A stretch of DNA of 45,004 nt from a virus: positions 1 to 45,004 of the IMG/VR virus record IMGVR_UViG_3300045988_058230. One strand, written 5' to 3'. The notes below the pieces were generated by a model. That model made no database searches. It worked only from the letters and a program-made list of their open reading frames with translations, and was not told where the DNA came from. Position 1 is the stretch's first letter, and each line of letters opens with the position of its first letter. A program made the position numbers and the translations under genes. Below, piece by piece: positions 1 through 45,004 of this stretch.

Positions 1-55
1 GAGCGCGGCGCGTGTGTGTAGACACGGCTGGTTCGATTCCAAGGGCGGCTTTTTA
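1..55. repeat. Left copy of the exact 55-bp terminal direct repeat (identical to 44950..45004).
   Basis: Read directly: gagcgcggcgcgtgtgtgtagacacggctggttcgattccaagggcggcttttta occurs at both termini. Confidence 0.95.
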
Positions 56-56
56 T

Positions 57-129
57 ATTCCCGTAGCTCAATCGGTAGAGCAGCGGTCTCCAAAACCGCA
101 TGTTGCAGGTTCGAGCCCTGCCGGGAGTG
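57..129 (+). tRNA. tRNA-Trp (anticodon CCA), canonical cloverleaf with no encoded CCA.
   Basis: Hand fold: acceptor ATTCCCG/CGGGAGT (one G-U pair); D arm GCTC-AATCGGTA-GAGC; anticodon arm GCGGT-CTCCAAA-ACCGC; variable loop ATGTT; T arm GCAGG-TTCGAGC-CCTGC. Confidence 0.85.
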
Positions 130-251
130 CTTGCGTGCCCTATGAGGGGGCCGCGCAATAGCGGGGCATTCGGCCGCGAAAGTTCCGGATGCAGCAGCGC
201 CCACCGTTTGACGCATGTCCAACGAACTGAATGCACGGGTGCTGCTTATAT

Positions 252-387
252 GCCGTCATAGCTCAATTGGCAGAGCGCCGTCCATTTAAGGCGGGACAAC
301 GTTGGTGACACCACGGGAACATCACTGCACAGCCAACCACTGCGCACATCCATTCCGTGGGTGCTGGTTCAAATCCAGCTGGCGGCA
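252..387 (+). tRNA. Non-canonical tRNA-like gene (136 nt). Acceptor, D and T arms are perfect. The anticodon loop is CATTTAA (UUU/Lys-like, but A at position 33). A 68-nt structured insertion replaces the variable loop.
   Basis: Acceptor GCCGTCA/TGGCGGC (7 bp, one G-U pair); D arm GCTC-AATTGGCA-GAGC; anticodon stem CCGTC/GGCGG; T arm GCTGG-TTCAAAT-CCAGC. Positions 295..362 fold into a two-segment hairpin, with pairing roughly 309-319 to 353-361 and 326-332 to 340-346. Confidence 0.55.
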
Positions 388-401
388 CATTCGATATTTT
401 G

Positions 402-432
402 ACCGTTCGGATTTCCGGGCGGTTTTTCTTTT
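402..432 (+). terminator. Rho-independent terminator closing the tRNA cluster, upstream of terS.
   Basis: Stem ACCGTTCGG/CCGGGCGGT (9 bp, two G-U pairs), loop ATTT, followed by TTTTTCTTTT. Confidence 0.7.
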
Positions 433-457
433 GCATGAGTTTAGAGAGGTGGTGGCG

Positions 458-925
458 GTGGGCGCAAGGCGGCTGACAGATAAGCAAAAAAAGAAGATCG
501 TTGCTGACTATGTGCAACTCCAAAGCTACCGCGCCGCTGCAAAGTTGAACGATGTTTCAGACGCGACGGTTAAGAAAGTCGTGAAGGAAGATCCGGAGAG
601 TGCGCGTTTGTGTGCACAAAAAAAGCGGGAAAATTCGCAGGATATGCTTTCATACCTAGAGAGCAAGCGCGGGGAAGCACAAAATCTTCTCGGGCTGTAC
701 CTTCAGGCGATGGCAGACCCTGACAAAATCGCAGAGGCAACGCTGCCGCAGCTGTCCACGGCGTTTGGCACCATCGTGGACAAGTTTGCCGTGCTAGACG
801 GCCAGAGCGGCATAGAAGCCCCGGACGATGGCCTGCTTGAGGCTCTGAGCGCTGCCGCAGACCTCAGCCCGCCGGATGATGTAGACAGGCTGCCAGAGGA
901 AGAGGACGACCATGCGGAAAAGTAA
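458..925 (+). CDS. terS: Terminase small subunit (putative).
   Basis: ORF 302..925 was trimmed to the GTG at 458 behind GAGG, because 252..387 is a tRNA-like gene and 402..432 a terminator. It has an HTH-like stretch RRLTDKQKKKIVADYVQLQSYRAAAKLNDVSDATVKKV and overlaps the terL start. Confidence 0.65.
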   Translation: MGARRLTDKQKKKIVADYVQLQSYRAAAKLNDVSDATVKKVVKEDPESARLCAQKKRENSQDMLSYLESKRGEAQNLLGLYLQAMADPDKIAEATLPQLSTAFGTIVDKFAVLDGQSGIEAPDDGLLEALSAAADLSPPDDVDRLPEEEDDHAEK

Positions 926-2159
926 CGGTTTTCGCTGGAAAGGCCTCAGCCAGCGGCAAAAGCAAGTCTTGAGCTGGTGGACGCCGCAGAGCGCATACAG
1001 CGGCTACAACGGCATCATTGCCGATGGCGCTATCCGCTCGGGCAAGACCTTTGCCATGAGCTTTTCTTTTGTTCAGTGGGCTATGACCTGCTACAGCGGC
1101 CAGCAGTTTGCCATGTGTGGCAAGACCATCGCCAGCTTCCGGCGCAACGTGCTGGGCACGCTCAAGCAGCAGCTTGCAGCCCGTGGCTACAACGTCAAGG
1201 AGCATCGGGCAGAAAACTGCATGACCGTCGGCAAGGGTGGCAAAGCCAACGAATTTTACTTTTTCGGCGGCAAGGATGAGAGCAGCCAAGACCTGATCCA
1301 GGGCATCACCCTTGCCGGGGCGTTCTTCGACGAGGTGGCTCTGATGCCGCAGAGCTTCGTCAACCAGGCCACGGCCCGATGCTCTGTCACCGGGTCAAAA
1401 TTCTGGTTCAACTGCAACCCGGGCAGCCCGCAGCATTGGTTTTATCTCGAATGGGTGCGAAAATGCCGTTCCCGCAGGATGATGTATCTCCACTTTACGA
1501 TGGACGACAACCTGTCGCTTTCCGAGGACATCAAGGCCAGATACCGCAGCCAGTACAGCGGCGTTTTCTACCAGCGCTACATTCTGGGCCTGTGGACGGT
1601 GGCCGAGGGCCTTGTATATGACATGTTCGACCGCAAAAAGCACGTTGTTGATGTGCTGCCGGCGCTGTCTCCAAAGATCGCCTATGTGGCTTGCGACTTC
1701 GGCACCCAGAACGCAACGACCTTTCTGCTGTTCCAGAAGCAGGCAGATGCAGACTGCTGGATCGTCACACGGGAGTACTACTACAGCGGCCGCGAACAGA
1801 AGCGGCAAAAGACCGTGGGCGAGTATGTTGTAGACCTCAAGGCGTGGCTGGGCGGTCTCAAGCCTGAGAGGATCATCGTTGACCCATCTGCCCTGCCCCT
1901 GATTACAGAGCTGCGCAAGAATGGCTTTACTCAGACGCCCGCAAACAATGATGTCCTGAGCGGCATTCTGGACGTGCAGACCATGCTGCAGACCGGGCGG
2001 CTGAAGATCTACAAAGACTGCAAGCACACTCTGGAAGAGTTCGGCGTGTACGCTTGGGATCCAGATAAAGACGACACCGTGCTGAAGGTCAACGACCACT
2101 GCATGGACGCTATCCGCTATTTCGTGCGCACAAAGCGCCTTGTAAAACTGAGGGATTGA
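912..2159 (+). CDS. terL: Terminase large subunit.
   Basis: 415 aa with a Walker-A-like DGAIRSGKT motif and C-terminal nuclease-type acidic motifs (VACDFG, NDHCMDAIRY). It sits between terS and the portal gene. Confidence 0.9.
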   Translation: MRKSNGFRWKGLSQRQKQVLSWWTPQSAYSGYNGIIADGAIRSGKTFAMSFSFVQWAMTCYSGQQFAMCGKTIASFRRNVLGTLKQQLAARGYNVKEHRAENCMTVGKGGKANEFYFFGGKDESSQDLIQGITLAGAFFDEVALMPQSFVNQATARCSVTGSKFWFNCNPGSPQHWFYLEWVRKCRSRRMMYLHFTMDDNLSLSEDIKARYRSQYSGVFYQRYILGLWTVAEGLVYDMFDRKKHVVDVLPALSPKIAYVACDFGTQNATTFLLFQKQADADCWIVTREYYYSGREQKRQKTVGEYVVDLKAWLGGLKPERIIVDPSALPLITELRKNGFTQTPANNDVLSGILDVQTMLQTGRLKIYKDCKHTLEEFGVYAWDPDKDDTVLKVNDHCMDAIRYFVRTKRLVKLRD

Positions 2160-3544
2160 TTTTGAGCACTGTATACACATTCCAGACCTTCCAGCAGGCG
2201 CAAGCCGCCGGGGAACAGCCTGATTTCATCCGGCGGTTCGTGCAGCAGCACTGCGCTTCCAAGCCCTACAAGATGGCGCTGGACGCCGACCTGTACGATG
2301 CCCAGAAAAACCCGGGGGCTGAACGCTTCGCGCAGGCTTACGCTTTGATGCTGAAGCGCCTATCCAAAAACACCAAGCAAGACATCCTACACCCCGATAT
2401 GGTCAAGAGCAATCTTTTCCGGCGGCTCAACAAGCAGCGGGCGACCTACTCCCTCGGCAACGGCGTTGTCTTTGCGGACGATGGCGTGGACAAGGACAGG
2501 CTGGGGCAGAACTTTGATGAGCAGATCCAGAAGGCCGGATATTTCGCCCTGATCCACGGCGAGAGCTTCGGCTTCTGGAACAACGACCACCTGGTTGTTT
2601 TCAAGCTGACCGAGTTCGCTCCACTGTACGATGAAAAGACAGGCCTTTTGCAGGCGGGTGTGCGCTTCTGGCGGCTGAACCCGGACACGGATATGCATTA
2701 TATCCTGTATGAGGAGGACGGCTTTACTGAGTACACGGAAAGCAAAATCGACAGCACGATGCAGGAGACAACGTCGAAGCAGGCATACAAGAGCGTGACC
2801 GTCACCACACCCGGCGGCGGGCTGGAAAGCGTGGAGGGCGAAAATTACAGCGCTCTTCCCATTGTGCCGCTGTGGGGCTCCGACCTGCACCAAAGCACCC
2901 TTGTGGGGCTGAAAGCCTACATTGACAACACCGATCTGGTGATGTCAGGCTTCTGCAATGACCTGCAGGACTTTTCGCAGATCTACTGGCTGTGCGAGAA
3001 CTTTAACGGCATGACCGATGCCGAGCTGCAAGAGTTCCTTGTCAAGCTGAATCTGTACCACATTGCAGGCGCAGACACCAGCGAGGGCGGAAAGATCACC
3101 CCCTACACCACCGAGATTCCTGTGACGGCCCGGCAGGCTCTTTTGGAGCTGCTCCACACCCGGGTGTATGAGGACTTCGGCGGTCTGGATGTGCATTGTG
3201 TCAGCGCGGACAGCACCAACGACCATCTGGATGCAGCCTATGAACCGCTGAGCCAGAACGCGGACGACTTCGAGGCGCAGGTAAAGCCGTTCATCCGGCA
3301 GATCTGCGCACTGGCTGGCTTTGAAAACGCTATGCCGGCATTCAACCGCAGCAAGATCACCAACACAGCCGAACAGGTCGCAACGGTGATCTCCGAGGCA
3401 CCCATCATCGGGCAGGATGTGGCAATTGACCTGCTGCCCAACTTGACCCCGGAACAGAAGGAGCAGGCCAAGGCCGCGCTGATGGCTGAGAGCGCAGCAC
3501 GGGAGACCGTGGGCGAGGGGGAGAACAACGGTGATGAAACGTGA
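2156..3544 (+). CDS. Portal protein.
   Basis: 462 aa, directly after terL with a 4-nt overlap and followed by a gp7-like minor head protein. The C-terminus is acidic. The start is TTG. Confidence 0.8.
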   Translation: MILSTVYTFQTFQQAQAAGEQPDFIRRFVQQHCASKPYKMALDADLYDAQKNPGAERFAQAYALMLKRLSKNTKQDILHPDMVKSNLFRRLNKQRATYSLGNGVVFADDGVDKDRLGQNFDEQIQKAGYFALIHGESFGFWNNDHLVVFKLTEFAPLYDEKTGLLQAGVRFWRLNPDTDMHYILYEEDGFTEYTESKIDSTMQETTSKQAYKSVTVTTPGGGLESVEGENYSALPIVPLWGSDLHQSTLVGLKAYIDNTDLVMSGFCNDLQDFSQIYWLCENFNGMTDAELQEFLVKLNLYHIAGADTSEGGKITPYTTEIPVTARQALLELLHTRVYEDFGGLDVHCVSADSTNDHLDAAYEPLSQNADDFEAQVKPFIRQICALAGFENAMPAFNRSKITNTAEQVATVISEAPIIGQDVAIDLLPNLTPEQKEQAKAALMAESAARETVGEGENNGDET

Positions 3545-4578
3545 TTTCTGACCGTGACCGCATCTCTACCCGACAACTGAACCGCCTGCGCCGCCGTATC
3601 CTGCGGGTGTACGGCACTGCCCGCCAGGAGATGCAGGAGCAGCTGACTGAGTTTCTGGCAAAGTACAAAGCGCTGGACGAGCACAAACGGGCGCAGCTGG
3701 ATGCAGGCGAGATCACCGAAGAGGATTACCGCATCTGGCTGCAAAATCAGGTCTTTCAGTCAGATTTGATGCGCCAGAAGCTGGACGGCATCACCCAGAC
3801 CTGCACCACAGCCCAAGAGACGGCCTACAAGCTGGCTCGGGACGAGCAATACAACATCTTTTCCTTTGGCGCAAACTGGGCCTTCTACGAGCTGGAACAG
3901 GCCGCAGGCGTGACGTTCGGGCTGACCCTGTACAACACCGAAGCGGTCAAGCTCCTGCTGAAGGAGAACCCCCGCATGGTGCCCAATAAGCGCATCAAGA
4001 GCGAAAGCAACCGCACCTATGATGCCCGGGTGTTCAACCGCTACGTCATGCAGGGCATCGTACAGGGCAAGAGCGTCCACGACATCGCCGTGCAGGCCGT
4101 AAACGGCATGGCTGATACAGAGATCCACTGGGCCATGAGCAACGCCATCACAGCCCTTACCAGTGCCCAGAACGCCGGGGCTTTGCAGCAGATGCACAAC
4201 GCCCAGGCTTTGGGCATCGAGGTCAAAAAGCGGTGGAACTCCACCCACGACTACCGCACCCGTGAAATGCACCGCCTGCTTGACCAGCAGACGGCAGAGA
4301 TTGACAAGCCGTTCAAGGTCATGGGCTACGAGATTCAGCGGCCCGGCGACCCCAACGCAGCGCCGGAGATGGTTTACCACTGCCGCTGTGTGCTGTCCTC
4401 TGCGCTGGGCAAGTACCCCCGGCAGAACGCCATGCAGCGGGACAATGTGACCAAAGAGGCCACCCCCGTCATGGATTACACCGAGTGGTATAAATCAAAG
4501 GGCGGCAAGGAAAAAGAGCAAATGTGGTGGGCGGAAGAGAGAAAACGGAGAAAGGAGAGCGCAAAGCATGAAGAATAA
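3541..4578 (+). CDS. Minor head / head morphogenesis protein (SPP1 gp7 / Mu F-like).
   Basis: 345 aa coupled to the portal gene. It has the conserved-looking VYHCRC motif near the C-terminal third and a basic tail. Confidence 0.75.
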   Translation: MISDRDRISTRQLNRLRRRILRVYGTARQEMQEQLTEFLAKYKALDEHKRAQLDAGEITEEDYRIWLQNQVFQSDLMRQKLDGITQTCTTAQETAYKLARDEQYNIFSFGANWAFYELEQAAGVTFGLTLYNTEAVKLLLKENPRMVPNKRIKSESNRTYDARVFNRYVMQGIVQGKSVHDIAVQAVNGMADTEIHWAMSNAITALTSAQNAGALQQMHNAQALGIEVKKRWNSTHDYRTREMHRLLDQQTAEIDKPFKVMGYEIQRPGDPNAAPEMVYHCRCVLSSALGKYPRQNAMQRDNVTKEATPVMDYTEWYKSKGGKEKEQMWWAEERKRRKESAKHEE

Positions 4579-4749
4579 GAAGTTTGGGATTGTCGTAATC
4601 AACGATGATTTTTTCTTGAACTTTTGCCGTGATTTTAAGCCCCCGTGTGGTTACATTAAGCCAAAACACGCGCGGCCTTCCTACGGAAATGGCGCAAAGC
4701 CGCATGGAGCACACAAACGCCTTATTAGGACAATGGAAGGATTCAGAAA

Positions 4750-5028
4750 ATGAATGTCTTAATGTCAAATGCCGATTATGCGCCGTGGCTTATGGATGCG
4801 CTCAAGCTGATTGAAGAAGAGAAGGTCAAAAAACTTGCAGTAGTAGGCATTACGGCCAAAGGTGAGGTCATGACCGGTTATTATCACATGGAAATGTCCG
4901 ATAAAGCTCTTGTTTCTGCTCATATGCAGGCTGACGCTGTACTGGATTCGGTTTGTTCCAACGGAGAGCTGATCCAAAGACGTTGGGCAGAGCAGGAGGA
5001 AGAAGGGGAAGATGCCGATGAAATTTGA
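4750..5028 (+). CDS. Hypothetical protein with an acidic C-terminus.
   Basis: 92-aa ORF with GGAAGGA upstream of the ATG, overlapping the next gene start. Confidence 0.55.
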   Translation: MNVLMSNADYAPWLMDALKLIEEEKVKKLAVVGITAKGEVMTGYYHMEMSDKALVSAHMQADAVLDSVCSNGELIQRRWAEQEEEGEDADEI

Positions 5029-5470
5029 ATACGACATCAAATTCACCGACAACACCCCGCAGCTGCATGAGGCGATGGACTCGTGGGTGGAGCGGGTGCT
5101 GACCATCTGGGGCATGAAGGTGCAGGACTACGCCCGGCTGCTTGTGCCTACTGGCACGGCAGACAGCACAGGCATTGAGGGCTATGTGGGCGGCGCGCTC
5201 AAGCAGAGCCTGACCTACGCCGTAGACCTTGCAAAAAAGACCGTGACCATCGGGTCAAATCTCTTTTACAGCGTCTATGTTGAGCTTGGCACGGGCATTT
5301 TTGCCGAGAAGGGCAACGGACGCAAAACGCCGTGGGTCTGGAAGGACTTCAACGGCAAGTGGCACTTTACCCGGGGCATGGCCCCCCGTCCGTTCCTCCG
5401 CCCGGCGGTGGAGGATCACATTGACGAGCTGCGAAAGATCGCGGTGGAAGAAGGGAACCGGGAAAATTAA
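5012..5470 (+). CDS. HK97 gp10-like neck/tail component.
   Basis: 152 aa with an RPFLRPA motif typical of the HK97 gp10 family. Its position upstream of the scaffold and capsid genes is unusual. Confidence 0.6.
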   Translation: MPMKFEYDIKFTDNTPQLHEAMDSWVERVLTIWGMKVQDYARLLVPTGTADSTGIEGYVGGALKQSLTYAVDLAKKTVTIGSNLFYSVYVELGTGIFAEKGNGRKTPWVWKDFNGKWHFTRGMAPRPFLRPAVEDHIDELRKIAVEEGNREN

Positions 5471-5478
5471 ATATATCA

Positions 5479-5507
5479 TTGACTTTTGTGTAACCAAATG
5501 TTATAAT
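5479..5507 (+). promoter_or_regulatory. Near-consensus sigma-70-type promoter (TTGACT-17 nt-TATAAT with upstream TG) driving the moron island.
   Basis: Read directly: TTGACT at 5479..5484, a 17-nt spacer, TATAAT at 5502..5507, and TG at 5499..5500. Confidence 0.7.
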
Positions 5508-5539
5508 AATTACGGTGACACAAAAGTGAGGTGATTTAT

Positions 5540-5713
5540 ATGTCGCCTAGAACAGGACGGCCAACATCAGACCCTAAGACCCATGACACACGAATTAGAA
5601 TGTCTGACGATGAAGTTCGTATGTTGAATATCTGCTGTGAAAAAACTGGCTTAACAAAAGCCGATGTTATTCGCAAAGGCATAAAGGAGTTGTACGAACG
5701 CCTGACAAAATAA
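5540..5713 (+). CDS. Ribbon-helix-helix (CopG/MobC-like) DNA-binding protein.
   Basis: 57 aa from the ATG at 5540 (GAGG about 8 nt upstream). It shows the pattern GRPTSDPKTHDTRIRMSDDEVRMLNICCEKTGLTKADVIRKGIKELY, i.e. a beta strand followed by two helices. Confidence 0.65.
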   Translation: MSPRTGRPTSDPKTHDTRIRMSDDEVRMLNICCEKTGLTKADVIRKGIKELYERLTK

Positions 5714-5714
5714 T

Positions 5715-5755
5715 AAGCTCTCGCCCGATGATTGGTAGTCGGTGGGCGAGAGCTT
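5715..5755 (+). terminator. Strong 12-bp hairpin after the RHH gene. It is terminator-like but has no U tract.
   Basis: AAGCTCTCGCCC (5715..5726) pairs perfectly with GGGCGAGAGCTT (5744..5755), leaving a 17-nt loop. Confidence 0.5.
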
Positions 5756-5839
5756 GCAAAGCACCAGAGGTTTCCCTTTGGTAAATCCATTATACCAAAC
5801 TGGGCGACCTCTTACAAGTGAATAAGAGGTATTTTAGCA

Positions 5840-6127
5840 ATGGAAACACCAAAAATCACGAAGGTGGAGCTTGAACTGGATGCTGTTTCTGGCGAACTCC
5901 GAGTAATGCACGACCTGTTGAACATCTTTGCCAACTGGTTTGAGGAAACGCACAAGACCGATATGATCAAGCGGGAGCGCACCAGCGAGCTTGTGAGCCA
6001 GATTTGGAGCGAAGCCCCGATGTACAGCTCTATGCTGACGGCCTTGTTTGCATCCCTCACCGGGCTGGAAAAGGAAGTTGATGCAGTTCTTGAATCGGAG
6101 ATTGCGAGGGTCAGCAATGGATGCTAA
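5840..6127 (+). CDS. Hypothetical protein.
   Basis: 95-aa ORF in the moron island. Its stop overlaps the start of the next gene (ATG 6117). Confidence 0.5.
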   Translation: METPKITKVELELDAVSGELRVMHDLLNIFANWFEETHKTDMIKRERTSELVSQIWSEAPMYSSMLTALFASLTGLEKEVDAVLESEIARVSNGC

Positions 6128-6752
6128 AAAAGATATTGAAGGGAAAAGATTTGGCAGATTAATTGCGATAGAGCTTGTTCCGGGAAATGGACGTTCCAGG
6201 TGGAAATGTGTTTGCGACTGCGGTAATACTATAGAAGCAAATCGAACCAATTTGGTATCTGGAAATACCAAAAGCTGTGGATGTTTAAGAAAGGAAACTT
6301 CAAGAAAAAATGTAGAAAAGCACCCATTTACTAAAAAGCATGGGAAGCACGGAACCAGAATATATGAAACGTGGGCAAATATGCTTTCTAGGTGTAGAAA
6401 TCCTAAAATCAGATCGTATAGAGATTATGGATCCAGAGGAATCAAAGTATGTGAAGAGTGGCTTGAATTTGAAAATTTCTATAAATGGGCGTTATCATCG
6501 GGGTATAAAGAAAATTTAACGATTGACAGAATAGATGTTAATAAGGATTATTCACCAGAAAATTGCAGATGGGCAACAACAAAGCAACAGGCAAGAAACA
6601 AAAGAACATCCGTTTTTATTACTTATAAAGGAGAGACTAAGGTATTAAAAGATTGGGCGATAGAGTATAAAATAGACAGCTCAACGCTAAAAGGAAGAAT
6701 TTCGAGAGGATGGAGAATTGAAGACGCACTAACAAAACCGGTAAAAAAGTAA
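6117..6752 (+). CDS. Zinc-ribbon plus degenerate HNH-like DNA-binding protein, with the flavour of a homing endonuclease.
   Basis: The N-terminus reads GKRFGRLIAI..WKCVCDCG..SCGC and the centre reads TIDRIDVNKDYSPENCRWATTKQQARNK. The gene is AT-rich compared with the backbone. The N-terminal motif is shared with 22749..23450. Confidence 0.55.
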   Translation: MDAKKDIEGKRFGRLIAIELVPGNGRSRWKCVCDCGNTIEANRTNLVSGNTKSCGCLRKETSRKNVEKHPFTKKHGKHGTRIYETWANMLSRCRNPKIRSYRDYGSRGIKVCEEWLEFENFYKWALSSGYKENLTIDRIDVNKDYSPENCRWATTKQQARNKRTSVFITYKGETKVLKDWAIEYKIDSSTLKGRISRGWRIEDALTKPVKK

Positions 6753-6813
6753 ATTTTTTTGGAAGAAGCTCACATTGTGGGCTTCTTCTTTTTATACCCA
6801 AATTCCAATATAT

Positions 6814-6890
6814 GCCGCTTTAGCTCAGTCTGGCAGAGCACCGGACTTTTAATCCGGGGGCCGTGGGTTCAAGCCCCACAGGCGGCACCA
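6814..6890 (+). tRNA. tRNA-Lys (anticodon UUU), canonical, with encoded CCA.
   Basis: Acceptor GCCGCTT/AGGCGGC; D arm GCTC..GAGC; anticodon arm CCGGA-CTTTTAA-TCCGG; T arm GTGGG-TTCAAGC-CCCAC; 3' end ACCA. Confidence 0.9.
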
Positions 6891-6965
6891 CGCCGGCAGC
6901 ACGTCCGGAAAATAAACCTTATTGCCAAGCATGGCAGCCCGAGCAAGGGCAGAAAGGACTATCAC

Positions 6966-7556
6966 ATGGCACTCAAAAGAGCTGACATCCGCACGATTCT
7001 GGAGAACCCCGAAACCTCCAACGATGACAAGGTCGAAGCCATTCTGGACGCCCTGCACAAGGAGACGGACGGACTCAGAAATCAGCTGGATGAAGAAAAA
7101 ACAGCCCGCACACAGGCCGAGAAGGACCGTGATGCAGCCAACAGCGGCAAGCAGGCCGCTGAAAAGGCGCTGACCGACTACAAGGCCAAGCAGACAGCAG
7201 CAGCCAGCAAGGCGGCCAAGACCGCTGCGTTTAAGCAGCTGCTCAAGCAGGCGGGCGTGCTGGAAAAGTACATCGACGACATTGCCGACGACTCCAAGAA
7301 GGGCGACGAATTTGCCGCCGGTCTGGAACTGGACGCCGACGGCAAGGTGAAAGACGCCGAAAAGCAGCTTTCCAGCATCAAAAATACATGGGGCGGCAAA
7401 ATTGCCACCACCAAAACCACCGGCGCAAAGGTGGACAACCCTCCCACCAGTTACGCCGGGACTTCTCCCGAGGATTTCAAAAAGATGAGCCTTGATGACC
7501 GCATCAAGCTCAAGAACAGCAACCCTGAACTGTACCAGCAGCTCCGGGCAAAGTAA
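6966..7556 (+). CDS. Scaffolding protein (putative).
   Basis: ORF 6759..7556 was trimmed to the ATG at 6966, because the upstream part overlaps tRNA-Lys. The product is K/A/E/D-rich and coiled-coil-like, and sits directly upstream of the capsid gene. Confidence 0.7.
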   Translation: MALKRADIRTILENPETSNDDKVEAILDALHKETDGLRNQLDEEKTARTQAEKDRDAANSGKQAAEKALTDYKAKQTAAASKAAKTAAFKQLLKQAGVLEKYIDDIADDSKKGDEFAAGLELDADGKVKDAEKQLSSIKNTWGGKIATTKTTGAKVDNPPTSYAGTSPEDFKKMSLDDRIKLKNSNPELYQQLRAK

Positions 7557-7573
7557 GAAAGTGAGGCTATTAT

Positions 7574-8599
7574 ATGGCACAGACTGGCACTTTTGGCGGC
7601 TTCGACTTCGACGTTGAGGTGTTTGGCGACTACATGGCCGAGCAGAACACCATCGACACCAGCATCGAGGCCTCCGGCATCATCAAGGACGACCCCTCCA
7701 TCATGGGCCTGATCGGCGAAAAGGGCAACGTTGCAACCATCCCGTTCCACACCGAGCTGGACGCCACGGCGGATAAGCCCCTGAACAACGACGGCAAGAC
7801 CGACAACACCCCCACTGAGGTCACTGGAAACAAGCAGACCACCATGCTCATCCAGCGCATGAAGGCGTGGAAGTCTCAGGACTTCACCAAAGAGCTGACT
7901 GGCGCAAACCCGATGCAGCACATCGCAAATCAGGTCACACACTACTATCAGCAGGTCTGGCAGAATGTGCTTATGACCATCACGGACGCTGTGCTGTCTA
8001 CTACCGATCTCAAGAAGCACATCTACGACATCACCAAGGTTGGCGATGGCAAAGTTACGCCGGAATCCCTGATCTATGCGCAGGAAGCCGCTTTCGGCGA
8101 CCACGCAATGAGCGGGGGCCTGCTCATCATGCATTCCACTGTCTTTGCAAAGTATCAGGCAGCAAATCTCGTCGAGTTTGAAAAGTACACCACTCCGGGC
8201 GCTCTGTCTCAGGCTTCTCCGCTGGCACGCATCGGTGGGATGGTCGTGATCGTAAACAACGCCGTCACTTCCGCATCCATCACCGATGCTTCCATCAACG
8301 GCGGCAAGGCCACGACTGCATACAAGACCTATGTTCTGGGTGAAGGCTCTTTTGTGGGCTGCCGTAAGACCAACTACGAGAATCCCTACTACACCGACTA
8401 CGACCCTGAAAGCAAGGCCGGCGTCCAGAAGCTGTACACCAAAGAGGGCCGAGTCATTCACCCCAACGGCATGAGCTTCAAGGTGGACAACGTTGCCGAA
8501 GCGTCCCCCAACGACACCGAGCTGAGTGCAAAGGCCAACTGGGAACGCCGCATGAAGCTGGAGAACATCCGCATCGGCCAGATGCTTTCTCTGGGCTAA
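7574..8599 (+). CDS. Major capsid protein.
   Basis: 341 aa, immediately after the scaffold gene. Size and position are typical of a capsid gene. Confidence 0.8.
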   Translation: MAQTGTFGGFDFDVEVFGDYMAEQNTIDTSIEASGIIKDDPSIMGLIGEKGNVATIPFHTELDATADKPLNNDGKTDNTPTEVTGNKQTTMLIQRMKAWKSQDFTKELTGANPMQHIANQVTHYYQQVWQNVLMTITDAVLSTTDLKKHIYDITKVGDGKVTPESLIYAQEAAFGDHAMSGGLLIMHSTVFAKYQAANLVEFEKYTTPGALSQASPLARIGGMVVIVNNAVTSASITDASINGGKATTAYKTYVLGEGSFVGCRKTNYENPYYTDYDPESKAGVQKLYTKEGRVIHPNGMSFKVDNVAEASPNDTELSAKANWERRMKLENIRIGQMLSLG

Positions 8600-8619
8600 A
8601 AATTCGGGGGTGACTTTGC

Positions 8620-9030
8620 ATGACCGTCCCAGAGCTGTGCGTTTACACACACAATTTTTTTGACCGGGCGGACGACCCCGTTGCCGGGGAGTTTGCCTTT
8701 GAGCCGGACACCGTGCCCGCCGGGGTAGTGCCGGGGCAGTATTTCCTTGTGTGCGGATCCATCTTCAATGACGGCGTGCACAAGGCCGGGGACGGCGATC
8801 TGACTGCCGAGACCTTCAACGGCACGGTGCAGCCCATGCGTGTGCCACCTGACTTCGTGGCGCTGGCTGAAAAAATCGACGCATACGACAAGGCGCTCCC
8901 GTCCGGCGGCGTGTATGTATCTCAGTCCTTTGCCGGGTGGTCTGGCACGATGGCCACAGGCACGGACGGGCTGCCCGCAGACGGCAAGACCCGCTACAAA
9001 TCCGAGATCAACCAGTGGAGGAAGATGTGA
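8620..9030 (+). CDS. Hypothetical head-completion / connector-module protein.
   Basis: 136-aa ORF between the capsid and adaptor genes. The function is assigned from position only. Confidence 0.5.
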   Translation: MTVPELCVYTHNFFDRADDPVAGEFAFEPDTVPAGVVPGQYFLVCGSIFNDGVHKAGDGDLTAETFNGTVQPMRVPPDFVALAEKIDAYDKALPSGGVYVSQSFAGWSGTMATGTDGLPADGKTRYKSEINQWRKM

Positions 9031-9031
9031 C

Positions 9032-9400
9032 ATGGTCAATCCGTTCGCTGCATCCACCGTGATGCAGAGCTTTACCAAAAAATACCGTTTTCAGACCCGC
9101 AGCTATGAGCCGGACGGCGTGGGCGGCTTTGTGTCCGGCTGGACGGACGGCCCGGAGTTTGAGGCCGTGGAACGCCACGATACCACCGTGGAAGCACAGG
9201 TGGCAGAGCAGGCTGACACCGCATCTACCTATACCCTGCTGGTCAACACCGGCGTTCCGCTGGCTTTCCCGGACTACATCCGCCGGGTAAGCGATGGCCA
9301 GACTTTTCAAGTCACCAGCACGGCAGATGAGGGCAAAGCCCCGCCGGAATCCGGAATGGGACTGCGGGCCGTCAAGTGCAAAAAGGCGGTGCTGCCGTAA
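9032..9400 (+). CDS. Head-tail adaptor / head closure protein (putative).
   Basis: ORF 8840..9400 was trimmed to the ATG at 9032 (MVNPFAAS..). It is 122 aa, and its size and position match gp16/gp9-like adaptors. Confidence 0.55.
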   Translation: MVNPFAASTVMQSFTKKYRFQTRSYEPDGVGGFVSGWTDGPEFEAVERHDTTVEAQVAEQADTASTYTLLVNTGVPLAFPDYIRRVSDGQTFQVTSTADEGKAPPESGMGLRAVKCKKAVLP

Positions 9401-9777
9401 TGGGACCATCTGAGAGCATCAACCGGGCGCTGAACACTTTTTTCAACGGCTTTGGCATCCCGGGTTATCTGGAAGATAACATTCCTCCTGCCGCTTCACT
9501 GCCCTATCTGACCTACAAGCCCACCATCCCCGGCGGGTGGAACGAAATGGCATCCTTCCACGCCCGGCTGTGGTACCCAAGCAAGGGCGGCAGGGCCCCC
9601 ATTCTGCAAATCGAAGATACGATCAGCGCAGCCCTCGCAAATGGCTTGACCATCCAATGCGAGGGCGGCGCTATTCTTTTGCAAAAAGGCACCCCGTGGG
9701 CACAGCCCCTCGACAACCCGCCTGAAGGGTATCTGTGCGAATATCTCAATTTTGAAATCACGCAATTTTGCGAGTAA
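9400..9777 (+). CDS. Neck / tail-completion protein (putative).
   Basis: Start at ATG 9400, overlapping the previous stop (TAATG). It is 125 aa and lies upstream of the major tail protein. Confidence 0.5.
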   Translation: MGPSESINRALNTFFNGFGIPGYLEDNIPPAASLPYLTYKPTIPGGWNEMASFHARLWYPSKGGRAPILQIEDTISAALANGLTIQCEGGAILLQKGTPWAQPLDNPPEGYLCEYLNFEITQFCE

Positions 9778-9785
9778 GGAGCAAT

Positions 9786-10361
9786 ATGGCAAGAAAATTT
9801 TCCAAAATTTCGCAGGAAGCGTTCAAGTCCATGCAGTTCAATGCCGGAATCGTGGTCAACAAGTTTGACCCGTCCGGCACGACTGAGATCCAGGATGCAG
9901 ACATTATCACGGCCACCACCGGCGGCATCACTGCGACCTGCAAGGCAAACTTCACCGATCTGGGCGAGGACGTGGACAACGCCCAGAAGAACACCGCGGA
10001 GCTGATGCAGATCGAGGACTACGACTGCACGCTGGCCTTTACGGCCCTGAATGCCACAACGGACGTCATCAAGCTAGCCCTTGGCGCAGCCGATGTGGCA
10101 GAAAAGAAGGTCACGCCCCGCATGACGCTGGATCCCACGGAAAGCACCGGCGACTTTAAGGACATCTGGTGGGTCGGTGACACCATTGACGGTGGCTATG
10201 TGGCTGTACGTCTGATGAACGCACTCTCCACCGGCGGTTTGACCCTGAAGACGACCGACAAGGGCAAGGGCAACATTGCGGTCACCCTGACCGGCTGCCC
10301 CCGTCTGGGTAGCGACGTGGTGCCCATGGAGTGGTACTACAGCCCCAAGGCCGCAGCATAA
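9786..10361 (+). CDS. Major tail protein (putative).
   Basis: ATG at 9786 behind AAGGAG; 191 aa. It directly precedes the chaperone pair and the tape measure gene. Confidence 0.65.
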   Translation: MARKFSKISQEAFKSMQFNAGIVVNKFDPSGTTEIQDADIITATTGGITATCKANFTDLGEDVDNAQKNTAELMQIEDYDCTLAFTALNATTDVIKLALGAADVAEKKVTPRMTLDPTESTGDFKDIWWVGDTIDGGYVAVRLMNALSTGGLTLKTTDKGKGNIAVTLTGCPRLGSDVVPMEWYYSPKAAA

Positions 10362-10373
10362 GGAGGACACCGT

Positions 10374-10778
10374 ATGAAATTTTTGACAGAGCTGCCCGAT
10401 GAAGATTTTCTGCGCCACTGCTGGCAGATCGCCGATGTGGCAGAGGAGGTCTTGGAAAAATCCAAGATCATGGAGCTGCGCAAGGTTCTGCCGGTCCTGA
10501 CCGGCGATGAAACGCCGGAGGAGCTGGAACAGAAGAAGAAGGAACAGGCAAAAAAGAACATTCAGGCTATGGCAAAAAGCTTGCTGTTCGACAATGCCGC
10601 TGCCACCGCAAAGCTGCTTCCGCTGCTCTATGAGCCGGACGTGGATGAAAACGGGGTGGTTGAAAACATCGGCCCGTTCAAGAAGATGCGCGCGGTGAAA
10701 GAACTGCTGAACAACGATGATGTAATGGATTTTTTGCTCTGGTGTCTGCCGTTGGTGCTGGCGGGTACAGACGCCTGA
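10374..10778 (+). CDS. Tail assembly chaperone (gpG-like).
   Basis: 134-aa acidic protein upstream of the tape measure gene. It contains the slippery site T-TTT-TTG at 10730..10736. Confidence 0.7.
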   Translation: MKFLTELPDEDFLRHCWQIADVAEEVLEKSKIMELRKVLPVLTGDETPEELEQKKKEQAKKNIQAMAKSLLFDNAAATAKLLPLLYEPDVDENGVVENIGPFKKMRAVKELLNNDDVMDFLLWCLPLVLAGTDA

Positions 10779-11044
10779 TTTCTTCCATCAGCCCGGACGC
10801 GCTGCGGCTGTTTGGCAGGCCGTACATTTTGCAGCACTGCCTGAACGCTTTGCGGCAAGAGCGCATCACGCTCAGCTATCAGGCGTACATGACGGACGCT
10901 CTGGCGCACCTTATAGGCGCGGAAGAACGGTGGTACGACATGGTGGCCGGGCTTGTGGAAAACCGCCCACAGCCGCCGCAGCCGTCCGCTGATGAAGTGA
11001 TAGCACGCATTAAAAATGGCTTGAACGGGGGTGATGGAACCTGA
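10730..11044 (+). CDS. -1 frame extension of the tail chaperone (gpGT-like fusion made by programmed frameshifting).
   Basis: The -1 frame is open from the slippery heptamer at 10730 through 11044. This is the classic G/GT arrangement before the tape measure gene. Confidence 0.6.
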   Translation, partial: FFALVSAVGAGGYRRLISSISPDALRLFGRPYILQHCLNALRQERITLSYQAYMTDALAHLIGAEERWYDMVAGLVENRPQPPQPSADEVIARIKNGLNGGDGT

Positions 11045-11055
11045 AACTTTTTGAA

Positions 11056-13827
11056 TTGAGCGCCACCCTCGGGCTGGACGACAGCGCCTACCGGCAGGGC
11101 GTGGAAGAGGCGAAGTCTCAGACTAAGGCCGCTGTCTCCACCATGATGAAGGATTATAACCGGCTGTACAGTGAGGTCATTCACCTTACGGCAGCCTACC
11201 AGAAATCACGGAAAGAGACCGGGGAAACCTCCGAAAAAACTAAGGAATTTGCCCAGAAGCTGAAAGAAGCTCAGGCCCAACTCAATACCACGGCACAGGG
11301 GCTAAAGACTGCGGAAGGGTACATGAACAGCTTTGGGGACGCCGCATCGGGGTCCAGCAAGTCTCTGGCCGGTGCTATTGCACAAGGCACGGTCATGGCG
11401 AACGTCTTCTCGAAGCTCGGCTCCGCTGCACTCAGTGCCGCAGAGGGGTTCATCTCTTCCGGCATCGAGTACAACGCCCAGATCGAGAAATACACCACCG
11501 GCTTTACCAATATGCTGGGCAGCGCGGAAGCCGCACAGCAGGTCATGAGCCAGATCCAGGAAGATGCGGCAAAAACCCCGTTTGATGTCGAGTCCCTGAC
11601 AAAGGCAAACCAATACTTGATCTCTGCAGGCGAGAACGCTTCCTATGCCCGCAGTACCATCATGGCACTGGGTGACGCGGTCTCTGCGACCGGTGGCGGC
11701 AACGACGAGCTGAACCGCATGTCCCAGAACCTGCAGCAGATCGCCAACACCGGCAAGGCTACAACGGCCGATATCAAGCAGTTTGCTTATGCCGGCATCG
11801 ACGTGTATGGCATTCTGGCCGACTACACAGGCAAGTCCACCGCCGAAGTGCAAAACATGACCATCAGCTACGACCTTCTGACCCAGGCCCTGCAGGCAGC
11901 TTCCGAAGAAGGTGGACGCTACTACGGCAGCATGGACACCCAGAGCCAGACCATGAATGGCCGCGTGTCTACCCTGCAGGACAATGTAAAGCAGCTGGCG
12001 GGATTGCTGACCGGCGATTTGTCCAGCGGCGTCGGCGTGGTGATCTCCAATCTCAACGATCTTGTGGTCAAGGCACAAGAAGCCTACAAAACCGACGGCT
12101 GGATTGGTCTTGCAGGCGCAATTACCGGGTTGAGCGGCCCGATTTCGTCCGTCAAATCCTGGTTTGAGGGCTTTGCATCCAGTGCATCCACCTGGCTGGA
12201 CAAGCTGAGCTATAAGCTCAACCGCTTTCTGGGAAAAGCGGCTACGGCGGATTACGACACATACGAGGAGTATGCAGACGCAAACCTCCGCCAAAGAAAC
12301 CGTGACCGCTTACGGCAGCAAGCTCTTGCAGGCGTTGGCGTCAGCAACAAGAGCTGGTCCCAGCGTCAGGCGGAGTTGGCGGCAGCCAATGGCAGCGGTG
12401 GCAGCTCTATCGTCACCACAGGAGGCGGCAGCGGCTCTTCCGGCAGAAAAAAATCCGGCTCCAAGTCCACCACCGAAACGGTCATTTCGTCCATCTCCAG
12501 CACGGCTACCACCACCGCACAGAATGCGCTGGGTACCGTGACCACCAGCATCCAGACCCTTACCGAAAAGGTCAAGGACAGCTCCGGCAAGATCAAAGAC
12601 CGCATCACCGAGACCACCACCACGACCGGCAATGAGATGGTGAACGGCGTCGCCACTACCTTTAAGCAGGTCGAGACCAAAGTCAACGGCACGGTCACAA
12701 AGGTCACAAAGACCTATGACGACATGTCAAAAACGCTGCTGGGCACCTTTACCAACGTCTCGGAAACCACCTTTGACGGCATCACCACAAAGGTGCAGCA
12801 GGCGGTGGAAAAGTACGCGGACGGCAGCGAGCATATCAAGAAGACCGTCACAGAGACCGGCCAGCGCGTCGGCGAGAACGGCGCGGAGACCTACGAGAAG
12901 ATCATCACCTACATCGACGGCATTCAAGACAAGGTGACGGAGACCTCTACTCTCATCGACAAGAGCGTAAAGGGCACCCAGAGCCGCATTGACCAGCAGC
13001 TGAGCGAGGCTTCTGGCCAGCTGGATAAGGGCATTTTCGGGCTGGTAAAAAGCGCCTTTAGCGACGCCAAAAACGGCGACTGGGGCGGTCTAGCTCTGGA
13101 TTTTGTCAATCTGATCTGGGGCGAAGTATCGCAGGATCAGCGTGACGTGATCTCTAAGTGGCTTGCGGACGCGCTGACCGCGGTCAATGAGGGCTATTCG
13201 GGCGGTGGAATCAGCAAGGCGCTGGGGTCTATCCAGAGCATTTTCACAAACGGCATTACTGCCGGAGTGGATGGCGCCACTACGTCTGTAAAGGCGTTCT
13301 CTGAGATCGTGCAGGGCCTTGCAAGCTCCGGCGGCGTGGGCGGAGCACTAGGCAGCATCGTCCAGAGCTTTTCCGGCATGGCAGGCGGCATCACCTCTGC
13401 ACTGGGCGGCATCGTGTCCTTTGTGGCAGCGAACCCAGTCCTTGCCCTGATCCTGGGCGTGGGTGCTGCGGGCGCAGTCGCTGGCGGCATCGGCCTTGCC
13501 ATGTGGATGAACAAGAAGAACGACCAGCAGCCCGTCAGCCACTACCAGAGCCCCTTTGACAAGACCAGCGTGTATGACAGTCTGGGCACCTTCTCCACCC
13601 GCGCGGCCCTGCAGTACCGCGTTACCGGCCAGCAGTCCATTGTTGACCGGCAGACCAGCATTCTGGAACGCATCGAAGGGATGCTGAACGAGCATCTGCC
13701 AGACATCGGCAAGGGTCAGGTGGTCATGGATTCCGGTGAGCTGGTGGGCGTTATTTCGCCTAGGATGGCACAAAATGTTGACGCGCGCATTGGTGTGACC
13801 GTGACACGGAAAGCGAGGGGCGTGTAA
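11056..13827 (+). CDS. Tail tape measure protein.
   Basis: 923 aa, with a coiled-coil N-terminus, Thr/Gly-rich central segments and a C-terminal hydrophobic stretch. Its position after the chaperones is typical. Confidence 0.9.
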   Translation: MSATLGLDDSAYRQGVEEAKSQTKAAVSTMMKDYNRLYSEVIHLTAAYQKSRKETGETSEKTKEFAQKLKEAQAQLNTTAQGLKTAEGYMNSFGDAASGSSKSLAGAIAQGTVMANVFSKLGSAALSAAEGFISSGIEYNAQIEKYTTGFTNMLGSAEAAQQVMSQIQEDAAKTPFDVESLTKANQYLISAGENASYARSTIMALGDAVSATGGGNDELNRMSQNLQQIANTGKATTADIKQFAYAGIDVYGILADYTGKSTAEVQNMTISYDLLTQALQAASEEGGRYYGSMDTQSQTMNGRVSTLQDNVKQLAGLLTGDLSSGVGVVISNLNDLVVKAQEAYKTDGWIGLAGAITGLSGPISSVKSWFEGFASSASTWLDKLSYKLNRFLGKAATADYDTYEEYADANLRQRNRDRLRQQALAGVGVSNKSWSQRQAELAAANGSGGSSIVTTGGGSGSSGRKKSGSKSTTETVISSISSTATTTAQNALGTVTTSIQTLTEKVKDSSGKIKDRITETTTTTGNEMVNGVATTFKQVETKVNGTVTKVTKTYDDMSKTLLGTFTNVSETTFDGITTKVQQAVEKYADGSEHIKKTVTETGQRVGENGAETYEKIITYIDGIQDKVTETSTLIDKSVKGTQSRIDQQLSEASGQLDKGIFGLVKSAFSDAKNGDWGGLALDFVNLIWGEVSQDQRDVISKWLADALTAVNEGYSGGGISKALGSIQSIFTNGITAGVDGATTSVKAFSEIVQGLASSGGVGGALGSIVQSFSGMAGGITSALGGIVSFVAANPVLALILGVGAAGAVAGGIGLAMWMNKKNDQQPVSHYQSPFDKTSVYDSLGTFSTRAALQYRVTGQQSIVDRQTSILERIEGMLNEHLPDIGKGQVVMDSGELVGVISPRMAQNVDARIGVTVTRKARGV

Positions 13828-14567
13828 TGGCAAAACTTCTGGGCGCAAAAATCGGCGATTACCACACCCTGACAGACTGGGGTCTGTATCTCAAAGTTGG
13901 CAGCCCAAAGATCAGCGATGCAGAGGTAGACGAGTATCTGGTGCAGGTGCCCGGCTCTGATACGCTGCTCAACCTGACGGATGCACTGGATGGCCGCCCG
14001 CACTACAAAAAGCGTACCATCACCATGGAGCTGCTGTGCAGGGCACCAAAAAAGACCTGGTCGAATCTTTACAGTCAGATCGCAAACGCCATCCATGGCA
14101 AATGGCTACAGTGCAAATTCGACGATGACCCGTCTTTCTATTGGGAGGGGCTGTGGAGCGTGTCTATGACACGCAACAGGTTTTCCAGTGCATTCACCAT
14201 CACGGGCACCTGTGATCCATTCAAGCGCAGCGTGTACGACGGCTCTGATGACTGGCTGTGGGATGACCTTGTATTTGATACGGCAATTATCCGCAATTAT
14301 ACGGATATCCAGCTCAAAGCCAACAAGGACATCACCGTAACCGTCACCGGTGCACCAAGAGCGTCCGGCATCTACTTCAAGCGCAGCGAGACCGCCGCCG
14401 ACATTGCGGTGTCTCTCAATGGCCTTGAGGTTGGCATCCTTGCAAAGTCTACAGAGTGGCAGTACATTGAGGGCTTGCATATGCCGGATGGCGTTGTAGG
14501 TACTCTCATCTTTGCGGCGTCTGCGGATTGCAGCATCAGCATCCGATATCTAGGGGGCAGCTTATGA
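13827..14567 (+). CDS. Distal tail protein (Dit-like).
   Basis: 246 aa, translationally coupled to the tape measure gene (TAATG). Confidence 0.6.
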   Translation: MAKLLGAKIGDYHTLTDWGLYLKVGSPKISDAEVDEYLVQVPGSDTLLNLTDALDGRPHYKKRTITMELLCRAPKKTWSNLYSQIANAIHGKWLQCKFDDDPSFYWEGLWSVSMTRNRFSSAFTITGTCDPFKRSVYDGSDDWLWDDLVFDTAIIRNYTDIQLKANKDITVTVTGAPRASGIYFKRSETAADIAVSLNGLEVGILAKSTEWQYIEGLHMPDGVVGTLIFAASADCSISIRYLGGSL

Positions 14568-16237
14568 GCTATAAAGTTTATGCAGGCGTCCAGACCGGCG
14601 TTGACGTGTGGGAGACAAAGGCCTGCATTTACGACCCGGCAGACTACACGGACACAAAAAAGCTCATCAGTCCAACTCTGACACGGGAGGTGGGCAAGGC
14701 CGGAAGCTTGGAATTCACCCTGCCGCTTGGCAATGTGGCTCACTCAGCTTTGCAAAAAATGCGCACGACCGTGTCCGTAGAACAAGACGGTGCGCGCATC
14801 TGGGAGGGCAGGCCCATGAGCCATGAGCAGGATTTTATGCTGCGTCAAAAAGTCTTTTGCGAGGGAGAGCTGGCCTACCTCAACGACAGCTCCGTTGCGC
14901 CATATACAGCCAAAGACGTGACGATCAAGCAATTTCTTTCGTTCCTGCTGGAAAATCATACCGGCATGGTGGACGCATACAAGGCGTTTACCTGTGGAAA
15001 TGTTGGCTTTCCGAGCACCAGCGTGGTGGTTCCAGAACTGCATAACTGCGTGATGAAACTAGACTACATGGCAGGTACTCCGGACAGTGACGGCGATTAT
15101 AGGTATGAATATGGACTTTATACCTCATCCGGCGTTCAGCTTGTGAGCCAATATGAAGTCGGCTACTCGGATGACGACACGGCCCCGGATCCATCTGCGT
15201 ACAGATGGACGCTGAACGTAAAGTATGAAGCCTCTTCCATTGACGGACACATTTGGCGCACTGGAGAAGGCCTTTTTTCCGTGAGCGTAAACGTGGCTTT
15301 ATCCTTGGATGGGGACGGCCAGACGCACGAAGCCACGCAAAGAACGGTTACGCCGGATATCACATGTGCTACGCACTCAAAATCATTTCCGCCTGAGACG
15401 GAATACAATCTCAAAGACACGGTCTCAAAAAAATGGAAAATTGAAAAGCAGGGAGACGGTTATGCTGTCCTGTTCAACGGTGCAGCCCTGCCGGATTCTT
15501 CCGTGGTCCGTTACGATTCTGCGCCACGGTACACCTTTGGCGACGGACAAAATTTTGGCGTTACATGGGATGTCATCCAAAATGAGCTTGTGGAAGTGTA
15601 CGGCGGGTATCTGATCATCCGGCACGAAAACGGGGCCAGGTATCTGGACTACGTCCGGGAAGTGCAGGAGAAAAACGGGCAGCCCATCGCATTCGGCACA
15701 AACCTGCTCGACCTGAACAGCTACGTCAAAGCAGAGGATATCGTTACCCGTGTGATTGCAGTGGGCAAAAAAAAGTCCGGATGGTTTTTGTGGAGGCACG
15801 AAAGCACGATCACCGCCACCGCAAACGACGCTGCGGCTCAAAAGCTCTTTGGCATCATCACAAGGATCATCGTGATCGACGGCACCGCCAGCACAACACA
15901 GTCGCTTCTGGATGCCGCCAACGCGGAGCTGTCCAAAAACTTGCGTTATCTCGACGGAATCACGGTAAAGGCTGTGGACCTCAAGGATGCCGGTGTGGAT
16001 ATCGCCCGCCTTGGCTTTGGCAAGATGACACACATCTACTCCAACCCGCACGGGGTGAACACCTGGCTTTTGTGTTCTAAGATTGTGGAGCCTTTGGACG
16101 CGCCGGACAAAAAAGAATTCACGCTGGGCATTGATTTCTCCAGCGTCAGCGACTTGCAGGCCCTGAGCGCACGAAAAGCCAGTGACGCCTATGACCTGAG
16201 CCGCTCGCTGAAGGGCTATGCATCCGCAAAGGGGTGA
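14564..16237 (+). CDS. Tail-associated / baseplate hub protein (Tal-like).
   Basis: ORF trimmed to the ATG at 14564 behind AGGGGG; 557 aa. It follows the Dit-like gene. Confidence 0.6.
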   Translation: MSYKVYAGVQTGVDVWETKACIYDPADYTDTKKLISPTLTREVGKAGSLEFTLPLGNVAHSALQKMRTTVSVEQDGARIWEGRPMSHEQDFMLRQKVFCEGELAYLNDSSVAPYTAKDVTIKQFLSFLLENHTGMVDAYKAFTCGNVGFPSTSVVVPELHNCVMKLDYMAGTPDSDGDYRYEYGLYTSSGVQLVSQYEVGYSDDDTAPDPSAYRWTLNVKYEASSIDGHIWRTGEGLFSVSVNVALSLDGDGQTHEATQRTVTPDITCATHSKSFPPETEYNLKDTVSKKWKIEKQGDGYAVLFNGAALPDSSVVRYDSAPRYTFGDGQNFGVTWDVIQNELVEVYGGYLIIRHENGARYLDYVREVQEKNGQPIAFGTNLLDLNSYVKAEDIVTRVIAVGKKKSGWFLWRHESTITATANDAAAQKLFGIITRIIVIDGTASTTQSLLDAANAELSKNLRYLDGITVKAVDLKDAGVDIARLGFGKMTHIYSNPHGVNTWLLCSKIVEPLDAPDKKEFTLGIDFSSVSDLQALSARKASDAYDLSRSLKGYASAKG

Positions 16238-16241
16238 TAAA

Positions 16242-16931
16242 TTGGATAAGACATTTGACGAAGCAATTTCCGAAGTCCGCAATGCAGAGCGCGGCGTGGA
16301 AGTACGGGAAGCCCTTGCACAGGGCTTTGAGTATGTGAAGCAGTATGGCGAGGCTGTTATCGCGCGGCAGGAAGAAGCCGTTCAGAGTGCGGAAACAGCT
16401 ACAAACGCGGCGGCAACTGCCACAGCACAGGCCGCCGCAGCAGCCCAGACAGTCAAAGACGCCACTGCAAACGCCATAAGCGCAGCGCAAGAGCAGGCAG
16501 GTATTTCGACATCGAAAGCCGAGGAATCTGCTTCCAGTGCCGCAGGAGCAGCGGCCAGTCAAACTGCTGCCGCATCTAGTGCATCTGCCGCAAAGGCCAG
16601 CGAGGAAGCAGCTGCAAAGAGTGCCGCCGACGCAAAGGTTATCGTGTCCACTGACACGACCCTGACCGTATCTGGTGCACCGGCTGACGCAAAGGCGACC
16701 GGCGACGCCCTGGATCAGAGGTATAGAAAGGACGAGGTCGATGCCAAATTTGGCACGCCTGCCACGCCTGACAAGCTAGGCCCCGTAAAAGTTGGCGCTG
16801 GCCTCGGCGTGACAAACGACGGCACCCTGAGCGTGACCAGCGTCAACGGCTTTACGGTCAAGGCGCAGACCACCGACCCCGGCGTGGGCAGCCCTCTCGA
16901 CACAGGCACTGTCCTGCTGGTGTACGCATAA
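16242..16931 (+). CDS. Tail fibre / upper baseplate-like protein with an Ala-rich coiled coil.
   Basis: Probable TTG start at 16242 behind AAGGGG. The N-terminal motif VRNAERGVEVREALAQGFE resembles the N-termini of siphovirus fibre proteins. Confidence 0.5.
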   Translation: MDKTFDEAISEVRNAERGVEVREALAQGFEYVKQYGEAVIARQEEAVQSAETATNAAATATAQAAAAAQTVKDATANAISAAQEQAGISTSKAEESASSAAGAAASQTAAASSASAAKASEEAAAKSAADAKVIVSTDTTLTVSGAPADAKATGDALDQRYRKDEVDAKFGTPATPDKLGPVKVGAGLGVTNDGTLSVTSVNGFTVKAQTTDPGVGSPLDTGTVLLVYA

Positions 16932-16943
16932 GGAGGTGGGCGC

Positions 16944-17753
16944 ATGAGCATCTATCTCGGTGCCGGGAGCACGGCACACAAAATGTCCAAACTCTATGTG
17001 GGCGTGGGCGGTCAGGCCCGGCAGGTGCAAAAGGTGTACGTCGGCATAAATGGTCAAGCCCGGCTCGTCTATCAAAGCGGCAGCCCCATAGGCAGTCTGG
17101 CCGTGGGCAGCATCGTTAAAATCAAAGTAAATGGTACATCCACGGACTTCATTGCTGTTCATCAAGGTAACCCGAGCACAAGCGTTTACGACAACTCGTG
17201 CAATGGAACGTGGCTGCTGATGAAAGACAGCTACAACTATATGAAGTGGAACTCAACCGGCGAAAACGACTACGCGAGTTCAGATATCAACTCTTGGCTG
17301 AACGGCACGTTCTATAACCTTATCGACGTGGATATTCGCGCCGTGATCAAACAGGTAAAGATTCCGTATCACGGTAGTCCACTTTACGACGGCACACTTC
17401 ACACCGGCGCAAACGGTCTGAACACGAAGGTGTTCCTGCTGTCCGGCATCGAGGTTGGTTGGACGAACAGAACCAACGAATATTTCCCCAATGATGGCGT
17501 TAAACTGTCCTATTTTCTCGCTGGCACCGGAACAAATGAGAATAAAAAGCGCGTTGCCTATCGGAACGGCAGTGCTCAAGACTGGTATCTGCGTTCCCCA
17601 CGCATCATAAACACGAGCGCGAACAATGTCTGGAAAGTCGCGGACAATGGCTCCTACGACTACGACAATTGCGTCAACTCGAACGATATTCGCCCCGCTT
17701 TGATCATGCCGTCCACCACGCTGGTGGATGGGGATGGCAACGTGATGGTATAA
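16944..17753 (+). CDS. Putative receptor-binding / fibre-tip protein.
   Basis: 269 aa behind AAGGAGG. The N-terminus reads KLYVGVGGQARQVQKVYVG, followed by an Asn/Trp-rich globular part. It may be DUF6273-like, based on memory only. Confidence 0.5.
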   Translation: MSIYLGAGSTAHKMSKLYVGVGGQARQVQKVYVGINGQARLVYQSGSPIGSLAVGSIVKIKVNGTSTDFIAVHQGNPSTSVYDNSCNGTWLLMKDSYNYMKWNSTGENDYASSDINSWLNGTFYNLIDVDIRAVIKQVKIPYHGSPLYDGTLHTGANGLNTKVFLLSGIEVGWTNRTNEYFPNDGVKLSYFLAGTGTNENKKRVAYRNGSAQDWYLRSPRIINTSANNVWKVADNGSYDYDNCVNSNDIRPALIMPSTTLVDGDGNVMV

Positions 17754-17764
17754 GGAGGTACTGT

Positions 17765-18103
17765 ATGGACAACAAAATTGAGCCCGGTTACACCGCTCCG
17801 GCGGCAAAAGCCGATTACACCGCCATTGCGCAGGCCGTGAGCGAGCACAACGATGCCGCAGCAACCGGCGAGCACTACTGGGGCATCGCCCTGGCAGACG
17901 GCACCTACATGGTGTACGAGGCGGGCACGGTACCACCCCCGCCGACCGCCGAAGAGCTGGCCCAGCGTGAAAAGGAAAAGCAGGAAGCCCAGCAGCGGAA
18001 GGAAGCGCTGGACAAGCTGCCTCAGACGTTGGAAGCGCAGAAAAAAGAAAATGAGATGCTTCGGCAGTGCTTGCTGGAAATGAGCGAGACTGTCTATGCA
18101 TAA
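17765..18103 (+). CDS. Hypothetical fibre-associated protein.
   Basis: ATG at 17765 behind AAGGAGG; 112 aa with a C-terminal coiled coil. Confidence 0.55.
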   Translation: MDNKIEPGYTAPAAKADYTAIAQAVSEHNDAAATGEHYWGIALADGTYMVYEAGTVPPPPTAEELAQREKEKQEAQQRKEALDKLPQTLEAQKKENEMLRQCLLEMSETVYA

Positions 18104-18287
18104 AATCACACAAAGAATCGAAAGGATGGTATTTATGATGGCAATGCTGTGGGGACAGGAGATTATGTCTGCTGAGACTGTCGAGGAGGCAAAGGCACTG
18201 TATAAGCGCTGCCCGCGCCTGCTGAAGGAGAAGGTCAAGGCAATTCTTATCAAGAGCGGCTTTGAGGAGATCGTACAGGAGGAGTAA
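18096..18287 (+). CDS. Hypothetical small protein.
   Basis: 63-aa ORF. The RBS is weak and the start is uncertain. Confidence 0.4.
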   Translation: MHKITQRIERMVFMMAMLWGQEIMSAETVEEAKALYKRCPRLLKEKVKAILIKSGFEEIVQEE

Positions 18288-18290
18288 GCG

Positions 18291-19088
18291 ATGGAAAAAC
18301 TTTTGGAATTTCTGGCGTGGCTGGTGAAGGTGCTCTTCGGCGGGGACAGCGAAAGCCCTGCGCCGGAAACACCCAGAGAGACTCCCGTTGAGGAGGCCGT
18401 CACCGGCTGGGAGGGCGACCCGCCATACCGGTACATCGACGTGAGCCGCTATCAGGGCAAAATCACCCTCGATGGATGGCGCGAGATCAAAGCGGCTGGC
18501 TACAAAGGCGTCATGCTTAAGACGGTGAGCACCAACCGAAAGCTCTCCAAGCGGGCAGATGGCCTGTACATCGACCCCACTTTTGAGGACAATTACAAAA
18601 ACGCCAAAGCGGCAGGGCTGGACGTGGGCGTCTACTACTACACCTACGCCACCAGCGAGGCGATGGCCGACGCAGAGCTTGCCCTGCTGGCTGACGCCCT
18701 GCGTGGCAAGACGCTGGAAATGCCTGTGGCAGTGGACGTGGAGGACAACAAATTCAGGGTTCTTGGCAAGCAGGCGCTGACCGACCTGACAGCCTACGCC
18801 CTGAAAAAGGTGGAGGACATGGGCTTTTATGCCCAGCTCTATACATACACCAGCTTTGCTAAGACGCGCCTGTATATGGGCGGCGCTGCTCTCAGCCCCT
18901 ACGACGTTTGGCTGGCCGACTACACCGGCAAGACGCCTGCCGTAACCTTTGCCTACAACGCTCACCAGCACACCAGTAAGGGCAGCGTGCCTGGTATCTC
19001 CGGCAACGTAGATCTCAACGTCACTACCCTCAACTACCCCCGTATCATCTGCAAGAAGGGTCTGACCCGTCTTCGGGAGGGCAAATGA
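18291..19088 (+). CDS. Endolysin, GH25 muramidase-like.
   Basis: Contains YIDVSRYQGKI and a later DVEDN-type acidic motif. It also has an N-terminal semi-hydrophobic segment, MEKLLEFLAWLVKVLFGG. Confidence 0.8.
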   Translation: MEKLLEFLAWLVKVLFGGDSESPAPETPRETPVEEAVTGWEGDPPYRYIDVSRYQGKITLDGWREIKAAGYKGVMLKTVSTNRKLSKRADGLYIDPTFEDNYKNAKAAGLDVGVYYYTYATSEAMADAELALLADALRGKTLEMPVAVDVEDNKFRVLGKQALTDLTAYALKKVEDMGFYAQLYTYTSFAKTRLYMGGAALSPYDVWLADYTGKTPAVTFAYNAHQHTSKGSVPGISGNVDLNVTTLNYPRIICKKGLTRLREGK

Positions 19089-19474
19089 CCGAAAAAGAAG
19101 CTCTCCTGTGGGTGCTTGGCATCCTGGGCAGCCTGTGCGCTGCTGCCATCACCATCGACAAGGTGCTGGAAATTATCCACAAGTACGTCAAAAAGGTGCA
19201 GGAGCCGGACAACGCGCAGAACAAGCGCATTGACACCATTGAAAAGCGGCTGGCTGCGGTAGAAACCGTTTCCACGCAGCACGCCGCGGCCCTTAGACGC
19301 GATTTGACGCGATTCGACGGCCTCGATGAAGAAATGCGTATCGTACTCGTTGGCGTACAAAATCTTTTGGATTCGCAGCTGTCCGGCAACAATCGCGAAT
19401 GTATGCAAAAAAGCAAATCCGATATTAACAACTACCTGCTGAAAGGAGTAACGAATCATGGAAGCAATGCTTAA
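19085..19474 (+). CDS. Membrane-anchored coiled-coil protein (holin- or lysis-accessory-like).
   Basis: Has an N-terminal transmembrane segment, LLWVLGILGSLCAAAITI, and overlaps both the lysin stop and the next gene. Confidence 0.5.
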   Translation: MTEKEALLWVLGILGSLCAAAITIDKVLEIIHKYVKKVQEPDNAQNKRIDTIEKRLAAVETVSTQHAAALRRDLTRFDGLDEEMRIVLVGVQNLLDSQLSGNNRECMQKSKSDINNYLLKGVTNHGSNA

Positions 19475-19790
19475 CTTTATCCCCGCACCCGTCGCCCTGG
19501 TTCTGATGGCCCTGGGCTTTATCTCTCTGGCCGTAGGTGCCATCCGGCTGGGTTACAAGCAGTACGTTAAGCGCTGGGCGCTGGAGCTCGTGACCCTGGC
19601 AGAAAACAGCATTATGGGCAGCGGCCAGGGAGCCAAGAAAAAGGCCCAGGTCTTTGCCGCGCTGCGCGGCGCACTGCCGGACTGGCTGAAGCCTTTCATC
19701 ACCGATGAAGTGCTGGACAGCGTAATCGAAAAGGCCGTCAGCATGATGAAAAAGGCACTGGAAAGCAAGAAGCCTACCATCAACCAGTAA
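19458..19790 (+). CDS. Holin (LL-H-like).
   Basis: 110 aa with an N-terminal transmembrane segment (PAPVALVLMALGFISLAVGAI) followed by an amphipathic basic domain. Confidence 0.6.
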   Translation: MEAMLNFIPAPVALVLMALGFISLAVGAIRLGYKQYVKRWALELVTLAENSIMGSGQGAKKKAQVFAALRGALPDWLKPFITDEVLDSVIEKAVSMMKKALESKKPTINQ

Positions 19791-19801
19791 AGGAGTACTA
19801 T

Positions 19802-19969
19802 ATGCCTGTACCTATGTGCGGCGTTATCGCCGCTTCTGCAAACGCTATGAATCAAGCCCGCAAGCGTGAAAAGATGTGCAACCTGAAAGGCGACAACAAG
19901 GAGTATTGCGAATACTGTCTTCGCGGCAAAGCTGGTGAGTACATCGAAAAGCAGGCGGATAAGGAGTAA
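19802..19969 (+). CDS. Small Cys-containing basic protein (55 aa), absent from the ORF track.
   Basis: AAAGGAG lies 8 nt upstream of the ATG at 19802. Translation: MPVPMCGVIAASANAMNQARKREKMCNLKGDNKEYCEYCLRGKAGEYIEKQADKE. Confidence 0.45.
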   Translation: MPVPMCGVIAASANAMNQARKREKMCNLKGDNKEYCEYCLRGKAGEYIEKQADKE

Positions 19970-19972
19970 AGC

Positions 19973-21919
19973 ATGATCGAGCAAAGCGTATCTCTCGCAT
20001 CCAATGGCGTCGTCAAAGTGCCGGGCTATGAGCAGCTGGTGCGCTTTGGCTACACCAAGAACCGGGGCGTGTACCGCCTGCACGTCGATGCAACCGGCGA
20101 GTGGGAGGGCCTGACCATCCGGGCATTTTGGCATGTGCCTGGCGGAAAGGACCCGGCGTCCACGCTGGTGCAGAACGGCACCATGGACGTGCCCGCCAGC
20201 GTGACCGCCAAAATCGGCTCCGGCTGCGTGACCTTTGAGGGAACCGACGGCACCAAGACCGTCACCAGTGCAGACCTGCGGTATCGTGTCAGCGCCAACA
20301 GCGGCACAGAGGACGGCACAGAGCCGGAGCCTGGCACACCTGCCTGGCAGGAGCTGGTGGGGGCCGTGCACACCGATGCCACCGCCGCAGAGCAGGCAAA
20401 GACCGATGCACAGACGGCAGCCAGCGAAGCGGCCACCAGTGCGGGCAATGCGAATCAGAGCGCTCAGGAAGCCGCTGGCAGCCTGCATGAGCTGAAGAAC
20501 GGCATCGCAAGCGGTGACTTTAAGGGCGAGAAAGGTGACAAGGGCGACACTGGTCCCATCGGCCCGGTCGGCCCGCAGGGTGCGCAAGGCCCTCAAGGCC
20601 CCACAGGCGCTGCCGGAGCCACTGGTCCGCAGGGCGAGACTGGCCCTCGTGGCGAGCAGGGGCCGCAGGGCATTCAGGGTGAGCAGGGTCCACAAGGTGA
20701 ACAAGGCCCAGCAGGACCAGAGGGACCCCAGGGGCCTAAAGGCGACCCCGGACCGGCAGGTGCAGACGGCAAAGATGGCACACAAATTGATGATACCGCC
20801 GTGACCGACTCTGCCCCGTGGAGCAGCAAGCACCTTGTGGACATGCTCTGCCCGCCGCTGGACGAGACCGGGAACCCTGTTGTGTGCTATCCGGTGGCGG
20901 GATATCCGCTGGGATGTAAGGTGAGCTGGGAGCCGACGCAGGAAGGGAGCGGGGAGCCTAGCCCGGACAACATCCGGCCAATTTCCGGGCGGGATAGCGT
21001 GACGGTCGAGCGGTGCGGGGAGAACTTATTAGATGTTGCACAATGCAGAGCCGCAATACCCAGTGCAGCGTATGGCCTTACTGTAACTGTCGATGATACT
21101 GGACTTATAAGGGTATTTGGTACACCAAAAGTGAATAAGGACACCCCACGGGCTACCTTCAGAGTTTTATCTACAGACCAAGTGACACTGGCCAAATTGA
21201 CCAAAGGGTATAATGCAAAATTGTTTGTCTTGAAAGGTGTTGCAAATAACATAACTCGCATTCAAAGTGATAAGTCAATTGTATTACAGTCCCCACTATC
21301 ACCAAATACACCTGTAGATATACAGTTCAGATTTATGTACTATACAGGCAACACCGCCCCCACCATTTACACCCCTTACACCGGCCAAACCGCAACCCTG
21401 ACCCTGCCCCACACCATCTACGGCGGCACGGTGGACGCAGTGACGGGTGGGGGGAATGAGAGGTGGAAGCTGCTGACGCTGGACGGGACGGAATCGTGGA
21501 ATGCCGTTGGATCAGGTGATACTCTTTATTTTCAGAGCACTTCGATTTCCATTGGAACAAGAGTGCTGTCCAGGGACGATTATTGCACAACGTTCCCTAT
21601 TGCATCGGTTTCAAGTTCAAATACGGTACAAGGAGTAAGCGGGTGGAAAACATCCCTATATCTGCGTTGGTCTACATTTGCAGACGTTGCCGCTTTGAAA
21701 TCCTACCTCGCCGCCCAGTACGCCGCCGGAACCCCTGTGCAAGTCTGCTACAAGCTGACAGAGCCTGTACCGGTTACCGCCACAGGTGGCGTACCCATCA
21801 AGGCACTGAGCGGCGTTAACACCGTCTTGACCGATGCAGATAACGTGACTGTGACCGGCAGGGCTGACCCCATCAAACGCATTACTGATTTGGAAGCAGC
21901 GGTTGCTTCTATCAACTGA
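19973..21919 (+). CDS. Collagen-like repeat fibre protein.
   Basis: 648 aa with 28 uninterrupted G-X-Y triplets ([19 protein letters not shown]...GADGKDG), and a large C-terminal domain with AT-rich patches. Confidence 0.85.
20525..20779 (+). repeat. Collagen triple-helix coding repeat (G-X-Y, 28 triplets).
   Basis: Read from the translation of 19973..21919. Confidence 0.9.
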
Positions 21920-21932
21920 AAGGAGTAATAAA

Positions 21933-22157
21933 ATGGCTATCAAGAGTAAAGCACGGCACGATTTAACGCTGCGCAGTATCAAGCGGGAAATTGCAGCAGG
22001 ACGCGATGTTGCGTTCTGGCTGGATAAAGCATACATGCACTACGACAACGGACTGCTGACCGCAGATGACATCGCAGAGGTTGAGGCTCTGGCGCAGGCG
22101 TACTACGACGCGCTGGACGCAGAAGACAAGGCGGACGCTGAGGAAATCACGCAGTAA
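21933..22157 (+). CDS. Hypothetical acidic small protein.
   Basis: ATG at 21933 behind AAGGAG; 74 aa. Confidence 0.55.
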   Translation: MAIKSKARHDLTLRSIKREIAAGRDVAFWLDKAYMHYDNGLLTADDIAEVEALAQAYYDALDAEDKADAEEITQ

Positions 22158-22167
22158 GGAGGATATC

Positions 22168-22407
22168 ATGGCAAGCACTACATACGAGCATTTTGTTGAC
22201 ACCAACAAAATGTACGCCGCACAAGAGCAATTTCGGCACGTCACGAAAATGGTCTGCGCACGTTTTCGTGACCTCACGAAAACATACCATCTCGGCAACG
22301 TCACCGTAATGGTTCGCAACGCTGGACAGCTGCCGCAGCCCTTCTGGCTCGGTGCTGCTTGTGGCGGCGGCTCGCGTAGTCTTTCCGCCAGCGTTGCAAG
22401 GGCTTAA
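22168..22407 (+). CDS. Hypothetical protein, possibly the 5' part of a frame-disrupted gene.
   Basis: ATG at 22168 behind AAGGAGG. The last ~25 codons look low-complexity, and it overlaps the next ORF by 56 nt in another frame. Confidence 0.4.
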   Translation: MASTTYEHFVDTNKMYAAQEQFRHVTKMVCARFRDLTKTYHLGNVTVMVRNAGQLPQPFWLGAACGGGSRSLSASVARA

Positions 22408-22585
22408 TGCAGAACAGATAAAAGCTGTGATAAAACGTGCGCCGCTTGGGAGGTATGACCGGAAAATCGCCCGGTTGCGGTACGTTGACCAGCTATGCCA
22501 AGCTGATATTGCAGCGCGTGTGCCGTATTGTCGGACATCAATCGGCAATAGGCTGAAAATTATTGACAAAATACTGAATGTGTGA
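22352..22585 (+). CDS. Sigma-70 region-4-like HTH protein.
   Basis: IARLRYVDQLCQADIAARVPYCRTSIGNRLKIIDKIL resembles region 4 of sigma/ArpU/RinA-type regulators. The start is GTG at 22352. Confidence 0.5.
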   Translation: MLLVAAARVVFPPALQGLNAEQIKAVIKRAPLGRYDRKIARLRYVDQLCQADIAARVPYCRTSIGNRLKIIDKILNV

Positions 22586-22631
22586 TACCAATTATTTCTA
22601 ATTGGGCGCGTTTTCTTGTGAAGCGCGTTGA

Positions 22632-22666
22632 AGCGGCAGGCTTTCGGGTCTGCCGCTTTTCTTTTT
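22632..22666 (+). terminator. Rho-independent terminator.
   Basis: Stem GCGGCAG/CTGCCGC, loop GCTTTCGGGT, then TTTTCTTTTT. Confidence 0.7.
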
Positions 22667-22711
22667 GCACGGTTCCGCTCTTGATTTTATACTTTGCCGT
22701 TTTGGCAGCAC

Positions 22712-22750
22712 AAAACCCCCGGTGTTCCGTTTGGAGCATCGGGGTTTTTT
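22712..22750. terminator. Bidirectional terminator between convergent genes.
   Basis: AAAACCCCCGGTG...CATCGGGGTTTTTT: a stem flanked by an A run and a T run. Confidence 0.65.
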
Positions 22751-23450
22751 ACTTTTTCTTCAATTCCTCAAGCCTTCTGGAGAGTTCTTCTTCCCATCCT
22801 TCATGTTCTTTGAGGTACGGGGCGTAAATTATGCTCTCGGCTTCCTTTCGGGCTGCAGTGGCTTCTTCGATCGTGTCATAGCTGCCGAGATGATATTGCT
22901 TGCGTTGGAAATTGATATATGCACGCCATCGGCCGTGGCAGTCTTTACACACACCATTTGCGCCAGAAGTGGAATTTTTATTGATATGGCCTCCGACCCT
23001 TGTGCGAATCGACATGAGGGAAGAGCCGTCCGCGTAAGCGGTGCTGTGAATTGTCTCAGCTTTCTTTCCGATATCCCTGTTGCAATCTGCGCAATGCTGG
23101 ATCAGAGGGAGCCTTGTAAGTTTTACAGTAGTTTCCTTCCCGCACTTCGGGCAAATGGAACGGCACAGAAAGCAGCCTGACCTCTTTTCAGGTAAAACTT
23201 CCAATACTTTCCATCCGTTAATGCTCTGCCCCTCTTTTTTCTTTGCCTTTCGGAAAGCGTTCTCCGTCATGGATGGCTTTTGCCCTCGATTCGCGCAAGA
23301 CAGACAGCTGCGGCTTTTGCCAAGACGCAGGGAGCTGTCATACACGTCTTTTACCACTCCGCACTCACACTGGCATGTGTAGTAATGCGGCTTTTCAGAC
23401 GGCGCAAGTACCGTCCACTTTCCAAAATGCTTTCCAGTCAAATCTGCCAT
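22749..23450 (-). CDS. Zinc-ribbon plus AP2-domain DNA-binding protein (HNH/AP2 homing-endonuclease-like family).
   Basis: The N-terminus reads GKHFGKWTVL..YTCQCECG..SCLSC, there are several CxxC pairs, and the C-terminal AP2-like stretch reads GVCKDCHGRWRAYINFQRKQYHLGSYDTIEEATAARKEAE. Confidence 0.7.
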   Translation of the reverse strand: MADLTGKHFGKWTVLAPSEKPHYYTCQCECGVVKDVYDSSLRLGKSRSCLSCANRGQKPSMTENAFRKAKKKEGQSINGWKVLEVLPEKRSGCFLCRSICPKCGKETTVKLTRLPLIQHCADCNRDIGKKAETIHSTAYADGSSLMSIRTRVGGHINKNSTSGANGVCKDCHGRWRAYINFQRKQYHLGSYDTIEEATAARKEAESIIYAPYLKEHEGWEEELSRRLEELKKK

Positions 23451-23460
23451 AACATTTTCC

Positions 23461-23784
23461 TCAGATCAGCCCATAGTGCTCGGCCAGCAGGAAACGGACG
23501 TATTCCGGGCAGTCGCGCTCGCCCAAACACCACCCCTGCACCGTGCGGCGCGGGATTCCTGCCTGCTTTGCAAATGCGGTCTGCGACAGACCGGTACGGT
23601 CTACCAACTCCCGCATGGACAGGTGAGCAACGTCCCAGATGGTGGACAGCCTTTCTTTCTCGGCGTCCAGATCAACGCAACCAGAGGCAGCGTCCTCCAC
23701 GCTGAGGGTGACGCTGTTCAAAAAGATTTCTTTAACGGCCTTTGGGTCAGATGCCATGACGAAAAGTTCAGCTGCATTATACAT
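23461..23784 (-). CDS. HTH (XRE/Cro-like) DNA-binding protein.
   Basis: The C-terminal half reads MRELVDRTGLSQTAFAKQAGIPRRTVQGWCLGERDCPEYVRFLL. Confidence 0.65.
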   Translation of the reverse strand: MYNAAELFVMASDPKAVKEIFLNSVTLSVEDAASGCVDLDAEKERLSTIWDVAHLSMRELVDRTGLSQTAFAKQAGIPRRTVQGWCLGERDCPEYVRFLLAEHYGLI

Positions 23785-23852
23785 TGCAATTCTCCTTTTT
23801 TGATTGATAAAATCCCCGGGTGGTGTTCGCGCATCACTCGGGGCTTTTTTAT

Positions 23853-24026
23853 TTACTGCTCGTTCTCTTCAAACATTTTGAAATATTTCTCGTACTCTTC
23901 CCACTCTTCGGGGTCTGCCGGGTCATCACAAGCCGGGCTGCAATACTCTGCAATCCACTCTTCCTTGTCAGTGCTTCTCCAACCGCCATCGAACATTGCA
24001 GCTGCACTGCTGTAATAATCTTTCAT
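23853..24026 (-). CDS. Small highly acidic protein (57 aa), absent from the ORF track.
   Basis: GGAGGT lies 9 nt upstream of the ATG. Translation: MKDYYSSAAAMFDGGWRSTDKEEWIAEYCSPACDDPADPEEWEEYEKYFKMFEENEQ. A hairpin and A/T runs follow at about 23811..23850. Confidence 0.55.
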   Translation of the reverse strand: MKDYYSSAAAMFDGGWRSTDKEEWIAEYCSPACDDPADPEEWEEYEKYFKMFEENEQ

Positions 24027-24072
24027 TTTTTAGTTACCTCCAGTTGATTGTGTGGTGTCTTTCACTGTCTTT

Positions 24073-24101
24073 AGTATACGCTCATTGAGCGTATTTGTCA
24101 A
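24073..24101 (-). promoter_or_regulatory. Near-consensus promoter (TTGACA-17 nt-TATACT) on the minus strand, with a palindromic operator in its spacer.
   Basis: The reverse complement of 24073..24101 is TTGACA-AATACGCTCAATGAGCG-TATACT. Confidence 0.65.
24076..24094. promoter_or_regulatory. Perfect 19-bp palindromic operator O1 (ATACGCTCA-T-TGAGCGTAT).
   Basis: Read directly. It lies in the promoter spacer. Confidence 0.7.
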
Positions 24102-24119
24102 GGCTTTTTGCAAAATTTT

Positions 24120-24134
24120 GTGCTCATTGAGCGC
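24120..24134. promoter_or_regulatory. Second, imperfect copy of the operator, O2 (GTGCTCATTGAGCGC).
   Basis: It shares the GCTCATTGAGCG core with O1, with centres 42 bp apart. Confidence 0.55.
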
Positions 24135-24241
24135 ATTTTTTTGCTTTGACAACTGGTGTGTTTTTTGCCCTTCGTTGTACCTTCGTTGTCTCTCCCGGAG
24201 GTTTAAAGAAGTACACTGGGCACAAAGGGAGGAGGTGCCAT

Positions 24242-24634
24242 GTGTGGCACAGGTTTAACCCGAACCCGCGTGGGAGCAGCGTCGGGGACTGCGTAGTGCG
24301 GGCGGTAGCTGCGGCCACCGGTCAGAGCTGGGAGCGGGCGTATATTGCGCTGGCGCTCACCGGCTACGCCCTCGGCGATATGCCCAGCGCCAACCGCACA
24401 TGGGGCGCGTACCTCCAAAAACGCGGGTTCAAGCGCTGTTTGGTGGAAGCAGACTGCACCACCTGTTACACCGTGGCAGATTTTGCCCGGGAGTACCCGC
24501 GCGGCGTGTATGTACTGGGCTGCTCCGGCCACGTCTTGACCGTGATCGACGGCGTGTGGTGGGACAGCTGGGACAGCGGCGCGGAATGCCCAATCTACTA
24601 CTGGTACAAGGAGAAAAACGATGCCGATTTATAA
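24242..24634 (+). CDS. Hypothetical protein with a papain-like Cys/His signature (putative cysteine peptidase/amidase).
   Basis: GTG at 24242 behind GGGAGGAGG. Motifs NPNPRGSSVGDCVVRAVAAATGQSW and CSGHVLTVIDG. 130 aa. Confidence 0.5.
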   Translation: MWHRFNPNPRGSSVGDCVVRAVAAATGQSWERAYIALALTGYALGDMPSANRTWGAYLQKRGFKRCLVEADCTTCYTVADFAREYPRGVYVLGCSGHVLTVIDGVWWDSWDSGAECPIYYWYKEKNDADL

Positions 24635-25064
24635 CGGATACCCGCAAGTGTATTACCCACAACAGCCGCAGGGGCAGCTTGAACAGCTCAGGGCAGCACA
24701 ATACCAGCCCCAGCCCGTCATGATGCCGACAATGCAGGGGCAGGCCGCACCGACTGACAGCGGCTTTATCTGGGTACAGGGCGAAGCAGCGGCCCGGGGC
24801 TATCTGGTCGCCAACGGGAGCCGGGTGCTTTTACTGGATGCTGATTCCGATACCTTTTATATCAAAGAGGTTGGGCAGGACGGCAGACCGTTCCCGCTCC
24901 GCATCTACGATTACAAGGAACGCACCAGCGGCCCCAAAGCGTCGATTGCAGCCACGCCAGCCGCAAGCGGGGAGTATGTCACCCGCAAGGAGTTCAACGC
25001 GCTGGCGGCAAAGCTGGCGGCGTTGGAAAAGCAAGAAGCACCTGAGCCGGAAAAGGAGGACTAA
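24621..25064 (+). CDS. Hypothetical protein with a Q/P-rich N-terminus and a beta-rich core.
   Basis: 147 aa. It begins MPIYNGYPQVYYPQQPQGQLEQLRAAQYQPQP and contains GFIWVQGEAAARGYLV..FYIKEVGQDGRPFPLRIYDY. Confidence 0.6.
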   Translation: MPIYNGYPQVYYPQQPQGQLEQLRAAQYQPQPVMMPTMQGQAAPTDSGFIWVQGEAAARGYLVANGSRVLLLDADSDTFYIKEVGQDGRPFPLRIYDYKERTSGPKASIAATPAASGEYVTRKEFNALAAKLAALEKQEAPEPEKED

Positions 25065-25067
25065 ACG

Positions 25068-25292
25068 ATGGGTAGCAGCTTGTTTGATTCGATGGGCCGA
25101 CAGGCCCAAAACCCCATTGGTGGGCAGTTTCAGCGGTTTATGGGCCAGATGCAGGGCAAGAACCCGCAGGAGATGATAAACCAGATGCTCACCTCCGGCC
25201 AGCTCTCACAGCAGCAGCTCAACGCCATTCAGCAGCGGGCACAGCAGATCGCTCCGATGCTCAACGGCATGAAAAATATGTTTGGATTCTGA
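25068..25292 (+). CDS. Hypothetical Q/M/N-rich small protein.
   Basis: 74 aa, MGSSLFDSMGRQAQNPIGGQFQRFMGQMQGKNPQEMINQML... Confidence 0.55.
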   Translation: MGSSLFDSMGRQAQNPIGGQFQRFMGQMQGKNPQEMINQMLTSGQLSQQQLNAIQQRAQQIAPMLNGMKNMFGF

Positions 25293-25345
25293 AATGCGGC
25301 CGCATTTAGAATAAATTCAAAAATCTAACGTAAAGGAGTAAAACT

Positions 25346-26185
25346 ATGTCTCTTTCTTCTGATAGCACGGTTCTGACCATGCCGGTACAGCCCGCCAACG
25401 GCTACAGCAACGGCTTCAACGGCTGGGGCGGCGACTGGATGGGCTGGATCGTCCTCTTCCTGATTTTCGGCATGTTCGGCTGGGGCGGCATGGGCGGCTT
25501 TGGCTGGGGCGGCGGCATGGGCGGCGCTTCGCCTTATATGACCAGCGCAGTGACCCAGGCAGACCTGCAGCGCGGCTTCGACAACCAGAGCGTCATGAAC
25601 AAGCTGAACGGGCTGGAAAGCGGCCTGTGTGATGGCTTCTATGCCATGAACACCGGGATGCTTCAGGGGTTCAACGGCGTGCAGCAGGGCCTGAACGGCG
25701 TCACCAACGCCATGCAGCAGGGCTTCAACAGCACCAACGTTGCGCTGATGCAGGGGCAGAATGCTCTGGCTACACAGCTGGCAGACTGCTGCTGCAAGAC
25801 CCAGACCGCGATCCAGGGAGTCAACTACAATTTGGCCACGCAGGAGTGCGATACCCGGAACCAGATGCAGCAGGGCTTCTGCGCAACGCAGAACACCATG
25901 AACAACAACACCCGGGACATCATCGAGAATCAGAACAGCAACACCCGCGCGGTGCTCGACTTCCTGACCAATGATAAGATCGCCACCCTGCAGAGCGAGA
26001 ACAACGAGCTTCGCCGGGCTGCTTCTCAGGATCGCCAGAGCGCGTTCCTGACCACCGCGATGAACGCGCAGACCAACCAGATCATCGGGACTCTGCAGCA
26101 GAAAGCTCCCGTGCCTGCCTATCAGGTGCCCAACCCCAACGCCATTTACTATGGTTGTGGGACCGGCTGCGGCAGCTGCGCATAA
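25346..26185 (+). CDS. Membrane-anchored Q/N-rich repeat protein with a Cys-rich C-terminus.
   Basis: AAAGGAG RBS. The Gly/Trp-rich hydrophobic segment reads GWGGDWMGWIVLFLIFGMFGWGGMGGFGWGGGMGG. It has repeated QQGFN/LQGFNG motifs, a CCC triplet and the end motif YYGCGTGCGSCA. Confidence 0.7.
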   Translation: MSLSSDSTVLTMPVQPANGYSNGFNGWGGDWMGWIVLFLIFGMFGWGGMGGFGWGGGMGGASPYMTSAVTQADLQRGFDNQSVMNKLNGLESGLCDGFYAMNTGMLQGFNGVQQGLNGVTNAMQQGFNSTNVALMQGQNALATQLADCCCKTQTAIQGVNYNLATQECDTRNQMQQGFCATQNTMNNNTRDIIENQNSNTRAVLDFLTNDKIATLQSENNELRRAASQDRQSAFLTTAMNAQTNQIIGTLQQKAPVPAYQVPNPNAIYYGCGTGCGSCA

Positions 26186-26252
26186 ATGAATCACGGCAAC
26201 TGACTGCAAATTGTAGTCTGTTCAGCCCCTGAGCTGATTTTGCAAACCAGAG

Positions 26253-26279
26253 CGCCGGGGCAAAAGTCCCGGCGTTTTT
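26253..26279 (+). terminator. Rho-independent terminator.
   Basis: Stem CGCCGGG/CCCGGCG, loop GCAAAAGT, then TTTTT. Confidence 0.75.
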
Positions 26280-26299
26280 CTATGAAAGGAGCCGATAAA

Positions 26300-26722
26300 A
26301 TGGCTGAATTTAGCAACTCCAACACCGTCACTGTGGAGGCTGGTGAAAACCTCCCCCTGACCGAGACCGCAGTGAAAGCCCCCGCCTGCATCATGCACCG
26401 TGAGGGCAGCGGCCTCGTGACCCTGCGCGGTCTGACCAATCAATGCAAGGCGCGCTTCAAGGTAAGCTTTGGCGGCAATGTCGCCATTCCCACCGGCGGC
26501 ACCGTTGGGCCCGTTTCCGTGGCGCTGGCTGTCGGCGGTGAGTCGCTGACCAGTGCGACAGCCATTGTCACCCCGGCGGCAGTCGAAAATTACTTCAATG
26601 TTTTCGTGGCTGCGTTCATCGAGGTACCGCGCGGCTGTTGCGTGACCGTGGCGGTTAAAAACACCAGTGCGCAGGCAGTCAGCATTGCAAACAGCAATTT
26701 GATCGTTGAGCGGGTAGCATAA
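26300..26722 (+). CDS. BclA-C-terminal / ExsF-like (C1q/TNF-type jelly-roll) domain protein (putative).
   Basis: ATG at 26300 behind AAAGGAG; 140 aa. The alternating beta-strand pattern is NSNTVTVEAGENL..GLVTLRG..ARFKVSFGG..VSVALAVGGESL..CVTVAVKNTS..SNLIVERVA. Confidence 0.45.
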   Translation: MAEFSNSNTVTVEAGENLPLTETAVKAPACIMHREGSGLVTLRGLTNQCKARFKVSFGGNVAIPTGGTVGPVSVALAVGGESLTSATAIVTPAAVENYFNVFVAAFIEVPRGCCVTVAVKNTSAQAVSIANSNLIVERVA

Positions 26723-26738
26723 GAAAGGAGATAAAGTC

Positions 26739-27140
26739 ATGCTGGATAAACTGAATCATCTGAAGGATGAGATGTGCGACGAGCTCATGGAGCTGACCGA
26801 CAAAAAGAACCGCTCCCCGGGTGATATCGAGATGATCGGCGAGATCGTGGATATCATTCTGGACATCCACCGCATCGAGGACTACTGCGAGGGCGGCGAG
26901 TACAGCCGTGCGGGCGAGTGGGAAGCTGACATGCGCGGGACCTTTGGCCATGATGCCGGAAACGGTTACAACCGGGGCAACAGCTACGCCAACCGAGGCC
27001 GTCACTATGTGCGCGGGCACTACTCCCGCACGGATGGCCGTGAGCGCATGATCTCTGACATTGAGGAAATGATGCAGGACGCCACCGGCGCAGAGCGTGA
27101 CGCCTACAAGCGGGCAGCTGACATCTTGCGCAACGCATAA
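26739..27140 (+). CDS. Hypothetical protein with helical ends and a central G/R/Y/N-rich segment.
   Basis: 133 aa behind AAGGAG. The central segment reads GNGYNRGNSYANRGRHYVRGHYSRTDGRER. Confidence 0.6.
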   Translation: MLDKLNHLKDEMCDELMELTDKKNRSPGDIEMIGEIVDIILDIHRIEDYCEGGEYSRAGEWEADMRGTFGHDAGNGYNRGNSYANRGRHYVRGHYSRTDGRERMISDIEEMMQDATGAERDAYKRAADILRNA

Positions 27141-27158
27141 GGGAGGAGGGCGGCAGGC

Positions 27159-27488
27159 ATGGACATTGACGAGATCAATGAGCACATCCGAAAGCTCAAG
27201 TGTGAGGAAACCAGCTGGCAGAGCGTGGAAAAGCTTGCCGCCCTCTGCACTGTACGGGACGAGCTGGAAGAAGCACACGCGCCTGAAACGCAAATCCAGG
27301 CACTGCCGCCCGTGACTTATGCGGCGGCGTACTCCACGGCAGCGGAACCGCAAAGCGACTTTGTGGCGGCTGCCAGCTCTGTTCCTTTCGGTGGCCTGAT
27401 GCAGGTGCTTGACGAGCACATGAAGGCAATAAAGCTGGTTTACCCGAAAGAGTATGAGCTAGTAATGCGGAAGATAAGCGACTTGTAA
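27159..27488 (+). CDS. Hypothetical protein.
   Basis: 109 aa behind GGGAGGAGGG. It is the last gene before attP. Confidence 0.55.
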   Translation: MDIDEINEHIRKLKCEETSWQSVEKLAALCTVRDELEEAHAPETQIQALPPVTYAAAYSTAAEPQSDFVAAASSVPFGGLMQVLDEHMKAIKLVYPKEYELVMRKISDL

Positions 27489-27543
27489 AAATGCATAGAA
27501 TGTGCTATTTTTACATAAGCTTCAGCGTTTTGGCATGGGATGC

Positions 27544-27554
27544 ATAATCTAACA
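27544..27554 (+). repeat. Putative integrase arm-type site (ATAATCTAACA), P arm.
   Basis: An exact 11-mer repeated at 27738..27748. Related CTAACAAA/CCAACAAA motifs lie nearby. Confidence 0.5.
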
Positions 27555-27602
27555 GAAAGCTAACAAATTGATAATTATTCACTTTAAAACGCTAAATAAA
27601 TT

Positions 27603-27650
27603 TGATTTGTAATCAGTGGGTTGCAGGTTCAACTCCTGTCACCAGCTCCA
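27603..27650 (+). other. attP core: a copy of the 3' half of a tRNA-Thr(UGU) gene (anticodon loop through ACCA-like end).
   Basis: TGA-TTTGTAA-TCAGT-GGGTT-GCAGG-TTCAACT-CCTGT-CACCAGC-T-CCA. There is no matching 5' acceptor strand (GCTGGTG) upstream. The site lies 113 bp from the integrase stop. Confidence 0.7.
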
Positions 27651-27658
27651 AAAAATAA

Positions 27659-27700
27659 ACGCACGAACGATAAAAATGAATCGTCCGTGCGTTTTTCTTT
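27659..27700 (+). terminator. Rho-independent terminator just after the tRNA-like attP core.
   Basis: ACGCACGAACGAT...ATCGTCCGTGCGT stem followed by TTTTTCTTTTT. Confidence 0.7.
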
Positions 27701-27737
27701 TTACTTGAAATGCCTTGAAATCTCCTGAATGAACGTG

Positions 27738-27748
27738 ATAATCTAACA
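27738..27748 (+). repeat. Putative integrase arm-type site (ATAATCTAACA), P' arm.
   Basis: Exact repeat of 27544..27554, on the other side of the core. Confidence 0.5.
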
Positions 27749-27762
27749 AACAATCCAACAAA

Positions 27763-28896
27763 TCAGTACTTCATCTTCTGCATTTCCTGCAACAAATAGG
27801 CTGGATCGTTGTGGGACACGTACTTGTTTGCCGTGGTGGAGAAATTTTTGTGCCCAAGGATGGCCTGCACGGCGGTCTTTTCTAAGCCGCACTCCACCAT
27901 CTTGCTACTGGCCGTGTGGCGCAGCGTGTGTGGATGCACCCCCTCTATGTGGCATTCCTGCATCAACGCCCGGAACTTTGTAGCCACGTTGCGCTTATCC
28001 AGCTTTGTGCCGGTCTTGGATGGAATCAGCCACTCACAGCCGCTATCAAGCATCCAAAAGGCAATGATCTTGTAAATGGGCTCAAGGATGGGGATGATGC
28101 GGTTCTTGCCTGCTTCTGTCTTTTCACCGCCCTGCATGTACCGCTCTTTCAGGTGCACATCCTCGCAGCGCATGGAAAGCAGCTCGTCAATGCGCATACC
28201 GGTATAAAGCAGCACCATTGCAATTTGCGCCGTCTGCCCAAACTTCGGGTCATTTTGTCGGCTGCTGATCCGCTCGATCTCTTGGGCGGTCAGGGTGCGC
28301 TCTTCTTTTCCTGTAGCCGCCGGGAGCTGCAGTAGCATGGCGTAATTTTTGTTTATAATGTCCTGCGCCATTGCCCACTCGCAGATCTGGCTGAAAAGTG
28401 TGCGCTGCTTTTCGCAGGAGCTGCGGGAAAGTCCCTTTTCCACCATTGCGTCAATGACCTGTTGATAATCTGCCGCTTTTAAGTCCCGCAATTGTCGGTC
28501 GTATAGCGGAACAGCCTTTGCATAGGCCAGCTCGTACCCCTTTTGCATGTCCGTGCTGAGCTTGTCAAATTTGGGCTGCGCTTTCCATTTGGCATAGGCA
28601 TCCGCAAAGGTGCATTTCAGACGCGCTGCGGGCGTGTTCTGGGCGTTGTAAGCGTCCAGCGCTTGTACGGCTTCGCCTGCCGTTTCAAACGTCCCCAGAA
28701 CGTCCCTTTGGGCTGTAAGCGCCACATACGGTCTTGCCCGCGTCCCACTCAGTTTATACACGCTGCCGCTGCCCTTGGGACGGCGGCGCTTTTTTCTTTG
28801 CTGCGGGGCGGCTTCCGGCTGCTTCTTCCCGCACCACGGACAAAAAGAAGCACCATCCGGGATCTCTTTCCTGCAGCATGGTCTCACGCATTTCAT
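27763..28896 (-). CDS. int: Tyrosine integrase with an N-terminal zinc ribbon.
   Basis: 377 aa. It begins MKCVRPCCRKEIPDGASFCPWCGKK and carries catalytic-type motifs TGMRIDELL, HTLRHTASS, LGH and NKYVSH (Tyr). Confidence 0.9.
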   Translation of the reverse strand: MKCVRPCCRKEIPDGASFCPWCGKKQPEAAPQQRKKRRRPKGSGSVYKLSGTRARPYVALTAQRDVLGTFETAGEAVQALDAYNAQNTPAARLKCTFADAYAKWKAQPKFDKLSTDMQKGYELAYAKAVPLYDRQLRDLKAADYQQVIDAMVEKGLSRSSCEKQRTLFSQICEWAMAQDIINKNYAMLLQLPAATGKEERTLTAQEIERISSRQNDPKFGQTAQIAMVLLYTGMRIDELLSMRCEDVHLKERYMQGGEKTEAGKNRIIPILEPIYKIIAFWMLDSGCEWLIPSKTGTKLDKRNVATKFRALMQECHIEGVHPHTLRHTASSKMVECGLEKTAVQAILGHKNFSTTANKYVSHNDPAYLLQEMQKMKY

Positions 28897-28899
28897 GGC

Positions 28900-29487
28900 T
28901 TACTCCTTTTTCTGCCCGATATATCCAAAGGCACCATTTTCAGCAGCGGCCCTTCCGGCCTTGTAGTTGATCTTCAGGTCGTCAATGGGAGGTTGCGGAT
29001 CGTCCGGGCATGGGTCAAGGCCCGCGATCTGCGCATAGGTATACTGGTCTATGATGGTCCCGCATACACTGGCCCTGTTGTTGAGTGGGCAGTGCAGGTT
29101 TGCAGCTATCTCCGATATGACAGCAGGCGGGCTGCTGCCGTGACTGCCCTTCAGTATGAAGAGAAGCAGCTTTTTCGTCAGTGGCGGCAAGTTTACCACG
29201 AGACGGCGCAGCTCCGCGTTTAGCTCATCGTCGGCCTTGCCGTCATCCGGCACTTTGTACAGATCCGGGTGGATCATCTCCATGAACATAGATATGGGCG
29301 ACACGCCACACGCCGTGCACCAGTCCATGATCTCGTCACTGTCCGGGCTGGTGCAGCCTTTTTCCCAGCTCTGCACGGTGCGCTCTCCTTTTTCGATGCG
29401 CCTTGCGATCTCCGCTTGGCTCAGGCCAGCAGACACCCGTGCTTTTGCAAGTGCTTTCCCGATTTGGCTCGCCGTAAAATAACTCAT
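28900..29487 (-). CDS. XRE-family HTH repressor-like protein with a C-terminal domain.
   Basis: ORF trimmed to the ATG at 29487 behind GGGGGTGAAAG. HTH stretch: LSQAEIARRIEKGERTVQSWEKG. It is coupled to int. Confidence 0.75.
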   Translation of the reverse strand: MSYFTASQIGKALAKARVSAGLSQAEIARRIEKGERTVQSWEKGCTSPDSDEIMDWCTACGVSPISMFMEMIHPDLYKVPDDGKADDELNAELRRLVVNLPPLTKKLLLFILKGSHGSSPPAVISEIAANLHCPLNNRASVCGTIIDQYTYAQIAGLDPCPDDPQPPIDDLKINYKAGRAAAENGAFGYIGQKKE

Positions 29488-29525
29488 ACTTTCACCCCCA
29501 TAAAACCAGTGTGTTTTTAACAAAA

Positions 29526-29552
29526 AATGGCGCAGACTTTTTCTGCGCCATT
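29526..29552. promoter_or_regulatory. Perfect 11-bp inverted repeat (AATGGCGCAGA-CTTTT-TCTGCGCCATT) in the divergent control region.
   Basis: Read directly. It could be an operator or a bidirectional hairpin. Confidence 0.5.
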
Positions 29553-29645
29553 CGACAAATTTTATCCGTATTTTGTTTTCCAACGGCGCATGGTAAAATC
29601 TGGATTATAAATCGTAGATGTGCACAAAAGAAAGGAGAAAACAAA

Positions 29646-29756
29646 ATGGATTTTGAGCAAAGAAACGTCAAAGAAGCTGAAATGACCATCATCGATGGAA
29701 TGCCCGCCAGCATCCTGACCGGCACCGACCACACCCCTGCACCTTGGGAGGAATGA
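29646..29756 (+). CDS. Small hypothetical protein (36 aa).
   Basis: AAAGGAGAAAACAAA precedes the ATG at 29646. It is divergent from the repressor. Confidence 0.4.
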   Translation: MDFEQRNVKEAEMTIIDGMPASILTGTDHTPAPWEE

Positions 29757-29759
29757 GTT

Positions 29760-29972
29760 ATGAAAAATCTGTCACACTTTCGCACCCATGCCCGTGCCCT
29801 GCTGGCCTGCTATTTGGATATGACCCCGGAGCAGCAGCGCCTTGCTCGCGCTTACATTCAAGATAAGGCCCTGCCGGAGGTGCAAGCCCTGCGCAACGCA
29901 GCCGGTACGCCCGGCGGGGCGCTGGCTGCTGATCTGTTGCAAAATTTGCAGCAGCCTTGCAACCACGAATAA
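29760..29972 (+). CDS. Hypothetical protein.
   Basis: 70 aa behind GGGAGGA, followed by the terminator at 29989..30013. Confidence 0.5.
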   Translation: MKNLSHFRTHARALLACYLDMTPEQQRLARAYIQDKALPEVQALRNAAGTPGGALAADLLQNLQQPCNHE

Positions 29973-29988
29973 GCTGAAATGTCAGCGT

Positions 29989-30013
29989 AAATCCACGTTT
30001 TCAATGGATTTTT
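29989..30013 (+). terminator. Rho-independent terminator.
   Basis: Stem AAATCCA/TGGATTT followed by a T run. Confidence 0.6.
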
Positions 30014-30093
30014 CCACCGAAAACAGTACACGAATGGGGATTGACGGCCACAACCAACGGTTTTATAATATGGTTGTGAACATGTTTTACACG

Positions 30094-30846
30094 TTAGTTT
30101 TTGTGGTAAATGACCTCAAGTCCGTGATCTGGATGATACGACCATGTAACGGTCACTTTGTCAAAAGCTTCCTTTTGCCTTCCGTCAATGGCACGAGTGC
30201 TCACAATTTCTTCGTAAAGCCAATCGGGAAGCCCTAGCGATTCATTAGCTTCTCTAACATGCATAAGCCCAATCGCTTTATTAGTTGTATTGTCCTTCAG
30301 GTCGTATGGATTTGTATCAATTGACAGGTATGAGCCATCGTCCGCAAGCGTTATGGTGATGTCGGCATATACATCATGCAACGTCCGAAAAACGCTATCG
30401 CTTGTTGTGCCACAATCGGTAACATCCCACATACACTTGCCTATTGAGGTCTCTATTTTTTGATTTTTTTCATTAAATGTGATTTTTTGGCTGATAAGAA
30501 TAATCGGAGCTCCATCACCGGCTGTCTGCTGATATTTTCCTTTAAAAGTGAAAGTTTGATTTGCAAATGCGGTTCTCGCGTGCTCATACTGTACACTTTT
30601 TACAGCGGCATAAAAACGTTTCCCACTTTCATCTATGACGGAAAAGCATTTGTAATCGGTTTCAGGAAAAGGATAAACGGAATAATCCTCCGCGGTATAA
30701 GTGTAAAAATAGTCGAAATCGGTTCGTCCGGAAAACTCGACTGTTTGACCCACTTTGTACTGGTTCCCATCTGCAAAAGCCGTCATGGCAAAAGGAATGG
30801 ACAAAGCCGCAGTCAAACCCAATGCAAGAAACGTTCTTCTTTTCAT
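30094..30846 (-). CDS. Secreted protein of unknown function (AT-rich moron).
   Basis: ATG at 30846 behind GAGGTGG. The signal-peptide-like N-terminus is MKRRTFLALGLTAALSIPFAMTAFADG. Hairpins flank the gene at 30049..30078 and about 30876..30900. Confidence 0.7.
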   Translation of the reverse strand: MKRRTFLALGLTAALSIPFAMTAFADGNQYKVGQTVEFSGRTDFDYFYTYTAEDYSVYPFPETDYKCFSVIDESGKRFYAAVKSVQYEHARTAFANQTFTFKGKYQQTAGDGAPIILISQKITFNEKNQKIETSIGKCMWDVTDCGTTSDSVFRTLHDVYADITITLADDGSYLSIDTNPYDLKDNTTNKAIGLMHVREANESLGLPDWLYEEIVSTRAIDGRQKEAFDKVTVTWSYHPDHGLEVIYHKN

Positions 30847-31085
30847 AATAACCACCTCATATACAAAAATAGGCAGCCAACCAGCTGCCTAAAAAGCTAA
30901 ATTATCAAGGAAAATGCCAAAGGGGGAAAATAAAGTGCAAGAAAATAGCACAAAGTTTGCAAAATGTGATACAATGGAAGAAAAGTGCCGCCTCAAAGCT
31001 TTATTTTCTTCTCTGTCGGCACAGGAAAAACAAGAGGTTCTTTCCTATGCGGAAAGCCTGCTCAACAGCAGAAAGGAGTAAATCT

Positions 31086-31535
31086 GTGGATAAGTACGAG
31101 ATTGAACTGGGCCGGTACAAAACCAGAATTTTTGCTCTTCTGGCAACGGAAGCGTCCGGCCTGCCCGGAATCAAAAGCGAAGAGTGCGCAAATTGCGACC
31201 ACCGGTGCTCTCTTGAAATCGGGTGTTACTGCTTCAACTACGGATGCGGAAAGGGCAAGACCACGGAAGAGCTGCACGAAGCATTTGACCGCGTTTGTGA
31301 TGCCCTTAAAATTTCTGGCCGAAGATGGACACCAGCAAATCCAATGCGGCCTGAAGTATTTGATTCTCCCGATCTGCTCGAAGTTCTTGAAGATAGGCTT
31401 CTCCAGCTAGCGGAAGAGAATAAATGTACTCGCTGGGAAGAAAACCACCCACCCCGTCAGGAATGTACTCTTTGCGGCGCTCATCAATCAGACCACGGCC
31501 CTTCAAGTTCTGAATGTACCGATTCTGGCCGTTGA
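31086..31535 (+). CDS. Uncertain ORF. The Cys-rich N-terminal half is plausible, but the 3' 230 nt overlaps a convergent gene.
   Basis: GTG at 31086, 7 nt after AGGAG. The N-terminus reads VDKYEIELGRYKTRIF..CANCDHRCSLEIGCYCFNYGCGKG. The tail is P/R/W-rich and junk-like. Confidence 0.3.
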   Translation: MDKYEIELGRYKTRIFALLATEASGLPGIKSEECANCDHRCSLEIGCYCFNYGCGKGKTTEELHEAFDRVCDALKISGRRWTPANPMRPEVFDSPDLLEVLEDRLLQLAEENKCTRWEENHPPRQECTLCGAHQSDHGPSSSECTDSGR

Positions 31536-31647
31536 GACTGAAATCCTCGCCGGAAATGAGGCAGACTTCGTGCTGGTTCATTTTCCCGTTGTGCTTCTCC
31601 ATATATAATAGGAGAGCCAGGCTCTTTTTGTCCAAAAACTCAGCCAT
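31306..31647 (-). CDS. Winged-helix-like small protein.
   Basis: ATG at 31647 behind GGAAGGA. The product, MAEFLDKKSLALLLYMEKHNGKMNQHEV.., overlaps the upstream XRE gene stop by 8 nt. Confidence 0.6.
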   Translation of the reverse strand: MAEFLDKKSLALLLYMEKHNGKMNQHEVCLISGEDFSLNGQNRYIQNLKGRGLIDERRKEYIPDGVGGFLPSEYIYSLPLAGEAYLQELRADRENQILQAALDLLVSIFGQKF

Positions 31648-31993
31648 TGGGGTTTTCCTTCCTCTTTGCAACCTTAAATTCCATATACTCCAGAAGATCT
31701 GCACGGTCTGCATCGGTCATCTGACTTAGCAGCGTGTCAAACCTTGCATCCAGCTCGCTCCCGCCGGGAGCGAGCTTTTCTTTTTGGCTTTCATTGCCAG
31801 AAACCAAAGATTCAACGCTTATCTCAAAATAATTTGCAATTTTTTCAAGCGTCTCGTACTTCAATGTCTGCTTTCTACCAGACTTCAAATCGGATAAAGA
31901 GCCACGACTTGCACCGGAATCTCTGCACATCGTTGTCACGTTGACCCCGCGCTTTTTGCAGAGGTTTTCGATATTGTTGTACAAGTTTGCCAT
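31640..31993 (-). CDS. XRE-family repressor (CI-like) of the early switch.
   Basis: ATG at 31993. HTH stretch: IENLCKKRGVNVTTMCRDSGASRGSLSDLKSGRK. It is divergent from the Cro-like gene. Confidence 0.8.
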   Translation of the reverse strand: MANLYNNIENLCKKRGVNVTTMCRDSGASRGSLSDLKSGRKQTLKYETLEKIANYFEISVESLVSGNESQKEKLAPGGSELDARFDTLLSQMTDADRADLLEYMEFKVAKRKENPNG

Positions 31994-32050
31994 AATTCCA
32001 GACCTCAAATTGTGAGTTGCGCCGAAATTACGCGAACGCTTAAAAAAGCC

Positions 32051-32079
32051 TTGCATTTTACGCGAAAGCGTATTATACT
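32051..32079 (+). promoter_or_regulatory. Rightward early promoter (TTGCAT-17 nt-TATACT) with a TACGC-N4-GCGTA inverted repeat in the spacer.
   Basis: Read directly: TTGCAT at 32051..32056, TATACT at 32074..32079, operator at 32059..32072. Confidence 0.6.
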
Positions 32080-32123
32080 AAGACCATACCGCGATGGCGT
32101 AATACATGATTTCTAGCAATTTC

Positions 32124-32152
32124 ATTATATTACACCTATGCGTAAAAATCAA
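32124..32152 (-). promoter_or_regulatory. Leftward promoter (TTGATT-17 nt-TATAAT) for the repressor operon, face-to-face with the rightward promoter.
   Basis: The reverse complement of 32124..32152 is TTGATT-TTTACGCATAGGTGTAA-TATAAT. Confidence 0.55.
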
Positions 32153-32170
32153 TAGTTTGGAGGTGAAAAA

Positions 32171-32392
32171 ATGACAGAAAAGAAGCCTCTTTGTGAATTT
32201 GGCAAGCAAATCGAGATTGCGCTGATTCAAATGGACAAGCGTAATGATTGGTTGATTGAGCAGGTCAAAGAGGACACGGGTAGATATTTCGACCGTTCAT
32301 ATCTGCACAAGGTCAAGACGGGAGAAATCGAGACCCCCGGGATTTTGCAGAGCATCAGCAAAATACTGAACATCAGCACCCATACAACTTAA
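32171..32392 (+). CDS. Cro-like small HTH protein.
   Basis: 73 aa behind GGAGGTG, in the position opposite the repressor. Confidence 0.65.
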   Translation: MTEKKPLCEFGKQIEIALIQMDKRNDWLIEQVKEDTGRYFDRSYLHKVKTGEIETPGILQSISKILNISTHTT

Positions 32393-32406
32393 AAAGGAGG
32401 AAGCAA

Positions 32407-32604
32407 ATGCCTGATTTTGAAACATTTCTGCTTGCGCTTGCATCGATTGCACTCATTGTCGTTGCTTTTGGCTTTTCGTGGGCCGTCATTTCCGGCCTTT
32501 GGTGGCTTATCTGCATGCTCATCGGTTGGCAGTTCTCTTTCGGCGTATCAACGGCGATCTGGATTGTGGCGATGCTTCTGAAATGGGTGACAAGCCATGA
32601 TTAA
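32407..32604 (+). CDS. Small membrane protein (2 transmembrane segments).
   Basis: 65 aa with hydrophobic segments FLLALASIALIVVAFGFSWAVI and WWLICMLIGW..AIWIVAMLL. Confidence 0.6.
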   Translation: MPDFETFLLALASIALIVVAFGFSWAVISGLWWLICMLIGWQFSFGVSTAIWIVAMLLKWVTSHD

Positions 32605-32806
32605 GCCCGAACCGTGGACTGGCCGTCTGATTGGCCGGATGCACAACAACCAGATTACAGTAGACGACGTAGCAAAGCATCTTGGATTTTCGAGAAGCTA
32701 CTGTTCACTGATTTTGAACAGCAAGCGCAATCCTCCCGGCATTCGGGAAAAGATGGAAACTGCCGTCAGCGAGATCATCAAGGAAAAGGAGGACAAAACG
32801 GCATGA
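32597..32806 (+). CDS. Small HTH protein.
   Basis: 69 aa containing ITVDDVAKHLGFSRSYCSLILNSKR. Confidence 0.55.
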   Translation: MIKPEPWTGRLIGRMHNNQITVDDVAKHLGFSRSYCSLILNSKRNPPGIREKMETAVSEIIKEKEDKTA

Positions 32807-33627
32807 GCGAATTAAACAATCTCATCCCCATTAGCTACGATAACCCGGAGCGCCCCACGGTGAGCGGCCGGGAGCTGCACGAGTTTTTGCAGGTTGGCGC
32901 AGATTACCGGCATTGGTTTCCTCGTATGTGTGAGTACGGCTTTACCGAGGGCGAGGATTTCAACCCGGTCAAAATTGACCGAGTTCAAAATGAGGGCGGG
33001 CGCAAGGTCACGCGCACGGTGGACGATCACCAGCTCACCATCCCGATGGCGAAGGAGCTGTGCATGATCCAGCGCAACGAGCGTGGCAAGCAGGCGCGGC
33101 AATATTTTCTGGCTGTGGAGGCGCAATGGAACAGCCCGGAAGCGGTCATGCGCCGTGCGGTGCTTATCGCCCAGAAGCAGAACGACCAGCTCAAGGCTGC
33201 CAACCGCCAGCTTCTGGCAGAGAACAGCGACCTGAAGCCGGATGCAGAGTATGCCCGGGCGGTGTGCGTGGGCAAGAACTGCCGCACCACTACCACCCTT
33301 GCCAAGGATTACGGCCTGAGCGCCGAGAAACTCAACAGCATCCTTCACGGCCTGAAGATCCAGTACAAGACCAGCGACGGCCAGTGGGTGCTATACGCCA
33401 AGTATTGCGGCAAGGGTTACACCAAAAACCGCAAATCCACGCCGTTCCAGCACAAGAGCACCGGCGAGTGGGACACTAAGAACACCACCGTATGGACGGA
33501 AGCCGGACAGCGCTTTATCTATGAGCAGCTCAAGGCCATAGGAATGCTGCCCAGCGTGGAGCGCAGGCAGAGCGTGGAGCAGATGGAGCTTGCCGCCCAG
33601 CAGAACAACCAGGACGGGGTGGCGTAA
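32803..33627 (+). CDS. Antirepressor (AntA/Bro-like N-terminal domain plus KilAC-like C-terminal domain).
   Basis: ATG at 32803. The N-terminal region reads VSGRELHEFLQVGADYRHWFPRMCEYGFTEGEDF and the C-terminal region TTTLAKDYGLSAEKLNSILHGLKIQYK. Confidence 0.8.
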   Translation: MSELNNLIPISYDNPERPTVSGRELHEFLQVGADYRHWFPRMCEYGFTEGEDFNPVKIDRVQNEGGRKVTRTVDDHQLTIPMAKELCMIQRNERGKQARQYFLAVEAQWNSPEAVMRRAVLIAQKQNDQLKAANRQLLAENSDLKPDAEYARAVCVGKNCRTTTTLAKDYGLSAEKLNSILHGLKIQYKTSDGQWVLYAKYCGKGYTKNRKSTPFQHKSTGEWDTKNTTVWTEAGQRFIYEQLKAIGMLPSVERRQSVEQMELAAQQNNQDGVA

Positions 33628-33652
33628 GCAATATATTTTGGAGGTTACTATT

Positions 33653-34285
33653 ATGAAAAAACTGCATGTGAAAGCTACGTTTATTGAGCCGGTGCTGGGC
33701 ACATGGCCTGCAAACCCCAATGTTGCCCGGGAGTTCATCGCCAGCAAGTCGCCGGATGCTGCAACCATCGAGGATGAAGTGGCGGCTCTTGGCCCCGATG
33801 CGGTAGCCGACAAGGGCATGACCGTTTTCCCGCGTGACCCGGACGGCAATCCGATTTTTTACGATTACCAGATCAAAGGCATGTTTAAGGATGCTTGCGG
33901 CATGCTTTCCCGCATCGGCGGAAAGACCGAAACGGGAAAGAAGCGGGCTGCGAACGAAAGCGGCAAGCTGACCGCTTACAAGAAGGTCATTGACGGTCTG
34001 ATCTTCGTTCAGCCCCGCATGATCCCTATTCATGTGAACGGTGAGATTACCGACTGCCAGCGCCCTCTCCGCGCCCAGACCGCGCAGGGCGAGCGCGTAA
34101 GCCTTGTCAACAGTGAGGAGATCCCCGCTGGTTCGACCTGCGAGTTTGAGGTCATGCTGCTGGACGATTCTCACGAGAAGGTCGTGCGTGAGTGGCTGGA
34201 CTACGGTGCTCTGCGCGGCATCGGCCAATGGCGCAACAGCGGCAAAGGCCGGTTTACCTACATCGCCTATGAGGTGAATGCCTGA
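33653..34285 (+). CDS. Hypothetical protein with a C-terminal glycine-rich loop, GIGQWRNSGKGRF.
   Basis: ATG at 33653 behind GGAGG; 210 aa. It ends at a TGA that is followed in-frame by 102 sense codons. Confidence 0.7.
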   Translation: MKKLHVKATFIEPVLGTWPANPNVAREFIASKSPDAATIEDEVAALGPDAVADKGMTVFPRDPDGNPIFYDYQIKGMFKDACGMLSRIGGKTETGKKRAANESGKLTAYKKVIDGLIFVQPRMIPIHVNGEITDCQRPLRAQTAQGERVSLVNSEEIPAGSTCEFEVMLLDDSHEKVVREWLDYGALRGIGQWRNSGKGRFTYIAYEVNA

Positions 34286-34749
34286 GAGCAAGGGCATGGC
34301 ATTGACGGCCCTGATTCGCGGAGGCGGTGCAGCTCGAGGCGTGGCAATGGCAAGGCTGAGTTCGATTGGCCGTGCGATGCTTGGCAAAGGCAAGGCACGG
34401 CGGTGCAAAGCAAAGGCTATGAGGTGAACTGCTGTGCAGTGGCACTGAGAAGCACGGACAGGCAAGGCGAAGGAATGGCAGAGAAAAGCGCTGATGTGAT
34501 TTGCGAAGGAAAAGTGGTGCACCGTAACGATTCGCTGCGGCAAGGCTTTGCTTCGGATGCATTGGCATGGAAGAGAGAAGAAATGCCGTGATTTGCGATG
34601 GAATGGCTTGGCAATGAGCAGCTCGGTTGAGTAGCGCAATGGCTTTGAGAAGCGATGTTTAGCAAAGGCAGTGAAGAGTGAAGCGAGGAAGTGCAGAGAA
34701 CTGCGACGGCACAGCAAAGAAAAGACATTTTATTAAACATTTTATTAAA
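34286..34749 (+). repeat. Non-coding, purine-skewed field of degenerate repeats (GGCAA[G/T/A]GGC, CAANGGCTNTGAG, GTGATTTGCGA[A/T]GGAA x2). It ends in an exact 12-bp AT-rich tandem duplication.
   Basis: Read directly. GTGATTTGCGA..GGAA occurs at 34496 and 34588; CTATGAGGTGAA at 34268 and 34418; CATTTTATTAAA occurs twice at 34726..34749. Confidence 0.6.
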
Positions 34750-34762
34750 AGGAGAAACGAGC

Positions 34763-35005
34763 ATGAAAAAAATTATTGTTGGCGTAGCGTCCGTATTGGC
34801 AAGCGCTTTGCTGATGGCCGGATGCAATAAGCAGGTTATTGACCTGACCTATGAATACAACTGGGCACAGCTGAAAATGCCCGACGGAACGATTGTCGAG
34901 GGCAATGTCGAAAGCTGGTGCGACTATGAAGGCGACCAGCTTCAGGTTGTGATTGACGGTGTGACCTATCTGGTTCATTCGTCCAACATTGTTATGCGTC
35001 ATTGA
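34763..35005 (+). CDS. Small lipoprotein.
   Basis: ATG at 34763 behind AAAGGAG. Signal and lipobox: MKKIIVGVASVLASALLMAGC. 80 aa. Confidence 0.75.
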   Translation: MKKIIVGVASVLASALLMAGCNKQVIDLTYEYNWAQLKMPDGTIVEGNVESWCDYEGDQLQVVIDGVTYLVHSSNIVMRH

Positions 35006-35021
35006 TGCAAGGAGGGGCTTT

Positions 35022-35339
35022 ATGAAAACCACGATGCGCGATAAGGTTTGCCAGCTGATTGGCAAGTATCAGTATCTCGAAGACTATTACAAAACGAAAG
35101 CGGCCATCAACGCACAAAAGAGCTTCTTAGACGGCGGCTTTATCATCCGGCTTGCAGAGCCTGCGCAGGCGGATATGTGCGGCCAGTTCTTGGCCGATTT
35201 GAACAAGCTGCTGGAAGAGGACGAAGCTGCCGCAGCCCAGGAAGACCCCCGCAAGACCGCCCCGGCGGGCAAGTGGCGCGCGGACTCAGCGACACAGGCA
35301 GCCGAGAGAGCCGCAAAGGAGGTGCGGGACAATGGGTGA
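35022..35339 (+). CDS. Hypothetical protein.
   Basis: ATG at 35022 behind AAGGAGGGG; 105 aa. Confidence 0.6.
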   Translation: MKTTMRDKVCQLIGKYQYLEDYYKTKAAINAQKSFLDGGFIIRLAEPAQADMCGQFLADLNKLLEEDEAAAAQEDPRKTAPAGKWRADSATQAAERAAKEVRDNG

Positions 35340-35514
35340 AGCACTGGCGATTATCATCGCGTTTGCCGCCCTTCTGGGCATCTCGTGGGGCGTTACCTGC
35401 GCCGCCGTGTGGGCCATTTGCACGCTGATGCATTGGACGTTCACCTGGGCCGCCGGAACGGCGGCGTGGATTGCGCTCTGGCTCATCGGCAGCTTTGGCA
35501 GCTCTAAGAAGTGA
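35332..35514 (+). CDS. Small membrane protein (2 transmembrane segments, Trp-rich).
   Basis: 60 aa, MGEALAIIIAFAALLGISWGVTCAAVWAICTLMHWTFTWAAGTAAWIALWLIGSF. Confidence 0.55.
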   Translation: MGEALAIIIAFAALLGISWGVTCAAVWAICTLMHWTFTWAAGTAAWIALWLIGSFGSSKK

Positions 35515-35567
35515 GGCGCTGACCATGCCTGCACAGAAGAAACATACCAATAAGGAAGGTTATAAGC

Positions 35568-36299
35568 ATGAGTGAGAAGGTCATCGCCTACAAGGCCATG
35601 GATAAAAATATGAAGTGCCGTGGCAAGCAGTACGAGGTGGGCAAGACCTACACAGAGCCGGAGGCGGACTGCTGCCACGCTGGTATGCATGCCTGCGAGA
35701 ACCCGCTGGATGTGCTGCACTACTACCCGCTGAAGAATAGCCCGCGCTTTTTTGAGGTCGAGTGCGGCGGGAACGTGGATAAAAGCGGAGAGGACAGTAA
35801 ACTGGCCTGCACTGAGCTGACGGTAAAAGGTGAGGTGAATTTTGCAGGGCTGGTAAAAGCTGCGGTGAATGCCGTTTTTAATCGGGTGAAGGGCAAAGAA
35901 CCTTTTTCCAGCGGCTATTGCAGCACGGCGGGGTCCAGCGGCAATTCCAGCACGGCAGGTTCCAGCGGCAATTCCAGCACGGCGGGGTCCAGCGGCGATT
36001 ACAGCACGGCTGGTTCGAGCGGCGATTACAGCACGGCGGGGTCCAGCGGCGATTACAGCACGGCAGCAGCCACTGGGGATTATTGCAGCGCAAAAGCAGA
36101 CGGAAAAGATAGCATTGCCGTTGTAAACGGTGCTTGCGGTAAGGCATGCGGCGCAATGGGATGCTATCTGGTGCTGACCGAGTACGATGATGACGGCCAC
36201 ATGATCTGTGCCAAAATGGCCCGCATGGACGGTTCTGCCATCAGAGAAAACGTTTACTATACCCTCAAAAATGGCGAGTTTGTGGAGGCTGAGCCGTGA
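35568..36299 (+). CDS. Cys/His-rich N-terminal domain protein with six nonapeptide repeats, STAGSSG[N/D][S/Y].
   Basis: 243 aa. The N-terminal region reads KCRGKQYEVGKTYTEPEADCCHAGMHACENPLDVLHYY. The repeats correspond to the 27-bp DNA tandem array. Confidence 0.75.
   Translation: MSEKVIAYKAMDKNMKCRGKQYEVGKTYTEPEADCCHAGMHACENPLDVLHYYPLKNSPRFFEVECGGNVDKSGEDSKLACTELTVKGEVNFAGLVKAAVNAVFNRVKGKEPFSSGYCSTAGSSGNSSTAGSSGNSSTAGSSGDYSTAGSSGDYSTAGSSGDYSTAAATGDYCSAKADGKDSIAVVNGACGKACGAMGCYLVLTEYDDDGHMICAKMARMDGSAIRENVYYTLKNGEFVEAEP
35922..36083 (+). repeat. 27-bp tandem repeat x6 (coding, in frame).
   Basis: Units begin at 35922, 35949, 35976, 36003, 36030 and 36057 (AGCACGGCGGGGTCCAGCGGC[A/G]ATT[C/A]C and variants). 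Confidence 0.9.
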
Positions 36300-36413
36300 A
36301 GAAGCACTACAACAAGCGTTGGCTTGAGCAGCGTTGGGATACAAGGCAGCCGGAACGGTTGGAGCACATCCAGATGAAGCGTCAGATGAGAGCAAAAAAG
36401 GAGGGGTGCGGCA

Positions 36414-36650
36414 GTGAAGCCGAGCATGGGAATTGCAGAGTGCGTTCAGATCCTTCGGGACAATAATATCTCAAAGAGCGAAAAGGTCTTGAGAGCGCAG
36501 ATCCAGGCGGGAATTTTTCCGGAGTGGTCAAAGCCGTCCGCAGGAACAAAAGAGCCTTGCCCTGACATCTCCCGCGCCAGATTTATGGCGTGGGTGAAGG
36601 ACTTTTACAAGCTCGAAAAGGTTTACACAAAGGAGGATCCGAAAGAATGA
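36414..36650 (+). CDS. Small putative DNA-binding protein (HTH_17/excisionase-like). This is a weak call.
   Basis: GTG at 36414 behind AAGGAGGGG. It contains GIAECVQILRDNNISKSEKVLRAQIQAGIFPEW. Confidence 0.4.
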   Translation: MKPSMGIAECVQILRDNNISKSEKVLRAQIQAGIFPEWSKPSAGTKEPCPDISRARFMAWVKDFYKLEKVYTKEDPKE

Positions 36651-37105
36651 AATCTACTACTTACTACTGGCTGGCTGTCATTTTTGGCGGCGTTGGAATG
36701 GGCACAGCTATGGGCGCGGAGGGCACCGCGCAGACCACCGGATACATCTCCGGCACGCTGTTTGCGGTGTCGCTGGTGCTGATTCTGGTCGCTGTTCTGC
36801 TGGCTCGTCTGGGCTTTGCCGCAGAGGACATGGAGAGAGCCGCAAAACGGCGCAAGTACGGACAAGCTCAAAGGGTGATGAGTCTCGCCGCCCATCACCA
36901 CAAAAATAACATAAAACAGGAGGTTTTACAAGTGGCACTTTTGAGAATTTACGATGTGGAGCAAGAGCCTCCAGCGCTTGTTTCGCAGCAGCAATTTCCG
37001 GTTACTTCGGATGCAATTGTGATTGCCGATGAACTGGCAAAGAGAAAGCCCGAACGGCTGTACAGGGTGTTTGACGCCGATATGAACGTTGTGTATGCGA
37101 GGTGA
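36647..37105 (+). CDS. Membrane protein (2 transmembrane segments) with a cytoplasmic C-terminal domain.
   Basis: ATG at 36647. Transmembrane segments YYWLAVIFGGVGMGTAMGA and ISGTLFAVSLVLILVAVLLARL. Confidence 0.6.
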   Translation: MKSTTYYWLAVIFGGVGMGTAMGAEGTAQTTGYISGTLFAVSLVLILVAVLLARLGFAAEDMERAAKRRKYGQAQRVMSLAAHHHKNNIKQEVLQVALLRIYDVEQEPPALVSQQQFPVTSDAIVIADELAKRKPERLYRVFDADMNVVYAR

Positions 37106-37111
37106 ATATTT

Positions 37112-38041
37112 ATGCAAGAAGAATTGACCGTCCGGGTGGAGCACCCGGAACTGCCCGCGATCCGGTGGAATGAAGCTGAGGTGCAGCAGAACTTGACCGA
37201 GATGCTGGCCGCCTACACCGGCCGCGTCTACACCCCGGAGACCATCAAGGATGCCAAGGCCGACCGCGCCGCCGTGAACAAGCTGGACAAGCAACTCAGT
37301 GATGCCGCCCGAAGCGCAAAGGCCTTTTACATGAAGCCGTTGGAAGAGTTCTTGCAGAGCGCCAAGCAGATGCAGGGCCAGTGCAAGGCCGTCTCCGGTG
37401 CCATTGACCAGCAGGTCAAGGCGGTGGAAGAAGCCGAACGGCAGGACAAGGCCGACGACCTGCGGACTGTCTATGCGGACTGCATCGGCGAGCTGCGGGA
37501 GATGATCCCGTTTGACCGCCTGCTGGTGCCCCAGTGGCTCAACAAGACCTATGATCTGGAAAAGGCCAGCCGGGAGCTGCGCAAGAGCGTGGAGACCCGG
37601 CGGGAGGAGCTGCGGCTCATCCGGGAGAACTGCGGCGAGGACACCGAAGCCTGCACCACCGAGTATCTGCGTGAACTGAATCTGAACGCCGCCCTCGTGG
37701 AGCACAGCCGCCGCCAGAATGCCCGGGACGCCCAGCGCCGCGCAGAGGCCGAAAGAATGGCCGCAGAGCGTGCGCAGGCCACCGCTCCGGTCGTTATCCC
37801 TCCGACCGATGAAGAACGCCAGATCGCCGCAGAAGCGTTCCAAACGGCGCAGGCCAATGCAGCCATCACGCCGGATGGCAGGTTGGATTTCAGCATGCTT
37901 CAGAAATTCGCAGATCCTGAACAGCAGGAGGCTCCGGTCCGCAAGAAATACAGCTTCTGGGTAGAGTTCACCCGGGAGGACATCGCGTGGTTCAAGCAGG
38001 GAGCCGCAGAGCGCGGCTTCCGCTATGGTTCGATCAAATAA
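37112..38041 (+). CDS. DUF1351-like protein, a RecT-associated phage protein.
   Basis: 309 aa, helical and charged, directly upstream of recT as in many Firmicutes phages. The family name is from memory. Confidence 0.6.
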   Translation: MQEELTVRVEHPELPAIRWNEAEVQQNLTEMLAAYTGRVYTPETIKDAKADRAAVNKLDKQLSDAARSAKAFYMKPLEEFLQSAKQMQGQCKAVSGAIDQQVKAVEEAERQDKADDLRTVYADCIGELREMIPFDRLLVPQWLNKTYDLEKASRELRKSVETRREELRLIRENCGEDTEACTTEYLRELNLNAALVEHSRRQNARDAQRRAEAERMAAERAQATAPVVIPPTDEERQIAAEAFQTAQANAAITPDGRLDFSMLQKFADPEQQEAPVRKKYSFWVEFTREDIAWFKQGAAERGFRYGSIK

Positions 38042-38059
38042 TTTTGGAGGTACTTACTT

Positions 38060-38908
38060 ATGGCACTTACTCGTCCCGGCGCACCCGCGCCTACTTCGTC
38101 CGTTTCCAACGCACAGTCTCTGGCAAACCGTTCCGCTCAGAATGCCAACCGTGCAGGCAACACCGCTATGCAGGCCGCATCACCGTCCGTTCCTGTGGAG
38201 ATCACCGCTTCCGATGGTCAGCACTTCACTGTGAGTTTTGAAGACGTGCGCAACTTCATCTGCCCCAAAGCCACCGATTCTGAATGCAAAATCTTTCTGG
38301 AGACCTGCAAGCAGTACAAGCTGAACCCCTTTACCAAAGAGGCTCACCTGATCCACTACGACAACAAGAACGATGACACCGCCAGCACCATCGTGCTAGG
38401 CAAGAACTGCTACATGCAGATGGCCGAGCGCAACCCCAACTTTGACGGCTTTGAAGCTGGCGTTATCGTGCTCGACACCGCGGCCGGCGAGTTGATCCAC
38501 CGCGATGGCTCCATTGTTTTTGACGGTGAGGAGCTTCTCGGCGGCTGGGCGAAGGTCTACCGCAAAGACCGCACCCGCGCCAGCTACGAGGAAGTCAAGC
38601 TCAGTGAATACGACACTGGCAAATCTCTTTGGAGCGGCAAAAAGGCTACCATGATCCGCAAGGTGGCGCTGGTGCACGCTTTGCGTGAGGCGTTCCCGTC
38701 CACCTTCGGCGCTCTGTACGATGAGAGCGAGGTGCATGTGGATGCCGAAAGCACCGCCCGCGAGGTGCCGCCCGAAGATCTTCCGGTGCTCGACCCCTAC
38801 GCAGGCACCAGACGCACCCGCAAGACGGCAGGCACGCTGATCCCGGCTCAGGAAGCGCCTGCGGAAGACCAGACCGCTGATGATCCGTTTTGCGGTGATG
38901 ATGCATGA
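38060..38908 (+). CDS. recT: RecT-family single-strand annealing recombinase.
   Basis: 282 aa with RecT-like motifs: FICPKATDSECKIFLETCKQYKLNPFTKEAHLI and MIRKVALVHALREAFP. Confidence 0.85.
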   Translation: MALTRPGAPAPTSSVSNAQSLANRSAQNANRAGNTAMQAASPSVPVEITASDGQHFTVSFEDVRNFICPKATDSECKIFLETCKQYKLNPFTKEAHLIHYDNKNDDTASTIVLGKNCYMQMAERNPNFDGFEAGVIVLDTAAGELIHRDGSIVFDGEELLGGWAKVYRKDRTRASYEEVKLSEYDTGKSLWSGKKATMIRKVALVHALREAFPSTFGALYDESEVHVDAESTAREVPPEDLPVLDPYAGTRRTRKTAGTLIPAQEAPAEDQTADDPFCGDDA

Positions 38909-39435
38909 TCGTCCAGACCAAGAACGGCATCATGCTGCACGGCGAGATCGCCAAAGACCCGGTGCTCCGGGACGTCGGGCAGAAGCAGGTGCTGAAGTTT
39001 GACCTGAAGGCCAGCCGCACACAGGATGAGACCGGAAAATGGCAGAGCTTTTTTGTAGGCGTGAACCTCTGGCACGGCATCGACCAGTGGGACGGGATGC
39101 TGCAGAAAGGCGATCAGGTCACGGTTTTTGCCCAGAAGCTGAAAGAGCGGGAGTACAACGGCAAGATCTACTACGATGTGGACGCGGATGATGTTCAGCC
39201 CGGTGGGCTGGTGACATTCCGTTGGCTGCAACAGATGATCGACCTGATGGCGCAGCCCGGCCCGCCGCTAGAACCCGCAGAACCGGCAGCAGAACCGGAA
39301 GACCTGCAGGGCGCGCAGATGTACCCCGGTGAAGCACTTGCGGATTACGCACCGCACAGCACTGCCGCGCCAGAACCGGCTCCATCTACCGAGTATGACC
39401 CCATCAACGAAGACGCAGAAGATCTTCCCTTCTGA
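38905..39435 (+). CDS. ssb: Single-stranded DNA-binding protein.
   Basis: OB-fold-sized N-terminal domain, a Pro/Ala/Glu-rich linker, and the acidic tip EDAEDLPF typical of SSB C-termini. Confidence 0.8.
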   Translation: MIVQTKNGIMLHGEIAKDPVLRDVGQKQVLKFDLKASRTQDETGKWQSFFVGVNLWHGIDQWDGMLQKGDQVTVFAQKLKEREYNGKIYYDVDADDVQPGGLVTFRWLQQMIDLMAQPGPPLEPAEPAAEPEDLQGAQMYPGEALADYAPHSTAAPEPAPSTEYDPINEDAEDLPF

Positions 39436-39486
39436 TCTTGCAAGCTGTGCTATCTGGCTATACGGGCGTGCAAAGGAGGTGAGCAA

Positions 39487-40266
39487 GTGGCAAAAGAAGA
39501 AAAAAAGTCGTTTGTCGTGTATCTGGATTGGTTCGACGCGCTGGAGGAGTACACGGATGCCGAAGTCGGACAGCTGATGCGAGCTTTGGCGAAACACGTC
39601 CGCACCGGTGAAAATCCAACGTTTTCCGACCGCGGAATGCGTGGGAACTTCCGTTTTATGTGCAATGGAGTGGATTCGGCTGCGGAAAAGTACGAGAACG
39701 TCAAGCAAAAGCGCCGTGAAGCCGGAAAAGCCCGTGCTGCTCAAATGAAAGCAAGTTCAGCAAATGCTAGCACATGCTACCAAGTGCAAGCAAGTGGTAA
39801 CTATAATGATACTGTTACTGTTACTGGTACTGGAACTGTTACTGGTACTGGAACTGTTACTGGTACTGGAACTGTTATATCCCCTAACGGGGATATATAT
39901 AATAGCTCCGCCAAAGCCGCCGTTGACGTAGAACTTTCCAAGATCGTCCAGCATTATCAGCAAGCCGTCGGAGACTTCCCACGCTCTGCACTGGACAAGC
40001 TGCAGAAGTGGAGGCAGGAGTACAGCACAGAGATGATCCTGCTGGCAATCGACAAGGCCACAGAAGCCGGAAAGCGCTCGTGGAGCTACATCAACGGAAT
40101 ATTGTCCGGATGGAAACGAGACGGCCTGCGCACGCCGGGAGACGTGGAAGCCAACGAACAAAGCCGACAATCCAGACCGAGGAGCAAGCAGCCAACCGAG
40201 ACCGTAGACGACCAGCTTGCCCGGGTGCTGGCGAAGATGGACAGAGAAAGAGGGTTTGAGACATGA
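39487..40266 (+). CDS. Replisome organizer (DnaD/DnaB_2-domain-like).
   Basis: GTG at 39487 behind AAGGAGGTG. The C-terminal region reads AGKRSWSYINGILSGWKRDGLRTPGDV. The internal linker TVTVTGTGTVTGTGTVTGTGTV is encoded by an 18-bp tandem repeat. Confidence 0.7.
   Translation: MAKEEKKSFVVYLDWFDALEEYTDAEVGQLMRALAKHVRTGENPTFSDRGMRGNFRFMCNGVDSAAEKYENVKQKRREAGKARAAQMKASSANASTCYQVQASGNYNDTVTVTGTGTVTGTGTVTGTGTVISPNGDIYNSSAKAAVDVELSKIVQHYQQAVGDFPRSALDKLQKWRQEYSTEMILLAIDKATEAGKRSWSYINGILSGWKRDGLRTPGDVEANEQSRQSRPRSKQPTETVDDQLARVLAKMDRERGFET
39811..39876 (+). repeat. 18-bp tandem repeat (ACTGGTACTGGAACTGTT x3, plus a partial leading unit), coding a Thr/Gly/Val linker.
   Basis: Units lie at 39823, 39841 and 39859. 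The repeat is AT-rich relative to the rest of the gene. Confidence 0.9.
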
Positions 40267-40832
40267 CGCGGGAAGACGTGGCAAAGCTGATCCGCATGAA
40301 TTTTGTGCTGTATAAGCTGGGGTCTAAGCCACTGACCGATGAGGAGATGCAGACCACCATCGATGTGTGGGCGTACCAGTTTGGCGACTATGACGGCGAT
40401 ACTGTCAAGCGGGCTTTTCTGGCGGCGAACCGAGTATGCGTTTATCCGGTCACGGTGGCCGACATCTTCAAGCAGCTTTCCCAGTGTCTTGACCCGTCCG
40501 CTGAATGGGAAGCTCTGGCTGTAGCGGCACGCAAGGCACAGACATTTTTGAGCTGGCGCAAGTTCCCGATGGTGATCGGCATTGACGAAAAGGGCGGGCT
40601 GCTGCGTAGTGACGGGCAGAAAGAGCTGCAAGCCCTGTATGACCAACTCCCCCCGGCGGCAAAATCCTATGCCGGGAGCGTGGGAGGGCTTGCAGAGCTG
40701 GCTGAAATGCCAGACCTTACATACCGCCGTGCCGAGTTTTTGAAACAGGCACAGGCAGATATCACCACCGCCCCGCGTGAAGCGGCAAGGCTGCGGGCGA
40801 GCGAACCGACAAGGAAGGAAATTGAAAAATGA
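40263..40832 (+). CDS. Putative helicase-loader-like protein (G39P-like). This is a weak call.
   Basis: 189 aa after the DnaD-like gene, with a pattern resembling TIDVWAYQFGDYDGDTVKRAFLAANRVCVYPVTVADI. Confidence 0.4.
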   Translation: MTREDVAKLIRMNFVLYKLGSKPLTDEEMQTTIDVWAYQFGDYDGDTVKRAFLAANRVCVYPVTVADIFKQLSQCLDPSAEWEALAVAARKAQTFLSWRKFPMVIGIDEKGGLLRSDGQKELQALYDQLPPAAKSYAGSVGGLAELAEMPDLTYRRAEFLKQAQADITTAPREAARLRASEPTRKEIEK

Positions 40833-41164
40833 GCGAATTTATCGACCGCGAAAAAGCCATCGCAAACGTCAAAGCGGCATATTGCTGTGGCTGCGAAAAT
40901 TACAACGGCGTAAGGTGCCGCGCGTGTCAGATTATGGACGCGATGGATGTGCTGGAAGATGAACCGGCAGTGCCTGTGATTGACGCGAAATCCATGGAAA
41001 AGTACCTGACCGACTGGAAAGACGGGCTGACCGGGAGCGAAAATTGGGGGTACTTGTACGCAATCAGGGCAAAGCAAACGGTTCAGGTGCTGAATACCAT
41101 ACTGAACCACATTGGTTACATGCTCAATGGTGACAGCGGGGTGCAGACCGATGGTAAAACTTGA
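40829..41164 (+). CDS. Hypothetical protein with a CxxC...CxxC motif.
   Basis: 111 aa containing AYCCGCENYNGVRCRACQ. Confidence 0.55.
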   Translation: MSEFIDREKAIANVKAAYCCGCENYNGVRCRACQIMDAMDVLEDEPAVPVIDAKSMEKYLTDWKDGLTGSENWGYLYAIRAKQTVQVLNTILNHIGYMLNGDSGVQTDGKT

Positions 41165-41342
41165 ACCTTGCAAAGACTGCCCCGACCGGCACCCGATCTG
41201 CCACGATAGCTGCCCCAAGTACGCCGAGTACAAGCGTCAGTTGGAAGCGCAGCGCATCTACACCAGCGCGCACCACGCGGCAGAGAGAATCAGCCGAAAC
41301 GATTTCGACAAAGAAGGATGGATGGGAGGAAGAAAACGGTGA
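41151..41342 (+). CDS. Small Cys-rich (zinc-binding-like) protein.
   Basis: ATG at 41151. Begins MVKLEPCKDCPDRHPICHDSCPKYAEYK. Confidence 0.5.
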   Translation: MVKLEPCKDCPDRHPICHDSCPKYAEYKRQLEAQRIYTSAHHAAERISRNDFDKEGWMGGRKR

Positions 41343-41719
41343 GAGCCAAGAAGCCTCCCATCGGCACGCCCATGTGGCATGTGCTGGAACACCTGTACTA
41401 CGAAAAGACTCGCGCGGGACCGCTGATGGAATATGTGGTGCGTGAAGCCCGTGTGACCGGCTATTTTCAGGGCGGCTACACCGAGATCAGGCTGACGGGA
41501 AAGAATGCGGGAGGCTTCCTGACACCGTATTCCTATCCGCTGAGCGACATCGGGCGCAGGCTGTTTTATACCCCGGAGGAAGCCGCCCAGCTTGCAAAGC
41601 GCATGACCGAGAACGAGGATAAAATGCTCTGGTGTCGTGGACCGCTGCGCAGGCCGTGGGCGGAGTACATCGTGCCGGTGGCGGAACAGACAAGCTTATT
41701 TCAGGAGGTAAGCAGATGA
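41339..41719 (+). CDS. Hypothetical protein.
   Basis: GTG at 41339 behind GGAGGA; 126 aa. Confidence 0.5.
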   Translation: MRAKKPPIGTPMWHVLEHLYYEKTRAGPLMEYVVREARVTGYFQGGYTEIRLTGKNAGGFLTPYSYPLSDIGRRLFYTPEEAAQLAKRMTENEDKMLWCRGPLRRPWAEYIVPVAEQTSLFQEVSR

Positions 41720-41922
41720 GCAAGAAGTACAAGCCCGGCGCTTACATCGTCTCTCTCGACCACCTGATGGGGCAGGAACTTGTTTATTACGGCGGGAAAC
41801 TGCTCCACAAGGGATGGTTTGGCAACTGGCAGCTGTGGTATACGAAAGCTGAGCTTGCCAGACTGCGCATTCGGGAAGCTGTGAGAACGGAGGAAGAACA
41901 TGAAGCCGAAAACGAAATCTGA
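41716..41922 (+). CDS. Hypothetical protein.
   Basis: ATG at 41716 behind AGGAGG; 68 aa. Confidence 0.55.
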   Translation: MSKKYKPGAYIVSLDHLMGQELVYYGGKLLHKGWFGNWQLWYTKAELARLRIREAVRTEEEHEAENEI

Positions 41923-42517
41923 ACTGATGGCTGAGTGGGCCGGCCAGCCCGGCCGGCTCAAGAAAGAGCGGGAGGTCAAGGCTGTCCGCAAGGCGATGGA
42001 CGATGCCCGCGCCGTGATGCAGGACGGTCTGACCCGGTACGTCAAGAAAAAGACCAAAGCCCGCAGCATGGCAAAGGCTGAAGCTAACCCCTTTGCTGAG
42101 CTGGAAGGCTGGGAAAGCATGGAGCAGATCCAGGATGCCTACGGCTATGGCGAGATCACTGCCGACAGGCGGGATAAACTCACCGACCTGTGGGAAGCCC
42201 GGGAAGAGGCCCAGAAGCAGGAAGAACAGCAGCGCGGAAGGAAGACGCTGCATATGCTGTCCGAAAAAACGATAAAAGAAACTGCGCCGTGGGAACTGGC
42301 GTGGGAAGATGTACAGTTTGGGCTTGAATATTACAAACAACCTCTTCCCGGCGGGGCAATGTTTTGGAAACGAATAGATCAAAACCGCCAACATGCCGGA
42401 ATCATGAATTACGACGATTACGCAATCATTTTGCAGGACGGAAAATTTTTTACTTGCGGATGGATTCCGAAAATCAGCGTGATAGCTGAACTTGTAAGAT
42501 ATTTTGTTTTGAAATAA
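41900..42517 (+). CDS. Hypothetical protein.
   Basis: 205 aa with a charged helical N-terminal half and an AT-richer C-terminal half. Confidence 0.55.
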   Translation: MKPKTKSELMAEWAGQPGRLKKEREVKAVRKAMDDARAVMQDGLTRYVKKKTKARSMAKAEANPFAELEGWESMEQIQDAYGYGEITADRRDKLTDLWEAREEAQKQEEQQRGRKTLHMLSEKTIKETAPWELAWEDVQFGLEYYKQPLPGGAMFWKRIDQNRQHAGIMNYDDYAIILQDGKFFTCGWIPKISVIAELVRYFVLK

Positions 42518-42532
42518 TGGGGTGGACGGACG

Positions 42533-43183
42533 ATGAGAGTGCTTGTTGCTTGCGAAGAATCGCAGGAAGTTTGCAAGGCCTTTCGTGCGAGAGGTCACGA
42601 AGCCTACTCCTGCGATATTCAGGATCCATCCGGCGGACACCCTGAGTGGCATATTCTGGGAGATGCTTTGAAGGCTCTTGAAGGGGGGCGAATCGTGACA
42701 ATGGACGGCGTAGAGCATGATGTAGGAAAGTGGGACTTGCTCATTGCACACCCGCCTTGCACATATCTGAGCAACGCCGGAGCAAGGCATCTCTGGAAGG
42801 GACACCAGCTTCAGGCTGATCGCGTGATGCTCGGAATTCAGGGCCGCGATTTGTTCATGCGGTTTTGGTGGGCAGACGTCCCGAAAATTTGCGTAGAGAA
42901 TCCTATACCGAGCAGAGTTTTTTGTTTGCCGCCATATACACAGGCCATACAGCCGTATGAGTATGGACACCCATACAGCAAGAAAACTTGCCTTTGGCTG
43001 AAGGCTCTGCCGCCACTAATCCCGACCGATATTGTGGAGCCTGTGGCTACATGGTGTCCGTCCGGTTCTTACGCACATAAGCATGATGAGCGCAACAAGG
43101 GTATGTTTACAACTGACCGGGCAAAAAACCGGGCAAAAACTTTTCCGGGCATTGCAAAAGCAATGTCAGAACAATGGGGGTGA
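42533..43183 (+). CDS. Small C5-cytosine-methyltransferase-like protein.
   Basis: 216 aa. AHPPCTYLSNAG is motif-IV-like (PPC) and CVENP is motif-VI-like (ENV). No FxGxG motif I and no obvious target-recognition domain are visible. Confidence 0.5.
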   Translation: MRVLVACEESQEVCKAFRARGHEAYSCDIQDPSGGHPEWHILGDALKALEGGRIVTMDGVEHDVGKWDLLIAHPPCTYLSNAGARHLWKGHQLQADRVMLGIQGRDLFMRFWWADVPKICVENPIPSRVFCLPPYTQAIQPYEYGHPYSKKTCLWLKALPPLIPTDIVEPVATWCPSGSYAHKHDERNKGMFTTDRAKNRAKTFPGIAKAMSEQWG

Positions 43184-43187
43184 TTGT

Positions 43188-43412
43188 ATGACACAGAAAC
43201 AGTTTATCAAGCAGCTGATGAGCCGCGGCGTTTCGCATTCGGATGCCTGCGGGTTGGTGGCCTACATGAAAGAGCTTCGCCAGCTGATCGAAAAGCATGA
43301 GGACGTTGTGATGCTGGCGGATGCAAACACAATGCGGTTCGTCCCGGCAAAGGTTTACTCCTACGAGGAAACCTTCCAACGGATGCAGGAAGGGAGGGAC
43401 ATCTTTTGCTGA
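43188..43412 (+). CDS. Hypothetical protein.
   Basis: ATG at 43188; 74 aa. Confidence 0.5.
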   Translation: MTQKQFIKQLMSRGVSHSDACGLVAYMKELRQLIEKHEDVVMLADANTMRFVPAKVYSYEETFQRMQEGRDIFC

Positions 43413-43417
43413 AAACC

Positions 43418-43789
43418 ATGAAGATTGTACTTTACGGCGACCCCCGCACAAAGAAAAACTCCGCACGTATCCTCAAAAGCCGCTCAGGCGGGCGCTTTGT
43501 GGCCCCCAGCAAGGCCTACGTGGATTATGAGACGGACTGCCTGCGGCAAATCAAAAGGCCGCACAGCCCCATTTCTGCCCGCGTGAACGTGAGGTGCGTT
43601 TACTACATGAAGACCGCCCGCCGGGTCGATCTGGCAAACCTCATTGAGGCGACCACTGACATTCTGGTAAAAGCCCGCGTGCTGGAGGACGACAACAGCA
43701 AAATTGTTGCCGCCCACGATGGCAGCCGGGTGGAGCTTGATCGGAAACAGCCACGGGTGGAAATTGAGATTGAAGAAATGGAGGAGTAA
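43418..43789 (+). CDS. rusA: RusA-like Holliday junction resolvase.
   Basis: Motifs MKIVLYGDPRTKKNS, RVDLANLIEATTDILVKARVLEDDNSKIV and VEIEI. The size is typical of RusA. Confidence 0.7.
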   Translation: MKIVLYGDPRTKKNSARILKSRSGGRFVAPSKAYVDYETDCLRQIKRPHSPISARVNVRCVYYMKTARRVDLANLIEATTDILVKARVLEDDNSKIVAAHDGSRVELDRKQPRVEIEIEEMEE

Positions 43790-43790
43790 A

Positions 43791-44090
43791 ATGCTTGATA
43801 TGCTATTTGAAGTTGCAAGCACGCTGTTCATGGCAACACTTGCAGGATTTTTCATCTGGTTTGTTCTTAGCGATGGCAACCCAATTGAATATTTCAAGCG
43901 GTGGCGCAACCGCAACAAACCTTGCCTTTGCGACCGGTGCGTTTTCTTAAATCAAAAATTTGGAGCGTCAGAATCCGGATATCACTATATCTGCCGGAGA
44001 AGTGACAAAGACGAAGGATACATAAATCCGCCCGAATATTGCAACGATTTTGAAGAAAGGAGCAACAATGACCCGCACATGGATACCTGA
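43791..44090 (+). CDS. Membrane-anchored Cys-containing protein.
   Basis: ATG at 43791. It has an N-terminal transmembrane segment, FEVASTLFMATLAGFFIWFVL. Confidence 0.5.
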   Translation: MLDMLFEVASTLFMATLAGFFIWFVLSDGNPIEYFKRWRNRNKPCLCDRCVFLNQKFGASESGYHYICRRSDKDEGYINPPEYCNDFEERSNNDPHMDT

Positions 44091-44523
44091 CACTGACGCC
44101 CAGAAGCAGGACAAAACCGATTACCGCACCGTTAAGGCGTGGCTAAACCGCTACCGCGAAGCAGAAAAAAGATACTACTTGCTGTCTGACCGTCTGGCCG
44201 AAGCGCAGGAGGCCACCCGGCACATTACCCAGAGCCTCAGCGCGGCCCCCGGCGGCAGCAAAGATGGCCAGAGCCTTGCCCGGGCGGTGGAACGCGAGGA
44301 GGAAGCGGAGCGCCGCGCTTATGAGCAAAGAGCGGTCTGCGACAGGCTGTTTCTTGAGATAAAAAGCGCACTTGACCGGATCCAGAACGAAAAAGCATAC
44401 ACGGTGCTGTACAAGTACTATCTCGATTGCCTCACGTGGGACAGGGTCGCAAAAGATATGAATTACTCTCTGCGCATGGTCTATGTCTTGCGGCGCAAAG
44501 CAATGGAGGAGCTGAGCCTTTAA
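44068..44523 (+). CDS. Late-gene transcriptional regulator (DUF1492/ArpU/RinA-like, sigma region-4-like C-terminus).
   Basis: ATG at 44068 behind AAAGGAG. The C-terminal region reads VLYKYYLDCLTWDRVAKDMNYSLRMVYVLRRKAMEEL. It is the last gene before the packaging module on the circle. Confidence 0.65.
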   Translation: MTRTWIPDTDAQKQDKTDYRTVKAWLNRYREAEKRYYLLSDRLAEAQEATRHITQSLSAAPGGSKDGQSLARAVEREEEAERRAYEQRAVCDRLFLEIKSALDRIQNEKAYTVLYKYYLDCLTWDRVAKDMNYSLRMVYVLRRKAMEELSL

Positions 44524-44707
44524 AAACATTGCACTGTCATTACATTGCGGTTTCACTATCGCATGGTGTAAAATTGTATCATCGGAAAAGCCAAAAGGCA
44601 AACCGATGAACGCAGCCTCCGAAACGTGTCCCTTCTTGGCATTTTCCTCCTTTTCTACTTGCAGGTACCGGGCTTTGCTCTCTTCACGTTTCGCGGGCTG
44701 CTTCTAT

Positions 44708-44778
44708 GCGATACACTGAAACAAAGGCAGCCTGCCGCTCATGAGAGACAGGAGACGGTTCGATTCCGCCGTATCGCA
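44708..44778 (+). ncRNA. tRNA-like element with a perfect acceptor stem and T arm but no canonical anticodon arm.
   Basis: Acceptor GCGATAC/GTATCGC (7/7 bp), T arm GACGG-TTCGATT-CCGCC (4/5 bp), 3' end A-CC. The middle 39 nt folds only as an irregular hairpin (CCTG..CTC-ATGA-GAG..CAGG). Confidence 0.4.
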
Positions 44779-44784
44779 CCGTAT

Positions 44785-44890
44785 GGCGCATGGACTAGAC
44801 AACCCGCAAGGCCGCACGTGCAACCTCCCGTGCCGAGAAAAGGCCTTAGAATCCTTGCCAAGGTGTAGCTTTCCTGACAGGATGTGCGCC
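44785..44890 (+). ncRNA. Unassigned structured RNA candidate, closed by a GGCGCA/TGCGCC helix.
   Basis: Hand-found helices: 44785-44790 with 44885-44890; GCAAGG/CCTTGC; GCACG/CGTGC with a CAACC-containing loop. A terminator follows. No family was recognised. Confidence 0.3.
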
Positions 44891-44896
44891 AACCAA

Positions 44897-44926
44897 CAGC
44901 CCCGGCGGAAAACCGGAGCTGTTTTT
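44897..44926 (+). terminator. Rho-independent terminator.
   Basis: Stem CAGCCCCGG/CCGGAGCTG (one mismatch), loop CGGAAAA, then TTTTT. Confidence 0.7.
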
Positions 44927-44930
44927 ATAT

Positions 44931-44998
44931 GCCGCCTGAGCGCAGTTTGGAGCGCGGCGCGTGTGTGTAGACACGGCTGGTTCGATTCCAAGGGCGGC
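44931..44998 (+). ncRNA. Degenerate tRNA-like element (68 nt) that spans the circular junction.
   Basis: Acceptor GCCGCCT/GGGCGGC. The D arm GCGC-AGTTTGGA-GCGC is textbook and the T loop TTCGATT is present. However, the T stem has only 3 bp, and the anticodon hairpin CGTGT-GTGTAG-ACACG has a 6-nt loop. Confidence 0.4.
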
Positions 44999-45004
44999 TT
45001 TTTA
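44950..45004. repeat. Right copy of the exact 55-bp terminal direct repeat (identical to 1..55).
   Basis: Base-for-base identity with 1..55. The length matches a common assembler k-mer overlap for circular contigs. Confidence 0.95.

What the first reader, a model, noticed from the sequence alone, without database searches (positions are those of the whole stretch)
44708..44998. Two further degenerate tRNA-like elements and a terminator-capped structured RNA precede the canonical tRNA-Trp
44708..44778 has a perfect acceptor stem and a T arm but no anticodon arm. 44931..44998 has a textbook D arm and a T loop, but a 3-bp T stem and a 6-nt anticodon loop. Between them, 44785..44890 folds into a closed multi-helix RNA that ends at a good terminator. 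One of its hairpin loops (TGCAACCTCC) and the 3' flank (CCAACCA) echo the CCAACCA loop of the 252..387 insert. In total the junction cluster holds three aberrant tRNA-like elements and one canonical tRNA, Trp at 57..129. The aberrant elements could be decaying tRNA genes, tRNA-mimic decoys or regulatory RNAs.
Basis: seen in the sequence. Interest (0 to 1): 0.65.

Follow-up and report, generated by a model that had tools for sequence, protein, structure and literature searches.

The report
Swappable tRNA-like modules in phage leader RNA
The two "broken tRNAs" and the folded RNA between them are conserved parts of an undescribed structured RNA array at the start of the packaging operon of temperate gut phages, in which only the tRNA half that processing enzymes recognise is preserved.

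Summary
The observation largely holds. E1 (44708-44781) and E3 (44931-44999) are tRNA-shaped, but neither Rfam nor ARAGORN accepts them as tRNAs. The RNA between them (44784-44891) is a real structured RNA ending at a terminator.

They are not recent pseudogenes. More than 150 related viral contigs carry the same aberrant elements at 94-100% identity.

The slot that E1 occupies holds at least 17 unrelated cassette sequences in relatives. All keep a 7-8 bp acceptor stem and a T arm, sit after ...UAU, and are followed by N-C-C-R. None has a 5-bp/7-nt anticodon arm.

The middle RNA occurs in 8 sequence types with one shared architecture. Its P2 hairpin carries an ACCUCC (anti-Shine-Dalgarno-like) motif in an unpaired apical region. 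Pairing is 96.7% in register against at most 51% when slid, and 11 pairs change on both sides.

The array lies between a DUF1492 late-regulator gene and terS/terL, downstream of a conserved promoter-like motif. Some relatives lack the cassette and middle RNA, so the module is accessory.

Best reading: these are non-decoding tRNA "top-half" modules that act as RNase P/RNase Z processing handles in a polycistronic RNA array. Processing would release a roughly 145-nt anti-SD small RNA. This function is inferred, not shown.

The parts
44545..44585 (+). Promoter-like region: TTGCGG (44545-50), 18 nt, TAAAAT (44569-74), inside the conserved motif GGTGTAAAATNNTANCATCGG (44565-85)
   Evidence: Read. 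The 21-nt motif is present in 197 of 204 related loci, including clades with different downstream RNAs. The simple sigma-70 scan did not list it. Its role as a promoter is inferred.
44581..44607 (+). 5' hairpin AUCGG...CCGAU at the inferred start of the transcript
   Evidence: Fold. The same hairpin, with changed loop sequence, is seen in L002 and L137.
44608..44707 (+). Long leader stem (44611-28 pairs with 44685-705) enclosing a CU-rich loop with UUUUCCUCCUUUUCU (44642-56). It ends in ...GCUGCUUCUAU immediately 5' of E1
   Evidence: z=-3.4 to -5.0 in three lineages. The inner stem changes on both strands: GAAACGUG/CACGUUUC in the window against GCACCAUG/CAUGGUGUG in L002.
44708..44781 (+). 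E1: tRNA-like cassette, type A. Acceptor 44708-14/44771-77; D-like stem 44716-18/44728-30; long hairpin 44731-52; T arm 44754-70; discriminator A 44778; CCG 44779-81
   Evidence: Present in 109 loci as 21 variants. No Rfam or ARAGORN tRNA call.
44784..44891 (+). Middle RNA: four-helix junction. P1 UGGCGCAU/AUGUGCGCCA; P1a GG..CC; P2 44808-47 with apical loop UGCAACCUCC at 44819-28 (anti-SD-like); junction GAAUCC; P3 44851-83
   Evidence: The covariance model R1 hits 48 sequences of 8 types. 96.7% of cells are paired against at most 51% when slid. 11 pairs change on both sides, and 5 of 6 pairs of outer P2 covary. No Rfam family matches.
44896..44926 (+). Intrinsic terminator ACAGCCCCGG-cggaaaa-CCGGAGCUGU followed by UUUUU
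   Evidence: Relatives have terminators of unrelated sequence at the same position. The simple scan missed it because of the internal mismatch.
44931..44999 (+). E3: tRNA-like cassette. Acceptor 44931-37/44992-98; D arm 44940-55; stem 44960-64/44971-75 with loop 44965-70; 3-bp T stem 44978-80/44988-90; T loop 44981-87; followed by a U run
   Evidence: 98.5% of cells are paired. All 3 covarying pairs lie in the anticodon-like stem, whose loop varies from 4 to 9 nt. In the L002 clade E3 occupies the E1 slot and ends in ACCA.
57..129 (+). Canonical tRNA-Trp (CCA), the next member of the array (context)
   Evidence: ARAGORN and Rfam, 65.5 bits.
192..251 (+). Second stem ending in GCUGCUUAUAU, immediately 5' of the insert-bearing tRNA. 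It repeats the 'stem + UAU + cassette' unit (context)
   Evidence: Fold. The sequence parallels the leader's GCUGCUUCUAU.
252..387 (+). tRNA with a roughly 65-nt insert in the variable region (context). The same type occupies the E1 slot in L217, L226 and L293
   Evidence: Rfam tRNA 46.4 bits. Slot occupancy.
401..430 (+). Second intrinsic terminator, before the terS ribosome-binding site GAGAGGUGGUG (443-453) (context)
   Evidence: The RBS was read and is conserved in L001, L004, L087 and L289.

Best explanation
E1 and E3 are conserved, non-decoding, tRNA-derived modules. They are not dying genes. They belong to an accessory polycistronic RNA array in the promoter-proximal leader of the packaging (terS/terL) operon of a family of temperate gut phages.

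The inferred first transcript runs from about 44581 to the terminator at about 44926. It contains a 5' hairpin, a long stem with a CU-rich loop, a cassette slot holding E1, and a four-helix RNA whose P2 hairpin carries an anti-Shine-Dalgarno-like ACCUCC motif in an unpaired apical region. After the terminator come E3, tRNA-Trp, a second stem, and an insert-bearing tRNA.

In the cassettes, only the features that tRNA-processing enzymes read are kept:
- the 7-8 bp acceptor stem;
- the T arm and T loop;
- U at position -1 and A at position -2;
- in the first slot, a 3' N-C-C-R.

The most likely mechanism is as follows. RNase P cuts 5' of each cassette. RNase Z or 3' exonucleases trim at the discriminator or CCA. 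This punctuates the array into a leader-stem RNA, small tRNA-like RNAs, real tRNAs, and a roughly 145-nt middle RNA that ends at its own terminator. The middle RNA then probably acts through its anti-SD loop, by pairing with Shine-Dalgarno regions or by mimicking the 16S 3' end.

Shown: the structures, their conservation and covariation, the cassette slot, the genomic context, and the absence of decoding features.

Inferred: transcription, processing by RNase P and RNase Z, and any trans-acting role.
For: 1. Conservation.
- E1, the middle RNA, the terminator and E3 are found in 62-81 of 85 loci, mostly at 94-100% identity.
- E3 is found in 168 of 326 sequences searched (325 loci plus the window), including lineages whose middle RNA scores only 25-36 bits against the window-type model.

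2. The cassette slot.
- At least 17 sequence types, 50 to 151 nt long, sit directly after the conserved ...GCUGCUUCUAU and before N-C-C-R.
- Positions were fixed by these flanks, not by folding. Acceptor pairs in register are 98 of 105, against 26-49% when slid.
- T stems are 4-5 of 5.

3. No decoding capacity.
- No cassette has a 5-bp/7-nt anticodon arm.
- The loop of the E3 stem varies from 4 to 9 nt.
- Rfam tRNA-clan models reject types A-D and the L210, L212, L223 and E3 types.

4. Selection concentrated on the top half. In the E1 type, 2 of 31 sites vary there against 11 of 37 elsewhere (Fisher p=0.028).

5. The middle RNA.
- It has 8 sequence types with one architecture.
- 96.7% of cells are paired, and 11 pairs change on both sides.
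- ACCUCC lies in an unpaired apical region of P2 in most types; L002 has CCCUCC. L247 has CACCUCCUUUCU.
- A terminator follows in every type.

6. The unit 'stem + UAU + cassette' occurs twice in the window.

7. Context. A DUF1492 / phrog_36 late regulator lies upstream and terS/terL downstream.

8. Precedent. RNase P and RNase Z process tRNA-like structures in non-tRNA transcripts. Examples are MALAT1/mascRNA, plant mitochondrial t-elements and phage P1/P7 C4 RNA (PMC4919922).
Against: - No expression or end-mapping data exist, so processing is inferred from shape alone.
- If the cassettes were only cleavage signals, the near-invariance of almost every E3 nucleotide would be unexplained.
- The same applies to the frequent swapping of unrelated cassettes among nearly identical backbones. 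Both features suggest that cassette identity matters.
- tRNA-Trp sits next to E3 and could itself supply a cleavage site.
- The covariation alignment for the middle RNA was fitted to the model, which leans towards the structure.
- The middle RNA is no more stable than shuffled sequence (z=+0.09).
- Some relatives (L004 type, L087) lack the cassette and middle RNA entirely. The module is therefore not needed for late gene expression.
Confidence: 0.5

Rival explanations
1. Plain tRNA pseudogenes: leftovers of a phage tRNA array that have lost function and are drifting.
For: The cassettes look tRNA-derived. L137 carries a near-canonical tRNA (44 bits) with a broken anticodon stem in the same slot. 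The window's E1 has a fresh A.C mismatch in its T stem. Some relatives lack the module altogether.
Against: E1 and E3 are 94-100% identical across more than 100 contigs. E3 persists unchanged in lineages where neighbouring RNAs have diverged beyond easy alignment. Acceptor and T-arm pairing is kept in at least 15 unrelated cassettes. Variation avoids the top half. The stem changes seen in E3 are compensatory.
Confidence: 0.08
2. Anti-defence decoys or specificity RNAs. The tRNA-like cassettes would be released as small RNAs that soak up, or are sensed by, host factors acting on the tRNA acceptor/T-arm half. Candidates are nucleotidyltransferase or nuclease toxins, or other tRNA-directed immunity. 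Alternatively they could act as heteroimmunity determinants, like P1/P7 C4 RNA. Cassette swapping would reflect an arms race.
For: Many unrelated cassettes occupy one slot among otherwise near-identical phages. The module is accessory. E3 is conserved at nearly every position, which suggests a sequence-specific partner. Every first-slot cassette carries an encoded N-C-C-R end.
Against: The cassettes lack tRNA-like anticodon loops, so they cannot mimic substrates of anticodon nucleases. No partner gene was found among the window proteins scanned. A search for antisense targets of E1, E3 and the middle RNA in the genome gave only chance-level 9-11 nt matches. Phage mosaicism alone can produce cassette swapping.
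Confidence: 0.15
3. One large unprocessed structured RNA, a functional analogue of GOLLD or ROOL. The tRNA-like modules would be structural or tethered parts of a roughly 350-880 nt phage RNA that acts as a whole, for example in multimeric assembly or ribosome binding.
For: About 880 nt is non-coding and densely structured, has embedded tRNAs and lies in a phage. This is the context reported for GOLLD and ROOL. Those RNAs lie near tRNA islands, sometimes carry tRNAs in the GOLLD linker, and GOLLD pulls down ribosomes (PMC12286853; PMC5737381). Two anti-SD-like motifs could contact mRNA or ribosomal partners.
Against: No match to the GOLLD or ROOL models, even on contiguous loci. An internal terminator splits the region. 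The modules are individually present or absent, and are swapped, in relatives. That fits a string of separate units better than one folded body.
Confidence: 0.12
4. A cis-acting control element of the late operon. The leader plus middle RNA plus terminator would form an attenuator or processive-antitermination site. Analogies are the lambda PR'-tR' 6S region and HK022 put RNA. The anti-SD loop could also mask the terS ribosome-binding site. The tRNA-like parts would be passengers.
For: The array lies between a late-regulator gene (DUF1492; a weak Q-like PHROG hit at 2e-4) and terS. In L002 and L289 terS starts a few tens of nucleotides after the terminator, so read-through is required there. 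The terS RBS GAGAGGUGGUG is conserved and partly complementary to ACCUC.
Against: No alternative antiterminator pairing with the terminator arms is visible. L004-type and L087 relatives keep the promoter-like motif and a terminator (L004 also the leader stem) but lack the cassette and middle RNA, so these are not needed for control. In the window the middle RNA is about 550 nt from the terS RBS.
Confidence: 0.12
5. Unusual but working tRNAs, for example frameshift or nonsense suppressors with 8-nt loops or 8/4 or 9/3 'allo-tRNA' geometry, used in translation.
For: E1 can present an 8-nt loop CUCAUGAG, and type B an 8-nt loop CUGCGCAA. Type D has an 8/4 acceptor/T geometry, and E3 with its usual extra 5' G is 9/3-like. 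Relatives carry CUA-anticodon versions of the neighbouring tRNA-Trp. Phage allo-tRNAs are known (PMC5389517).
Against: The stems under these loops are 7-9 bp, not 5-6. The loop of the E3 stem varies from 4 to 9 nt, with no conserved triplet or U33. The smallest cassette is 50 nt and has no third arm at all. Discriminator bases vary among A, U, C and G.
Confidence: 0.03

Closest known systems
Canonical bacterial/phage tRNA genes and their pseudogenes (Rfam RF00005)
   Same: 7-bp acceptor stem. T arm with the GGUUCGAnUCC box. In E3, a D arm with A14, G18, G19 and A21 equivalents. Placement in an array with real tRNAs. U at position -1.
   Different: No 5-bp/7-nt anticodon arm, and no variable loop in E3. 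The T stem has 3 bp in E3. Both score below the Rfam threshold, and ARAGORN is negative. Both are conserved as they are across many genomes rather than decaying.
Irregular tRNAs: allo-tRNAs with 8/4 or 9/3 acceptor/T geometry, polycistrons of irregular tRNAs, and tRNA-Other of Bacillus cereus (Mukai et al. 2017, PMC5389517)
   Same: Non-canonical cloverleaves found in bacteria and phages, sometimes in polycistrons, with suspected non-translational roles. Type D cassettes are 8/4, and E3 is 9/3-like.
   Different: Allo-tRNAs keep a recognisable anticodon loop and a long variable arm and can be charged by SerRS. The elements here have no stable anticodon loop. Their only common denominator is the acceptor/T half. 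They sit in a fixed slot of a leader RNA.
tRNA-like processing modules in non-tRNA transcripts: MALAT1/mascRNA, plant mitochondrial t-elements, and the phage P1/P7 C4 antisense RNA precursor (reviewed in PMC4919922)
   Same: A tRNA-shaped element embedded in a longer RNA. It is recognised by RNase P (and RNase Z) to create the ends of neighbouring RNAs, and a small tRNA-like RNA is released. C4 is likewise promoter-proximal in a phage operon.
   Different: Processing has not been shown here. There is no match to the Rfam models. No antisense target was found. The slot accepts many unrelated cassettes. The host is most likely Gram-positive, whereas C4 belongs to enterobacterial phages.
GOLLD and ROOL large phage/prophage RNAs (PMC12286853, PMC5737381)
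   Same: Structured non-coding RNAs of phages that lie next to, or contain, tRNAs. Their function is unknown. A link to ribosomes has been suggested.
   Different: No sequence or structure match to either model. The RNA here is much smaller, is interrupted by a terminator, and is built of modules that are individually swapped or absent.
tRNA-like domain of tmRNA
   Same: An acceptor stem plus T arm without an anticodon arm, with discriminator A followed by CC.
   Different: No G3:U70 pair and no pseudoknots. No credible tag reading frame. The 5' and 3' halves are contiguous rather than enclosing an mRNA-like domain. ARAGORN and Rfam are negative.
Promoter-proximal late-operon leaders with terminators and tRNA genes in lambdoid phages: the PR'-tR' 6S RNA region, and the tRNA genes downstream of it in Stx phages (from my own knowledge, not checked here)
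   Same: A regulator gene, then a late promoter, a short terminated transcript, tRNA genes and late genes.
   Different: The lambda 6S RNA has no reported conserved elaborate structure and no tRNA-like cassette. The regulator here is a DUF1492 protein, not Q.

Membership tests
tRNA (RF00005 / ARAGORN definition) | Covariance-model score at or above the gathering threshold (29 bits), or an ARAGORN call | tested here: not met
   E1 has no RF00005 hit at E<=10. E3 matches only tRNA-Sec at 17 bits, E=1.7. ARAGORN finds only Trp and Lys in the window. Cassette types B, C, D, L210, L212 and L223 are also negative.
tRNA (RF00005 / ARAGORN definition) | 7-bp acceptor stem closing the molecule | tested here: met
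   E1 has GCGATAC/GTATCGC. E3 has GCCGCCU/GGGCGGC. Across 15 cassette types, 98 of 105 pairs are in register.
tRNA (RF00005 / ARAGORN definition) | Anticodon arm: 5-bp stem and 7-nt loop with U33 and a conserved triplet | tested here: not met
   E1 has a 22-nt imperfect hairpin. E3 has a 5-bp stem whose loop is 4-9 nt long and varies in sequence.
tRNA (RF00005 / ARAGORN definition) | T arm: 5-bp stem and 7-nt TPsiC-type loop | tested here: inconclusive
   The E1 loop TTCGATT is canonical. Its stem is 5/5 in most relatives and 4/5 in the window. E3 has the canonical loop but only a 3-bp stem.
allo-tRNA (8/4 or 9/3; PMC5389517) | 12-bp acceptor branch split 8/4 or 9/3 | tested here: inconclusive
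   Type D cassettes are 8/4. With the extra 5' G found in most relatives, E3 gives 8 of 9 acceptor pairs plus 3 T-stem pairs. The window copy lacks that G.
allo-tRNA (8/4 or 9/3; PMC5389517) | Long variable arm and a functional anticodon loop | tested here: not met
   E3 has no variable region and no stable loop. E1 has neither.
tmRNA | tRNA-like domain formed by the two RNA ends, G3:U70, pseudoknots, and a tag ORF ending in a hydrophobic tail | tested here: not met
   ARAGORN finds no tmRNA and Rfam has no hit. Pair 3:70 is G-C. The short GCN-started frames noticed in two cassette types are not conserved among types.
GOLLD (RF01998) / ROOL (RF03087) | Match to the family covariance model | tested here: not met
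   No hit at E<=1 to E<=5 on contiguous related loci covering the whole region, nor on the window ends.
C4/CI phage antisense RNA | Match to the family model, with loops complementary to target sites in the same operon | tested here: not met
   No Rfam hit. Only chance-level 9-11 nt complementarities were found in the genome.
T-box or other riboswitch | Known aptamer model, with mutually exclusive terminator and antiterminator pairing | tested here: not met
   No Rfam hit. No segment complementary to either terminator arm was found upstream by reading.
RNase P / RNase Z substrate (functional class) | Coaxial acceptor and T-arm helix of about 12 bp, U at -1, and 3' NCC; cleavage shown in vitro or in vivo | not testable with these tools
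   The shape features are present in all first-slot cassettes. Cleavage itself needs an experiment.

The most novel reading that the evidence does not exclude
Temperate gut phages carry a modular RNA 'socket' at the head of their packaging operon. Unrelated, non-decoding tRNA top-half cassettes are hot-swapped into it as specificity determinants, either as decoys or as recognition handles for host tRNA-directed immunity or processing factors. A co-transcribed four-helix RNA mimics the 16S rRNA anti-Shine-Dalgarno tail to reprogramme or probe translation initiation. Together these would form a previously unknown RNA-only accessory system of phages.
Probability: 0.15. Interest if true: 0.85.

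Novelty: new variant of a known kind. Interest (0 to 1): 0.6.

Why it matters
Phage tRNA arrays are usually read as codon-usage helpers or as escape from anticodon nucleases. Aberrant members are usually dismissed as pseudogenes.

Here the aberrant members are the conserved ones. Selection keeps only the acceptor and T-arm half. That slot is tied to a new structured RNA carrying an anti-Shine-Dalgarno-like motif.

If processing is confirmed, this would be a bacterial-virus counterpart of tRNA punctuation and of mascRNA-type processing. It would also be a source of phage small RNAs that annotation pipelines miss.

If the cassettes are specificity determinants, it would open a new class of RNA-based phage-host interaction.

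Either way, the middle RNA and the cassette slot are candidates for a new RNA family description.

Tried and rejected
- **Mini-tmRNA idea.** E1 and type C contain short GCN-started frames ending in TGA. These are not conserved across cassette types. There is no G3:U70 pair, and ARAGORN and Rfam are negative.
- **Antisense targets.** All 9-14 nt reverse-complement matches of E1, E3, the middle RNA and the leader in the genome are at chance level. One exception is a 10-nt match between the P1 3' strand of the middle RNA (GGAUGUGCGC) and the insert of the 252-387 tRNA (GCGCACAUCC, 342-351). It is not kept in insert-type cassettes of other lineages, so I left it as a note.
- **'CCAACCA echo'.** It is not conserved.
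- **Riboswitch or T-box reading of the middle RNA.** There is no Rfam hit and no antiterminator alternative.
- **MAFFT/RNAalifold on the middle RNA alone.** This failed to align the variable helices; only P1 and the base of P3 were recovered. I therefore built a covariance model instead.
- **Thermodynamic support.** It is weak for E1, E3 and the middle RNA, with z from +0.1 to -1.6.
- **Host identification.**
  - An exact-motif scan of one genome per species gave only two chance hits, in a cyanobacterial and a Bacteroidetes MAG.
  - The regulator protein is not on record as an exact sequence.
  - GenBank phage hits are unannotated contigs from human faecal samples.
- **Partner enzyme.** No RNA ligase, nucleotidyltransferase or aaRS-like gene was found among the 16 window proteins scanned. 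They include integrase, repressor, RecT, DnaD-like protein, methyltransferase, RusA and terminase. The remaining proteins were not scanned.
- **Attachment-site reading.** I rejected this because the integrase lies 17 kb away and both acceptor strands are present.
Full report
**Setting**

The window is a circular contig: bases 1-55 repeat 44950-45004. The 'junction cluster' is therefore one continuous non-coding stretch of about 880 nt.

Upstream lies a gene at 44050-44523. Its product matches DUF1492 and PHROG 36 (transcriptional regulator), with a weak Q-like hit. Downstream lie terS (from about 458) and terL (912-2159).

The phage is temperate, with an integrase at 27763-28896 and a CI-like repressor at 28900-29583 on the minus strand. 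Its closest GenBank relatives are unannotated contigs from human faecal samples.

**Checking the observation**

E1 has the perfect 7-bp acceptor stem and the T loop TTCGATT. Its T stem carries one A.C mismatch that most relatives do not have.

The place of an anticodon arm is not empty. It holds a 22-nt imperfect hairpin, preceded by a 3-bp D-like stem.

- a D arm with the usual A and GG positions;
- a 5-bp stem with a 6-nt loop;
- no variable loop;
- a 3-bp T stem.

The 11-nt box GGTTCGANTCC occurs at two distinct sites, against 0.09 expected. A looser 'T loop + 7-bp acceptor' pattern turns up about 2.9 times per shuffled genome. Shape alone would therefore be weak evidence.

ARAGORN reports only tRNA-Trp (57-130) and tRNA-Lys (6814-6890). 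Rfam gives nothing for E1 and only a sub-threshold tRNA-Sec match (17 bits, E=1.7) for E3.

**Relatives**

A protein-anchored search returned 80 viral contigs with the same cluster. A conserved 21-nt promoter-like motif and a pattern specific to the middle RNA brought the total to 325 loci.

E1, the middle RNA, the terminator and E3 are present in 62-81 of the first 85 loci, mostly at 94-100% identity. Relatives do not have intact canonical tRNAs at these places. They have the same aberrant elements, or other aberrant ones.

**The E1 position is a cassette slot**

The slot lies directly after the conserved ...GCUGCUUCUAU and before N-C-C-R. Relatives carry at least 17 unrelated sequences there, 50 to 151 nt long. 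These include:
- the E1 type (109 loci, 21 variants);
- two types of about 100 nt with a long extra arm;
- 8/4-geometry types of 67 nt;
- a 50-nt minihelix-like type;
- the E3 type, in the L002 clade, where it ends in ACCA;
- the insert-bearing tRNA type of window 252-387;
- one near-canonical tRNA with a broken anticodon stem (L137; 44 bits).

I fixed positions by the flanks rather than by folding. On that basis 98 of 105 acceptor pairs are in register, against 26-49% when the 3' strand is slid. One of the 15 types was mis-anchored by my script and accounts for most of the misses.

T stems are 4-5 of 5. Position -1 is U in every type and -2 is nearly always A. None has a 5-bp/7-nt anticodon arm. 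Rfam rejects all types tested except L137 and the insert-bearing tRNA.

Within the E1 type, 2 of 31 acceptor and T-arm sites vary, against 11 of 37 elsewhere (Fisher p=0.028).

**E3**

E3 was found in 168 of 326 sequences searched (325 loci plus the window), as 39 variants. Its acceptor stem, D arm and T loop are nearly invariant. This holds even in lineages whose middle RNA is so different that it scores only 25-36 bits against the window-type model.

The cloverleaf is 98.5% paired, against 32-57% when slid. All three pairs that change on both sides lie in the anticodon-like stem. Its loop ranges from 4 to 9 nt with no constant triplet.

The discriminator varies among U, A and G. In most loci E3 follows the terminator and precedes tRNA-Trp by a few nucleotides.

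**The middle RNA**

Its folding energy is unremarkable (z=+0.09). However, eight sequence types share one architecture:
- P1, UGRCGCAU/AUGUGCGYCA;
- a small GG..CC hairpin;
- a long P2;
- the junction GAAUCC;
- P3, AUCC../..GGAU;
- an intrinsic terminator of varying sequence downstream.

A covariance model built from the window type and L001 aligned 48 sequences. In that alignment 96.7% of cells are paired against at most 51% when slid. Eleven pairs change on both sides, and five of the six outer P2 pairs show several pair types. The alignment is fitted to the model, which favours the structure.

An unpaired apical region of P2 carries an anti-SD-like motif in all eight types: ACCUCC in most and CCCUCC in L002. 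One type has CACCUCCUUUCU. From my own knowledge, this matches the 3' tail of Firmicute 16S rRNA.

The CU-rich loop of the leader stem carries a similar UCCUCC in most, but not all, lineages. No Rfam family matches any part, including on contiguous loci.

**Larger unit**

Upstream of E1 lie a conserved promoter-like motif, a 5' hairpin and a long stem. The inner part of that stem changes on both strands between lineages.

The pattern 'stem ending in GCUGCUU(C/A)UAU, then cassette' recurs at 192-251 and 252-387.

Some relatives keep the promoter-like motif and a terminator but lack the cassette and middle RNA. These are the L004 type (which also keeps the leader stem) and L087. Another clade with the same promoter motif has a different structured RNA followed by canonical tRNAs. 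The cassette-plus-middle-RNA module is therefore accessory.

**Interpretation**

What survives in every cassette is what RNase P, RNase Z, CCA-adding enzyme and EF-Tu read on a tRNA. That is the coaxial acceptor/T helix, the T loop, U at -1 and an NCC 3' end. What decoding needs is gone.

I therefore favour the following reading. The cassettes are tRNA-derived processing handles that punctuate a polycistronic RNA array. They release a roughly 145-nt terminator-ended RNA with an anti-SD loop. Precedents are mascRNA/MALAT1, plant t-elements and the RNase P-processed C4 RNA of phages P1 and P7.

This is inference. No expression or cleavage data are available.

Two facts fit it poorly: the near-invariance of E3, and the frequent exchange of unrelated cassettes among near-identical backbones. 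Both hint that cassette identity matters. That keeps a decoy or specificity role alive.

The other readings are listed with their evidence under the rival explanations: a GOLLD/ROOL-like single large RNA, a cis-acting attenuator, plain pseudogenes, and odd decoding tRNAs.

**Comparison and novelty**

The elements fail the membership tests for tRNA, tmRNA, allo-tRNA, GOLLD/ROOL, C4 RNA and riboswitches.

The closest descriptions are the 'irregular tRNAs' and irregular-tRNA polycistrons of Mukai et al., and tRNA-like processing modules.

Three things appear new:
- the fixed slot that accepts many unrelated top-half cassettes;
- its coupling to a conserved anti-SD-bearing four-helix RNA;
- the position at the head of the packaging operon.

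I rate this a new variant of a known kind, with interest 0.6.

Noticed in passing
L038 3962-4037, L048 3951-4026, L137 (tRNA after E3): In some relatives the tRNA at the tRNA-Trp position has a CUA anticodon, making it an amber suppressor; ARAGORN labels it 'Pyl'. This hints at TAG read-through or recoding in part of this phage group. The window's copy is the ordinary CCA.
   Followed up: partly
window 252-387: This tRNA scores 46 bits in Rfam, carries an insert of about 65 nt in the variable region, and has the anticodon loop CAUUUAA (A at position 33, UUU). The same type occupies the first cassette slot in L217, L226 and L293. Relatives have other loops, GAGUUAA in L217 and UUUUGCA in L215.
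   Followed up: partly
window 44880-44889 and 342-351: The P1 3' strand of the middle RNA (GGAUGUGCGC) is perfectly complementary to GCGCACAUCC inside the insert of the 252-387 tRNA. It is one of several chance-level 10-mers genome-wide, but the only one inside the cluster. It is not kept in insert-type cassettes of other lineages.
   Followed up: partly
window 44608-44705: A long leader stem encloses a CU-rich loop containing UUUUCCUCCUUUUCU (44642-56). This is a second anti-Shine-Dalgarno-like motif. The stem is supported by two-sided changes between lineages.
   Followed up: partly
L004 331-415: Relatives that lack the cassette and middle RNA carry another odd tRNA-like element after the terminator. 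It has a 7-bp acceptor GCAGCCG/CGGCUGC and a normal D arm, a GGAGGG/CCCUCC hairpin in place of a T arm, and ends in UCCA.
   Followed up: no
L089, L091, L128, L131, L148 (first 300 nt after the promoter motif): A separate clade shares the 21-nt promoter-like motif and a CU-rich leader. It has a different structured RNA with two GCAA-tetraloop hairpins, then a terminator and canonical tRNAs (UUG and CCA anticodons). L148 has a large insertion in this RNA.
   Followed up: no
window 1-55 and 44950-45004: There is a 55-nt terminal repeat, so the contig is circular and the true genome length is 44949 nt. The repeat falls inside E3.
   Followed up: yes
window 6814-6890: A second canonical tRNA (Lys, UUU) lies among the head genes. 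In relatives a tRNA-Lys(UUU) or tRNA-Met(CAU) lies about 350-400 nt downstream of the insert-bearing tRNA (locus coordinates roughly 4600-4730).
   Followed up: no
cassette hairpin loops: E1 44738-45; type B in L009; E3 variants in L247 and L256: Several cassette hairpins present self-complementary loop sequences: CUCAUGAG, UGCGCA and AAUAUU. These could allow loop-loop dimerisation. The enrichment over chance was not tested.
   Followed up: no
window 44708-44779 and 329-388, minus strand: Weak Rfam hits to 'Plastid-ycf2 5UTR' appear on the strand opposite tRNA-like elements. They seem to reflect the reverse complement of a T arm plus acceptor stem, not a real family member.
   Followed up: no
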